DNA from: Verrucomicrobiota bacterium | GTDB lineage: Bacteria; Verrucomicrobiota; Verrucomicrobiia; Limisphaerales; CANJXF01 | Assembly (NCBI GenBank): GCA_038214755.1 | Contig: JBBQRQ010000031.1 | Span: forward strand, 1 to 48,622 | Length of the DNA: 48,622 nt | Direction of reading: 5' to 3' | In this document: positions 1-48,622 of the stretch, one piece after another | Position numbering within the stretch: position 1 is the stretch's first letter | Layout of the letters: each line of letters opens with the position of its first letter | Program-made: the position numbers and the translations under genes | Notes under the pieces: generated by a model | What the model was told of the DNA's origin: nothing | The model's database searches: none | The model's input: only the letters and a program-made list of their open reading frames with translations

Positions 1-100
1 CCACAACCCCCCCCTTTAATTTTATCTTTTTTTGTGGGGGGTGTTGTTTTGTGCGGGTTTTTTTTTTTTAACCCCCGCCCCCCCACCCCCCCCCCGCTCC
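1..100. other. Low-complexity homopolymer-rich stretch, probably a low-quality contig end
   Basis: Runs of C, T and G with no ORF; composition unlike the rest of the window. Confidence 0.6.
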
Positions 101-112
101 GTTAGTTTATGG

Positions 113-281
113 AAGTGTGAGTTAAACTGACGGTCAGAACAAGAGCGCCAGAGGACTGGCGCACTCCAGGACGCTTCGCGCTATTCATGCGCCATCGAAA
201 TTCGCGCGAGCGTCTTGGAGTGCGGCGGCCCTCCGCCGCTTTTAAAAAGACCGGTAGCGACCGCCACTTGGAATCGTACCC
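113..281. mobile_element. MITE/REP-like element, family A, copy 1
   Basis: Nearly colinear with 19339-19504; internal palindrome gcactccaggacgct...agcgtcttggagtgc; degenerate terminal inverted repeats gtgtga.../...aatcgtaccc. Confidence 0.75.
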
Positions 282-334
282 TAAGTTTATTCCGCGTTTG
301 TTCCACGCCCGCTTTCGTGCAACTTATCCGGGCA

Positions 335-3300
335 ATGACGTTTCGGACGCTGATATTTCGCGGGCTGCGCTTTCACGCGCGTTCACACGTCGGCACGCTC
401 CTCGGTGCCGCCGTCGGCAGCGCAATTTTGATCGGCGCATTGGCGGTCGGCGATTCGGTCCGCGAAAGTTTGCGCGAGATCGCGTTGGCCCGTTTGGGAA
501 AATCTCAATTTGCTCTCGCGTCCAACGACCGATTTTTCCGCGCCGACCTTGCGCGCGATCTTGCTTCAACCACATCGCATGTTTCCGCTGCGCTGCAAAT
601 TTCTGGAACTGCCAGCAGCGACAACGGCGAGGCGCGAGCGAACAACATTCAGGTTCTGGGCGTGGACGGAAATTTTTGGAAACTCGCTTCCAAAATTCCG
701 GACCAAACTTTTCGCGGAGAGAACGCGATTGCGCTCAACGCATCGCTGGCGGAACAACTCAATGCAAAAGTCGGCGACACCATTTTGCTGCGCGTCCAAA
801 AGCCTTCGCTCCTTTCCCGCGATGCGCCGATTTCTCCGCAGCAGGATTCCTCCACCGCGTTTCGGATGACGGTGGGAAAAGTTTTGTCCGCCGATGAATT
901 GGGTGATTTTAGTTTGCGCGCGAATCAGATTCCGCCGTTCAACGCATTTGTGCCGCTTGAATTTTTGCAGAACAAACTCGGCCTCGAAGGAAAAGCGAAT
1001 TTGCTTTTGGTCGGGAGCGCCCACGGAACGCCGATCTCCCGATCGGCTCGTGAGACTTTCAGGCGTTCAGATGCCGATCTGGAGATCGGCGTTCCAAAAC
1101 TTCTTCGTGAAAAGTTTCAGCTTACCGACGCCGAATTGGAACTGCGCCCCGTAACGAATCAAAATATTTTAGAGGTGCGAACGGCGCGGGTTTTTCTTGA
1201 TCCGCCCGTCGTGCAAGCCGCCGTAGCCGCGTCTCGTGAGAGCGCGGATGACATTTCATTGGCAGGCAAACCGCACCCGCGCTCTGACGAGACACGGCTA
1301 CCCGGTCTCGTCTCGACTTATTTCGTAAACGAAATTCGGGTTGGAACAAACGCCACGCCCTATTCGATGGTCACCGCGATTGGCACGCCGCACGTTCCGC
1401 CGGAAACGCGCGTCGACGAAATTCTCATCAATGATTGGCTCGCGGAAGATCTGCAAGCGAAACCCGGCGACGAATTGCATCTCCGCTATTTCGTGATGGG
1501 CACGAACCAACGCCTCGAAGAAAAAACAAACTCATTTCGGATTCGCGACGTGGTTCCTCTCGCTGGAATTTACGATGACCGCGATTTGATGCCGGAATTT
1601 CCGGGCGTGGCCAAAGCCGAAAAGACCGACGAATGGGACGCTGGTTTCGCCATCGACATGAAAAAAATCCGCGCGAAGGACGAGCAATATTGGAAGGAAC
1701 ATCGCGGCACGCCGAAAGCGTTTGTCACGCTGGCCGCAGGAGAAAAGATGTGGAGCAATCGTTTTGGAACATTTACGGCGATTCGATTTCCAAACTCTGA
1801 TGCGACAACAGTTCAGGAAAGGTTGCGGCGCCATCTCGATCCTGCGTCGCTCGGTTTAGTTTTCCAACCCGTGCGCGAACAAGCGTTGCACGCCAGTTCG
1901 CAATCGCAGGATTTTGGACAACTTTTTCTGGGCTTCAGTTTCTTTCTGATTTTCGCCGCGCTGATTTTGGTCGCGCTCCTTTTTCAATTCAGCCTGGAAC
2001 AACGCGCCACCGAAATCGGAACACTTCTCGCGCTTGGATTTCGCGCAAAACAAATTCGCCATCTGTTGCTGGCGGAAGGAGCGTCGCTCGCGTTGATCGG
2101 AAGCGTCCTGGGAATGGCAGGTGGAATTTTTTACGCCAAGGCAATGTTGCTCGGACTCAAAACACTTTGGCGCGAGGCGGTGGGAACTTCCGCGCTGCAA
2201 TTTCACGTCACGCCGATGACGCTCATGATTGGGTGCGTCGCGAGTTTGCTCGTGAGCGTTCTGACAATTTGGTTGTCGCTTCGCAGTCAAGCCAAACGCG
2301 CCGCGCAGGACCTGCTTTCTCAAGGCGCGGAGTTGGAAATCGACAATACCCAATCGACGATAGTCAATTCACGAAACTGGTCGAAATGGATTTCCATTTT
2401 CAGTTTGCTGGGTGCGCTGGGTTTGATTAGCGGGGGAATTTTGCAAAAGGAAAATGCCTCGCCGGGAATTTTCTTTGGCGCAGGCGCGCTGCTGCTAATT
2501 TCCGGTTTGGCCTTTGCTGCAAATATTTTGAAAGGAATCGCGAAGGAAAAACGCGCTACCAAAACCCTGTCGGCAGATCTGACCTTGACCCGCCTGGGCG
2601 TTCGCAGTTGCGCGCGACGACGCAAACGTAGTCTCGCGACCATCGGTTTGCTCTCGTGCGGAAGTTTTCTCGTCGTCGCCGTCGCCGCTAACAAACTCGA
2701 TTCAAATCAAAACAGCCGCCAGCGTTCCTCGGGCACCGGCGGATTCGCGCTGATTGGCGAAACGACTTTGCCCGTGGTTCAGGATTTAAACACGAAAGCT
2801 GGCCAAAACTTTTTCGGTTTGGACGAAAAGGATTTGGCCGGTGTGCAAGTCGTTCCATTTCGTGTCCGCGAAGGCGACGATGCGAGTTGCTTAAATTTGA
2901 ATCGCGCACAAACGCCACGCTTGCTCGGTGTCAAACCGGAAATGCTTTCGTCGAGAAAGGCGTTTACGTTTTCAAAAACTTTGCAGGAGACAAAAAATCC
3001 GTGGTTGCTTTTAAAATCAGCGGCGGTCACAGACGCGCCGCTACAACAAACCGATGACGCCATTCCGGCGATTGGCGACGCGAATTCGATTCAATGGGCG
3101 CTTCACAAAAAAGTTGGCGACGTGATTTCTTTCACCGATGAACGCGGAAATAAATTCAACGTTCGCATTGTTGCGTCGGTGGCGAATTCTATTTTGCAAG
3201 GAAGTCTGATCATTGATGAAGCGGAGTTTGTGAAACGGTTTCCGTCGACCAGCGGCTATCGAATGTTTTTGATCGATGCGCCGTCAGAGAATGGTGCTGC

Positions 3301-3850
3301 CGAGATTCTCTCGGCAGAAACATCGCGAAGACATTCGATGACGAATCAACACAAGAACGCTGCTTCTTCCGAGAAAATCTCGGCAGCACTTTCGCGCGCG
3401 CTGCGGGATGTCGGTGTGGAATTAACTCTGACGGAAAAGCGATTGGCCGCTTTTAACGCCGTCCAAAATACTTATTTGAACACGTTTCAAATTCTCGGCG
3501 GACTCGGCTTGTTGCTCGGCAGCGCGGGCATGGGGATTGTGGTGTTGCGAAACGTGCTGGAACGTCGTGGCGAATTGGCCGTGCTGCTCGCGATTGGTTT
3601 TCGCCGACCCAATTTGCGTTGGCTGGTGTTGAGCGAACACGCGGCGTTGTTGTGGTTGGGACTCGGGCTGGGCGTTGCGGCGGCACTCGTCGCAGTTTTA
3701 CCCGCGCTGCTTTCGCCACGAGGAGAATTGCCCTATCTTTCGCTGACAGTGACACTTGGCGCAGTGCTCATCAGCGGAATGATTTGGGCGTGGGCGGCGA
3801 CCTCGCTGGCGTTGCGCGGGGAATTGATGGAGGCGTTGAGGAATAATTGA
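335..3850 (+). CDS. ABC transporter permease, FtsX/MacB-like with two permease domains; carries several in-frame palindromic insertions
   Basis: N-terminal TM segment, two motifs of the type EQRATEIGTLLALGF / ERRGELAVLLAIGF, large periplasmic domains. ATG 335 preferred because the upstream extension is translated repeat. Confidence 0.85.
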   Translation: MTFRTLIFRGLRFHARSHVGTLLGAAVGSAILIGALAVGDSVRESLREIALARLGKSQFALASNDRFFRADLARDLASTTSHVSAALQISGTASSDNGEARANNIQVLGVDGNFWKLASKIPDQTFRGENAIALNASLAEQLNAKVGDTILLRVQKPSLLSRDAPISPQQDSSTAFRMTVGKVLSADELGDFSLRANQIPPFNAFVPLEFLQNKLGLEGKANLLLVGSAHGTPISRSARETFRRSDADLEIGVPKLLREKFQLTDAELELRPVTNQNILEVRTARVFLDPPVVQAAVAASRESADDISLAGKPHPRSDETRLPGLVSTYFVNEIRVGTNATPYSMVTAIGTPHVPPETRVDEILINDWLAEDLQAKPGDELHLRYFVMGTNQRLEEKTNSFRIRDVVPLAGIYDDRDLMPEFPGVAKAEKTDEWDAGFAIDMKKIRAKDEQYWKEHRGTPKAFVTLAAGEKMWSNRFGTFTAIRFPNSDATTVQERLRRHLDPASLGLVFQPVREQALHASSQSQDFGQLFLGFSFFLIFAALILVALLFQFSLEQRATEIGTLLALGFRAKQIRHLLLAEGASLALIGSVLGMAGGIFYAKAMLLGLKTLWREAVGTSALQFHVTPMTLMIGCVASLLVSVLTIWLSLRSQAKRAAQDLLSQGAELEIDNTQSTIVNSRNWSKWISIFSLLGALGLISGGILQKENASPGIFFGAGALLLISGLAFAANILKGIAKEKRATKTLSADLTLTRLGVRSCARRRKRSLATIGLLSCGSFLVVAVAANKLDSNQNSRQRSSGTGGFALIGETTLPVVQDLNTKAGQNFFGLDEKDLAGVQVVPFRVREGDDASCLNLNRAQTPRLLGVKPEMLSSRKAFTFSKTLQETKNPWLLLKSAAVTDAPLQQTDDAIPAIGDANSIQWALHKKVGDVISFTDERGNKFNVRIVASVANSILQGSLIIDEAEFVKRFPSTSGYRMFLIDAPSENGAAEILSAETSRRHSMTNQHKNAASSEKISAALSRALRDVGVELTLTEKRLAAFNAVQNTYLNTFQILGGLGLLLGSAGMGIVVLRNVLERRGELAVLLAIGFRRPNLRWLVLSEHAALLWLGLGLGVAAALVAVLPALLSPRGELPYLSLTVTLGAVLISGMIWAWAATSLALRGELMEALRNN
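1025..1095. repeat. Intragenic palindromic element, in frame in the ABC permease
   Basis: ggaacgccgatctcc...ggagatcggcgttcc is a perfect 15-bp inverted repeat with inner arms gatcggc/gccgatc. Confidence 0.8.
1223..1301. repeat. Intragenic GTAG-type REP pair, in frame in the ABC permease
   Basis: gtagccgcgtctcgtgagagcgcgg...ccgcgctctgacgagacacggctac. Confidence 0.85.
3017..3045. repeat. Intragenic half REP, identical to the reverse complement of 16090-16118
   Basis: tcagcggcggtcacagacgcgccgctaca, 29/29 match. Confidence 0.85.
3294..3389. repeat. Intragenic palindromic element (96 nt), in frame in the ABC permease
   Basis: gtgctgccgagatt...aatctcggcagcac is a 14-bp inverted repeat. Confidence 0.8.
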
Positions 3851-3911
3851 AACGTGAGACAAGAAACGTGATTCGTGAAACGTGAAAACATGAAAAACAT
3901 CAAACGTGAAA
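3850..3911. repeat. Degenerate short tandem repeats (aaacgtga-like)
   Basis: aaacgtgaga...aaacgtgatt cgtgaaacgtgaaaacatgaaa...aaacgtgaaa. Confidence 0.6.
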
Positions 3912-4570
3912 TAATTTTTTCCGTGGCTTTCTTGGCGGCGGGGTGTTTGCTCCGCGCGGAGGAAACGAAGACCAATTCGGCGGCGGGGAAAATTCTTTAT
4001 GAAAATAATTTTGAAATAGCAGAGTTGGACAAAGTGCCCGCGGACTTTCTGGTTCTCGACGGCGGGTTCGCAGTGAAGTCGGACGGCACGAACAAATTTT
4101 TGGAACTGCCTGGCGCGCCGCTGGACACGTTCGGCGTATTGTTCGGGCCAACGCAGGAGGGCGACGCAACGATGACGGCCAAAATTCGCGGCGAAGCCAA
4201 GGGACGGCGTTTCCCCACTTTCGCCGTGGGATTGAATGGCGTGAGCGGCTATAAGCTACAGGTTTCTCCAGCGAAAAAGGCGGTGGAACTTTTTCGCGGC
4301 GATGAATTGATTGCCAGCAAGCCGTTCGAGGAAAAACTTGGCGCGTGGATGATGATGCGATTGCAGGTTCAGAAATATTCTGCGGCCCAATGGAAAATTG
4401 AAGGGAAAGTTTGGGCGGAAAATTCCGCCGAACCGAAGCAGCCGCAGATTTCGTTTGAGGAAAAAACACCACCAGTCGCGGGACGCGCTTCGATTTGGGG
4501 AAGTCCCTACGCCGGGACGCCGATTCAGTTTGATGATTTGAAGGTTGCTTCGGCGGAAGCGCGAAAATAG
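3890..4570 (+). CDS. Secreted beta-sandwich protein (DUF1080/LamG-like), function unknown
   Basis: Signal peptide, YENNFE start, ends with FDDLKV as in DUF1080-type folds. Confidence 0.6.
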   Translation: MKNIKREIIFSVAFLAAGCLLRAEETKTNSAAGKILYENNFEIAELDKVPADFLVLDGGFAVKSDGTNKFLELPGAPLDTFGVLFGPTQEGDATMTAKIRGEAKGRRFPTFAVGLNGVSGYKLQVSPAKKAVELFRGDELIASKPFEEKLGAWMMMRLQVQKYSAAQWKIEGKVWAENSAEPKQPQISFEEKTPPVAGRASIWGSPYAGTPIQFDDLKVASAEARK

Positions 4571-4654
4571 GAGCGCGGACGTTCTCGTCCGCGAGTTGGC
4601 TTCTCAGCTATTTCTTGTGATCTGGAACTCGCGGACGAGAACGTCCGCGCTCCT
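4569..4654. repeat. REP pair, family B, copy 1
   Basis: aggagcgcggacgttctcgtccgcg...cgcggacgagaacgtccgcgctcct; same arms at 20066-20166; lies between convergent genes. Confidence 0.9.
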
Positions 4655-4656
4655 TT

Positions 4657-7263
4657 TCAATCCAATTGCACCACTCGATAAAAACGTTGCGCGTTTCCAA
4701 TCGTGCTGTCGGAAACGGAGATCGTGGAGGAACTCGCAACGATGTTGTTCCCCAGTGGCGTCCAACTCGCATTTTCCAAATTATTTTTGAATTCGATGCG
4801 ATAGGTTTTTCCGGCGAACGCGGAAATGTTCAACGTCAGCGTTCCATTGGGAGCGTTGGTGATTTGCGAGAAACGCGGAGGCGCGACGACAATGACTTGA
4901 AAACTTTTGGTGCCAATCAAACTGCCATCGCTAACTTGCAGGTAAATCAGCCACGATTGCGCGCGGGTGGGCGTCCACGAAAAAATTCCAGTGGTGGAAT
5001 TGATTGTCGCGTCCGGCGGAGAACAGGTGCCAAACCCGCAGGTCAAACTATAAATCAAACTTTGCGCGGGTTGATCGGCATCGACCGCTCTCGCGGTGAG
5101 CGACAAGGTGCTGTTCGCATTGACGACTTGATTTGAAATTGGAAAGAAAACCGGCGCGGCGTTCGGCATCGCATTCGTGGCAATCAAATCCAATCCACAT
5201 AATTGCGCCAGCCCAATGACCGAACTGAATTGAACATTGACTTGTCCACTTGCATCCGCTGCGACATGAAAACGTTTTGCAATCGCTTTGAACCTCGCTC
5301 CCGTTTCGGCCCAGATGTCGAAGTTCGTCAGCACCGAAGAGCCGTTGATAGAAACATTGAATACCCGCTGTCCCGGCGCTGTGTTGGTAAAACTCAATTC
5401 CATGAAGTGCAGGCGCAATGCGTAAACTTTGTTAGGCGTCAGATTCGTCAGGAGATAGCTGAAATTCCCATTCCGCTCGGTGAGATAGACGGAAACCGGC
5501 GCAGCTGCACTGCCTACGAGGTTCGTGTCAATCGACGCTGTCGTGGTAAACGTCGCCCCACCAGAAAAATTCGTATCGCTCAAAAATGAAGAGGTGGTGG
5601 CCGCGCCTCCGGAGTTGATTCGGATGCCGACCTCCAGATTCGTCGTGGCTAAATTATTATTTTCATCCACTTCAGGAAATCGATTGATGTCATCCACATT
5701 TCCGACGAGGGAATGGACACCCGGCGTCGCCGTCCACGTAAAACCTCCGCCCGGTCCATCGGCGGAAAACAAAGTGGACGCGCCCGCCGCCAGCGAGAGA
5801 TTTTCATCCGCGCCGTGATAACAAAAAAATGCGCCGTTATCCAAAGTGAATCCAATGCCAATGCCTTTTCCCGAACCAGTCGGTGTCGCGGCTGCGCCTT
5901 GATTTTTTACCGTGGCGCGAAAGACCACCCCGTTGCCCGCGTAAATTGGATTCACGCTGGTGGAAAGTGAAGTGATCGTTACATCGGGCAGCGCGGAAAT
6001 CGCGGCGATGACTTGCGTCGAGTTCGAACTTTCGCCAAAAAAATTTACAGCCGAGACCACGTAAAAATAAGTTCCACCGTTCGTCGCGGAATTGTCCGTG
6101 AAAGTTGTCGCGGTCACGCCCGTCGAAATATTCGTCGCGATAATTCCGTAAGGGCCGCCATTCGTCGGCGAACGTTTCACCGTGTAAGTCGTCGGATTCA
6201 AGGGCGCGTTCGTCCACGTCAACGTAACGCTCGCAGTTCCGGTGGTCACCGCGAGTCCGCTCGGCGCGGGCGGAACATTGGTTGGCGCGAGCAAATAATT
6301 TTTCATCCAATCGGCAATCGGTTCCAGGTCGAACGACGACCATCCGCCCGGATCGCCATTTTGAAAAAGCGTGCAGCCGAGCAAATATGAATCCTGCTGC
6401 ATCTGTTGGTCGACCCAATTGAGCCACCGTTTGTAATCGGACTGCGAGCCGCGCGCTTGCCAGCCGGAGTTATTTGGATCGCCGGAAAAATCGACGCCGC
6501 CTTCGGTCAGAATCAACGGCATGTCCGCGAGGTCGGGATACGACGCGGTGAAGAAACTGTAAAACTGCCGGTAACGCAGCGAGTAAAAAATCTCCGCAGC
6601 GACATCGGTCGTGTAGCTAATCGTGTAGGCATGATAACTCCACGCGCCGCCCGCCGCTTTCGCCTGGCGGAGCGCCGGAGCGAACGCGGCCAGATAACTT
6701 TGCATTTGCGAAATGGAGCCGCCGGGATTTCCCACGCCGATGCTGCCGATGCAGGGCTTGTAGCCCGCCGCCACAATTTTCGGCGTAAGATTCGTCCAGA
6801 ACTGATTGAACCATTGCGACGCGTAGAGCGCGTTATCGAAGGGATAACCGAGCGTCGGCGTGTCGCCTTCGTTCGGCCCTTCGAGAAAATCAATCAGCGC
6901 GCGGTCGGAACTGGAAATCGTGTTGAGCGCGTTGGACATGATGCTCCAATACTGGCTCGCGCTCGTCGTGGCGTTGTTGTTCGTTGTGAAATAAGTCGGC
7001 GTGTAAATGCGCACCACAATTTTTCCGGCAGGCGCGACCGCTTTGTAATTGCGCATCGCCTGCAACATCCCCGTGGGAAATCCGGAATCCAAGCCCAGCA
7101 CCTTCAACGTGCGCGGATGTCCAGCGACGATGTTGGAGGAACCGGCGGTGTAGGCGTTGATGAGATGCACGGAAAGTTTACTGCTGCTCAAGGTTTGGCC
7201 GTGGGCAAAAAAGGGAACCATCAACAACGAAAGCGTTAGAAACAATTTTTGAAACGGGAACAT
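4657..7263 (-). CDS. Secreted modular protein: putative clan GH-A catalytic domain, FN3, CARDB, malectin, Ig/cadherin-like repeat and RFYR-type C-terminal domain
   Basis: Signal peptide; GPNE and ILTEGG motifs; FN3 (PPAPSGL...YFYVVSAVN); CARDB (LPDVTI...ENNN); malectin (INSGG...RVFNVSING...FDI). Confidence 0.75.
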   Translation of the reverse strand: MFPFQKLFLTLSLLMVPFFAHGQTLSSSKLSVHLINAYTAGSSNIVAGHPRTLKVLGLDSGFPTGMLQAMRNYKAVAPAGKIVVRIYTPTYFTTNNNATTSASQYWSIMSNALNTISSSDRALIDFLEGPNEGDTPTLGYPFDNALYASQWFNQFWTNLTPKIVAAGYKPCIGSIGVGNPGGSISQMQSYLAAFAPALRQAKAAGGAWSYHAYTISYTTDVAAEIFYSLRYRQFYSFFTASYPDLADMPLILTEGGVDFSGDPNNSGWQARGSQSDYKRWLNWVDQQMQQDSYLLGCTLFQNGDPGGWSSFDLEPIADWMKNYLLAPTNVPPAPSGLAVTTGTASVTLTWTNAPLNPTTYTVKRSPTNGGPYGIIATNISTGVTATTFTDNSATNGGTYFYVVSAVNFFGESSNSTQVIAAISALPDVTITSLSTSVNPIYAGNGVVFRATVKNQGAAATPTGSGKGIGIGFTLDNGAFFCYHGADENLSLAAGASTLFSADGPGGGFTWTATPGVHSLVGNVDDINRFPEVDENNNLATTNLEVGIRINSGGAATTSSFLSDTNFSGGATFTTTASIDTNLVGSAAAPVSVYLTERNGNFSYLLTNLTPNKVYALRLHFMELSFTNTAPGQRVFNVSINGSSVLTNFDIWAETGARFKAIAKRFHVAADASGQVNVQFSSVIGLAQLCGLDLIATNAMPNAAPVFFPISNQVVNANSTLSLTARAVDADQPAQSLIYSLTCGFGTCSPPDATINSTTGIFSWTPTRAQSWLIYLQVSDGSLIGTKSFQVIVVAPPRFSQITNAPNGTLTLNISAFAGKTYRIEFKNNLENASWTPLGNNIVASSSTISVSDSTIGNAQRFYRVVQLD

Positions 7264-7335
7264 GGTTCGAACCTAAAATCCCGCAGCGGTGCCAGATTGT
7301 CCATGAAGAAAGCCGCGCCTGCGCCTTTATAATTT

Positions 7336-7670
7336 TCAACCTTTTTGAATCATTCGCACAACTGCATCGCGGACAGCAGAAAATTTTTCAACCTTCAACT
7401 CGGCGGGTTGTCCAGCAACGAGGCCCGTGTGCGCTGTGAAAAGCTTGCCCGGACGCGCGTGACTCTCCAGACGCAGCGAACCCGCAAAAAATCAGCAGCA
7501 TCCAATGGAATGGCGCGTGGGTCGCCGTAGGATTGGCTCGTGATTTGGCAGAGAATCCAATCGCTCCGTCCAGCCTCGGCCAGCACTATCGCCGGGCACA
7601 GCTTGGATGCGGGGAGATCGGAAAATGGAAAGTGGACTATCACGACTTGTCCGGCTGCAAATGGGCCCAT
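7336..7670 (-). pseudogene. mazF: MazF/PemK-family toxin split by a -1 frameshift at 7485-7491
   Basis: Frame 0 reads MGPFAAGQVVIVHFPFSD...WILCQITS; the -1 frame continues GSLRLESHARPGKLFTAH...VRMIQKG*. KLCP is found where KxRP is usual. Confidence 0.75.
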
Positions 7671-7855
7671 GCGGCGTCCTCCTCGGCGCGATTCCAATCC
7701 TCAGCGAGCGCCGCCTCACTCAATAGCGCAGCGTCATGCACCGTCGGAGCTTCTTCGAGGATCGTGACGAGCGCACGTCGCCGGGACGGAATGCTGACCG
7801 GTTCGATCAATCGCACTTCCCCACTCGGCTCAATGACGGTTTCGACAGTTTTCAT
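7640..7855 (-). CDS. Putative antitoxin partner of the MazF-like toxin
   Basis: Small acidic ORF ending LSEAALAEDWNRAEEDAAWAHLQ that overlaps the toxin start. Confidence 0.7.
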   Translation of the reverse strand: MKTVETVIEPSGEVRLIEPVSIPSRRRALVTILEEAPTVHDAALLSEAALAEDWNRAEEDAAWAHLQPDKS

Positions 7856-7989
7856 CTTGATCAAACCATAACTTCACCGCAGGCGTCTGCAAAAGAGCAT
7901 TGTGGCGGGCAAAAGATTTTTGATTTGTCAAACGTCTGGCCGTAAACCTTCTTTACCGCAAGCGCAGTCCACGTTACTCTCATTCCGTC

Positions 7990-8208
7990 ATGATTATTCC
8001 ACTGCCAAAAGTTCAACTCCGACGCGATGAAGATGGGGTGTGGATTGCCAAATCCAGTCTGCTACCCGGTTGCCACGCGCATGGACGCGACCGCAGGGAA
8101 GCCACTCTCCGTTTTCAACAAGCGGCCAAAGCTCATCTGGAAATGCTGCTCGAAACCGGCCGCCCCATTCCGACCGCCTTTCGCGACAAGTTTATTCTCG
8201 CGGCTTGA
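7990..8208 (+). CDS. hicB: HicB-family antitoxin
   Basis: EDGVWIA...LPGCHAHG..REEA-like motif, ends with G.PIP. Confidence 0.8.
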   Translation: MIIPLPKVQLRRDEDGVWIAKSSLLPGCHAHGRDRREATLRFQQAAKAHLEMLLETGRPIPTAFRDKFILAA

Positions 8209-8211
8209 GTT

Positions 8212-8443
8212 GTGGGTAAATATCCGTCCTTTAATTGCCGCCAGTTGGAACGCCGGCTGCGGGAAATCGGCTGCGAACATCTGCGCAACACCGGCAGTCA
8301 TCGGCATTACTCCAATCCGTTTCGCTCCGACCCGTCTTGTCACTTTCTCGTGGCATCCAAGTGACGTTCCGCGCGGCATCATCGCGGACATCGTTGAAGA
8401 CCTCGGCATCACTCGCGACGAATTTTACTTCGGAAAATTTTGA
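8212..8443 (+). pseudogene. hicA: HicA-family toxin with a +1 frameshift at 8331-8333
   Basis: MGKYPSFNCRQLERRLREIGC...TGSHRHYSNPFRSD continues in the next frame as RLVTFSWHPSDVPRGIIADIVEDLGITRDEF; removing one C gives 76 aa. Confidence 0.8.
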
Positions 8444-8570
8444 CAGCGCCATTTCGCTGTCCGCCCCGACATCCCCCTCACGATGACGAAAAGTGTCACT
8501 CCGATTTCGCCCCAAATTTTTATTCGGAATCTCCTTTGGCCGGTTGGAAAGTCATGCTACGGTGACGCCC

Positions 8571-8825
8571 TTGAAAACAATTAAACGAAACAAGCGTGTG
8601 CCTCTTCCACCATTAGCAACCGGCCAGGTCTGGGAGTTGGAAGGCTCCAATGTTCACATCGGCCTCATTGGAAAAACACTGGTGCACTACAAACATTTTA
8701 AGGGCGACACCAAGCGCGCGCCCATCTCGCTTTCCGGCAAGACCGTGTTGGAAAAATATCTCAAGGAAAAGAAAGCGGTCTTGCTTCCCGGCCTTCCTTG
8801 CGCCGCGCCGCGAGCCGCCGCCTGA
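8571..8825 (+). CDS. Small basic hypothetical protein (start uncertain)
   Basis: Protein-like sequence LATGQVWEL...GKTLVHYKHF, directly upstream of prfC. Confidence 0.5.
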   Translation: MKTIKRNKRVPLPPLATGQVWELEGSNVHIGLIGKTLVHYKHFKGDTKRAPISLSGKTVLEKYLKEKKAVLLPGLPCAAPRAAA

Positions 8826-8887
8826 CCGATCTGCGCGCCGACGAACCCTTCGTCGGCGCTATTTCTCCTCTTATTTTCCGCGCCCTT

Positions 8888-10558
8888 GTGGACATCGCAA
8901 AAGAAATTCAGCGGCGACGCACCTTCGCAATTATTTCTCACCCGGACGCGGGCAAGACAACGTTGACCGAGAAACTTTTGCTCTACGGCGGCGCGGTGCA
9001 ATTGGCCGGCTCTGTCACCGCGCGAAAACATCAGCGCGCCACCACGAGTGACTGGATGGAGCTGGAAAAAAAACGCGGCATTTCCATCAGCTCGACCGTT
9101 CTGCAATTTGATTACGACGGTTATCGCCTCAACCTCCTCGACACGCCCGGTCACAAAGATTTTTCCGAAGATACCTATCGCGTGCTCACCGCCGTCGATT
9201 CCGTCGTGATGGTGATTGACTCCGGGAAAGGCATTGAAGCGCAAACGCTGAAACTTTTTGAAGTTTGCCGGCAACGCGGAGTGCCTATTTTCACGTTCAT
9301 GAACAAGTGCGACCGCCCGATGAAAGACCCGCTGTCGCTGCTGGACGAATTGGAACGCGTGCTGGGCATCGGCGCGTTTCCGGTCAACTGGCCGATTGGG
9401 ACCGGGTTTGAATTTCAAGGCGTTTACGATCGACGCACCAAACAGGTTTATCTTTTTGAGCGAGTGGCGGGGGGACAATATCGCGCGCCGGTTTCGGTCG
9501 GCGGCTTGAACGATCCCGTGATTCGCGAACGGCTCGACGACGAAACATTTCGCAAAGTTTCCGAAGAATTGGAAATGCTCGAAGGCGCGGGAGAAACTTT
9601 TGACGAAGCGGAAGTGCTTGCGGGAAAAACCACGCCGGTTTTTTTCGGCAGCGGCGTGAATAATTTTGGCGTGCAACTTTTGCTCGACGGCTTTTTGAAA
9701 CACGCCTCGCCGCCGCGCGGCCACAACATTCTCGTAGCCGACAACACTTCGGTAGCCGACGACGTGGGGAGGCGGAGTGATTTATCTGCCGCTCCTGAAA
9801 TTCCGCCTCCTCACCTCGGCGGCTACATCCCTCCCGAACATCCGGCGTTTTCTGGATTCATTTTTAAGATTCAGGCGAACATGGACCCGCGCCATCGTGA
9901 TCGCATTGCTTTCGTCCGCGTTTGCTCCGGCAAATTCGAGCGCGACATGACGGTGAGCCATTCGCGTTCTGCGAAAAAAGTGCGTCTCTCCAGTTCACAC
10001 AAACTTTTTGGCAACGAACGCGAAACGGTGGACGAAGCTTTTCCCGGCGACATCATCGGTCTCGTCGGCCACGACGGATTCGGGATTGGCGACACGCTCA
10101 CCACCGACCCGACAATCAACTACAAAGAAATTCCGCGCTTCACGCCGGAGGCTTTCGCGTATCTGCATAATCCGAATACGGCGAAGTATAAACAATTTCG
10201 CCAGGGGCTGGATCAACTTTTGCAGGAAGGCGTCATTCAGATTCTTAACTTGCGAAACAGTTCCGTCAAAGTTCCGCTGCTCGCCGCCGTCGGTCCGCTC
10301 CAGTTTGAGGTCGTGCAATTTCGGCTGGAAAGCGAATATGGCGCCGCGTCGCGACTGGAGTCTGCGCCGTGGACGGTCGTGCGCTGGCTTCCGCCCGATT
10401 TGAAAGAAGAAGAACTTGATTCACTGTCTCTGCCGACCAGTGCTCGTCTGGCTTATGACATGGGTCAAAATCCCGTGGTGCTTTTCGCGAACGATTGGTC
10501 GGCCAATTATTTTTCGCAAACCAACGCCAAGTTTCCGCTGTCCGCTTTGCCTGTGTAG
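8888..10558 (+). CDS. prfC: Peptide chain release factor 3, with an in-frame REP insertion
   Basis: RRTFAIISHPDAGKTTLTEKLLL, DTPGHKDFSEDTYR, NKCD, FKIQANMDPRHRDR, GPLQFEV. Confidence 0.97.
   Translation: MDIAKEIQRRRTFAIISHPDAGKTTLTEKLLLYGGAVQLAGSVTARKHQRATTSDWMELEKKRGISISSTVLQFDYDGYRLNLLDTPGHKDFSEDTYRVLTAVDSVVMVIDSGKGIEAQTLKLFEVCRQRGVPIFTFMNKCDRPMKDPLSLLDELERVLGIGAFPVNWPIGTGFEFQGVYDRRTKQVYLFERVAGGQYRAPVSVGGLNDPVIRERLDDETFRKVSEELEMLEGAGETFDEAEVLAGKTTPVFFGSGVNNFGVQLLLDGFLKHASPPRGHNILVADNTSVADDVGRRSDLSAAPEIPPPHLGGYIPPEHPAFSGFIFKIQANMDPRHRDRIAFVRVCSGKFERDMTVSHSRSAKKVRLSSSHKLFGNERETVDEAFPGDIIGLVGHDGFGIGDTLTTDPTINYKEIPRFTPEAFAYLHNPNTAKYKQFRQGLDQLLQEGVIQILNLRNSSVKVPLLAAVGPLQFEVVQFRLESEYGAASRLESAPWTVVRWLPPDLKEEELDSLSLPTSARLAYDMGQNPVVLFANDWSANYFSQTNAKFPLSALPV
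9734..9826. repeat. Intragenic GTAG REP pair in prfC
   Basis: gtagccgacgacgtggggaggcgga...tccgcctcctcacctcggcggctac; same family as intergenic 43624-43814; an extra gtagccgac start at 9734. Confidence 0.85.
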
Positions 10559-10668
10559 GGCAGGCTTCCAGCCTGCCGGTTGACGGGACTTTCCAGTCCC
10601 GCTTTTTTTGTTTTCCCGCAGGCGACTAGAAAGTCGCCCGAACCGGCAGACAAGAATGTCTGCCCTAC
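10555..10668. repeat. GTAG REP cluster, family C; its GTAG supplies the prfC stop codon
   Basis: gtagggcaggcttccagcctgcc...ggcagacaagaatgtctgccctac; related to 43463-43564. Confidence 0.85.
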
Positions 10669-10687
10669 GCCGTCAGCGCGGAGTGAG

Positions 10688-11575
10688 TTACACATCACAA
10701 ATCTGCACGCCCTGTTTCAACGAAGCGATTTTGTCGTCGCGCTTCGGAATGAATTCCTGCGCGACGAATCCTTTGAAACCGCTTTCCACAATCGCTTTCA
10801 TCACTGCCGGATAAAAAATTTCCTGCGTGTCATCAATTTCGTTGCGACCGGGAACGCCGCCGGTGTGGTAGTGGCCGAACGATTCGTAATTCTTTTTGAT
10901 CGTCGCGATCATGTCGCCTTCCATGATTTGCATGTGGTAAATGTCGTAAAGCAGTTTGAATCGCTCTGAGCTGACGCGCTTCACCAGTTCAAGGCCCCAC
11001 TTGGAAAGGTCGCACATGTAATCCGGGTGATTCACTTTGCTGTTCAATAATTCCATGCAGACGGTGACTTTGTGTTTCTCGGCAATCGGCGCAATGCGCT
11101 TCAAACCAATCGCGCAATTTTCCAGACCTTGCGCGTCGTCGAGGCCGGCGCGATTCCCCGAAAAGCAAATGATGTTGGGAAATCCCGCCTTGGCCGCGAG
11201 GGGAGCCGTTGTTTCAAAATAATTTACGATGTCATCATGGTGCTCGACGCGGTTCAGCCCTTTGGTAATTCCACCAGGAACACCGCTGACCATCGCGCAA
11301 AGCAAGTCGTGCTTTTTCAGCGTGGGGAAATCTTTTACTTCGAGAAGTTCGACGGAACGCAGGCCGATTTCTTTTCCCGCCTTGCACAAATCTTCGAGCG
11401 GAATAGTCGGGTAGCACCATTTGCAAACCGAGTGGTTGATGCGGCCTTTGAGTTTGGGATCGACCGCATTTTCTGCGGCGTTCAACCGAAATGAAATGTT
11501 GGAGGCGGCAGTCAACACCGCAGTGGTTCCAGCGAATTTGCGGAAGGCGGAACGGCGAGAGATGGGTTGGTTCAT
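10688..11575 (-). CDS. Hydroxypyruvate isomerase-family TIM-barrel protein with a Tat signal
   Basis: SRRSAF twin-arginine; ELLNSKVNHPDY, LLYDIYHMQIMEGD, HYHTGGVPGRNE. Confidence 0.9.
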   Translation of the reverse strand: MNQPISRRSAFRKFAGTTAVLTAASNISFRLNAAENAVDPKLKGRINHSVCKWCYPTIPLEDLCKAGKEIGLRSVELLEVKDFPTLKKHDLLCAMVSGVPGGITKGLNRVEHHDDIVNYFETTAPLAAKAGFPNIICFSGNRAGLDDAQGLENCAIGLKRIAPIAEKHKVTVCMELLNSKVNHPDYMCDLSKWGLELVKRVSSERFKLLYDIYHMQIMEGDMIATIKKNYESFGHYHTGGVPGRNEIDDTQEIFYPAVMKAIVESGFKGFVAQEFIPKRDDKIASLKQGVQICDV

Positions 11576-11661
11576 GCGTTAGTTGTAACGCCGAGCGGAA
11601 AAGATTTCACGCTTCTTTTTTCGGGCATCCAAGCGGAGGGGCGACGGAGAGGCGTCTCATA

Positions 11662-11750
11662 CGGGTAGCATCTGCCTCCGGCGGGTGCGAAGTCGCCTCG
11701 ACCCTCCGTGGAAAGGAGTTTTCGCACCCGCCGGAGGCAGATGCTACCCG
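11662..11750. repeat. GTAG REP pair, family D
   Basis: cgggtagcatctgcctccggcgggtgcgaa...ttcgcacccgccggaggcagatgctacccg is a perfect inverted repeat; single arm at 15486-15506. Confidence 0.9.
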
Positions 11751-11762
11751 CCGGGGAAGAAA

Positions 11763-12158
11763 CTATTGCTTCCAATCGAAGGCGTGTTTTTTGAGAGCGT
11801 AGATGTAGCCGACGAACAGAATTCCGAGGAAGGAAATCATCGAGCCGAAAATCAAAGTCGCATTCTCGACGAGCATGGCGCGATAAACCACCGCCCACGG
11901 ATAAAGGAAAACGACTTCAATGTCGAAAAGGATGAACAACATCGCGACGAGATAAAATTTCACGGACATGCGCGAGTTGCCGTCGCCCACGGGCAACATT
12001 CCACATTCATAGGGTGTGTTTTTGATTTTGGTTTCACGACGATTCTTGTTGGCCCATTTTCCAACGACGACTGACATCACCAAAGTGCCCGCGGCAAATC
12101 CGAGCGCGACCAGTCCAAGAATCAACACGGGAATGTATTGGGTCAATTGCGAATCCAT
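11763..12158 (-). CDS. nuoA: NADH-quinone oxidoreductase subunit A
   Basis: PYECG, FYLVAMLFILFDIEVVFLYPWA, three TM segments. Confidence 0.95.
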   Translation of the reverse strand: MDSQLTQYIPVLILGLVALGFAAGTLVMSVVVGKWANKNRRETKIKNTPYECGMLPVGDGNSRMSVKFYLVAMLFILFDIEVVFLYPWAVVYRAMLVENATLIFGSMISFLGILFVGYIYALKKHAFDWKQ

Positions 12159-12299
12159 GCGGCGAAATTAAGAATCGGCACGGCGTTTGGCAAGGGAGAA
12201 TGACCTCCGATAAATTCGAAATCCGAAGACTGAAACTGTGGCGGAACCGTTGCGTGGCCAAGCACTTTTCCCAGCGCTGGACGGAAGCCGTTGCGGGTT

Positions 12300-12348
12300 T
12301 AGGATTTTGTTTTGGTTCGGATTTCGTGGATGCGGATTTCGAGATTTG
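12300..12348. repeat. Degenerate ggattt(c) short repeats
   Basis: ggattttg...cggatttcgtggatgcggatttcgagattt; complementary ttcgaaatccgaa near 12214. Confidence 0.5.
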
Positions 12349-12475
12349 TCGGCAGCATTTTCAACGGGCGGCGGCTGATCACGGAGCACACCGCCGCGCT
12401 TACTCAAATCGGGACAGCGCCGCCCGCACTTTGGCGGCTTGTTTTTTTTTCTGAAGCTGAAAGAGTGTCGCGAAA

Positions 12476-13819
12476 ATGAAGACCGTTCTGTTGATCGACG
12501 ATGATCACTCTTTTCGCGCCACTATTTCACAGTGGCTCGCCGAAAACGGCTGGCGCGTCTTGCAGGCGGAGGATGGCGAGAGCGGCCAAAAACTCGCGCT
12601 GGAACATTCTCCCGAAATTGTTCTTTGCGATCTCCTCATGCCGCGTTGCAATGGATTTCAAGTCTGCCGCTTTCTTCGCGCCCACAAAGAGCAATTGCCC
12701 CGCACGAAAATCATTGTCACCACCGGCAGCAGCTATGCCACCGACCGGCTCAACGCGTTCGAAGCGGGCGCGGATGAATATCTGATCAAACCGGTTTTAC
12801 CAAAGGACCTCGCCGTCGTGCTGGCGCGAATGATGGGCGAAAAATCTTCGGGTCAAGACGATGGAATTGTTGAATCGACTTTGGTTTCACCTCAACCCAC
12901 CCGTCTCAAATTCTGGGGAGTGCGCGGCTCGATTCCCACGCCTGGACCGGACACCGTTTTCTACGGAGGCAATACCTCGTGTATCGAAATTCGAGCCGAT
13001 CAGGAAATTATTATCCTCGATGCCGGGACTGGAATTCGGCCATTGGGTCTGGCGTTGAACAATGAATTCAAGGGAAAACCCATTAACCTGACTCTCTTGA
13101 TTTCTCACACCCACTGGGACCATATCCAAGGGTTTCCTTATTTTTTGCCTGCTTACAACCCAAGTAACGGCATCCGCATTCTCGGGTTCGAAGGCGCACG
13201 AAAAGGACTGGAAAAAATTCTGTCCACCCAGATGGAAAGCTCCTACTTCCCGATTTCGATGCGTGAAATGCCCGGCCACATTTGCATCCAGGAATTGAAG
13301 GATGTTGATTTCAACATCGGTGCCATTCGCGGCCGCGCGGAATTTATGAATCATCCGGGCATCTGCGCCGGATATCGTCTTTATACTTCGGGCGGCTCCA
13401 TTTCTTATTTGACGGATGTTGAGCTTTTCCAACGCTTGCAGGCGCAAACAACTCCTGACTCCTCGACCGAGCAACAGGCGTTCGCTCGGCAACAAGACGC
13501 GCGCCTGGCTGATTTCGCGCGCGATTCCGATGTGCTGATTCTCGACGCGCAATACGATGCCGCGGAATATCAATCCCACGCTGGCTGGGGACACAGTTGT
13601 CTGGACGATTCCGTGGCCTTCGCGCTCGACGCAAAAGTAAAACGCCTTTTTCTTTTCCATCACGACCCCGATCACACGGATGAAAAAATCTCGCGTCTCG
13701 TCGCTCATGCCCGCGATTTGGTCGCGCAAAGAGGAAGTGATTTAATCGTCGAAGCTGCTCGCGAGGGGTTGGAAGTCATTCTCCAGCCTCAAGAGAATAC
13801 CGCGCAGAAAATTTCCTGA
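12476..13819 (+). CDS. Response regulator receiver fused to an MBL-fold metallo-hydrolase
   Basis: REC domain (LIDDD, CDLLMP, KP) followed by FWGVRGSIP, YGGNTSC, SHTHWDHIQG, WGHS, LFHHDP. Confidence 0.9.
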   Translation: MKTVLLIDDDHSFRATISQWLAENGWRVLQAEDGESGQKLALEHSPEIVLCDLLMPRCNGFQVCRFLRAHKEQLPRTKIIVTTGSSYATDRLNAFEAGADEYLIKPVLPKDLAVVLARMMGEKSSGQDDGIVESTLVSPQPTRLKFWGVRGSIPTPGPDTVFYGGNTSCIEIRADQEIIILDAGTGIRPLGLALNNEFKGKPINLTLLISHTHWDHIQGFPYFLPAYNPSNGIRILGFEGARKGLEKILSTQMESSYFPISMREMPGHICIQELKDVDFNIGAIRGRAEFMNHPGICAGYRLYTSGGSISYLTDVELFQRLQAQTTPDSSTEQQAFARQQDARLADFARDSDVLILDAQYDAAEYQSHAGWGHSCLDDSVAFALDAKVKRLFLFHHDPDHTDEKISRLVAHARDLVAQRGSDLIVEAAREGLEVILQPQENTAQKIS

Positions 13820-13823
13820 CTCT

Positions 13824-13920
13824 TAGCGCACGCCTCCGGCGGGCCGGTGACTGACGCTTCCAGCTTCGTCTTCGCGGCAAGGATGCCTCGGAACCTGCTG
13901 GCTTGGAAGCCCGCGCTACA
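13824..13920. repeat. Degenerate REP, family C-like
   Basis: tagcgc...cttccagc...gctggcttggaagcccgcgctaca. Confidence 0.5.
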
Positions 13921-13962
13921 TCTGAAAACCTTGCCATTACCCACACTTCGTTGGCGGCTGCT

Positions 13963-14182
13963 CAATCCCACCGGGATTGAAATCACTCAGCCCAGCGTTG
14001 CGAGGAACGAGCTACGCTGGGTGAACTACAACCAACGCCATCAACCCCGAAGGGGTTGCAGCCGCGAACAAATTGGAATTGAGATGCAACCCCGTTGGGG
14101 TTGGACGAATTTTTTTTACGTCACTCAGGGTAGCTCGTTCCTCGCAACCCTGGGCTGAGTGATCCCAATCCTTTCAGGATTG
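13963..14182. repeat. Large palindromic element, family E
   Basis: actcagcccagcgttgcgaggaacgagctac...gtagctcgttcctcgcaaccctgggctgagt with inner caacccc..ggggttg hairpins. Confidence 0.85.
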
Positions 14183-14260
14183 ACGAAACTCGCTGAAACT
14201 GTGGTTCAGCAAGCGCTTCTGCCTTCGTTGGCTTCTGTGAAATGAACTTCCGATTCCCTG

Positions 14261-15241
14261 TCAGATCGCTGCGAAAACTTTTTCCAAAAATTCACGGTTC
14301 GCTTTTGCGCCCGCCGTGACTTCTTCATAAGTTTTTCCGCCCGCACATTCGACCATGACCGGTCCGTTGAATCCGGCTTTTTTCAATTCCGCGAAGACCG
14401 CGTGAAAATCCACTTTGCCCGAGCCAAACGGAATCATCACGCTGCCCTTTTGTTTGTCGCAATCCTTCGCGCAAAAACCCGTGACATGCTGGGCAATGGG
14501 CTTGAGTTGTTCGAGCGGATCTTTGCCGGTGTAAAAAATAATGTTCCCCGCGTCGTACCAGATTTTAAAATTCGGCCGCTTGACCTTCGCCATGCAGCGC
14601 TCGATTTCCTCCACGTCGCCACTCCCGCCGCCGTGTGGTTTCATCACCAGTTTGATGCCGCGCTCCTGACAATAGTCCGCCGCGTCCGACATCATCTTGT
14701 AATAATTTTCGTAATGTTCCGGGTTGTCCACGCCGAAGGTTAAAAGAAATTCCAGATTCAAAAACTTTCCGTGATCGATTTGCGTCCGCGTATCTTTGAT
14801 CGCTTCGTCAAATGGCAATTGCGGCTTCGTGCGTAGCGCGCCCATGTTCGCCTTCAATCCTGCGGCTTTGATTTTCTTTTTTAAATTTTCCAGATATTCC
14901 TGCGGCGCATCTTCCCCGATGAATGGTTCATCCGGCATGCGCGTGAGCAGGCCCGTCAATTTGTAGCCCGCCTCTTTTATTCCTTTGAGCGCGACATCAT
15001 AACCCCAATTCGCTGGCATCGGTTTGGAGAGCGGCGCGGTTTTCGTCCCATGCGCCTGCATCCACGGTCGATTGAAACAGCCGATGGGCCAGCGAACGCC
15101 TTTCTTCCCGGCGTGCGCGCCGTCGAGCGAGGCATCATTCGCTTTTTCCGCCGCGCGAGAAAAATCAAAGGCGCTGCTCGAAGCGATGACGAGAGTGGAA
15201 GTTTGTAAAAATTTACGTCGGCTCAGCGAAGGGATTTTCAT
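14261..15241 (-). CDS. Sugar phosphate isomerase/epimerase (xylose isomerase-like TIM barrel) with a Tat signal
   Basis: SRRKFL twin-arginine; KPHGG, WYDAGN, CAKD, FGSGKVDF, GPVMVE. Confidence 0.85.
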   Translation of the reverse strand: MKIPSLSRRKFLQTSTLVIASSSAFDFSRAAEKANDASLDGAHAGKKGVRWPIGCFNRPWMQAHGTKTAPLSKPMPANWGYDVALKGIKEAGYKLTGLLTRMPDEPFIGEDAPQEYLENLKKKIKAAGLKANMGALRTKPQLPFDEAIKDTRTQIDHGKFLNLEFLLTFGVDNPEHYENYYKMMSDAADYCQERGIKLVMKPHGGGSGDVEEIERCMAKVKRPNFKIWYDAGNIIFYTGKDPLEQLKPIAQHVTGFCAKDCDKQKGSVMIPFGSGKVDFHAVFAELKKAGFNGPVMVECAGGKTYEEVTAGAKANREFLEKVFAAI

Positions 15242-15518
15242 GGAGCGTTGGTAACTGGACGCGGAGAATCTGGCAAGCGCGGAAGAATGCGAGAAAGTGA
15301 TTTCAAGCGGCGGTTGCGTAGCGCAGGATTGCATCTGCTGTATCGCCGGTTTGAAACGGGCTGACCGTCGCAAATAAAGAAAGACGCCCCAGCGCAGCGC
15401 GTTCCTCGTCCCGCAGGCGCGGGACTGGGCTGAGTTCCCAATCCAGGATTGAAGTAACCGGCCCTGCGATATGGGTAATGACCAGGCCGGAGGCAGATGC
15501 TACCCGCCAATGAAGCGT

Positions 15519-16673
15519 TCACGGTTCGCTGATTTGTCCACATAACACCCCGCGATTTGCTCCCGTCGTTCCCGGTAAATTTCCCGGCAGCTTTTTCACC
15601 CGCAAAAAAGCCAGCAGCGCAAAGGCGGCCGGTTCTATCGCCTGCGCTAGCCAACCCAGTTCGTCACTGGTCTGAGTTTTCGCGGAAGGAAATTGATTTC
15701 TAATTGCACTGACCAAACTTGGATTGTCCGCGCCGCCCCCCGTCAAAATTATTTTGTCCGGCGACGATGGCAAATGAAGTTGGTAATTGAGCGCCATCGA
15801 ACGCGCCGTGAATTCGGTGAACGTCGCGGCCACGTCAAATTTCGACAGTCCTTTCATTTGGCCAATCGCCGTTTTGAAAAAAGGTTCGCCAAACAATTCG
15901 CGTCCGGTGCTCTTCGGCGGCTTTTGTTTGAAATAGGAATGACGCAACCAGCGTTTCAACAAATCCTCTGAAGCCTTTCCCCGCTCTGCCCACGCTCCAC
16001 CTTTGTCGAAATGTTTTTTGCCTCCGCTGAAATGCCGCACGGCGAAATCCAGCAACATATTCGCCGGCCCCGTGTCGAACGCCAGAATCTGTAGCGGCGC
16101 GTCTGTGACCGCCGCTGACTTCTCTTTTAAATTCAGGTCGCGATCACAGACCACTCCTCCGCTCCAATCGATCGAAGTCACATTGCTGATGCCGCCGAGA
16201 TTATTGACGCAAACATGTTTGCCTTTTTTTGCAAAAATAAATTGATGAAAAACCGTGGCGAGCGGCGCGCCTTGTCCACCCGCCGCCAAATCCGCCGCGC
16301 GAAAATTATTCACCACCGGCGCGCGAAATTTTTCCACGAGATAAGCCGGTTCGCCGAGTTGGAACGTTGCGGGATTTTTCTCGTTCGGATTATGGAAAAC
16401 GGTCTGGCCGTGCAAACCGATGAGGCCGGGTTTTGATTTTTGCGTCTTGCGAGTGGCGTGCTGGGCGTAGAAACGCCCGAGGTCGTGATGCAACTGGCAG
16501 AACTCCCAACTCGGCAAATCGCCCCGCGCCGCCTCGTGCAATTTGCGCCGCAATTCGTTCGGAAAATCCGCCCACCAAAACTCGCGCAGTTCGACGCGCT
16601 TTTCCGAAACGGAGCAGAGCGCATAATCCACGCCGTCAATGCTCGTGCCGGACATGATGCCGAGGACGTTCAT
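15519..16673 (-). CDS. anmK: Anhydro-N-acetylmuramic acid kinase, with an in-frame REP insertion
   Basis: GIMSGTSIDGVD, HGQTVFH, DLAAGGQGAPL, NLGGISN, FDTGPAN, PPKSTGRELF. Confidence 0.95.
   Translation of the reverse strand: MNVLGIMSGTSIDGVDYALCSVSEKRVELREFWWADFPNELRRKLHEAARGDLPSWEFCQLHHDLGRFYAQHATRKTQKSKPGLIGLHGQTVFHNPNEKNPATFQLGEPAYLVEKFRAPVVNNFRAADLAAGGQGAPLATVFHQFIFAKKGKHVCVNNLGGISNVTSIDWSGGVVCDRDLNLKEKSAAVTDAPLQILAFDTGPANMLLDFAVRHFSGGKKHFDKGGAWAERGKASEDLLKRWLRHSYFKQKPPKSTGRELFGEPFFKTAIGQMKGLSKFDVAATFTEFTARSMALNYQLHLPSSPDKIILTGGGADNPSLVSAIRNQFPSAKTQTSDELGWLAQAIEPAAFALLAFLRVKKLPGNLPGTTGANRGVLCGQISEP
16090..16166. repeat. Intragenic GTAG REP pair in anmK
   Basis: tgtagcggcgcgtctgtgaccgc...gcgatcacagacc...ccgctcca. 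Confidence 0.85.
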
Positions 16674-16724
16674 AAATCGACCACGGATTATGAAGGGTTG
16701 TTAAAGAATGGAGAACATCAATTC

Positions 16725-17312
16725 TTAGCGTGTGGCCGGAATTTTATTGAATCGCAATAAAAATAAAAAGAGAACCCCGATTAACAAGAGTGTGATAATT
16801 CCCGGTTCAGGAACAATGGTGGCGAACAGCAAATCTTTGCTGGCATCGCCCAGAATTCGCCCATTGGAATAACTTGAACCAACCGCGTAATAAAAATTAA
16901 GAGTGACTCCTCCCTCAATAGTGAAGGCAAGCCGTTCACCGGGCGTTTGGCTGTAACTTTGATCGAAATAAATAGGGAAGTACAGCGGCGTCGCTGCTGG
17001 CGTGTAGAATGAATTGATCTCCGCCGCGGTGATAGTTCCGCTGGTAATCGGGCTTCCCAGAAGAACGCTCCCAGACGCATCCGACCGCCAGAGCGCAACG
17101 TGAATATCGGCCACCCCTGTGTTGTCCACTGTCGCCAGCACCACTCCGGTAAGTTGGTTAAATACAGTGGGAACAAACGATTGGCCGAAGGGTGAACCGA
17201 GTGCGGAAGCTGGAGCGTTGCCGTTGATTAAAATCTGCCGAACATCCGTTTCTTGCGCGAAAGCCGCCGACGCAGATAGAAATCCGAAAAGGAAAATGGT
17301 TCGCCATTTCAT
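16725..17312 (-). CDS. PEP-CTERM sorting-domain protein
   Basis: Signal peptide; C-terminal VPEP, hydrophobic helix and basic tail. Confidence 0.85.
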   Translation of the reverse strand: MKWRTIFLFGFLSASAAFAQETDVRQILINGNAPASALGSPFGQSFVPTVFNQLTGVVLATVDNTGVADIHVALWRSDASGSVLLGSPITSGTITAAEINSFYTPAATPLYFPIYFDQSYSQTPGERLAFTIEGGVTLNFYYAVGSSYSNGRILGDASKDLLFATIVPEPGIITLLLIGVLFLFLLRFNKIPATR

Positions 17313-17326
17313 AAGTGACTAAACTT

Positions 17327-17425
17327 TTAAATTTTTTCAAAGGAGACTAAGGAAACAATCCGCCGAGGCTCCGGGGCAAGGGTGCGCAAAAAATCGCGCA
17401 CCTCGGCGGAGGCGCGGAAGTTCAT
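17327..17425 (-). pseudogene. Truncated RelE/ParE-like toxin remnant (32 codons)
   Basis: ATGA overlap with the antitoxin stop; MNFRASAEVRDFLRTLAPEPRR resembles a RelE N-terminus, then runs into AT-rich DNA and stops. Confidence 0.55.
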
Positions 17426-17673
17426 TCCTTCAAATCCTTTTTGATTTCGGCCAAGGTGTAGAACTTCATTTTTCCCGCCTGAAATTTTTTAATTGCTTTC
17501 ATCGCTTCGGGATTGGCGAGCGTCTCCACGGTGGCAACGAGTGACTCAAAATGCTCGCGCGGGACAACAAATCCGGCAATGGCGTCATGCCGCATGACCG
17601 CAACAACATGGTCTTGCCGCAGAATCTTAGGGAGTTGCTGTTGGGCCTCGGTGACAGAAACGATATTTTTCAC
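17422..17673 (-). CDS. Phd/YefM-family antitoxin
   Basis: VSVTEAQQQLPKIL..., ATVETLANPEAMKAI. Confidence 0.8.
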   Translation of the reverse strand: MKNIVSVTEAQQQLPKILRQDHVVAVMRHDAIAGFVVPREHFESLVATVETLANPEAMKAIKKFQAGKMKFYTLAEIKKDLKE

Positions 17674-17894
17674 AGTAAACTACGTAGCCGCCTTTTTAGA
17701 CGGCGACAAGCCTGTTGTGTTCTCGAAGCCAGCCGAAAAAAGATTCTTACGGAAGCGCAGGAGTTAACCGTTGACGAAACGCAGCGCCGATTTGCTCCAC
17801 TCGGCCACAACCAACCGCCTTAACCGGAGCAAACGATAAAAAGAAAAAATATTGGCCGTGAAATCTATCTCGTCTGCGGCTAAACCTTTTGCCC

Positions 17895-19253
17895 ATGAAA
17901 CTTTTCGTCATCCTGATTTTTTTCGCCTCGGTCGTTCTTGGTGCGGAATCACCACAATTATCTCTCGCGAATTACAGGAACGTCGCTGAACAACTTATTT
18001 CATCTGCGACCAATTCCGACTTCGCTTTCAATCGCCTCGCTTTGTTGTGCGATAAATTTGGCCCGCGTTTCAGTGGAACGACGAACCTCGAATCCGCCAT
18101 CGATTGGGTTCTCGCTGAAATGAAAAAAGACGGGCTGCAAAATGTTCATGGCGAACCGGTGATGGTTCCGCGTTGGGTTCGCGGCAAAGAATCGCTTGAG
18201 TTGCTCGAACCGCGCCCGCACCGGATGGAAATGCTTGGCCTCGGCGGCAGCGTCGCCACACCGCCCGATGGAATCACCGCCGAAGTTTTGGTGGTAAAAA
18301 ATTTTTCAGATTTGTCCAATCGGGTGGCCGAGGCCAAAGGCAAAATCGTTTTGTTCAATGAACCTTTCACCAGTTACCACGCGACAGTTCTCATCCGAAC
18401 GCGCGGTGCAATCGAAGCCGCAAAAGCGGGAGCGGTGGCGAGCTTGATTCGTTCCGTCACGCCCGTTTCGTTGCACACGCCGCACACGGGCAACATGCGC
18501 TACACGAATTCGTTCCCCAAAATTCCTCACGCTGCCATCACCGTCGAGGATGCCGGCATGTTGCAACGCATGTCAGATCGCGGAGAAAAAATGGTGGTGC
18601 GATTGACGATGGAGGCGAAAACTTTGCCAGACGCAAAATCGCGAAATGTGATTGGAGAAATTGTGGGAAGCGAAAAGCCGGAGGAAATAATTTTGGTCAG
18701 CGGCCATATCGATTCGTGGGACGTGGGGCAGGGCGCGATGGATGATGGCGGCGGCTGCATCGCGGCATGGGAAGCGGTCCGGCTCATGCACAAATTAGGA
18801 CTGCGTCCGCGCCGCACCATTCGCGTCGTGCTCTGGACGAATGAAGAAAACGGGATCGCCGGCGCGAAAGCATATCGCCAAGCCCACAAAAAAGAGTTGG
18901 CCAATCACGTTCTCGCCATTGAATGCGACGATGGAGTTTTCAAACCAACTGCTTTTAGTTTTGGCGGAAGTGAAGCAGGAAAAACTTTCGTGAAGGATGT
19001 GGCGAAGTGGCTGCAGAAAATTACGCCGATGAAAATAATTTCCGGAGCGGGCGGCGCGGACATTTCACAACTTGAATCGGATGGTGTGCCGCTGATGGAT
19101 TTGCTGGTCGAGCCGGCGAAATATTTTTGGTATCACCACACCGACGCCGACACGATTGACAAAATCAATCGCGATGAACTCAACCAATGCGTCTCTGCTC
19201 TGGCGGTCATGGTATATGTCATCGCCGATTCAGAGGAAAAATTGCCGCGATAA
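17895..19253 (+). CDS. M28-family peptidase (carboxypeptidase Q-like, PA domain), secreted
   Basis: GHIDSWD, GAMDDGGG, NEENG, YHHT..DT. Confidence 0.9.
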   Translation: MKLFVILIFFASVVLGAESPQLSLANYRNVAEQLISSATNSDFAFNRLALLCDKFGPRFSGTTNLESAIDWVLAEMKKDGLQNVHGEPVMVPRWVRGKESLELLEPRPHRMEMLGLGGSVATPPDGITAEVLVVKNFSDLSNRVAEAKGKIVLFNEPFTSYHATVLIRTRGAIEAAKAGAVASLIRSVTPVSLHTPHTGNMRYTNSFPKIPHAAITVEDAGMLQRMSDRGEKMVVRLTMEAKTLPDAKSRNVIGEIVGSEKPEEIILVSGHIDSWDVGQGAMDDGGGCIAAWEAVRLMHKLGLRPRRTIRVVLWTNEENGIAGAKAYRQAHKKELANHVLAIECDDGVFKPTAFSFGGSEAGKTFVKDVAKWLQKITPMKIISGAGGADISQLESDGVPLMDLLVEPAKYFWYHHTDADTIDKINRDELNQCVSALAVMVYVIADSEEKLPR

Positions 19254-19276
19254 AAGCAAAACTGGCGCGTGCTCCA

Positions 19277-19528
19277 CAAAGTAGCGCAGTGCGTCTCGCC
19301 TGCGGCCCGGCTCCGGTTTTCTTGCGGAGCCGAGACGGGGGTGTGATTTTACTAGCAGTCAGAACCAGAGCGCCAGAGGGCTGGCGCACTCCAAGACGCT
19401 TCGCGCCATTCACGCCATCGAAATTCGCGCGAGCGTCTTGGAGTGCGGCGGCCCTCCGCCGCTTTTAACAGCACCGATAGTGACCGCTACTTGGAATCAC
19501 ACCCGGCGAGACGCACTGCGCTACTTTG
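19277..19528. mobile_element. Composite: outer GTAG REP pair enclosing MITE-like family A copy 2 (19339-19504)
   Basis: Outer caaagtagcgcagtgcgtctcgcc / ggcgagacgcactgcgctactttg; inner terminal repeats gggtgtgatt / aatcacaccc. Confidence 0.85.
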
Positions 19529-19576
19529 GCCGTTGTTTCTGATTGAGTTTTTAACGGAGCGCATTATTTTTTTCTC

Positions 19577-20044
19577 ATGAACGAAGTCAACGTCGCGAGT
19601 TTTAACGAATCGGACCAGGCCGAGGCCCTCAAAAATCGTTTGGAACAGGCTGGGATCAAAGCCGAAGTTTACGACGAATCGAAATTGCAGCGGTTTTGGT
19701 TTAACGCCGAGTCGTTGGCCGGAAAAAAAGTTCGCGTGGCCGAGCGCGATTTTGAAAAAGCCAAACTCGTGTTGGACAATCTGGACGCCAAAGAAGATAC
19801 CCTGCACGACGCCGTTCGCTGTCCCAAATGCGGTTCACCCCGCGTCGATTATCCTGCGGCGACGCGAAAATTTATCGGCCCCGCGCTCGTCGAAATTTTC
19901 TGCACGACGGCTCATCTGGTGGACAAAGAATTTTACTGCGAGCATTGCCAGCACACCTGGGCGCCGAAAGTGAAACTGGAACACAAGACGGATGTCCTGG
20001 GCTGGCCGGTCAAAGACGAAATCAAACCGCCGTCGGAGGTGTGA
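19577..20044 (+). CDS. DUF2007-like domain plus zinc-ribbon protein
   Basis: AEALKNRLEQAGI...V.V...D.EKA; CPKCGS and CEHC pairs. Confidence 0.7.
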   Translation: MNEVNVASFNESDQAEALKNRLEQAGIKAEVYDESKLQRFWFNAESLAGKKVRVAERDFEKAKLVLDNLDAKEDTLHDAVRCPKCGSPRVDYPAATRKFIGPALVEIFCTTAHLVDKEFYCEHCQHTWAPKVKLEHKTDVLGWPVKDEIKPPSEV

Positions 20045-20065
20045 CGGGGCGTGTTGCCCAACCAA

Positions 20066-20166
20066 GTAGGAGCGCGGACGTTCTCGTCCGCGTGTTTCAA
20101 GACGGGCAAAAACCTCAGCACTTTCGCCGCCTCGCCATTCGCGCGGACGAGAACGTCCGCGCTCCT
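20066..20166. repeat. REP pair, family B, copy 2
   Basis: Arms identical to 4569-4654, different spacer. Confidence 0.9.
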
Positions 20167-20185
20167 TTCCATTTTGGGCCACCCG

Positions 20186-22750
20186 CTATTTTGTAGGACT
20201 TTCGCGAGATACGCTCGGTTTGATTGCGGCCACTACGAACGCATCTGCTTTCAAATATTTTCGCGCGACGATTTTGATTTGCTCGGTAGTCACCGCCTCA
20301 TACTTCGCGTTCTCGCCATCGCTGTAATCGTAGCCGAGTCCGTAAAGTTCATCGAGCGCGCTGGCCATCGCATAACTTCCCAAATCCTGCCGGCCAATTT
20401 TCTTTTGCCCGATGACTTTTGCTTTGGCGCGTTTTAATTCGGCTTCAGTCAAGCCTTCTTCCCGCAACAAACCGGCCTCATTCAACAATTCTTTTTCAAC
20501 CAACTCCAATTTCTCCGGCATCGTTCCGACGTAGAACGCAAAAAATCCTGGAGCCAAACCCAGGAAATGTTGCGCCCCGACGAAATAGGCCAGCCCAAGG
20601 TTTTCCCGCACACGCACGAACAGACGCGACCCAAGATCGCTGCACGCTTCCTGGATCAGTTCGAGCGCGTAACGATCTTCGTCAAAAACCGTCACGCCGG
20701 AAAAACCGATCAGGAGAACGGCTTGGGTTTTGTCGCGCGTTTCTTCCACACGCTGAATCCGATTCAGCGAAGTCGATTTCAGATTCGGTTGGATCAAAGA
20801 TTTTTTGGAATTCCAATCCTCCAGAGTTTTTTCCACCGCGACCTTTATTTCTTCCGGGTTCACATCGCCAAAAATGGCCAGCACACAATTTTCTGGAACG
20901 ACCAGTGCGCGATGGAATTTCTGCAAATCGGAAATCGTAATCGCCGGCACGCTCTCTTCACTGCCGATGGCGTCGAGGCCATAAGTCGTTTCGCCAAAAA
21001 GCGCGCGGCGCATGATCCGCGCGCCCGCTTGCAACGTGTGATCGTTTTGCTCCTTGATTCCCGCGAGTTGAATCTGTTGTTCGCGCTGAAAAGCCTCCGC
21101 CGGAAAAGTTGGATTCAAAAGCACGTCGGTAAAAAGGCGCAGACCCAACTCGAAATCGCCGCTCATCACCTCGGCGCTGACCCCAAAACTATTGTTGCCG
21201 CCAAACGTATCAATGTGACCGCCGACCGACTCAATCTCAGTGGCGATTTGTTCGGCGGAACGTTTGCGCGTTCCCTGCAAAAGCATTTTCGCGGCGAGTT
21301 GAGTCAGGCCGTTATTCGTCGGAGTCTCGACGAGCACGCCGCCTTTCAGCACGCCGCGAAATTCCACGAAGGGCAAGCGATGATCTTCTTTGACGAGAAG
21401 GCGAAGGCCATTGGGCAAATCAAATTTGCGAATTGGATTTTGCGCAATCTGTTCCGTGATTTGAATTTGTTTTGGCGCGGAACCGGTGGGCAAGAGCGCG
21501 TAGAGAGTGCGATTTTCCGCTGACAAATATTCGCGGGCGACGCGTTGCAAATCGATTTGCGTCACGCGTTTCACAGCGGCGAGATGGCGTTCCGAAAAAC
21601 TGAGATCATTGGCGGCCATCCAATTGCCCCCCAGGTCCTGCGCCTGACCCTGCATTGTTTTGCGCGTCGCGAATTGCCCGGCGATAAATTGCTTAATGAT
21701 CTTGGATAACTCTTCAGCGGGAACCAACTGGTCTTTGAGCTTTTCAATTTCTTCAAGCATGGCGGCGTTCGCCGTGGAAAATTTTTCGGCGTTCACGTTG
21801 GCGCTCAGGCCGAACAAACCCATTTCGCCCGGACTGTAAGTCCAGGCCTCCACAGAATTCACAAGCGCTTTTTTTTCGCGGACTTCCTGAAACAGGCGCG
21901 CGCTTCGTCCGTTACCGAGAAGGGTCGCCAAAATTTCCAGCGCGGGAATATCAGGGTGGCGAACATCGGGAATGTGCCAACTGAAATGAAGATGGCCCAG
22001 TTCAATGGACGCTTCTTCGATGAGTTCGCGCGGAGCAGTTTGTTTCGGCTCGCTGGGCAAAATACTCGGCGCGACGTTTTTCAATTTGCTTTTGGAAAAC
22101 GCCTCGGTGATTTGCGAAATCACTTCGTCTTGTTTCACGTCGCCCACCACGACGAAGAACATGTTGTTCGCCGTATAACGCTCGCGGTAATAACCGAGGA
22201 TATCCGTGGGCTGAAGTTGGTTAAAAATTTCCGGATAACCGATGATGGTGAATCGATACGGGCTGCGTGTGAAAGCCGTTTCAAAAAGGCGACGGCTGGC
22301 ACGGCGATCGGGATCATCCTGGTTCATGTCCATCTCGCGCCGAATGACATCGAGTTCTTTCGCCAGTTCGTCGGCGGGCAAAGTTGCGTTCTGCATGATG
22401 TCGCAAAGAACATCGATGGCGACAGTCGCTCCGGTGTTCGGCGCATTGATCCAATAAACGGTGCGATCAAACGCCGTGTAAGCGTTCATGTAACCGCCCA
22501 CGTCTTGCACCTCCTGATCGATTCGCCCCGCGCCGCGCGTAGTCGTTCCTTTGAAGAGCATGTGTTCGAGGACATGAGAAAGTCCCGCGCCGAGCCATTT
22601 GCCTTCGTCGATGCTGCCGGTTTTGCACCAGGCTTGCGCGGAGACGACGGGCGCGCTGTGGTCTTCGCGGACGATGATGGTGAGGCCATTCGCGAGTTGA
22701 ATCATTTTTACGCCCGGTGGTAGCGAAGGAATGGAATCGTTATAATTCAA
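20186..22750 (-). CDS. M16 (pitrilysin-family) zinc protease with two M16 halves
   Basis: HVLEHMLFKGT (HxxEH), NAYT.FDRT; second half lacks the metal motif; start codon uncertain. Confidence 0.92.
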   Translation of the reverse strand: MNYNDSIPSLPPGVKMIQLANGLTIIVREDHSAPVVSAQAWCKTGSIDEGKWLGAGLSHVLEHMLFKGTTTRGAGRIDQEVQDVGGYMNAYTAFDRTVYWINAPNTGATVAIDVLCDIMQNATLPADELAKELDVIRREMDMNQDDPDRRASRRLFETAFTRSPYRFTIIGYPEIFNQLQPTDILGYYRERYTANNMFFVVVGDVKQDEVISQITEAFSKSKLKNVAPSILPSEPKQTAPRELIEEASIELGHLHFSWHIPDVRHPDIPALEILATLLGNGRSARLFQEVREKKALVNSVEAWTYSPGEMGLFGLSANVNAEKFSTANAAMLEEIEKLKDQLVPAEELSKIIKQFIAGQFATRKTMQGQAQDLGGNWMAANDLSFSERHLAAVKRVTQIDLQRVAREYLSAENRTLYALLPTGSAPKQIQITEQIAQNPIRKFDLPNGLRLLVKEDHRLPFVEFRGVLKGGVLVETPTNNGLTQLAAKMLLQGTRKRSAEQIATEIESVGGHIDTFGGNNSFGVSAEVMSGDFELGLRLFTDVLLNPTFPAEAFQREQQIQLAGIKEQNDHTLQAGARIMRRALFGETTYGLDAIGSEESVPAITISDLQKFHRALVVPENCVLAIFGDVNPEEIKVAVEKTLEDWNSKKSLIQPNLKSTSLNRIQRVEETRDKTQAVLLIGFSGVTVFDEDRYALELIQEACSDLGSRLFVRVRENLGLAYFVGAQHFLGLAPGFFAFYVGTMPEKLELVEKELLNEAGLLREEGLTEAELKRAKAKVIGQKKIGRQDLGSYAMASALDELYGLGYDYSDGENAKYEAVTTEQIKIVARKYLKADAFVVAAIKPSVSRESPTK

Positions 22751-23211
22751 AGTTCACCCGCGCTTTGGACGGCCTTGGTTTTCATTGCTGCGGAAAGATG
22801 AAAAGTAGTCTTAGTTTCCAATTCGTGAATGACATTGCGAACGGAAGAAAGGTAACCGTCCTCTTTCGCTCGTAGAAGCACGCCGATCAAACCCATGAAC
22901 CGAACTCCTTCGCGCGCGGCAACAATGCGGCCTTCCTTTTCGTCAATCAGCAGAAGGTTAGCGTGTGTTTCCTTGGCGAGGACAATGGCTTCGGCTTCAC
23001 CGGGATCAAGGTCTGTCAGCAAGCGTTCGACTTCATTTCGATTCTTGACCGTTCTGCATTTGAAAAAAGTCGGAAGGGACGGATGTAAGCAGAAAAGTTC
23101 TTCTCGGACCGCCTCTGGAATCAAAATCTCTTTATACAAGCGTTCCAACAAATCGACCCGGCTGATTTGTAAAAGCGTGGTGATTGGCGAAGTGTCACTG
23201 ACAACAATCAT
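22747..23211 (-). CDS. DUF3368-family PIN-domain toxin (intact copy)
   Basis: MIVVSDTSPI, IPEAV.EEL, LDPGEAEAI, LLIDE..GR. Confidence 0.85.
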   Translation of the reverse strand: MIVVSDTSPITTLLQISRVDLLERLYKEILIPEAVREELFCLHPSLPTFFKCRTVKNRNEVERLLTDLDPGEAEAIVLAKETHANLLLIDEKEGRIVAAREGVRFMGLIGVLLRAKEDGYLSSVRNVIHELETKTTFHLSAAMKTKAVQSAGEL

Positions 23212-23465
23212 GCCGCCTTCCGTTTGCGGCTCAGTTGTTCAACCATTTGAATGTCATGCTCCAAATCCTCCATCGAGTAGTGCATCCCGATGCCGCGCCT
23301 GGCAAGTTCCTGCATGAACAAAACTTTGGGCATTCTTGCGACCTTCGCAGCGCGTCCGAGCGACACGCGTTGTCCAGTATAGACACCAACCGCGAGTTCC
23401 ACCCGCGCCTGCTCGGTCGTCAGCCGCAGATTGTGCAGTTCCTTGTCTGGCAGTTCAATCGTCAT
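23208..23465 (-). CDS. UPF0175-family antitoxin, copy 1
   Basis: ELAV..Y...VSLGRAAKVA...F..EL..RGI; ATGA overlap with the PIN gene. Confidence 0.85.
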   Translation of the reverse strand: MTIELPDKELHNLRLTTEQARVELAVGVYTGQRVSLGRAAKVARMPKVLFMQELARRGIGMHYSMEDLEHDIQMVEQLSRKRKAA

Positions 23466-23518
23466 AAACAAATTGTAACATCACGGGCTGGTCAGACAAT
23501 GAGCTTTTGCCGACGCGG

Positions 23519-23573
23519 TTGGAGTTCAAGCTTTAGCTTGTTTTTACCCGACACGCTAAAGCGTGAACTCCAA
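23519..23573. repeat. REP-like palindrome at the duplication junction
   Basis: ttggagttca...gctttagc...gctaaagcgtgaactccaa; second copy at 24387-24442. Confidence 0.75.
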
Positions 23574-23575
23574 CA

Positions 23576-23632
23576 TCATGCGAGTTGCGTCATTTTAACG
23601 CCAGGCGGAAATGCGGAAATCGACTCGCTCAT
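23576..23632 (-). pseudogene. Duplicated 18-codon N-terminal remnant of the M16 protease
   Basis: MSESISAFPPGVKMTQLA* versus NDSIPSLPPGVKMIQLA. Confidence 0.75.
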
Positions 23633-24091
23633 AATTCGTTTGCCCCGCGGAAAATAATTTCTTTGACGGCATTGGCCACGTAAAAACGAGCGTCGGTTTC
23701 GAGTTGTCTGGTCAATTCGCGAACAGACGGAACGAGTCCACGCCCTTTCGCTTCGAGAACCACACCGAGGAGACCGATAACCTGGATGCCTTCGCGCACA
23801 GCCACGCGTCTTCCATCAGCTTCGTCAATTAATAGTTCATCCGCTTTGAGTTCCCTGGCAAGCACGATAGCTTCTGATTCTCCTTCATCCAATTCCGCAC
23901 GGAGGCGGACGTAGAAAGCGGTATCAACAATAGGAACAACGTGAATAAACGCGGGCAACGTCTATGGGTTACTGCCAGTTCATCACACACGGCTTGGGGA
24001 TAAAAATTTCGCCGTAAAGGGCTGAGAGCAACTCGATGCGCCGAATTTGAAGGAGCGCTGTGATGGCCGAGGTGTCGCTGACAACAATCAT
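23629..24091 (-). pseudogene. DUF3368 PIN toxin, copy 2, with two single-base deletions
   Basis: Three frames join up: MIVVSDTSAI...IP / QAVCDELAVTH / TLPAF...LDEGESEAI; 463 nt versus 465 nt for copy 1. Confidence 0.8.
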
Positions 24092-24333
24092 CGACCCAAT
24101 CTTTTACGGACGGTTTCAACATCTTGCTGCGCGTCTTCAGCGGTGTAATTGATGCAGATACCGCGTTGGCCAATCGCGTGCATAAAATCAGTGTAGGAAA
24201 TGCCTGCGATTTTGGCAGCGCGTCCAAGCGAGACTTCGTGGCGGGCATAAAGACCCACGGCGAAATCCAAACGAGCCTCTTCATTCGTCAACCGCAGATC
24301 GCCGATCTCCTTGTCTGGCAGTTCAATCGTCAT
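24088..24333 (-). CDS. UPF0175-family antitoxin, copy 2
   Basis: Paralog of copy 1 (MTIELPDKE..., VSLGRAAK). Confidence 0.85.
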   Translation of the reverse strand: MTIELPDKEIGDLRLTNEEARLDFAVGLYARHEVSLGRAAKIAGISYTDFMHAIGQRGICINYTAEDAQQDVETVRKRLGR

Positions 24334-24442
24334 AAACAAATTCTAACATCACACGCAGGGCAGACAATGAGCTTTTGCCAACGCGGTTGGAGTCCCAGCT
24401 CCAGCTTGTTTAAACCAAACACACGGAAGCGTGAACTCCCAA

Positions 24443-24859
24443 TCACGCCGAAGCCTTCTCGCTTTTCGGCAATTTATTCCGGGGCAAAAACGGTTGGCGA
24501 AAGGCCGCCTCGAAATTATAGGCCTCCTTGAAATCTTCGCGCGTATCGCTGGCCGTTTTCGCCAGCAAATTATTTTCCACCATGTTGAAAACCATTTCGC
24601 CAAAATCTTCGCAGGAACGAATGCCCCACTCGTCGAGCACCGTCAGCGCCATCGGGCCGAATTGCGTCAGAGCGTAATCGCGGATTCCGCCAAGCAATTC
24701 CTGTCCGCTCACGTGGCGAATTCCGCCCTTCGATGTTTTAGCCACAATTTTCTGCGTGTGATCCAACGCTTCGCGCAGGAAAAAATAGCTGTCGCGATGG
24801 TAGCGGGAATCGGCGCTCAGGATTTTTTCCAGGATTTCTTCAAAGTGAATTGCTTGCAT
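24443..24859 (-). CDS. Minf_1886-like conserved PVC protein
   Basis: D.RY..DSY.F.REAL, HVSGQEL..G.R.YA..QFG, DFGEMVFNMVE. Confidence 0.8.
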   Translation of the reverse strand: MQAIHFEEILEKILSADSRYHRDSYFFLREALDHTQKIVAKTSKGGIRHVSGQELLGGIRDYALTQFGPMALTVLDEWGIRSCEDFGEMVFNMVENNLLAKTASDTREDFKEAYNFEAAFRQPFLPRNKLPKSEKASA

Positions 24860-25049
24860 GATTTGTATCTTCCGAAATTTCCGATGAAACGGCGGGCGGA
24901 TGCGCCCTTCGATAATACTTCACCGCCCAACCAATGAGCAGCAGCGCGAGGGCGAAGTAAAAAACTTTTCGCTCCTGTTTCGTCAGCCAGCCCGCGCCGA
25001 AAAAATAATTAAACTTTGGATTCACGATGTTGCGGCGCGGCTTTTCCAT
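24840..25049 (-). CDS. Small single-TM protein (start uncertain)
   Basis: WLTKQE...ALLLIGWAVK.YR; overlaps both neighbours in an apparent operon. Confidence 0.5.
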   Translation of the reverse strand: MEKPRRNIVNPKFNYFFGAGWLTKQERKVFYFALALLLIGWAVKYYRRAHPPAVSSEISEDTNHASNSL

Positions 25050-25791
25050 TCACACGCGGCGACCGGCGAAATCCATTTTGAATCCACAACCGCCAGACCA
25101 TCCAGAGCGCCTCGCGCACAATTTTCTTCGACATTTTTGACGTGCCTTGAAATCGATCCGTAAAAATAATCGGCACTTCAACGACCTTCATCCCCTGCCG
25201 CCAGATTTTATGGGTCAGCTCGATTTGAAAACTGTAACCATTGGAACGCACCTGCTCCAAATCAATTGATTCCAGGGCGCATCGGCGAAAACATTTGAAC
25301 CCGCCCGTCGGATCGGTGAACGGCATTCCAGTAATGATTCGAACATAACGCGCGGCGCTGGTGCTTAGGAGCAATCGTTCCAACGGCCAATTGATCACGC
25401 GAATCCCGTTGCAATAGCGCGAGCCGAGAACCAGATCGGCCCCGCCATCGCGGGACGCGGCCTCAATAAATTTTGGAATGTCATCCGGGTTGTGCGAAAA
25501 ATCTCCGTCCATTTCCAGAATGAATTCGTAGTCGCGTTCCAACGCCCACGCGAAACCGGCGAGGTAAGCGCGACCCAATCCATTTTTTTCAGCGCGATGC
25601 AGAACGTGAATGCCGGGATGTTTCGCCGCGAGATCGTCGGCAATTCTTCCCGTGCCATCGGGCGAGTTATCATCGACCACCAATAAATCAACCGGCACGG
25701 ACAGTGCCAGAATCCGTTGCACCATCGGCGGAAGATTTTCGCGCTCGTTATACGTTGGAACGATAATGAGAGTGTTGTTGGCGCTGGTCAT
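25009..25791 (-). CDS. Polyprenol monophosphomannose synthase (DPM1-like GT2)
   Basis: IVPTYNE, VDDNSPDGTG, EMDGDFSH, GYSFQIE; the ORF extension above 25791 is translated repeat. Confidence 0.9.
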   Translation of the reverse strand: MTSANNTLIIVPTYNERENLPPMVQRILALSVPVDLLVVDDNSPDGTGRIADDLAAKHPGIHVLHRAEKNGLGRAYLAGFAWALERDYEFILEMDGDFSHNPDDIPKFIEAASRDGGADLVLGSRYCNGIRVINWPLERLLLSTSAARYVRIITGMPFTDPTGGFKCFRRCALESIDLEQVRSNGYSFQIELTHKIWRQGMKVVEVPIIFTDRFQGTSKMSKKIVREALWMVWRLWIQNGFRRSPRVNGKAAPQHRESKV

Positions 25792-25863
25792 GGGCGGGAG
25801 AAGTAAGCCCACCCGCCTTGAAAGTTCAAGGGGCAAAGTGCGGCGGGAGAGCAAAGGGGCGCA

Positions 25864-26067
25864 TCTCAGTTTCCTGGAATGTCTGTTCCGAATCTCATTA
25901 GCACCCGGCTTCAGCCGGGTGTTAAGGTCGTGCGGCGAGTTCAACCGCTTCAGCGGTTTGCCTATGCGGGAAACCGCTGAAGCGGTTGAGGGTCGAAATC
26001 TGTTCCCGTTCACCCGGCTGAAGCCGGGTGCTAATGAGAGGGGTATTCGAGTCGCAAGAAACTGAGA
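25864..26067. repeat. Nested palindromic element, family F
   Basis: tctcattagcacccggcttcagccgggtg...cacccggctgaagccgggtgctaatgaga; inner aaccgcttcagcggtt pair; outer tctcagtttc/gaaactgaga. Confidence 0.85.
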
Positions 26068-26106
26068 GGCACCGAGGGCACACACGAACACGTAACGAAT
26101 CGACGC

Positions 26107-26694
26107 TCACTTCTTTTTGTCTTGGGGAATCGTGAGCGCGGAAACCGATCCATTGGTTTCCAAGCGTTTGCCAAACCCGAGTTTCACCTCAGCCGGGCCC
26201 CCCATTACGTTCGGAACGGTCACGGTTGGCAGGGAGGTATATCCCGAGCCACCGCTGATAAGTTGGTAACCCGTTACCACCCCGTTTTGCACCAAGGCGT
26301 TGGCGACTGCCGGCTTGGTCGTCCACAATTCTCCGCGACTGCGAACGTATCGGTAATAATTCGATGCCGCATCCAGTTTTTCATTCGTCACGCCATACTT
26401 GCCGAGAGCCGACAGGAGCGCGGCTTTGTTGTCGCGCACCTGCCGAGGGTCTGGCTCCGTTCCGGCCGACGCCGGGCGGACATGACGAAAGGCTTCGCGG
26501 AATACCTCTGGCGTCACCCCAAGAGCAGCGGCGATCAACACCACCGGCCTTCCTCCGTCTCGTGAATCGGTCTCATGGCCTCCCGAGAAGACCACCGGGA
26601 CGCGTGTGATGGTTGGTCCATTGGTTTGCGCCTGCGCGATTGAAGCCACGAGAACACTGACTGCGGCAGCGATGTTGAGTGCGATTAGTTTCAT
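26107..26694 (-). CDS. Secreted hypothetical protein
   Basis: Signal peptide; GGHETD.RD.GRPVVLIAAALGV; GGSGY motif. Confidence 0.65.
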   Translation of the reverse strand: MKLIALNIAAAVSVLVASIAQAQTNGPTITRVPVVFSGGHETDSRDGGRPVVLIAAALGVTPEVFREAFRHVRPASAGTEPDPRQVRDNKAALLSALGKYGVTNEKLDAASNYYRYVRSRGELWTTKPAVANALVQNGVVTGYQLISGGSGYTSLPTVTVPNVMGGPAEVKLGFGKRLETNGSVSALTIPQDKKK

Positions 26695-26768
26695 AGTTGG
26701 TTGGAGGTCTAACGGATTCTTATGATTGATTTCCACTGGAACACAAAAGTTATCCAGTTTGTCCCGCG

Positions 26769-28064
26769 CTATTTCTTTGGAGAAATTTCGCGCACGTAAA
26801 TATTTTTGAAAAACAGTCGGCTCTTATGATTTTGCAATTCAATCGGGCCAAAGGGATAAACCGGTTTGTCGCGCTCCAATGAATTTTCCATCGTCACATC
26901 GTGCACGACCAACTCGTGGTTGAGATAGACGCTGACTTTTTCGCCCGTCATCAAAACGCGGAATTGATTCCACTCACCAATTGGATGGTCTGCGCGTTTC
27001 GTCGGCGTGTTCGGATTTTTTTGGTTGTTGTGCAAGCCGCCTGAACCGACGGAGTGATCCCGCGCGCCGCCTTTGTCAGACGGGTCCCAAATCTGCACCT
27101 GCGGACAACCGCGCAGATAAATTCCGCTGTCGCCTTTCGGCGTAATTTTCCAATCCACCCACAACTCGAAGTCGCCATAATTTTTTTCGCTGACGAGATT
27201 TTGTCCTTTGCCATCGAATTCAAGAACGCCTTTCTCCACCTTCCAATGTTCGCGCATTTTCTCGTTGGCGATTTTTTGTTTCTTAATTCTTTCGGCGGAC
27301 GAAAGTTCCGGCCACTTGGAGAACGGCGCGACGAATCCGTTCCAGCCTTTGAGATTTTTGCCGTTGAACAGCCGCGCGAATCCTTCCGGCGCGGAGTTGT
27401 CTTTGGATTGGGCAGGCAATTCCTTGATGCGAATATTGCGAAACTCGGCGAACTCGTCGTGTCCGAGAAAACCGACGTGTCCGCGGTCGCGCAGCAAACC
27501 GGGATGGTGCTGGAGCGTGGCGGCGTTCGTCACGGAATTGAGGTTGGCGTTGACAATCGTTTTGCCGTTCACGATGACTTTGATGTGGCGACCGTTGGCG
27601 GTGATTTCTTCGGTGTTCCATTCGCCAACCCTCTTTTGCGAGCCGGGTTTCGCCGCGATCACGTCGTAAATCGAGCCGTGCATTTGCTCTGGCCGAAGCG
27701 GCCCATATTTTTTTGTCGTATCGTCGAGCACCTGGATTTCCATCCCCGTGTAAGCGGCGTCGCCCTCGAATGGAGCGCGAATTCCGATGCCGTTGTTGGA
27801 GCCGGGTTCGAGGCGGAACTCGAAACGGAGGACGAAATTTTCAAATTCCTTTTCGCTCAGAAGATTTCCGCCGCCGCCGCGCTGGCAAAAAATAATTCCG
27901 TTGGTGACGCCATAACCGAGACCATTTCGATCCATCAACTTCCAACCGTCCAAAGATTTGCCGTCGAAAAGCGCGACAAAGCCGCGTTCGTTTTCTTTGG
28001 CCTGAATTGAAAATGACAGCGCGAGTGAAACGAAAACAGCCGGAAAAATTTTTGAGATGTTCAT
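26769..28064 (-). CDS. Tandem DUF1080 (3-keto-disaccharide hydrolase-like) protein
   Basis: Two repeats of LF(D/N)GK.L.GW...SG...E/Q.Q.....F(R/K)NI. Confidence 0.9.
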   Translation of the reverse strand: MNISKIFPAVFVSLALSFSIQAKENERGFVALFDGKSLDGWKLMDRNGLGYGVTNGIIFCQRGGGGNLLSEKEFENFVLRFEFRLEPGSNNGIGIRAPFEGDAAYTGMEIQVLDDTTKKYGPLRPEQMHGSIYDVIAAKPGSQKRVGEWNTEEITANGRHIKVIVNGKTIVNANLNSVTNAATLQHHPGLLRDRGHVGFLGHDEFAEFRNIRIKELPAQSKDNSAPEGFARLFNGKNLKGWNGFVAPFSKWPELSSAERIKKQKIANEKMREHWKVEKGVLEFDGKGQNLVSEKNYGDFELWVDWKITPKGDSGIYLRGCPQVQIWDPSDKGGARDHSVGSGGLHNNQKNPNTPTKRADHPIGEWNQFRVLMTGEKVSVYLNHELVVHDVTMENSLERDKPVYPFGPIELQNHKSRLFFKNIYVREISPKK

Positions 28065-28280
28065 CGCGCGGGAGTGTGGCGAGCATGGATAACTGTCAAA
28101 AGTTAAATCTGCTGAATGGATTTATCGGCGGAGGGCTAGATACAATTGATTAGCCACGACTTCCGTGTAATCACAACTTCCGGATCGAACAGAAAGACTT
28201 TGTTCCGGTTTAATTCAAAGTTCTGGGAGGAAGCGCGAAACACTTTGCCGCAACCCTGGCTTCTGCTAGGGTCTTGCGGC

Positions 28281-29333
28281 ATGGGGAAAAAAGTTTTTTG
28301 TTTGTTATTCGCCCTGTTCGCCGACGCTGCTTTGGGCGCCGAACGTGCCTTTGACTTCAGCCAATTTCCTTTGCAGTCCTCTCCCACCGGTTTTGTGAGC
28401 CAGGTCAGCGGCGCGGGCAAATCGGGCGATTGGAAAATAATTGAGGACGAAGTGCCTTTGGCCCTGGCCCCGCTTTCACCCAACGCTCCAAAAGCGGGAC
28501 GACGTTTCGTCCTCGCTCAACTTGCGCAGGAGACCACGGACGAACATTTTCCCCTCTTGATTTTTAATGGCGAAACTTTCGGCGACTTCACTCTGACGAC
28601 GCGTTTCAAGTGCGTCAGCGGTTCGGTGGATCAAATGGCTGGAATCGCCTTTCGTCTTCAGGACGAGAAAAATTTTTACGTCGTTCGCGCCAGTTCTCTC
28701 GGCAACTCATTTCGTTTTTACAAAGTGGTCAATGGCGAGCGCAGCCCGCCCATCGGCCCGCAGATTAAAATTCCCGCCGGCGTCTGGCACGAAATGTCGG
28801 TCGCTGGTCAAGGCAACCAGATTCGTTGTTCGCTCAATGGCCAGGAATTATTTCCCGTCCTGACCGACAACTCTTTTGCGGCTGGGAAAATCGCGTTCTG
28901 GACCAAGTCCGATTCGGTGAGTTATTTCGCCGATACAAAAATTATTTACACGCCGCGCGTTTCGTTGGCGCAGAAAATCATCACCGAGATGATCGAGCGT
29001 TATCCGCGCGTCATTGGTTTGAAAATTTTTGCCAAAAATGATGCGAACGAATTGCGCGTCATCGCCAGCAACCATCAAAATGAAGTCGGCGAACCGGGCG
29101 GAAAAGTCGAAGCCACCGTGCTGGCCAAAGAGGCGCCCTACTACGCCAAAGGCGGAGAAACTGTTTCCGTCATCACGCCGTTGAAAGATCGAAATGGCGA
29201 CGCCAACGGGGTGCTGCGAATCATCATGAAACCTTTTCCTGGTCAGACGGAAAGAAATGTCCTCGCCCGCGCCACGCCGATTGTCAAAGCCGTCGAAGCG
29301 CGAATGGTTTCCGCCAAAGATCTCACGCAATAA
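28281..29333 (+). CDS. Secreted DUF1080-like domain with a C-terminal PDC/Cache-like domain
   Basis: DQMAGIAFR.QD..NFY..RA, GKIAFWTKSDS..YF.D; C-terminal V..PLKDRNGD..G. Confidence 0.6.
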   Translation: MGKKVFCLLFALFADAALGAERAFDFSQFPLQSSPTGFVSQVSGAGKSGDWKIIEDEVPLALAPLSPNAPKAGRRFVLAQLAQETTDEHFPLLIFNGETFGDFTLTTRFKCVSGSVDQMAGIAFRLQDEKNFYVVRASSLGNSFRFYKVVNGERSPPIGPQIKIPAGVWHEMSVAGQGNQIRCSLNGQELFPVLTDNSFAAGKIAFWTKSDSVSYFADTKIIYTPRVSLAQKIITEMIERYPRVIGLKIFAKNDANELRVIASNHQNEVGEPGGKVEATVLAKEAPYYAKGGETVSVITPLKDRNGDANGVLRIIMKPFPGQTERNVLARATPIVKAVEARMVSAKDLTQ

Positions 29334-29569
29334 TTTCGCCGGCGAAGTTTGGGCGAAATTTTTCTCTCGTGACAACTCTCTCCAAAACGCCTCTGCGTGG
29401 TAAAAGGGTCAAAGGAACTTTCCCGAAAACCGAAATGGCCTTTCTTCCGTTGGCTCGACTGCAGCAGTGTTGGTGAAACGCGCATAGGCATTTTCTTGAG
29501 ACGCGGCCGCTTGCGCCAAACGAATTTTCAAAATATCCGGTAAATTCCCTTCCACGACAGGTGGAGATT

Positions 29570-30649
29570 TTAAAAACAAACCCGCTCGATGAACCAGTAA
29601 GCCCCGGCGGCGGCAACGAGGACTGAACAAGCAGGAACCCAGCGTGGAGCGAATTGGGGAAGACGCTTCAACTGCCAAAGCAAGGGCAAGAGCACCGCGG
29701 CCACCGCGATTTGTCCTGTTTCAACTCCCAGATTGAATGAGACGAGCGGCACGACGACACTTCCCGCTTTGGCAATTTCCATTTCACGCAGCACGCCCGC
29801 GAAACCGAATCCATGCGCAAGACCAAAGGCGAAAGTCAAAAGCCAGCGGCCTTTCGGATGGCCGTGGCGAAAAATATTTTCCAGCCCGACGTAAACGATG
29901 GAAGCGGCAATCGTGGGTTCGATAATCCGACTGGGAATTTGCACGATGTTCAAAGTCGCCAGCGCGAGGGTGAGCGAATGAGCGAGCGTGAAACAGGTCA
30001 CGATTTTTGCGATGGACGCGAAGCTCTGGCAGACGATGAGCAGCGCAAAAAGAAAAAGCAGATGATCGTAGCCGGTCAGAATATGCCGGATGCCGAGAAC
30101 AAAAAATTCAGAGAAAGAATGTGAACGTTGCGGGGCGCGGACCGGCGCCGCGACCAGATTGACGGTGAAGACGTTGTCATTGGCATCGAGTAAATCTTCA
30201 GTCATGGCCGGGCCGACCCCTTCCTGAAAACTGACGAACTGGCGATGTCCGGGCGGAAGCGCATTGATCCATTTGGAAACCACTTTGAGCAGCGTGCCGA
30301 AGTTTTTCTCCAGAGTGAGATCGAATTGAAAATTGGAATTCTCGTCCACCGAACATTTGGTGGCCGACACCGCAATGGGTTTGTCATCCAGCGTTATTTC
30401 CAAAAGATTTTTCGCCAGGTTCTCCAGCGTTTTTTGTGCAGCGGAAATTTCTTCCACTGAAATGATGCCATCGAAATTTTGATCAATGGGCAGAATCGAT
30501 TCGATATCGCTGTGAGAAAAAATGAGGACGGCGCGGAGTTCCTCGCCGTCGTGCCGAAGCTTGAGGGTGCTTAAGCCCGGATTGTGCGCCTGCGCATTGA
30601 ACGCAAACGCCAAAGAAATCAGGAGAGTGGCAGCGGTTTTTCGATTCAC
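29570..30649 (-). CDS. HupE/UreJ-family membrane protein
   Basis: GIRHILTGYDHLLFL, FTLAHSLTL, FGLAHGFGFA, FNLGVE.GQ. Confidence 0.9.
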   Translation of the reverse strand: MNRKTAATLLISLAFAFNAQAHNPGLSTLKLRHDGEELRAVLIFSHSDIESILPIDQNFDGIISVEEISAAQKTLENLAKNLLEITLDDKPIAVSATKCSVDENSNFQFDLTLEKNFGTLLKVVSKWINALPPGHRQFVSFQEGVGPAMTEDLLDANDNVFTVNLVAAPVRAPQRSHSFSEFFVLGIRHILTGYDHLLFLFALLIVCQSFASIAKIVTCFTLAHSLTLALATLNIVQIPSRIIEPTIAASIVYVGLENIFRHGHPKGRWLLTFAFGLAHGFGFAGVLREMEIAKAGSVVVPLVSFNLGVETGQIAVAAVLLPLLWQLKRLPQFAPRWVPACSVLVAAAGAYWFIERVCF

Positions 30650-30670
30650 AGCATTGACCTTAAAGCATCG

Positions 30671-30710
30671 AGAAAAAAAGAAAACCGGCTACTTCGGAAA
30701 GTAGCCGGTT
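30671..30710 (-). terminator. Rho-independent terminator after DUF4331
   Basis: Minus strand aaccggctactttccgaagtagccggtt followed by ttctttttttc. Confidence 0.75.
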
Positions 30711-30727
30711 CCTGCGTGAGTCTCTTT

Positions 30728-32323
30728 TCAGTGATGGGTATGATTGCGACCATTGTGAGGCGTCGCAGCGTAGGGGAATACTTTGTTGTAGGGAATATCG
30801 TTGTGGTCAACGTTGTCGCCCGCCACTCCATTGGCTACGGAAAATGTTGCCGGACGAAGATCATTGATCAAAGCGGAGACCGCTATGTCAAGAACGTCAT
30901 CCCCGAAACGCCGACCGTTTGGCCAGCCACCGGGAATTGTTCCCGCCGGAAAACCGGGAAGTCCCGGTGAAATCTGACTGGTCAACGCATCGCCGCCAAA
31001 AACGCTGAGGCGCGAAAAGCCCGCGTCATCAGAACCGCCGCCGGTGAGCCGCGCCGGCCCGGTGGAGAGATCAATTTTGATGAGGTCTGGAATAAAGATT
31101 CCAGCGATGTCGGTGCGATTGCTGGTGATGGCCGAAGTGCCAACCAACGCGTTGAGCAAGCCCGCCAGTTCCGGGCGCAAGGCATATTTCTGGAACAGCG
31201 TCGCATCGGCTGTTGGACTGGTTCGATTGTAGAGATCTTTATCTTCGAGCGCGACGAGACCTTCGCAAAAAAGTGGATTACCCTGCCGCCCAACCTGGAT
31301 GTAACGGCCTCCCACGACGGCCAACTTGCGGAAAATGTTGTCTTCATCGACGCCATTATTATTGTCCACGCTGTTTTTCTTGGGAGGGATTTCGTCGTTC
31401 ACCAGGCGAGGGATTCTTTCCAGAGTCAAGTCTCTCAAAACATTCACCGATTTTCGACTGGTCGTCGCATAAACACCGACCACTTGTCGGTCGCCGCCCA
31501 ACTCTGAAACGGGAATTTGGAGAACGATGGTATGAACATTGAAACCAGCCTGGCCATCGACTCCCGGATTGCGGAGTTGAAGGAGATCAAAAACGGATTG
31601 AATGTCGGCGTAAAAACCATCATCGCGCTGGCCGGCAAAAGCCCGGTAACCGTTGACCAAATTTGTTATGCTCTGCATCGTGTAACGATCGAGCACGCTC
31701 TCATCGGCTACACCGGGTTTGGCCAGGTTCTCACCGTTATCGCCCTGATTATAAAACGGAGTCGCGATCCCCTGATTGTTCGGCGGCACGATGCCGTTGC
31801 CGAGAAGAATTCCCGTTCGAGCCTTGCCTGTGGCGGAGTAATCAATCTTGGTCAACGAATAAGTCTGAACAAGGTTCTGAGCGGCGTCGTTGACGTTGGT
31901 GATAACGCCCAGATACGCCTGCAGAATAGTTTTCTGGTTTTTGAATTTGGTGTTGAACTGAAACTGGTAGCTCAAAGTTTTTCGGCCCGCGACCAGATCG
32001 CTGGTGACGTTGCGACCTCTTGGGGTGTGCGAAGTGGCAACGTGCAATTCATAAAGCACATTGTCATCGAAGCGGAAATCATTTGGGCCAATCCCAGGTT
32101 CTTCAAAGGGATAAACCGCCAACGCCACCGTCAGATATTTATTCGTGCCCTGCGCGGTCAGAAACGCATAGACATCTGTCGTGTTGGCTGCTGGATCTAA
32201 TGTGATCAACGGCGCGTCCATATGGCTGGAAGCCCGCAATAAATTCGGGGTGAGCGCGAGTGACGCCATCGTCATCCCCAGCGGCAATCCACGCAGCATT
32301 GTTTTCAGTATTTTTGTTTTCAT
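30728..32323 (-). CDS. DUF4331-domain secreted protein
   Basis: ASSHMDAPLI..DP.A..TDVYAF, FAGQRDDGF, WPNGRRFGDDV.D, FPY. Confidence 0.9.
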   Translation of the reverse strand: MKTKILKTMLRGLPLGMTMASLALTPNLLRASSHMDAPLITLDPAANTTDVYAFLTAQGTNKYLTVALAVYPFEEPGIGPNDFRFDDNVLYELHVATSHTPRGRNVTSDLVAGRKTLSYQFQFNTKFKNQKTILQAYLGVITNVNDAAQNLVQTYSLTKIDYSATGKARTGILLGNGIVPPNNQGIATPFYNQGDNGENLAKPGVADESVLDRYTMQSITNLVNGYRAFAGQRDDGFYADIQSVFDLLQLRNPGVDGQAGFNVHTIVLQIPVSELGGDRQVVGVYATTSRKSVNVLRDLTLERIPRLVNDEIPPKKNSVDNNNGVDEDNIFRKLAVVGGRYIQVGRQGNPLFCEGLVALEDKDLYNRTSPTADATLFQKYALRPELAGLLNALVGTSAITSNRTDIAGIFIPDLIKIDLSTGPARLTGGGSDDAGFSRLSVFGGDALTSQISPGLPGFPAGTIPGGWPNGRRFGDDVLDIAVSALINDLRPATFSVANGVAGDNVDHNDIPYNKVFPYAATPHNGRNHTHH

Positions 32324-32326
32324 TTT

Positions 32327-33682
32327 TTATTTTTTTCCGATGTTTTCGGCCTGAGCTATTGCGCCGGCACTGCGGCCCTTGAGTTCGGCGAGTTGGTTTT
32401 GTTCTGAAGGGAAAAGCATTTGCCGAAGGGCGGTGGCCTTCTGTGACAACGCGAGGGCCTCCTGGGAATTACCGATCGCTTCGGCGATCATCGCGGCGTG
32501 AAAAAATAAACGGGCGTCTTCGGTTCCTTCGGCCAACGCCAGATTCGATTGCGTCCTCGCCTCGGAAAACTTCCCCGCCGCCAGCAACGCCCAGGCCAAC
32601 GCGTCGCGTGTAAAAATATCAGCGCGCTCGGACAATTCGCGCTCAATCAATTTCAAGGCGGTCTTCGGTTTTTCGCGGCGCGTCGCCAGATAAAGGGCAA
32701 ATGTCCGAGGATCTTCCTGCGCAGCGCGCTTCTTCAAATTCGATGCAAAGGCGACGGCTTCATCATGTTTTCCCGCCAACTCCAAAGCATCGGCCAAAAG
32801 CCATTGATATTCGGGGAGCGGATTCAACGTCGCCGCGCGTTGCAACGATTTCACGGCGTCGTTCGTCTGGCCTTGCGCGAGTTCGATTCGCCCCTGAAAA
32901 AATAATGCCGCGGCGTAATCCGGCTGCAATCGCAACGCGGCCCGGACGGAGCGGAAGCTGTCCGCGAGCCGGCCCAGTTGAAGCTCGTAGGCCGCGCGTC
33001 GCGTGTAACTCCACGCGGTCGGTTCTGCGTTGAGGGAACTGCCCGCCGCAGTCGCCATCGAAATTAATTCCACCGCTCCTTCGACATCGCCTTTGATCCA
33101 GCGCGCGTGAGCCGCCCGCGTGTAAGAATGAAGGTCGGGTTTTAAATCCATCATCTTCTGATACGCTGCGATGCCCTGCGTCACTTGCCCGCGATCCATT
33201 AAAATATCTCCGAGCAAACCGAAATCGAACGACGACCCCCGTTTCTCGACCAGCTTGCGCGCAATCGGTTCGGCTTCTTTGAAACGATGCAAACTTTGGA
33301 GAGCGTGGCCGCGCAACAAGAGCGCCGCGGAACTTTCCGGCTGATGCGCCTCGATGCAAAGCGCGCATTGCTCCACCAGATTATAGAGGCCGGGATCGTT
33401 CGCGCTCCGCGCTCTGGAGACCAGCAGCCAGCCGAGTCGTTCCAGCAAGTGACCGGGGAACGGGGAGGTTTTAATTTTTTGCTGAAGTTTTAAAATTTCC
33501 TTGTCGCTCTCCGCCTGGCCGCGGGGCGGAATCAAGATAATTTTGCACGCCGTGCAAGTCGAGAGAACGGAAACGGGAGGAGAGGCGGCGCTTTTCTCCG
33601 TGGATTTATTCTCGGCGCGAACATTCGTCCAAAGTAAATTCGCCACCGCAAAGACTAAAAAAAACTGGATCCCTTTTTTCAT
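32327..33682 (-). CDS. Secreted TPR-repeat protein
   Basis: Signal peptide followed by several TPR-like helical repeats. Confidence 0.85.
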   Translation of the reverse strand: MKKGIQFFLVFAVANLLWTNVRAENKSTEKSAASPPVSVLSTCTACKIILIPPRGQAESDKEILKLQQKIKTSPFPGHLLERLGWLLVSRARSANDPGLYNLVEQCALCIEAHQPESSAALLLRGHALQSLHRFKEAEPIARKLVEKRGSSFDFGLLGDILMDRGQVTQGIAAYQKMMDLKPDLHSYTRAAHARWIKGDVEGAVELISMATAAGSSLNAEPTAWSYTRRAAYELQLGRLADSFRSVRAALRLQPDYAAALFFQGRIELAQGQTNDAVKSLQRAATLNPLPEYQWLLADALELAGKHDEAVAFASNLKKRAAQEDPRTFALYLATRREKPKTALKLIERELSERADIFTRDALAWALLAAGKFSEARTQSNLALAEGTEDARLFFHAAMIAEAIGNSQEALALSQKATALRQMLFPSEQNQLAELKGRSAGAIAQAENIGKK

Positions 33683-33707
33683 TCTATTTCGCCATTCAGT
33701 TAACCTT

Positions 33708-33732
33708 TACGTATAGAAACCTGATTTGGATG
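33708..33732 (-). promoter_or_regulatory. Putative ECF sigma promoter CATCC-N16-CGTA
   Basis: catcc aaatcaggtttctata cgta, 25 nt upstream of the TPR gene; matches 35545-35569. Confidence 0.65.
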
Positions 33733-34074
33733 CATCAGTTTCTCAATGATCGTTTCTCAACGAGCCGCTTTCTCGAAGAACTGCGAACGTAGAACTGGTT
33801 GCGTTTCTCGCAAGGAGGGCGGAAGTCTGATTCTCCAATCGGGGAATTTGCATCCGCTTCTTGAGGACAAGCGGCATCGATACCTACATAAGTGAGGAAC
33901 CAGACTTCACGGGGGCGATGCGCGCCGGCGATGTATGGCAGCGCGTCCCGCCTGCCTCATCAGCGGCATCCTCCTGTTTGAAAAATTCTTTCCCTCTCGC
34001 CCAGACAGGCCAGACACACTGTCCTACGGTGAAAAGTTGTGTCGGTGCCAACGGGACAAACGGGAGTGGAAAAA

Positions 34075-34872
34075 TCAACTGCCCAATAAAACCATTTTAC
34101 CTTCGGGCTTGGCGACGCCGCCTTTGCGTTCGAGGGTGACCGCAATTTTTTCAAAATTGACCCGCGATTTCGGCTGAAACTGAAAACGCACCGCGCCTTT
34201 TTCATCGACGGTAAAAACGCCCGCATCCACTGGACTCGGATATTTTGAGTCGATCACCCAGAGTTGATAATCTTTGTCCGACGGAAGCGACGCGAGATGT
34301 TCTACGACCAGAACGCCTTTTTGTTGTTCGTTGTCCCACACCGAAACAGCGACGGCTTTCGGAGAACTCGCCAGCAGCGAACTGAGCATGGCGATTCGCA
34401 GTTGCGAAAGGCGATCTTTGCTCCGAAACTCCGCGACCTGATTTTGCAAAATGTCCGTTTCGCCACGCAACGAGATCGTCTGTTTTTGCAACTCCTGTAA
34501 TTCATCCCGCAGTCGGGCGGAACGCTGCCGCGCTGATTTATTTTCGGAAAAAAAGATCGCGCACAAAACTGCCAGACACGCCGCCATCGCCCACGGAAAC
34601 CAAGCGGGCGCGAAAAGAGTTTCCGCTTTTTTCAAAGGAACAATTTTCATCCGCTGCTCGATCTGATCCAAAAGTTTTTGCTTCAGGTGCGGCGGAGGTT
34701 CGACTGACGGCGCGGACGTGGCGAGTAAATCGGCGCTGCGTTTCAACTGCGCGACGAATCCGCGCAACTCTTCGCTCTCGCGCAATTCTCTCTCAAACTC
34801 GCGCGCCTCCTGTTCGGACAAAAGGCCGAGCGCGTAAAGACTGGCTTGTTCTTCCGTGCGCTCGTCGATCAT
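34075..34872 (-). CDS. Anti-sigma factor, RskA-like
   Basis: YALGLL, PPPHLK.KL, TM segment, coiled coil, KDYQLW...P.DAG, AVTLE..GG...P. Confidence 0.9.
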   Translation of the reverse strand: MIDERTEEQASLYALGLLSEQEAREFERELRESEELRGFVAQLKRSADLLATSAPSVEPPPHLKQKLLDQIEQRMKIVPLKKAETLFAPAWFPWAMAACLAVLCAIFFSENKSARQRSARLRDELQELQKQTISLRGETDILQNQVAEFRSKDRLSQLRIAMLSSLLASSPKAVAVSVWDNEQQKGVLVVEHLASLPSDKDYQLWVIDSKYPSPVDAGVFTVDEKGAVRFQFQPKSRVNFEKIAVTLERKGGVAKPEGKMVLLGS

Positions 34873-35480
34873 AGGTGATCCTCCAGAGCGTCGCGCAATT
34901 TCAACATGCCGCGGCGGATGCGCGCTTTCACCGTGCCCAGCGGTTGTCCCAAAGATTCAGAAATTTCGTTTTGGGTCAGGCCCCCAAAAAACGCGAGTTC
35001 AATGGCTTGCCGCTGGTCGCTCGGCAAACTGCGCACCGCCGAGCGCACCATGACGGAGCTTTCGCGATTTTCTGGGTCCGTCATAAAAGTCGAACCGGCG
35101 TTTGTTAAGACCGCGGTTTCCTCTTTAAGTTCTTCGAGCAGCCGAAACCGGCGTTGGGATGAGCGCAGACGGTCGATGGCTTTATTCCGAGTCAAAGTCA
35201 CGAACCAACTGAACGGCACGCCAAGCTCGCGTTTATAGATCCCCGCTTTGTCCCAGATTTGTAAAAAAACTTCCTGCAAAACATCCTCGGCTTCCTTCGG
35301 GTCGTTCAAAACTTTTACGACAATGGAAAATAAAATGCCGGAATAACGGTCATAACATCGGGAGAAAGCGACGCGATCTCCTTGCGCGATTTGCCCAAGG
35401 AGTTCCACATCGAGTTTCGCGGATTCTTCGTTCACCCTCTTTTGACTGAGCCGAGATGGATATCGGAGCTGCCCAGGCAT
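34869..35480 (-). CDS. ECF RNA polymerase sigma factor, SigK-like
   Basis: AEDVLQEVF, RNKAIDRLR, LAFFGGLTQ.EI, PLGTVKARIRRG. Confidence 0.92.
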   Translation of the reverse strand: MPGQLRYPSRLSQKRVNEESAKLDVELLGQIAQGDRVAFSRCYDRYSGILFSIVVKVLNDPKEAEDVLQEVFLQIWDKAGIYKRELGVPFSWFVTLTRNKAIDRLRSSQRRFRLLEELKEETAVLTNAGSTFMTDPENRESSVMVRSAVRSLPSDQRQAIELAFFGGLTQNEISESLGQPLGTVKARIRRGMLKLRDALEDHL

Positions 35481-35544
35481 CCGGTTTTGCCCACTCGATT
35501 AACACCGTAACAATCCTTTTCATGTTGGCAAGCTCCACCCATTG

Positions 35545-35569
35545 AACGTCTCAAACGGTCAAACGGATG
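35545..35569 (-). promoter_or_regulatory. Putative autoregulatory ECF promoter CATCC-N16-CGTT
   Basis: catcc gtttgaccgtttgaga cgtt upstream of the sigma gene. Confidence 0.65.
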
Positions 35570-35669
35570 CGCGTCTCCGAAACTAATGTGAAAAAATATC
35601 ACCCGCGCAAAATATCCTTCGCGATTGTCTGGGCGTGACTCGAACGGTCGATCCACCCAAACCATTTTT

Positions 35670-35700
35670 ATTCGTGTCCATTCGTGTTCATTTGTGGTTA
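35670..35700. repeat. attcgtg-type short repeat
   Basis: attcgtgtccattcgtgttcatttgtggtta. Confidence 0.55.
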
Positions 35701-35712
35701 AGAATTTCCACG

Positions 35713-36846
35713 ATGAACGACGGCGAGATTTCCGCGCGATACTTTTCCACCGGCAAACCGCTTCGCCTCTGCTGGAAAAATGGAACGATTGCGAGCATCG
35801 AAGAAATTTCCAACGCGCCCGAAAATTTCTGGATCGCTCCCGCGCTGATCGACGCGCAGGTCAATGGCTACGGCGGAATTGATTTTCAACAGGATAATTT
35901 ATCCGCAGACGATCTCCTTTGTGCCGCGCGAAAACTTCGTCGCGATGGTTGCGCGCAATTTTTTCTGACGCTCATCACGGACGACTGGCCGAAACTGACC
36001 GCGCGTTTGAGGCATTGCAAAAAGTTGCGCGCGCAATCCGACGAATTAAAAAACGCCATTGCCGGTTGGCACATCGAAGGGCCGTTTCTCTCGGACAAAC
36101 CCGGTTTTCACGGAGCGCATAATCCCGCGCTAATGATTGCCCCGAAACCGGAACACATTCGTGAGCTTCGCGAACTTGCCGGGGAAGATCCGCTGCTCCT
36201 GACCATTTCCCCCGAGCGGTCTGGAGCAATAAAATCGATTGCCCTCGCAAAATCGCTCGGCATCAAAATCAGTCTCGGCCACACCAACGCGTCAGCGGAA
36301 ATTTTGCGTGACGCTGTGACGGCGGGCGCGTCTGCCTTTACGCATTTGGGCAATGGCTGTCCGCGTGAACTCGATCGTCACGATAATATTCTTTGGCGGA
36401 TTTTCGAGACGCCAGGTCTCACCGTCAGTTTAATTCCCGATAAAATTCATGTGTCCCCTGCCCTGTTTCGTCTGGTGCATCGCGTGTTGCCCAAAGGAAA
36501 TATTTTTTACACGACCGACGCGATGTCCGCCGCTGGCGCGCCACCGGGAAAATACAAACTGGCGAATCTCGAACTCGAAGTTGGCTCCGATCAAATTGTC
36601 CGGCAACCCGGCCAGACCAATTTCGCCGGCTCTGCGCTGCGTCCCATTGACGGGATTTTTCGCGCGGCGGAAATGTTGAACTGTTCCTGGCGCGAGGTCT
36701 GGGCGAGGTTTTCAGAAGTTCCAGCAAGGGTAATGAATTTGAAATGCGGTTTGGAAGTTGGCGCGCCTGCCAATTTTTGTTCGCTGAAATTGACTGACGC
36801 AAATCGACTGGAGCAATTGCCTACTTACTCCCACGGCAAAACGTAG
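35713..36846 (+). CDS. nagA: N-acetylglucosamine-6-phosphate deacetylase
   Basis: DAQVNGYGG, HIEGPF, GAH, LGHT, THLGN, TDAM, FAGS. Confidence 0.9.
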   Translation: MNDGEISARYFSTGKPLRLCWKNGTIASIEEISNAPENFWIAPALIDAQVNGYGGIDFQQDNLSADDLLCAARKLRRDGCAQFFLTLITDDWPKLTARLRHCKKLRAQSDELKNAIAGWHIEGPFLSDKPGFHGAHNPALMIAPKPEHIRELRELAGEDPLLLTISPERSGAIKSIALAKSLGIKISLGHTNASAEILRDAVTAGASAFTHLGNGCPRELDRHDNILWRIFETPGLTVSLIPDKIHVSPALFRLVHRVLPKGNIFYTTDAMSAAGAPPGKYKLANLELEVGSDQIVRQPGQTNFAGSALRPIDGIFRAAEMLNCSWREVWARFSEVPARVMNLKCGLEVGAPANFCSLKLTDANRLEQLPTYSHGKT

Positions 36847-36967
36847 CGGCTAATTTTGGGGTTGAAGAAGGCGAACCCGGAAAACGACGGGCAACGCCCA
36901 AGAGAATCGCGCAAAGGTGATTGCCGAAATGCTTTTCATATTCACGCTCCGGTTGTAGCAAGAGCGA

Positions 36968-38385
36968 GTGACCGCTTTCTTCGCCCTCTCGATTTCCGCA
37001 ATTTTAATTTGCCTCACCACTGGATGTAACTCGGCGCGAATTCTTTCCGCACCCAGAGGAGCGCTGAAGTGGCCGTCACGGAAGTTTCAGATTACGTCTT
37101 TGGCGGCTACACCGGTGAATTTCCCAGTCCGCCCCACGCCGATCTAAATCCGAAACGTGCCGTCATCATTTCGTGGAAGCACTTTCCCTTTCGTTTTGTT
37201 TTTGCGCACGAGGGCAGCTATTGCCCGTGGTTTGAATTTCCTTCCGGCGCGGGACATTGTTTTCAATTTTTTGAAGGCAACGACGGATGGGCCGAACTCT
37301 TCAACAGCTTTGGACGACAGGAGACAAACAGCTTTGTCGAAGTGCTCGAACGCGGACCGAAACAAGTTCACGTGCGCTGGACTTATTTCGGAGTCAATCA
37401 GGCCAACGGCGCGCGCGCTTATCGCGCCACGGAAGATTTCTGGGCTTTCCCCAACGGCCATATTTTGCGCCGACAAAGTTTGGCAACACTCATGCCCGGC
37501 AATCATCGTGGTTACGCGCGCGAACCGATTGAAATGATCGGCATGTGTCCCAAAGAAAAATTGTGGTTCGATGTTTTGCAGCGCGATCCCGCCACCGGCG
37601 ACAGCCATTCGCTCGCTGTTCTCGACGCCTTTTCCACAAATCGCTACGACGTTTTCTGGCGACGCGACACGAACACACTTTATAAATCCACCCCGCGGCG
37701 CACGGGCAGTCCTTGGAAACTTCTCGACGATTCGCGCGGAGTTGCACTCGTCACGCCGCTGCGCGAGGGCGCGGCGTTTTGCGTGCTCGGCGACGCCGGT
37801 GGTTATGGTCACGACTTCACCCGCATCAAAGATCATTCATACCAGGATACCGGCGGCATCGGCTGGGTTTCGCAATGCTGGGATCATTGGCCCATCGGCT
37901 GGCTCAACAGTCAGGGGAGCGAAGTCAACGCCGAGTCGCTCAAGAAATATCCCAATCATTTTTCGCCCTCGGGAATGGACATGTTTGCGCTGCCCAACGA
38001 ACAGGTCGAGCGCCGCGATTTTTATTCGCTGATCGGCGTCGGTGGTAATGATCTCGATGTCGTGCGCAACATTGCGCGGAGTTGGCTCAACCTCGGGGAA
38101 AAAGAAATTTCTAATTTGGAAAAAGTGCGCCTACTCCCTTCAACTGCCGGTAAAATAATTGCGAAATTTTTTCTGCGTCACACCGTCTCTGGGAAACGAA
38201 AAAGATTTTTTTCGCGATCTGTTTCGCCATCGCTTTTGCGAATGGCGCATCTGCAAAATCGCCGTGGCCCAACATCGTTTTCATTCTCACGGACAACCAT
38301 GGCGCGTGGACGCTGGGCTGCTATGGCAACAAGGAAATTCGCACGCCGAATATTGATAAGCTCGCGGCGGCTTCGCCATTTATGA
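36968..38385 (+). pseudogene. Hypothetical probable lipoprotein with apparent frameshifts near 37035 and 38152
   Basis: A lipoprotein-like signal (TAFFALSISAILICLTTGC from GTG 36968) is out of frame with the 37069 ORF; the tail after about 38150 reads through a different gene. Confidence 0.5.
38196..38369 (+). pseudogene. Sulfatase N-terminal fragment (start codon ACG, truncated)
   Basis: [57 protein letters not shown]. Confidence 0.8.
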
Positions 38386-38565
38386 GTTGGCGCGACTTGG
38401 CTGATTTGCGGTGCCAGCCGCAGTGGCAGGCTCACGGCGAAAAAGCTCCTTCGCCAACGTCGCGATCTGCCCGGTAATGCTGGCTGACTCAAAAGATCCC
38501 GACGCTGGCACACGCTCCAGGAGTTTTTTGAGTTCTTCCGCTTTTTTCTGGTCTTGATCGCTCAT
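38380..38565 (-). CDS. Small hypothetical protein
   Basis: Helical 61-aa ORF starting 2 nt after the upstream gene. Confidence 0.45.
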
Positions 38566-38567
38566 AA

Positions 38568-38951
38568 CTATTTTTGTGATTTCACAATATCCTCCAAAAC
38601 TTTGGCGAGGTCAATCTTGGCTGCGCGCTCGGCCTCTTTCTGAGCCATTGTGGTAAGAATCTTCGCGCCGCTGATGCCCACGAGAATCGAACTGACTAGT
38701 TGGGCAACGGGAAGATGAAAATCAGGCGCCGCTTTCTGTGCAAGATCATATGTAGCCAGTGGGCCGTAAACGCCCCACACGACGACAGCAGCGACAGCTC
38801 CTATCACAATATTTGCGATCCATCCGGGCTTCCAGACTTTGTGCGTTGCGTCGCTGTGCGGCAATGCGAACTCGCCAGACAATAAGCAATTTGTAACACC
38901 ACCAATGATACCTAGAAACGCAACGGCCAAGAGTGTCATCCAAATATTCAT
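38568..38951 (-). CDS. Three-TM small membrane protein (DUF4257-like)
   Basis: G.IGG..N, PGWIANIVIGAVAA, LVGISGAKIL; lower GC than flanks. Confidence 0.6.
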   Translation of the reverse strand: MNIWMTLLAVAFLGIIGGVTNCLLSGEFALPHSDATHKVWKPGWIANIVIGAVAAVVVWGVYGPLATYDLAQKAAPDFHLPVAQLVSSILVGISGAKILTTMAQKEAERAAKIDLAKVLEDIVKSQK

Positions 38952-39262
38952 AAGGGTGATTAAATTCGACTCACAAGTGTTATCCGCAGAATCGCGCCAC
39001 ACTACGGTTGTTGTGACCCTGGCGGGTTGAGGTGATTAGAAACTTTTTTGTGAATTGAACAAGAGAATAGTGGGAAGTTTTTTTTCCTCAACTTGTCACC
39101 ACATCAACTGCTTGCCCACGAACCGCGCAAGCTTTGCGACTGCGAAGAAGGGAAATCCAATGAACGAAAATGTTGCCTTCAATGTGCCGATCAGGTGCCG
39201 ACGAACGCGCCGAGCAGATTGCAGGCGTTCGTGCCTGCGGACTCGAAGAAATTTTGGGTGGA

Positions 39263-42200
39263 TCACTCTTCCAACCGCGCGCCAATGGTCGCGAGTTCGC
39301 TCAAGCGGTCCAGTGGTTGATGGGCGCTCCACGCGATGCCGCGCAAAATGAGAATGCGAAAAAGTGGATCATCAAACGTCCAGGTGTAATGGCCGGGAAT
39401 CGAAACGACAACACGACCTCGCCCTTGTTCGCGCACCCACATGAGCGGCCGATTTTTTCCATCTTCGATTCCGCTCGCGAGCAATTGGAGATTGGTCTCA
39501 CTGCCAATCAGGTTCCAATAGGACTCGTCAACAAACTGAGTCGCCTTAAAATTTTCCGTGATGGGATGCGGTTGAAATTTTAAATCGATCCCGCCATGTC
39601 GGAATTTCGATGCGCCTCCGCGCCAGGCCAGTCCAATGCGTTGCGCGAGTTCGTCGCAGTTCGCGTGCCCATCCACTGCGAAATGGATGTAAACCAAACC
39701 ACCGCCGCGATTGAGAAATGAATCCAGTTCGGTGGCGCGACTGGCCGACCAACCCGGATTGTTCGAGTAGAAAATCACCACCGTTGCTTTGTTGAATTGC
39801 TCCGCAGTGGGCCACTCAGAAATCGTCTCAACCGAAATATTTTCCGCCAGCGCCAGCAATTTCGACCAGCGCTTTTGCCAGAGAGGATAGTCGTGTTCAC
39901 TCGGGCCGTGATCTTTTGGTCCGGCACAAAGAAGAAGGTGCATGGGTTTTAATTCGACGTTCGCAGAATTTATTTTTCCCAACACCGCTTCAACCTCGGC
40001 TCGTTTTCTCGGCGGCGGCTCTCCACCGATTTCGAGCGTTGCCGGCTGCAATGGTTCGGGCATCAACAAAAACGTCAGCAAATCTTTTCGATCATTTTCC
40101 GCAAGCGCTTCGAGCAAACCTTCCGGCATCAACGACACTGTGGAAGGTTTCATCGAACGAATATTGCTTCGCGCAATGTGTGTCGTTTGTCCGCCGGCAT
40201 CAGCGAGAAATAATTCCGCGTCGTTGCCGCCGATGGAAACTCCGCTCAACGAATCGCCATTCTTCAAGTCGATGTTGTAGGCGACGTGATCTGGATTGAT
40301 CGCGGCGCTGGGTTGAAGAATGTCCTTCAGCACGGACGGATAATCACGATGCATGAGGTTCGATAAATCAGGGCCGACCTTCGCGCCTTTTCCGTGGATC
40401 AAATGGCATTTCGCACAAGCGGCTTGCTCGCCAAAAAATATTTTGTTTCCCTTCAACCAGTTTCCTCCCGCCAGTTCTGGAATCACGCGCTCCGTTTCTT
40501 CTGGAATGGAATTCTCCGCTGGCCTGGCCCACGGCAATAAAATCCTCCGCAACGGAAGCGGACGGATTCTTTCGTCCTCTGCGGTAAACCATGACACGGC
40601 CAAAGTCGGCGCGACGCTGGCCGAAGTTTGCAAGTTGAGTTCCAGCGGAATCCACTCGTTGGATTTCAGTGTGACCGTCAGGCGAGATTCGTTCCCGTTA
40701 ACTCGCTCCACCTTTGCCGAACGCGCGGTGATTTCCATTGGCAAATCAGATTGGAAAACAACGGTCACAGTTTCGTTCGGATATTCGAAATCCAGTTTGC
40801 CGCCGGGCTGAGTGGCCGAGCGGAGCATCTGCCATAAATCCAACTGCGCCTTCAAATTTAATTTGCCCGCCTTTGAAAGCGCCGCCCAAAATGGTGAATG
40901 AGCGGCGCTCTGTTCCGTAAAATCTCGCGCCACGGAAAAGTCCAAATGCGGCAACCACGTTTTCAGTTTTGTTCCTCCAACAGTAGCCTCCCAAATCGCT
41001 TCCGCGCCGGAGAGGTCGTGAGCGAGTTCGATCGTGCCACGCGAAATGTTTTCCAGTGAAGGCAATGTGATCGCGTAATGCACCGCTGAACTTCGCGGCG
41101 TGGTGCGGATCGCCAAAGTCAGGCCATCGGAATCGAGCGCGGTGGAATGCACTTCCAATTCCAGACGCGGCTCGGCCAATTGGTTCACCACCGTTTGGTA
41201 GCCGGGTCGCAACGTTTCAAAACGATCTCCCGCGCTGACATAACGACCTTCTGTTACGACGATTTTATTTTTCAAATCCTTGAGCCGCGTCGCATCCAGC
41301 GGACGATCAAATTCGATCAGCGTTTCGGTCGGACTTGCCGCCCACAGCGCAACGGGCTGCGGCGAATCTTTTTTGGAATACGAAATTTTGAAAAGTTTCC
41401 CCGCGCCAGTTGGCCCGCTGCCCCAATCGGGCTGGCCGCTGTGCGTTGACACTACCAGTTCGCCGCGAGGCGAGACGCAGACATCAGCAGGCAGCATGTT
41501 CACGCTGCCGATGATTTCATTTTGCGCGACGTAACCCGATTTTGTTTTGACCAGCTTGGTGCGAAATAATTTTCCGCGTGAATAACCTGCGACCAACGCA
41601 TCTCCTCGCCAGCTTTCTGGACCGAAGATGGGTCCGCCATTGACCGGCTCGTTGAAATTCAAACCGCAAGTCGATTGATGCTGCGGCGCATAATCAAAAA
41701 CGCTCGGCTCATCGATCACGCCCGGCAGATGTTTTGGATGTCGCGGCGGAAATCCGTAGTGCCGCCCTCTCTCGATAAAAAGAAGTTCGTCCAGCGGATT
41801 TCCATTTGGCAACCACGTGGCGCCTTCCTGATCGGTGCAAAACAAATCGCCCGCGGAATTGAAGGCCAGCGCCACCGGAAAACGAATCCCGGTGCAGACG
41901 ATTTCGCGTTTGGAAAAATCCGGCGAAACTTTGAGAATAGTTCCGCGTTCGTTTTTCAAATCGTAACGTGCGCGGCCTGTCTTGGAATCAATGAGATAAG
42001 CGTCGGTGAAATTTGCGGTGCCCAAGCCAAAATAAATGCTGCCGTCCTGATCCACTGCCACGCCAAGCGCATCAACGTTATGCCACAACTCCTGCCAGCC
42101 TTTGGCGACAATGATTTCTTGATCCGCAATGTCGTCGTTATTCGTATCGACAATCAGCGAAAGTTTTCCTTTCGATGGGACGAACACGCCGCGTCCGTTC

Positions 42201-43372
42201 GGATAATTCGGCGGCGTGAGCGCCATGCCAATGGGCGAGCGCAATGTCGGCTGGTTCCAAAATGGCATCGCTTTGTCTTCGAGGCCGTCGCCGTCCGTGT
42301 CGGAGAGCAGCCAGATATTTCCATCGTAACCGAGCGCGACGAGTTTCCCGTCCTCGCGATATTTGACGCAGTTGACGTTGTTCAACTGCACCGGAATTTC
42401 TTTTGCTTCGAAGCCGGGCAAAAACATTTTCACCGGCGGGCCGTTGGTAATTGTTTCCAGCGGCACAACTTTTTTTCCAGCGATCTGGAGCGAAAAAATT
42501 TTCGTGGCGAGAAAGCGATTTACCGAAGCGCGTTCTTCGTCAGTCAAGACGCGGCTGTAAATGAGCACTTGAGAAATATCGCCGTCGAAAAAACCTTGAA
42601 CGTGCGCGGGTTCGCCGTTGTTGGAATAAAATCGCGCGCCGATGGTCAACAAATCAAAAGCAATCGTCGGCGCGGTGCGCTCGCGTTCGTCCGAAAAAAA
42701 ATTGTCCGCCCAAAGTTTAACCCGGTTCATCTCCCCGCCCGAGGCGATGGCGAGCACGTGCATTTGCTCGAATGGAAATTCCATTTTCAACATGTCACGA
42801 ATTCCAGTGAAGCTGTTGCCTTCGATGTTCACGGCCGCGAAGCGATCACTTTTGTTTCCAAGATCGATGTTGATGCCAGTAGAATAATCATTCTTGCCGC
42901 TGCGACTCGTTGCTAGAAACGCCCGCAAGCCGCCTTCATTCGTGCGCGGGGCCGTCTGGATAAAAATTGTAAAATTGGTCAGGTCTTGTTCGCGCCTGCT
43001 CATCATGAGGAAATCGTCTTTGCCATCGAAGCGAACTGTCGTACCGCGCAAACCCTGGATCACGCGGGGCCTGGCGCTCGGCACGAATTGGACGACATCT
43101 CGTTTGTGGCCGGAGGCGTCGTGCCAGATGTCGAGCGGCGCGCCATTTGGAATTCGAGGCAATTCTTCTTTGGGCCGAAATTTTTTTGAAGGAGTGCGCG
43201 CCGGATTTTCGCGTGAAGCATCCAGCCATAATTCCAATCCGGCGCGGACCGGCAATTGATCGTCCGCCCACGGTTCAAGAGCGGGCAGCGAAAAAATTCC
43301 AGCCATCCAGATGGACGCGCAGAGAAATCCCAGCGTGATTTGCCGTCGAGAAAATATTCGTCGTTCAAGCAT
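39263..43372 (-). CDS. PVC-type heme-binding dehydrogenase-like protein: LamG-like N-terminus, beta-propeller, cytochrome c (CAKCH) and ThuA-like C-terminus
   Basis: LWLDA, DTDGDG..D, G.HYGFP, CAKCH...VGPDLS...SLMPEGL, DHGPSEHDY...GHY. Confidence 0.85.
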   Translation of the reverse strand: MLERRIFSRRQITLGFLCASIWMAGIFSLPALEPWADDQLPVRAGLELWLDASRENPARTPSKKFRPKEELPRIPNGAPLDIWHDASGHKRDVVQFVPSARPRVIQGLRGTTVRFDGKDDFLMMSRREQDLTNFTIFIQTAPRTNEGGLRAFLATSRSGKNDYSTGINIDLGNKSDRFAAVNIEGNSFTGIRDMLKMEFPFEQMHVLAIASGGEMNRVKLWADNFFSDERERTAPTIAFDLLTIGARFYSNNGEPAHVQGFFDGDISQVLIYSRVLTDEERASVNRFLATKIFSLQIAGKKVVPLETITNGPPVKMFLPGFEAKEIPVQLNNVNCVKYREDGKLVALGYDGNIWLLSDTDGDGLEDKAMPFWNQPTLRSPIGMALTPPNYPNGRGVFVPSKGKLSLIVDTNNDDIADQEIIVAKGWQELWHNVDALGVAVDQDGSIYFGLGTANFTDAYLIDSKTGRARYDLKNERGTILKVSPDFSKREIVCTGIRFPVALAFNSAGDLFCTDQEGATWLPNGNPLDELLFIERGRHYGFPPRHPKHLPGVIDEPSVFDYAPQHQSTCGLNFNEPVNGGPIFGPESWRGDALVAGYSRGKLFRTKLVKTKSGYVAQNEIIGSVNMLPADVCVSPRGELVVSTHSGQPDWGSGPTGAGKLFKISYSKKDSPQPVALWAASPTETLIEFDRPLDATRLKDLKNKIVVTEGRYVSAGDRFETLRPGYQTVVNQLAEPRLELEVHSTALDSDGLTLAIRTTPRSSAVHYAITLPSLENISRGTIELAHDLSGAEAIWEATVGGTKLKTWLPHLDFSVARDFTEQSAAHSPFWAALSKAGKLNLKAQLDLWQMLRSATQPGGKLDFEYPNETVTVVFQSDLPMEITARSAKVERVNGNESRLTVTLKSNEWIPLELNLQTSASVAPTLAVSWFTAEDERIRPLPLRRILLPWARPAENSIPEETERVIPELAGGNWLKGNKIFFGEQAACAKCHLIHGKGAKVGPDLSNLMHRDYPSVLKDILQPSAAINPDHVAYNIDLKNGDSLSGVSIGGNDAELFLADAGGQTTHIARSNIRSMKPSTVSLMPEGLLEALAENDRKDLLTFLLMPEPLQPATLEIGGEPPPRKRAEVEAVLGKINSANVELKPMHLLLCAGPKDHGPSEHDYPLWQKRWSKLLALAENISVETISEWPTAEQFNKATVVIFYSNNPGWSASRATELDSFLNRGGGLVYIHFAVDGHANCDELAQRIGLAWRGGASKFRHGGIDLKFQPHPITENFKATQFVDESYWNLIGSETNLQLLASGIEDGKNRPLMWVREQGRGRVVVSIPGHYTWTFDDPLFRILILRGIAWSAHQPLDRLSELATIGARLEE

Positions 43373-43442
43373 GAATGGAGAGAGGCTGCCTGTTTGTATT
43401 TAAGATTTGGAGGGGAAAATAAAAGATTCTGTGTGATAGGGG

Positions 43443-43594
43443 ATCTTGACACTACCACCAAAGTAGTGGGGCAGACATCTTGTCTGCCTGCGGGGCTTCC
43501 AGCCCCAAGAGCAGGATTCGCGGGCAAGATGCCCGTTCGGCAGGCTGGAAGCCTGCCCCACTACATCGAATCGCTTTGGTGGTAGTATCAAGAT
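43443..43594. repeat. Family C REP cluster (43463-43564) nested in an outer inverted repeat
   Basis: Outer atcttgacactaccaccaaag / ctttggtggtagtatcaagat; inner gtagtggggcag...ctgccccactac. Confidence 0.85.
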
Positions 43595-43623
43595 GCGCCC
43601 TGTGTGATAAGGCCGGTGACACC

Positions 43624-43814
43624 GTAGCCGCCGACGGGAGGAGAACCCGGCACCATGAACCGGCCAGCGTTGGTAGGGCGCGTCACTCCGTGCGCGCCGG
43701 GGCGAAGCCAAGCCAAATGCGGCGCGCACGGAGTGACACGCCCTACCCTTAGTTTCATAGATAGGCGGATTTGTGTTTTTCAGCCGAAATCCGCCTCCTC
43801 ACGTCGTCGGCTAC
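43624..43814. repeat. prfC-type REP pair enclosing another REP pair (43672-43747)
   Basis: Outer gtagccgccgacg...cgtcgtcggctac; inner ggtagggcgcgtcactccgtgcgcgcc...gcgcgcacggagtgacacgccctacc. Confidence 0.85.
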
Positions 43815-43841
43815 AATTCACTTAATCCGATAAGTGTTCAT

Positions 43842-46448
43842 TTACGGCGAACGTAGTTGATAAAACCGGCGTGAAGAATTCGTCGCGGTCGCGTCGATGA
43901 ATTGATAGAGGCCGGGACTAATTTGCGTGGCCGCGCCCAACGACGCCCAGTTGGTGAGATTCGTGGACGCATACACCGCCGCGCTCAGGCCGCTGTTGTT
44001 GGTGTAGGAAAATTGAAACCTCCCGTCGCCGAGTCGCACGGGATTGATCAGGCGAGTAATGAACGATACTGCCCCGGCAGGCGTCGCCTCCGCCCAGGAA
44101 TTCCCGATGCGCAACTCGTCCCATTGCATTGCGGCCGGCACACTCACCGCCGTGTTCTGCCGAAGGTTGAAACGGTCAATGGTAAATCCATCCGTGCCGG
44201 TGGTCGCGGCAATGAAACCGTTCGTCGGATCTGTGTTGGAACCGAACGTGGATGAACTCGGATTGATCCACAAAGAAACAGCGTTGGGCGACGCATTGAA
44301 ATCATATTTGCCCACGAAGAAAATAGTATCGTTCGTCTGATATTCAGTCGTATCGAAAGTTGGTAAAACACCCGTGCCGCCTTTTTGCACGCCGATGACG
44401 TAGCCCGCAGCGGAATTGCTTCTCACGAGAATCTGAAGTCGAAAGCTGCTGCTATCCGTCGCGGTCAATGCGCCGACTTGCGCAGACGCGCCGGTCCAGG
44501 TGCCGTAGCCGAGATCGTTGATTCTAAACAACGCCGATACATACAGAGTCCCGCTATTTAAATTCGTCCCGAACAATCGCCGAACGCCCAGACCCGCGCC
44601 GCCGTTCGTCACGCTGTTCCCAATCGACGTCGCCAGACCAACATAGGAAAGATTGCCGCTCGTCACATTCAAATCATTCGCCCCCGTTCCGCCAGTCACC
44701 CAGTTCGCCGGTGTGTTGCTGCTGACGGGGCCGCCGATATTCGGATAATCAAATGGTTCATACAGAACGGGCAAATTCGAAACCACCGTCAAAGTCGCCA
44801 CGATGCTCGTCGTGCTCCCGAAGGAATTATAGGCGACAAAAGAATAACTGCCTGCATTCGTCGCTTGCACATTGGCGCGCGTGTAACTGTTCGTCGTAGC
44901 GCTGGGAATGTTCACTCCGTTGAATTTCCATTGATAACTCAGCGGAGCCGCGCCCGCCGCTCGACCGGTAAAAGTCGCATTGGCGCCAAGCGTGACTGTC
45001 GTATTCGCAGGCTGACTTGTGATCACCGGCGGACCGGTCAACGCCGCGCCAATAAACGGAGCGCCATCCGAAAATTTAAATAATGCCGCGTCGCCGCCAT
45101 TTAGATTTAAAACCAATTGCCGGAAACCATTCGTCAGCGGCAACGACTGGACTTCCACCAGGCCAGTGAGCGGGTTCAACATTTCCACTGCGGTCAATGC
45201 GCTGGCGAAGTTCAATTTAATTTCCTGCAAACACTCCGCCGCCGTGCCCGTCAAATCGCTCAAGCCATTCACGACCATCAGATAAACTTCGTTCGTATAG
45301 TTCGTCCCATCGAACGTTTCATCGAGCGGCGTGAACCACGACACGATCACGTTGCCGGGCTGGCCGTTATTTCTTGTGCCCTTGTTCGTCACCACCCAAT
45401 TGTTCGTGAGATACGGATCGTTCCGTTGATACGCCCAATCGGTCGCAGGGTCGCCGCCGCCCGGACCGGCGTAGAAGCCAATGGGAAATGGATTGAGCGC
45501 GCCGCTGGAATTGCGTCCGAGAATGAACATCATGCTCGTGGTCCGCAAATCAGGAAAAGAAACATCCGCCACCGGCTTCAATCGCACCAGAGCCTTGCCA
45601 AAATTCCGCGCGCGCAGGGCGGCAATGGCTTTCTCGTAGTAAAGCGAGGTGGGCGCATTGTCTCCGCCTAGAGCATTGGTGAAGAGCGACGACGCGCCGC
45701 TGTTGTAAGTAAAATCAATCAGCGTCTTGCAGTTGAACGCGAGCGCGGCGGAATGTTGCAAACGCAATTCCGAAGGCGACGGCGCACTGACGTTTTCCGT
45801 CCCGGAACTATAGGTCTGCAAATAAGTTGCCAACGGAATATTCGCTCCCTTGGCGTGCTGGCGATAACGGCGCATATCTCCATACCAATTCACCAGCGTC
45901 TCGTATTTGTTGCCGGAACCATCCAGACGAAATGGATAAGCATCGAAACAAAGCATGTCGGGCTGTGCGCGCGTGACGAAGTCGCCCAACTGGGCGTCGC
46001 CGACCTGGCCTCCATAGTTGTTGTGAAATAAAATCGCGTTCGGCCAATTCGCGCGAAAGGCGTTGAACCAGTTGACCAATCGCGTGCGCGTCGCGTCGTC
46101 GTTTAACTCCCATTCGTCGCCCAATTGGATCATCATCAGTTGGTTCGTATAAGGCCCTTCGCTTCCGAGCGGTGGCATTTCCGTTTCATTACGCGCCCAG
46201 CGCGCCCACGGAAATCCCGGCACTGCGCCCATGGCGGATGGTGTCGAATCCCAAATCCAATTCATCGCGGTGTAGTTGGCGTTGCTGTAAGTGGTCAAGT
46301 GGAACGGATCAAAATTGGAAATCATCCCCTGCACCTGGAAGCCGCGATTGATGAGGATTTGTTGCCCCTTGCTCACCTGGGCGCGGCTGATGAGAGCGGG
46401 CGAGAATGCGAGCAGGCAAAGCGCTAAACAAAAACGTTGGAAACGCAT
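43842..46448 (-). CDS. Secreted modular protein: putative TIM-barrel glycoside hydrolase-like domain, Ig domain, beta-sandwich and RFY-type C-terminal domain
   Basis: Signal peptide; LGDE, PDMLCFDAYP; PPVITSQP...YQWKFNG; RRFYQL tail. Confidence 0.7.
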   Translation of the reverse strand: MRFQRFCLALCLLAFSPALISRAQVSKGQQILINRGFQVQGMISNFDPFHLTTYSNANYTAMNWIWDSTPSAMGAVPGFPWARWARNETEMPPLGSEGPYTNQLMMIQLGDEWELNDDATRTRLVNWFNAFRANWPNAILFHNNYGGQVGDAQLGDFVTRAQPDMLCFDAYPFRLDGSGNKYETLVNWYGDMRRYRQHAKGANIPLATYLQTYSSGTENVSAPSPSELRLQHSAALAFNCKTLIDFTYNSGASSLFTNALGGDNAPTSLYYEKAIAALRARNFGKALVRLKPVADVSFPDLRTTSMMFILGRNSSGALNPFPIGFYAGPGGGDPATDWAYQRNDPYLTNNWVVTNKGTRNNGQPGNVIVSWFTPLDETFDGTNYTNEVYLMVVNGLSDLTGTAAECLQEIKLNFASALTAVEMLNPLTGLVEVQSLPLTNGFRQLVLNLNGGDAALFKFSDGAPFIGAALTGPPVITSQPANTTVTLGANATFTGRAAGAAPLSYQWKFNGVNIPSATTNSYTRANVQATNAGSYSFVAYNSFGSTTSIVATLTVVSNLPVLYEPFDYPNIGGPVSSNTPANWVTGGTGANDLNVTSGNLSYVGLATSIGNSVTNGGAGLGVRRLFGTNLNSGTLYVSALFRINDLGYGTWTGASAQVGALTATDSSSFRLQILVRSNSAAGYVIGVQKGGTGVLPTFDTTEYQTNDTIFFVGKYDFNASPNAVSLWINPSSSTFGSNTDPTNGFIAATTGTDGFTIDRFNLRQNTAVSVPAAMQWDELRIGNSWAEATPAGAVSFITRLINPVRLGDGRFQFSYTNNSGLSAAVYASTNLTNWASLGAATQISPGLYQFIDATATNSSRRFYQLRSP

Positions 46449-46499
46449 AGCCAAGAATAATGCGCCAAAGAAAGAGCAACAAGAAAATAGGTCGCAGCA

Positions 46500-46592
46500 G
46501 GGTTGAGGGTTGAGGGTTGAGAAGGTAAAATCAGTCCCGTCGCTCAACGCTCAACTCATAACCCTCAACCCCCACCGCCCTCAACCCTCAAC
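46500..46592. repeat. Inverted heptamer arrays (gggttga)n / (tcaaccc)n
   Basis: gggttga x3, then ctcaacc-like units directly downstream of intI. Confidence 0.7.
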
Positions 46593-46597
46593 TACCT

Positions 46598-47611
46598 TCA
46601 ATCCAGCGGACTTCTCACACCCATGCCCGGCTGCTGCATGACGTGCGTATAAATTTGCGTCGTCTCCACGCTTTTATGGCCGAGCAATTCCTGCAACGAA
46701 CGAATATCTGTGCCCGATTCCAGCAGATGCGTCGCAAACGAATGCCGGAACGTGTGCGGACTGGCTGGTTTGCTCAAACTCGATTTCTTCGCCGCCGCCT
46801 TCACTAGTCTTTGGATGCTGTGCTCATGAAAATGATGGCGCACCATCTCCCGCGAATAGGGATCACGACAGAGGTTGGCCGACGGAAAAATAAATTGCCA
46901 CGCCCATTCCTTCCTCGCGTTCGGATATTTTTTCCGCAACGCATAGGGTAGCGACACCGTTCCAAAACCCTCCGCCAGATCGTCCTCATGCAATCGCTCC
47001 ACTTTTTTCAAATGTTGTTGTAGTTCAAGCTTGAGCTTGTTCGGCAGCATCGTGACTCGATCTTTATCGCCTTTGCCATTGCGCACCATGATTCGGTTCC
47101 GGGCGAAATCCACATCCTTCACCCAGAACCGCAACGCCTCCGTCAAACGCATTCCCGTTCCATAGAGCAATTGCGCGAACAACTTCGGCGTTCCCTCCAT
47201 TTGGGCGAACAAGCGATCCAACTCTTCCCGCGTCAACACTTCCGGCAAATACTTGGAAACACGCGCTCTCGGCACGTCCGCCATATACTCCAGCTTTTTT
47301 TCCAACACCCGCTGGTAAAGAAATAAAATCGCGCTCAAAGCCTGATTCTGCGTGGAGGCGGTGACCTGATCGACGACGGCCAAGTGGGTTAAGAATTCCT
47401 TAATCTCCGCCTCGGCCATTTCTCGCGGATGCTTCCCCTTGTGAAAACGGATGAACCGGCGGATCCAACCCAAATACGCTTCCTCGGTGCGCAATGAATA
47501 GTGTTTGACCCGCAACGCCTCCCGGACTTTTTCCGACAACATGAGGGGCTTGGATTTTTCCGCTTGCGTTGGCGGTAAATTATCAGATGCTTCGTTCATC
47601 ATTAACGCCAC
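46598..47611 (-). CDS. intI: Integron integrase (start may be ATG 47602)
   Basis: YSLRTEEAY, ASTQNQALSA, YGTGMR, GKGDKDR, IntI-specific patch LPYALRKKYP..WAWQFIFP, HTFRHSFATH, LGH, IYTH. Confidence 0.95.
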   Translation of the reverse strand: MALMMNEASDNLPPTQAEKSKPLMLSEKVREALRVKHYSLRTEEAYLGWIRRFIRFHKGKHPREMAEAEIKEFLTHLAVVDQVTASTQNQALSAILFLYQRVLEKKLEYMADVPRARVSKYLPEVLTREELDRLFAQMEGTPKLFAQLLYGTGMRLTEALRFWVKDVDFARNRIMVRNGKGDKDRVTMLPNKLKLELQQHLKKVERLHEDDLAEGFGTVSLPYALRKKYPNARKEWAWQFIFPSANLCRDPYSREMVRHHFHEHSIQRLVKAAAKKSSLSKPASPHTFRHSFATHLLESGTDIRSLQELLGHKSVETTQIYTHVMQQPGMGVRSPLD

Positions 47612-47689
47612 TGAGAAGACACGATGACACGGAATTTGTCAGATAAATTTTCACGCCGCGAATGCGACCTAATGTCTCCTAAAAAAATT

Positions 47690-47724
47690 AGGCCAACATC
47701 GATGCGGCATAATTATAGTTAGCC
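47690..47724 (+). other. attI site (core GTTAGCC at 47718-47724)
   Basis: gcataat-tata-gttagcc L/R-box arrangement upstream of the divergent intI; complementary GGCTAAC at 48521. Confidence 0.75.
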
Positions 47725-47741
47725 GTCTTGACGCGCGTCCT

Positions 47742-48284
47742 GTGAACACTGCGAACAATTCCAGAAAGACCTTGATGCAGGGTCTTTATTATCCTGCGGT
47801 TCTCGGGACCGGTCTGGTCCTTATTCTATTTCGCCTTACCATGCACCGCAGTGTGACGGCTGCGCTTGGCGACTTTGCCCTCTACTTCGGGCTTCTGTTC
47901 GCATTCTTCTTCAGCATCTCCTTTCTAATCAACCAAGATACGCCGATTGACCAGTATGGCCTCGGCGCGTTTCTCTGCGATGTAGTGGAGGTGTTGCTGG
48001 TCTTCGGGGCTTACTTTTGCCTCGGTCTTTTCAACACAAATCAGATTGTTGCGCCTGACCTCCGCAGTGTCTATTTCATCACAGCTATCGTCGTCCTAGT
48101 GCAGAACGGTTGGAACTTCGCTGCGGGCTTCCGCCTTCCTTCATTATTGCTTCTCAGCCTCTTATCTTGTGCCATCCTTCTCTCTGCATTCTTCTGGGGC
48201 TATCCGCATCTGTGGGCCAACATCACAACGACAGCGATACTCTATGTGCTTCTCGCCTTTTACTACCGCTCAATTGTCGCCTAG
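47742..48284 (+). CDS. Gene-cassette ORF, multi-TM membrane protein of unknown function
   Basis: Starts about 20 nt after the attI core; about six hydrophobic segments; alternative ATG at 47775. Confidence 0.7.
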   Translation: MNTANNSRKTLMQGLYYPAVLGTGLVLILFRLTMHRSVTAALGDFALYFGLLFAFFFSISFLINQDTPIDQYGLGAFLCDVVEVLLVFGAYFCLGLFNTNQIVAPDLRSVYFITAIVVLVQNGWNFAAGFRLPSLLLLSLLSCAILLSAFFWGYPHLWANITTTAILYVLLAFYYRSIVA

Positions 48285-48520
48285 CCAAGCATTACGTGGA
48301 TTCTCCGTTCTGCGTCTCGAACGCTCGAACCCGCCATCTGCGCTCGAAAAGAAGGAGCGGACTTCGAGAGCGTCTCGACAACAGGAAATTTTTTAGGGGA
48401 GGGTTTAGCTATGCGACGCGACTTCTCCGATACCCACGCGGTTCCCGTCGGATTTTACTCCACGAGTCGGCCCTGCTTTTCGCGTCGTTCGCCTCGGAAT
48501 TCCAATCCGAACGAAATAAC

Positions 48521-48622
48521 GGCTAACAATGGCGCTGCAGAGAACCGCTCCGGGCGGCGGCGCGTGTCACGCTGGCTGCTCCCCGCAGAGCCCGCCGCGC
48601 AGCCAGCGCGCCACGCGCCGCC
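48521..48622 (+). other. attC site, left part, truncated by the window end
   Basis: R'' GGCTAAC followed by GC-rich imperfect palindrome ggcggcgcgtg..cgctggctgc...gcagccagcg..cacgcgccgcc. Confidence 0.8.

Follow-up and report, generated by a model that had tools for sequence, protein, structure and literature searches.

The window analysed here, a 48,622-nucleotide stretch of a Verrucomicrobiota bacterium, carries an intergenic repeat upstream of an open reading frame that matches Pfam FtsX and MacB_PCD above cut-off. The encoded protein is a type VII (FtsX/MacB-fold, YbbP-like) ABC permease: it combines FtsX modules with large periplasmic domains, and the best PDB match of its AF2 model (pLDDT 85.8) is YbbAP (9ge6; Foldseek E 6e-15). 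About ten transmembrane helices and two periplasmic domains are predicted, with the topology taken from the model. As judged by dN/dS, which is 0.12–0.14 in all five congener comparisons, the gene is under purifying selection and still looks functional; its orthologs are intact across the order.

An earlier note, made from the sequence alone, had placed four inverted-repeat elements in an intact frame of about 1170 aa and quoted their peptides. The frame is indeed intact and the translations are correct (Table 1). Inverted-repeat dimers were found for E1, E2 and E4, with arms that are 96% (1025–1047/1073–1095), 89% (1223–1250/1274–1301) and 88% (3294–3325/3358–3389) complementary, respectively, but not for E3, which is one hairpin, a REP monomer. 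Folding z-scores are -7.5, -7.6, -4.3 and -6.9 for E1 to E4, with 0, 0, 1 and 0 of 200 shuffles folding as well. All four carry a REP tag: GGAA for E1, GTAG for E2 and E3, and GTGC for E4; degenerate REP tags are known (PMC3733652).

Table 1. Features of the permease locus and its surroundings
Feature	Position	Strand	Remarks
REP dimer, intergenic, upstream of permease	130..245		family flanks a free-standing RAYT on contig C117
ABC permease ORF, 1171 aa	335..3850	+	start ATG at 335; no internal stops
Probable remnant, start of the older GGAG-tagged dimer of the E1 loop	1013..1020	+	inferred from G007 DNA alignment and P0122/P0123/P0125/P0126 peptides
E1, head-to-head REP dimer, GGAA-tagged family	1025..1095	+	residues 231-254, first periplasmic domain
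E2, GTAG-tagged REP dimer	1223..1301	+	residues 297-323
E3, single GTAG-tagged REP	3017..3045	-	tag on minus strand; residues 895-904, second periplasmic domain
E4, GTGC-tagged REP dimer	3294..3389	+	about residues 987-1018
GGAG-tagged REP dimer, intergenic	4566..4657		family flanks a free-standing RAYT on contig C13

In the AF2 model all four elements map to predicted periplasmic loops. The pLDDT is about 61–74 over parts of E1–E3 and below 50 at residues 986–999. E1 is modelled partly as helix (238–260); the left arm of E4 is disordered, and its right arm forms the start of host helix 1004–1022, mimicking the helix residues that it replaced. A candidate fifth insert at about 2339–2373 was rejected, the loop having the same length as in congeners.

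Orthologs and the turnover of inserts

We aligned the permease DNA with that of six congeners. On this alignment E2 and E4 are clean gaps, adding 60 and 75 nt, respectively, relative to five of the six; the sixth, G007, shares E2 and carries a different 21-nt extra at the E4 site. At the E2 junction 79 nt came in and 19 host nt went out (net +20 aa), and at the E4 junction 96 nt came in and 21 went out (net +25 aa). We rejected a classical MITE as their identity: by eye the junctions have no direct repeat but have lost host bases. The loops that hold E1 and E3 vary in length and therefore give no clean gaps; in relatives they are filled by other repeat-like inserts. The earlier observation is confirmed, with the correction that E2 and E3 are common to some congeners. 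The two findings that the note had said would count against it, homologous ortholog residues across the segments or a lack of other genomic copies, were not obtained for E2 and E4. Contigs of one DNA run (possibly the source run) contained no empty allele at E1–E4, but such contigs drop rare variants and the result carries no weight.

The G007 variant of E2 sits at the same place with both arms changed, while net length and junctions are as in the present genome (G000) and pairing is kept in both; the dN/dS of the peptide between the two is 0.83 (27 codons). E3 has no synonymous change in nine codons against either G007 or G005, where gene-wide pS is 0.51 and 0.60, and is identical to 10 further copies in its own genome; by these comparisons its conservation is at the DNA level. 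The E3 loop is a hotspot, with varied repeat-like peptides in at least 20 of the homologs listed. At the E1 loop four close relatives (P0122, P0123, P0125 and P0126) hold a different dimer of about equal length, which the intergenic GGAG dimer of the window resembles. In a tree built with the loops removed, E4-family inserts occupy three non-sister rows (P0121, P0125 and P0132) that have empty neighbours, with different spacers and net lengths of +25, +29 and +28; E2 is found in two non-sister rows, and E3 in both of the groups separated by a 100/100 and 98/97 split. From species to species, one insert takes the place of another at a given loop. Of the close homologs, the two longest are large because of an internal duplication in one (P0124) and further inserts in loops of the other (P0143).

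Repeat families and RAYT genes in the genome

Counting every site with at most four mismatches to one arm, we found 232 copies of E1, 22 of E2, 133 of E3 and 69 of E4 genome-wide (119, 16, 100 and 32 merged blastn loci). The proposal that the elements come from different repeat families therefore stands, for four families; the GTAG tag belongs only to E2 and E3. Intergenic copies number 207, 14, 117 and 23, and those deep in genes 20/232, 5/22 and 4/133 for E1–E3; E4 is the exception, with 36/69 (52%) deep in genes. Dimers account for 207/232, 10/22, 64/133 and 44/69 copies. The families are accordingly REP-like, that is, GC-rich short hairpins, multi-copy and, E4 excepted, mainly extragenic. 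Stop-codon content correlates with intragenic location only weakly across 73 families (Spearman 0.24, p 0.04), and we rejected it as the cause of the intragenic bias of some families.

Across all families, the deep zone of genes holds only 389 of 5844 repeat units, though it makes up 65% of the genome, and repeats were found within 174 predicted genes, as called by a purpose-built hexamer model rather than a standard annotator. Two genes had at least four repeat sites, with 0.061 expected by chance; one, a five-site gene on C12, proved to be a protein-repeat artefact. The other is the permease (P = 7.7e-5, length-proportional model), which heads the census in number of true repeat sites. Comparison with 1.19 Mb of G001 gave an ortholog for 46 deep sites: 31 are insertions, 10 have the same length and 5 are uncovered. 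For 33 sites both flanks fell in one G001 ORF (three rows matched the shadow frame of open genes): eight have no net insertion, and 24 of the other 25 are multiples of three, the exception lying at a gene start. The census thus contains false positives, about 8/33 and 10/46 sites having no net insertion. The earlier suggestion that several REP families of this lineage invade coding sequence, in frame and in loops predicted to be at the surface, is borne out.

Y1_Tnp matches occur at 17 loci of this genome, 11 of them with repeats of their own families on each side. None of the 17, in this 175-contig assembly, is flanked by the E1–E4 families, and none of 20 congener loci is a cognate RAYT for them (best 6–11 mismatches). 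The nearest case is an E4 sibling, differing at 4/24 positions (paired stem positions), that in G006 adjoins a priA-nested RAYT cut short by the contig. A pair of E4-family copies 830 bp apart in G006 was rejected as a cassette: each is an in-frame insert of its own, and the large gene that holds both lacks a RAYT.

Whole REP–RAYT–REP cassettes lie in frame within priA, dinG and a kinase/pyrophosphorylase gene of this genome; neither these nor the link to RAYT had been seen in the earlier reading. In the model of a nested cassette the RAYT is predicted to remain a folded domain, with disordered linkers encoded by the REPs on either side, and Pfam and NCBIfam scans of the cassettes found no splicing domain. 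Among congeners priA is found empty, with a solo dimer or with a cassette. The RAYT part has a dS of 1.5–2.7 compared with 0.93–1.18 for the host, which suggests exchange of alleles within the genus. The match between nested RAYT and repeat abundance was mixed: copies of the family that flanks the priA RAYT number 306 in G000 and 4–63 in four congeners, yet the 63 copies are in G003, whose own priA RAYT is flanked by another family with 10 copies there. The DinG host tree, which has 22 rows and includes 15 hand-picked members of the 90 other full-length fusion hosts, needs two changes, and regain and losses are indistinguishable on it.

Origin of the permease inserts

We consider it probable that the four segments belong to the RAYT/TnpA-REP system as non-autonomous REP elements, E3 a monomer and the other three REPIN-type dimers, placed by RAYT-driven insertion and filtered for frame and loop tolerance. 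Each comes from a different family, in a genome holding dozens of families. From what is known of RAYT chemistry, single-stranded DNA would be cut and rejoined by a RAYT in trans, which would place the element at a short target and cost the host about 20 bases at the junction. RAYT cleavage is guided by the tag, and cleavage and strand transfer have been obtained in vitro, with the mechanism of dissemination described as poorly understood (PMC8266576). Selection would purge events that break the frame or strike the folded core, and therefore a few tolerant loops would collect the survivors and be hit again, one family replacing another. The peptides would be tolerated passengers, except where an arm substitutes for lost host residues, as the right arm of E4 may. 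The idea that such elements are a source of new peptide segments survives only in this tolerated sense, given the dN/dS of E2 and the replacement of inserts between species.

The patchy sharing could also stem from recombination between congeners. A single entry per element, with the patchiness and the near-identity of E3 produced by such recombination or by gene conversion from the REP pool, would fit the equal length and junctions of E2 in G000 and G007, the unchanged E3 with its 10 identical copies, and the allele exchange suggested by the priA dS. We nevertheless find it somewhat unlikely: the E4-family inserts of the three tree rows differ in spacer and length, different families sit at the same loop, and recombination can spread an insert but leaves its origin unexplained. 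Decidedly less probable is that each dimer is the footprint of an in-frame dimer–RAYT–dimer that lost its RAYT by direct-repeat recombination, or the site where a cassette enters. At other genes there are states of the kind that such deletion or its reverse predicts. The solo priA dimer of G007 corresponds to the right and not the left dimer of the cassette in G008 (spacer 41/51 identical, compared with 23 for the left), solo repeats occur in alaS and dnaE of G000 at the places that a cassette occupies in G005, and Oter_1564 of Opitutus terrae has a solo dimer at 715–734, near the G001 junction at residue 713 and the G000 cassette (positions inferred, unaligned). G000, however, lacks a solo repeat at thrS, both metH sites and the second alaS site. 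Orthologs with a REP–RAYT–REP at the same site, found for priA, alaS and dnaE, were not found for the permease: a RAYT is present at 0/69 permease loci and in 0/120 of the listed homologs, and none of 53 long RAYT-bearing representatives has an FtsX match at E<=1e-12. Moreover, E3 is a monomer, and all four sites are predicted to be periplasmic, a location that would deny a transposase domain access to DNA.

Domestication, meaning that selection maintains a role of the peptides or RNA hairpins in the transporter or its mRNA, would account for the constancy of E3 across species, the helix mimicry of E4 and the pairing kept in both variants of E2, but is quite improbable in view of the E2 dN/dS of 0.83 over its 27 codons, the DNA-level conservation of E3, and inserts that replace one another or are absent from most relatives. 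That the gene is no longer needed and collects insertions as it decays is hardly credible: its record number of repeat sites would be expected, but the 3.5 kb frame is open, all four inserts are in frame, and both the low dN/dS in five of five comparisons and the intact orthologs speak against it.

Beyond RAYT-driven insertion into the permease, we tentatively put forward, at somewhat short of even chances, that in this verrucomicrobial order the REP–RAYT system has moved into protein space. Its cassettes would be translated, catalytically intact domains of housekeeping proteins, with REP dimers as flexible linkers, exchanged between lineages at fixed sites and driving gene-biased families such as the E4 class; solo dimers would be footprints or landing pads, and the permease a periplasmic dead end recording four families. 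If true, this would be a mobile element inhabiting essential proteins without splicing, and if the nested cassettes are active they would offer a testable answer to why RAYTs persist and a route for repeats and whole domains into essential proteins. Because the empty allele of a coding insertion can be aligned, such insertions preserve a history that is lost for intergenic copies. Here, that history constrains how REPs spread (replacement of about 20 host bases without duplication, and one loop reused by different families) and marks four type VII permease loops as tolerant of 10–30 residues.

Comparison with known systems

Inteins and homing elements are patchily distributed and lie in frame at fixed positions in genes for replication, repair and translation. 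For the nested RAYT cassettes only, they offer an analogy in the fixed in-frame sites and patchiness, with the difference that our scans of the cassettes revealed no splicing domain. The host permease resembles E. coli YbbP, BceB and other type VII permeases (PDB 9ge6, 7tcg) in its fold and duplicated FtsX modules, but at 14% identity, and it falls below the cut-off of every NCBIfam model.

In Rickettsia palindromic elements (via PMC3733652, PMC3184786) palindromic repeats are likewise translated in frame in apparently functional proteins. These are described as CGTC-tagged without a dedicated transposase (PMC3733652), or as longer elements, and we rejected membership for elements tagged GTAG, GGAA or GTGC in a genome with 17 Y1_Tnp matches. 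E1, E2 and E4 share with the REPINs of REPIN-RAYT systems and REPtrons (PMC6006769, PMC8266576, bioRxiv 10.1101/2021.07.10.451892) the head-to-head dimers, conserved arms, variable spacer and 5-prime tetranucleotide, E3 being a monomer; in those systems, too, family-specific RAYT genes are flanked by their own repeats. Those accounts place REPINs almost entirely outside genes and treat RAYTs as single, extragenic genes, whereas here we find in-gene repeats and in-frame cassettes. Long TnpA-Y1 proteins were set aside by Quentin 2018 as 'gene fusions or annotation errors'.

In-frame REP inserts are already known in a related bacterium: Di Nocera et al. 2013 (PMC3733652) give 70 intragenic REP entries in O. 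terrae, and the earlier note overstated its case in treating intragenic GTAG REPs as an analogy to Rickettsia only. The GTAG-17/18/19 elements of O. terrae, from the same phylum, are tagged single or dimer hairpins coding 7–30 aa in ORFs; two families share one ORF in Oter_0009 and Oter_1797 (among 30/70 rows of supplement 3), ABC transporters are among the targets, and loops are proposed there as tolerated sites. Compared with those 30 rows, the permease has four families and two tags other than GTAG; host-codon replacement and recurrent loop replacement are seen here from orthologs, and one family is more than half intragenic. In this lineage the hairpin-moving transposase itself is also found in frame within housekeeping proteins. 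New here are the four families in one gene, the repeated gains at the same loops and the E4 family with just over half of its copies intragenic.

Four repeat elements within one permease gene

The permease ORF (335-3850) is uninterrupted across 1171 codons, and its predicted product matches the FtsX and MacB_PCD domains, the nearest named homologs being from Verrucomicrobiota, Pedosphaera parvula among them. Within it lie, in frame, four REP elements (short tagged hairpin repeats), E1 to E4; the peptide translations given for them in the earlier note are correct, and all four proved to be multi-copy in the source genome, G000 (232, 22, 133 and 69 copies of one arm, respectively, with at most four mismatches). 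Four true repeat sites occur in no other gene of the G000 repeat census, and the observation is real and beyond chance. The contig start (1-100) carries C and T low-complexity runs, possibly an assembly artefact.

Coordinates of repeat elements, other insert-bearing genes of the window and RAYT cassettes
Feature	Position	Strand	Description
E1	1025-1095		head-to-head dimer
E2	1223-1301		head-to-head dimer
E3	3017-3045		single hairpin, tag on minus strand
E4	3294-3389		head-to-head dimer
prfC (release factor RF3)	8798-10558	+	in-frame GTAG repeat cluster, 9734-9826
anmK	15519-16673	-	second in-frame E3-repeat copy, 16088-16118, encoding E3's peptide
priA cassette (L110)	G000 C88:17590-20586		in-frame REP-RAYT-REP
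DinG/YoaA-like helicase cassette (L109)	G000 C64:9580-12468		in-frame REP-RAYT-REP
kinase/UDPGP-like gene cassette (L108)	G000 C33:13409-17728		in-frame REP-RAYT-REP

A permease match is present in all 41 genomes searched. In a DNA-level alignment with six congeners, E2 and E4 add 60 and 75 nt relative to five of them; as the elements measure 79 and 96 nt, the host lost 19 and 21 bases, and no target duplication was seen at either junction. The right arm of E4 encodes residues resembling the host residues removed. Ortholog gaps coincide with the elements for E2 and E4; E1 and E3 sit in length-variable loops: four close relatives carry a different dimer of about equal length in the E1 loop, the first 8 bases of which look to be retained in G000, and the E3 loop holds many differing repeat-like peptides among 20 homologs (close relatives plus homologs at least 12 residues above the median, 75 scored). 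On a 22-row tree, from which the four insert loops had been removed beforehand, E4-family inserts with differing spacers occupy three non-sister rows, E2 is found in two, and E3 is present either side of a well-supported split. Since host codons were removed at insertion, exact reversion cannot account for the empty neighbours, and repeated gain or recombination is therefore required.

Without the inserts, permease dN/dS is 0.12-0.14 (five congeners); for E2 it is 0.83 (versus G007). Over 9 codons, E3 shows no synonymous difference from congener G007 or G005 despite gene-wide pS of 0.51 and 0.60, and is thus younger than the gene or homogenised. Mapping on a predicted structure, as the earlier note had proposed, placed all four inserts in predicted periplasmic domains, the first holding E1 and E2, the second E3 and E4 (AF2 model, 91 sequences, pLDDT 85.8; best structural match, YbbAP). 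Confidence drops at all four, falling below 50 at 986-999, and a helix is modelled for part of E1 and for the right arm of E4.

Inserts elsewhere in the genome

In the same window, prfC and anmK likewise bear inserts. That in prfC is a net gain of 28 aa over four of five congeners, and the same loop in G005 holds a different hairpin insert (+14 aa); the anmK loop is 18 aa longer than in three of five congeners, G003 and G005 having another insert there. Across G000 (4109 genes by our own calls), 389 of 5844 repeat units are located deep within genes, a zone covering 65% of the genome, and adding two more families gives 218 deep sites in 174 genes. For 46 deep sites with an ortholog in G001, the comparison, spanning 1.19 Mb of the 4.4-Mb genome, yielded 31 insertions, 10 equal lengths and 5 uncovered sites. 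In a frame-blind test of 33 rows, counted by hand, 8 without net insertion were set aside and 24 of the remaining 25 net insertions were multiples of three, although long-decayed broken genes would escape this test. The E4 family is unusual in having 36 of 69 copies deep in genes; 43 copies fall within 26 genes. Two relatives of the repeats around the DinG-nested RAYT, families 79 and 93, have most of their copies deep in genes (18 of 22 and 11 of 16).

RAYT cassettes inside host proteins

G000 has 17 Y1_Tnp matches and two further RAYTs (REP-associated Y1/HUH transposases) detected by NF047646; own repeats bracket 11 of the 17 loci inspected, and three RAYTs, each with repeats to its left and right, lie in frame within host ORFs. 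The repeat family with the most copies in the genome flanks a single RAYT, that of priA. Among seven congeners with priA sequence, five carry cassettes (two RAYT types and four repeat families, one cassette ended by the contig end), one a solo dimer and one a near-empty allele. Of the two dimers in the G008 cassette, the solo dimer (G007) matches the right one, with 41 of 51 spacer positions identical versus 23 for the left. The unpublished G009 has a priA cassette and an empty dinG; it contributed one degenerate position of a repeat search pattern, the conclusions being otherwise independent of it. The priA RAYT core has a dN/dS of 0.07-0.13.

The dinG site is empty in seven congeners, and a same-site cassette occurs in 103 of the best 120 long DinG homologs, with the HUH motif in all 103 and the catalytic Tyr motif in 101. 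The linker of cassette-free congeners (L128-L135) contains heptamer-like tandem sequence; such arrays are abundant in G000 too. In the DinG model (pTM 0.57, weak C-terminal domain) the RAYT is folded (pLDDT mostly 70-93) and sits between linkers that are disordered and encoded by repeats. RAYT-type domains are borne by 1018 and 1238 long proteins; hosts seen include AlaRS, ThrRS, LeuRS, ValRS, MetH, DnaE, RecG, CarB, XseA, HypF and DNA methylases. Doubled scores were obtained for AlaRS and methionine synthase proteins P0241-P0253, and the two checked, P0241 and P0251, each contain a pair of HUH motifs and hence two nested RAYT domains.

Origin of the inserts and relation to known systems

The elements were probably inserted by RAYT activity: an enzyme acting in trans would put each in place, host bases would be dropped as junctions form, selection would retain solely frame-preserving events in tolerant loops, and these loops would then be hit again. 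We infer the RAYT step from PMC8266576 and the repeat-RAYT association in G000. No RAYT is bracketed by the E1-E4 families at the 17 G000 or 20 congener loci, and a combination of RAYT and FtsX permease occurs in none of the 69 loci and 120 homologs of the permease, nor in any of 53 long representatives bearing a RAYT. At L201 (G011:C151:31000-37000, another family), the sequence immediately upstream of the permease ortholog is occupied by a free-standing RAYT and its dimers, and the ortholog carries an in-frame dimer of that RAYT's repeat family in a predicted cytoplasmic loop.

Recombination or conversion may possibly contribute to sharing between species, and is compatible with RAYT insertion. 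That inserts are remnants of former cassettes at their sites is doubtful: priA offers support for such a route, which is nonetheless unlikely in periplasmic loops. Domestication of the inserts is improbable and gene decay more improbable still, both being poorly supported.

We found no description of in-frame RAYT cassettes in host proteins in a search outside which lay most subscription journals and the Quentin 2018 and bioRxiv supplements. Long RAYT-type proteins were discarded by Quentin 2018, and names assigned by JGI, for example 'helicase/REP element-mobilizing transposase RayT', indicate that fusions are automatically annotated. Intragenic GTAG REPs are already known, O. terrae accounting for most of them (70 rows; our comparison drew on 30), as are double insertions and two families within one ORF (Di Nocera 2013, PMC3733652). 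The permease thus exemplifies, in extreme and well-resolved form, a phenomenon already described, and its junctions, the recurrent replacement and the link to protein-embedded RAYT cassettes add to its interest. The three repeat sites of a G000 uvrA gene (C9:59823-62717) echo the double inserts described for O. terrae uvrA (PMC3733652).
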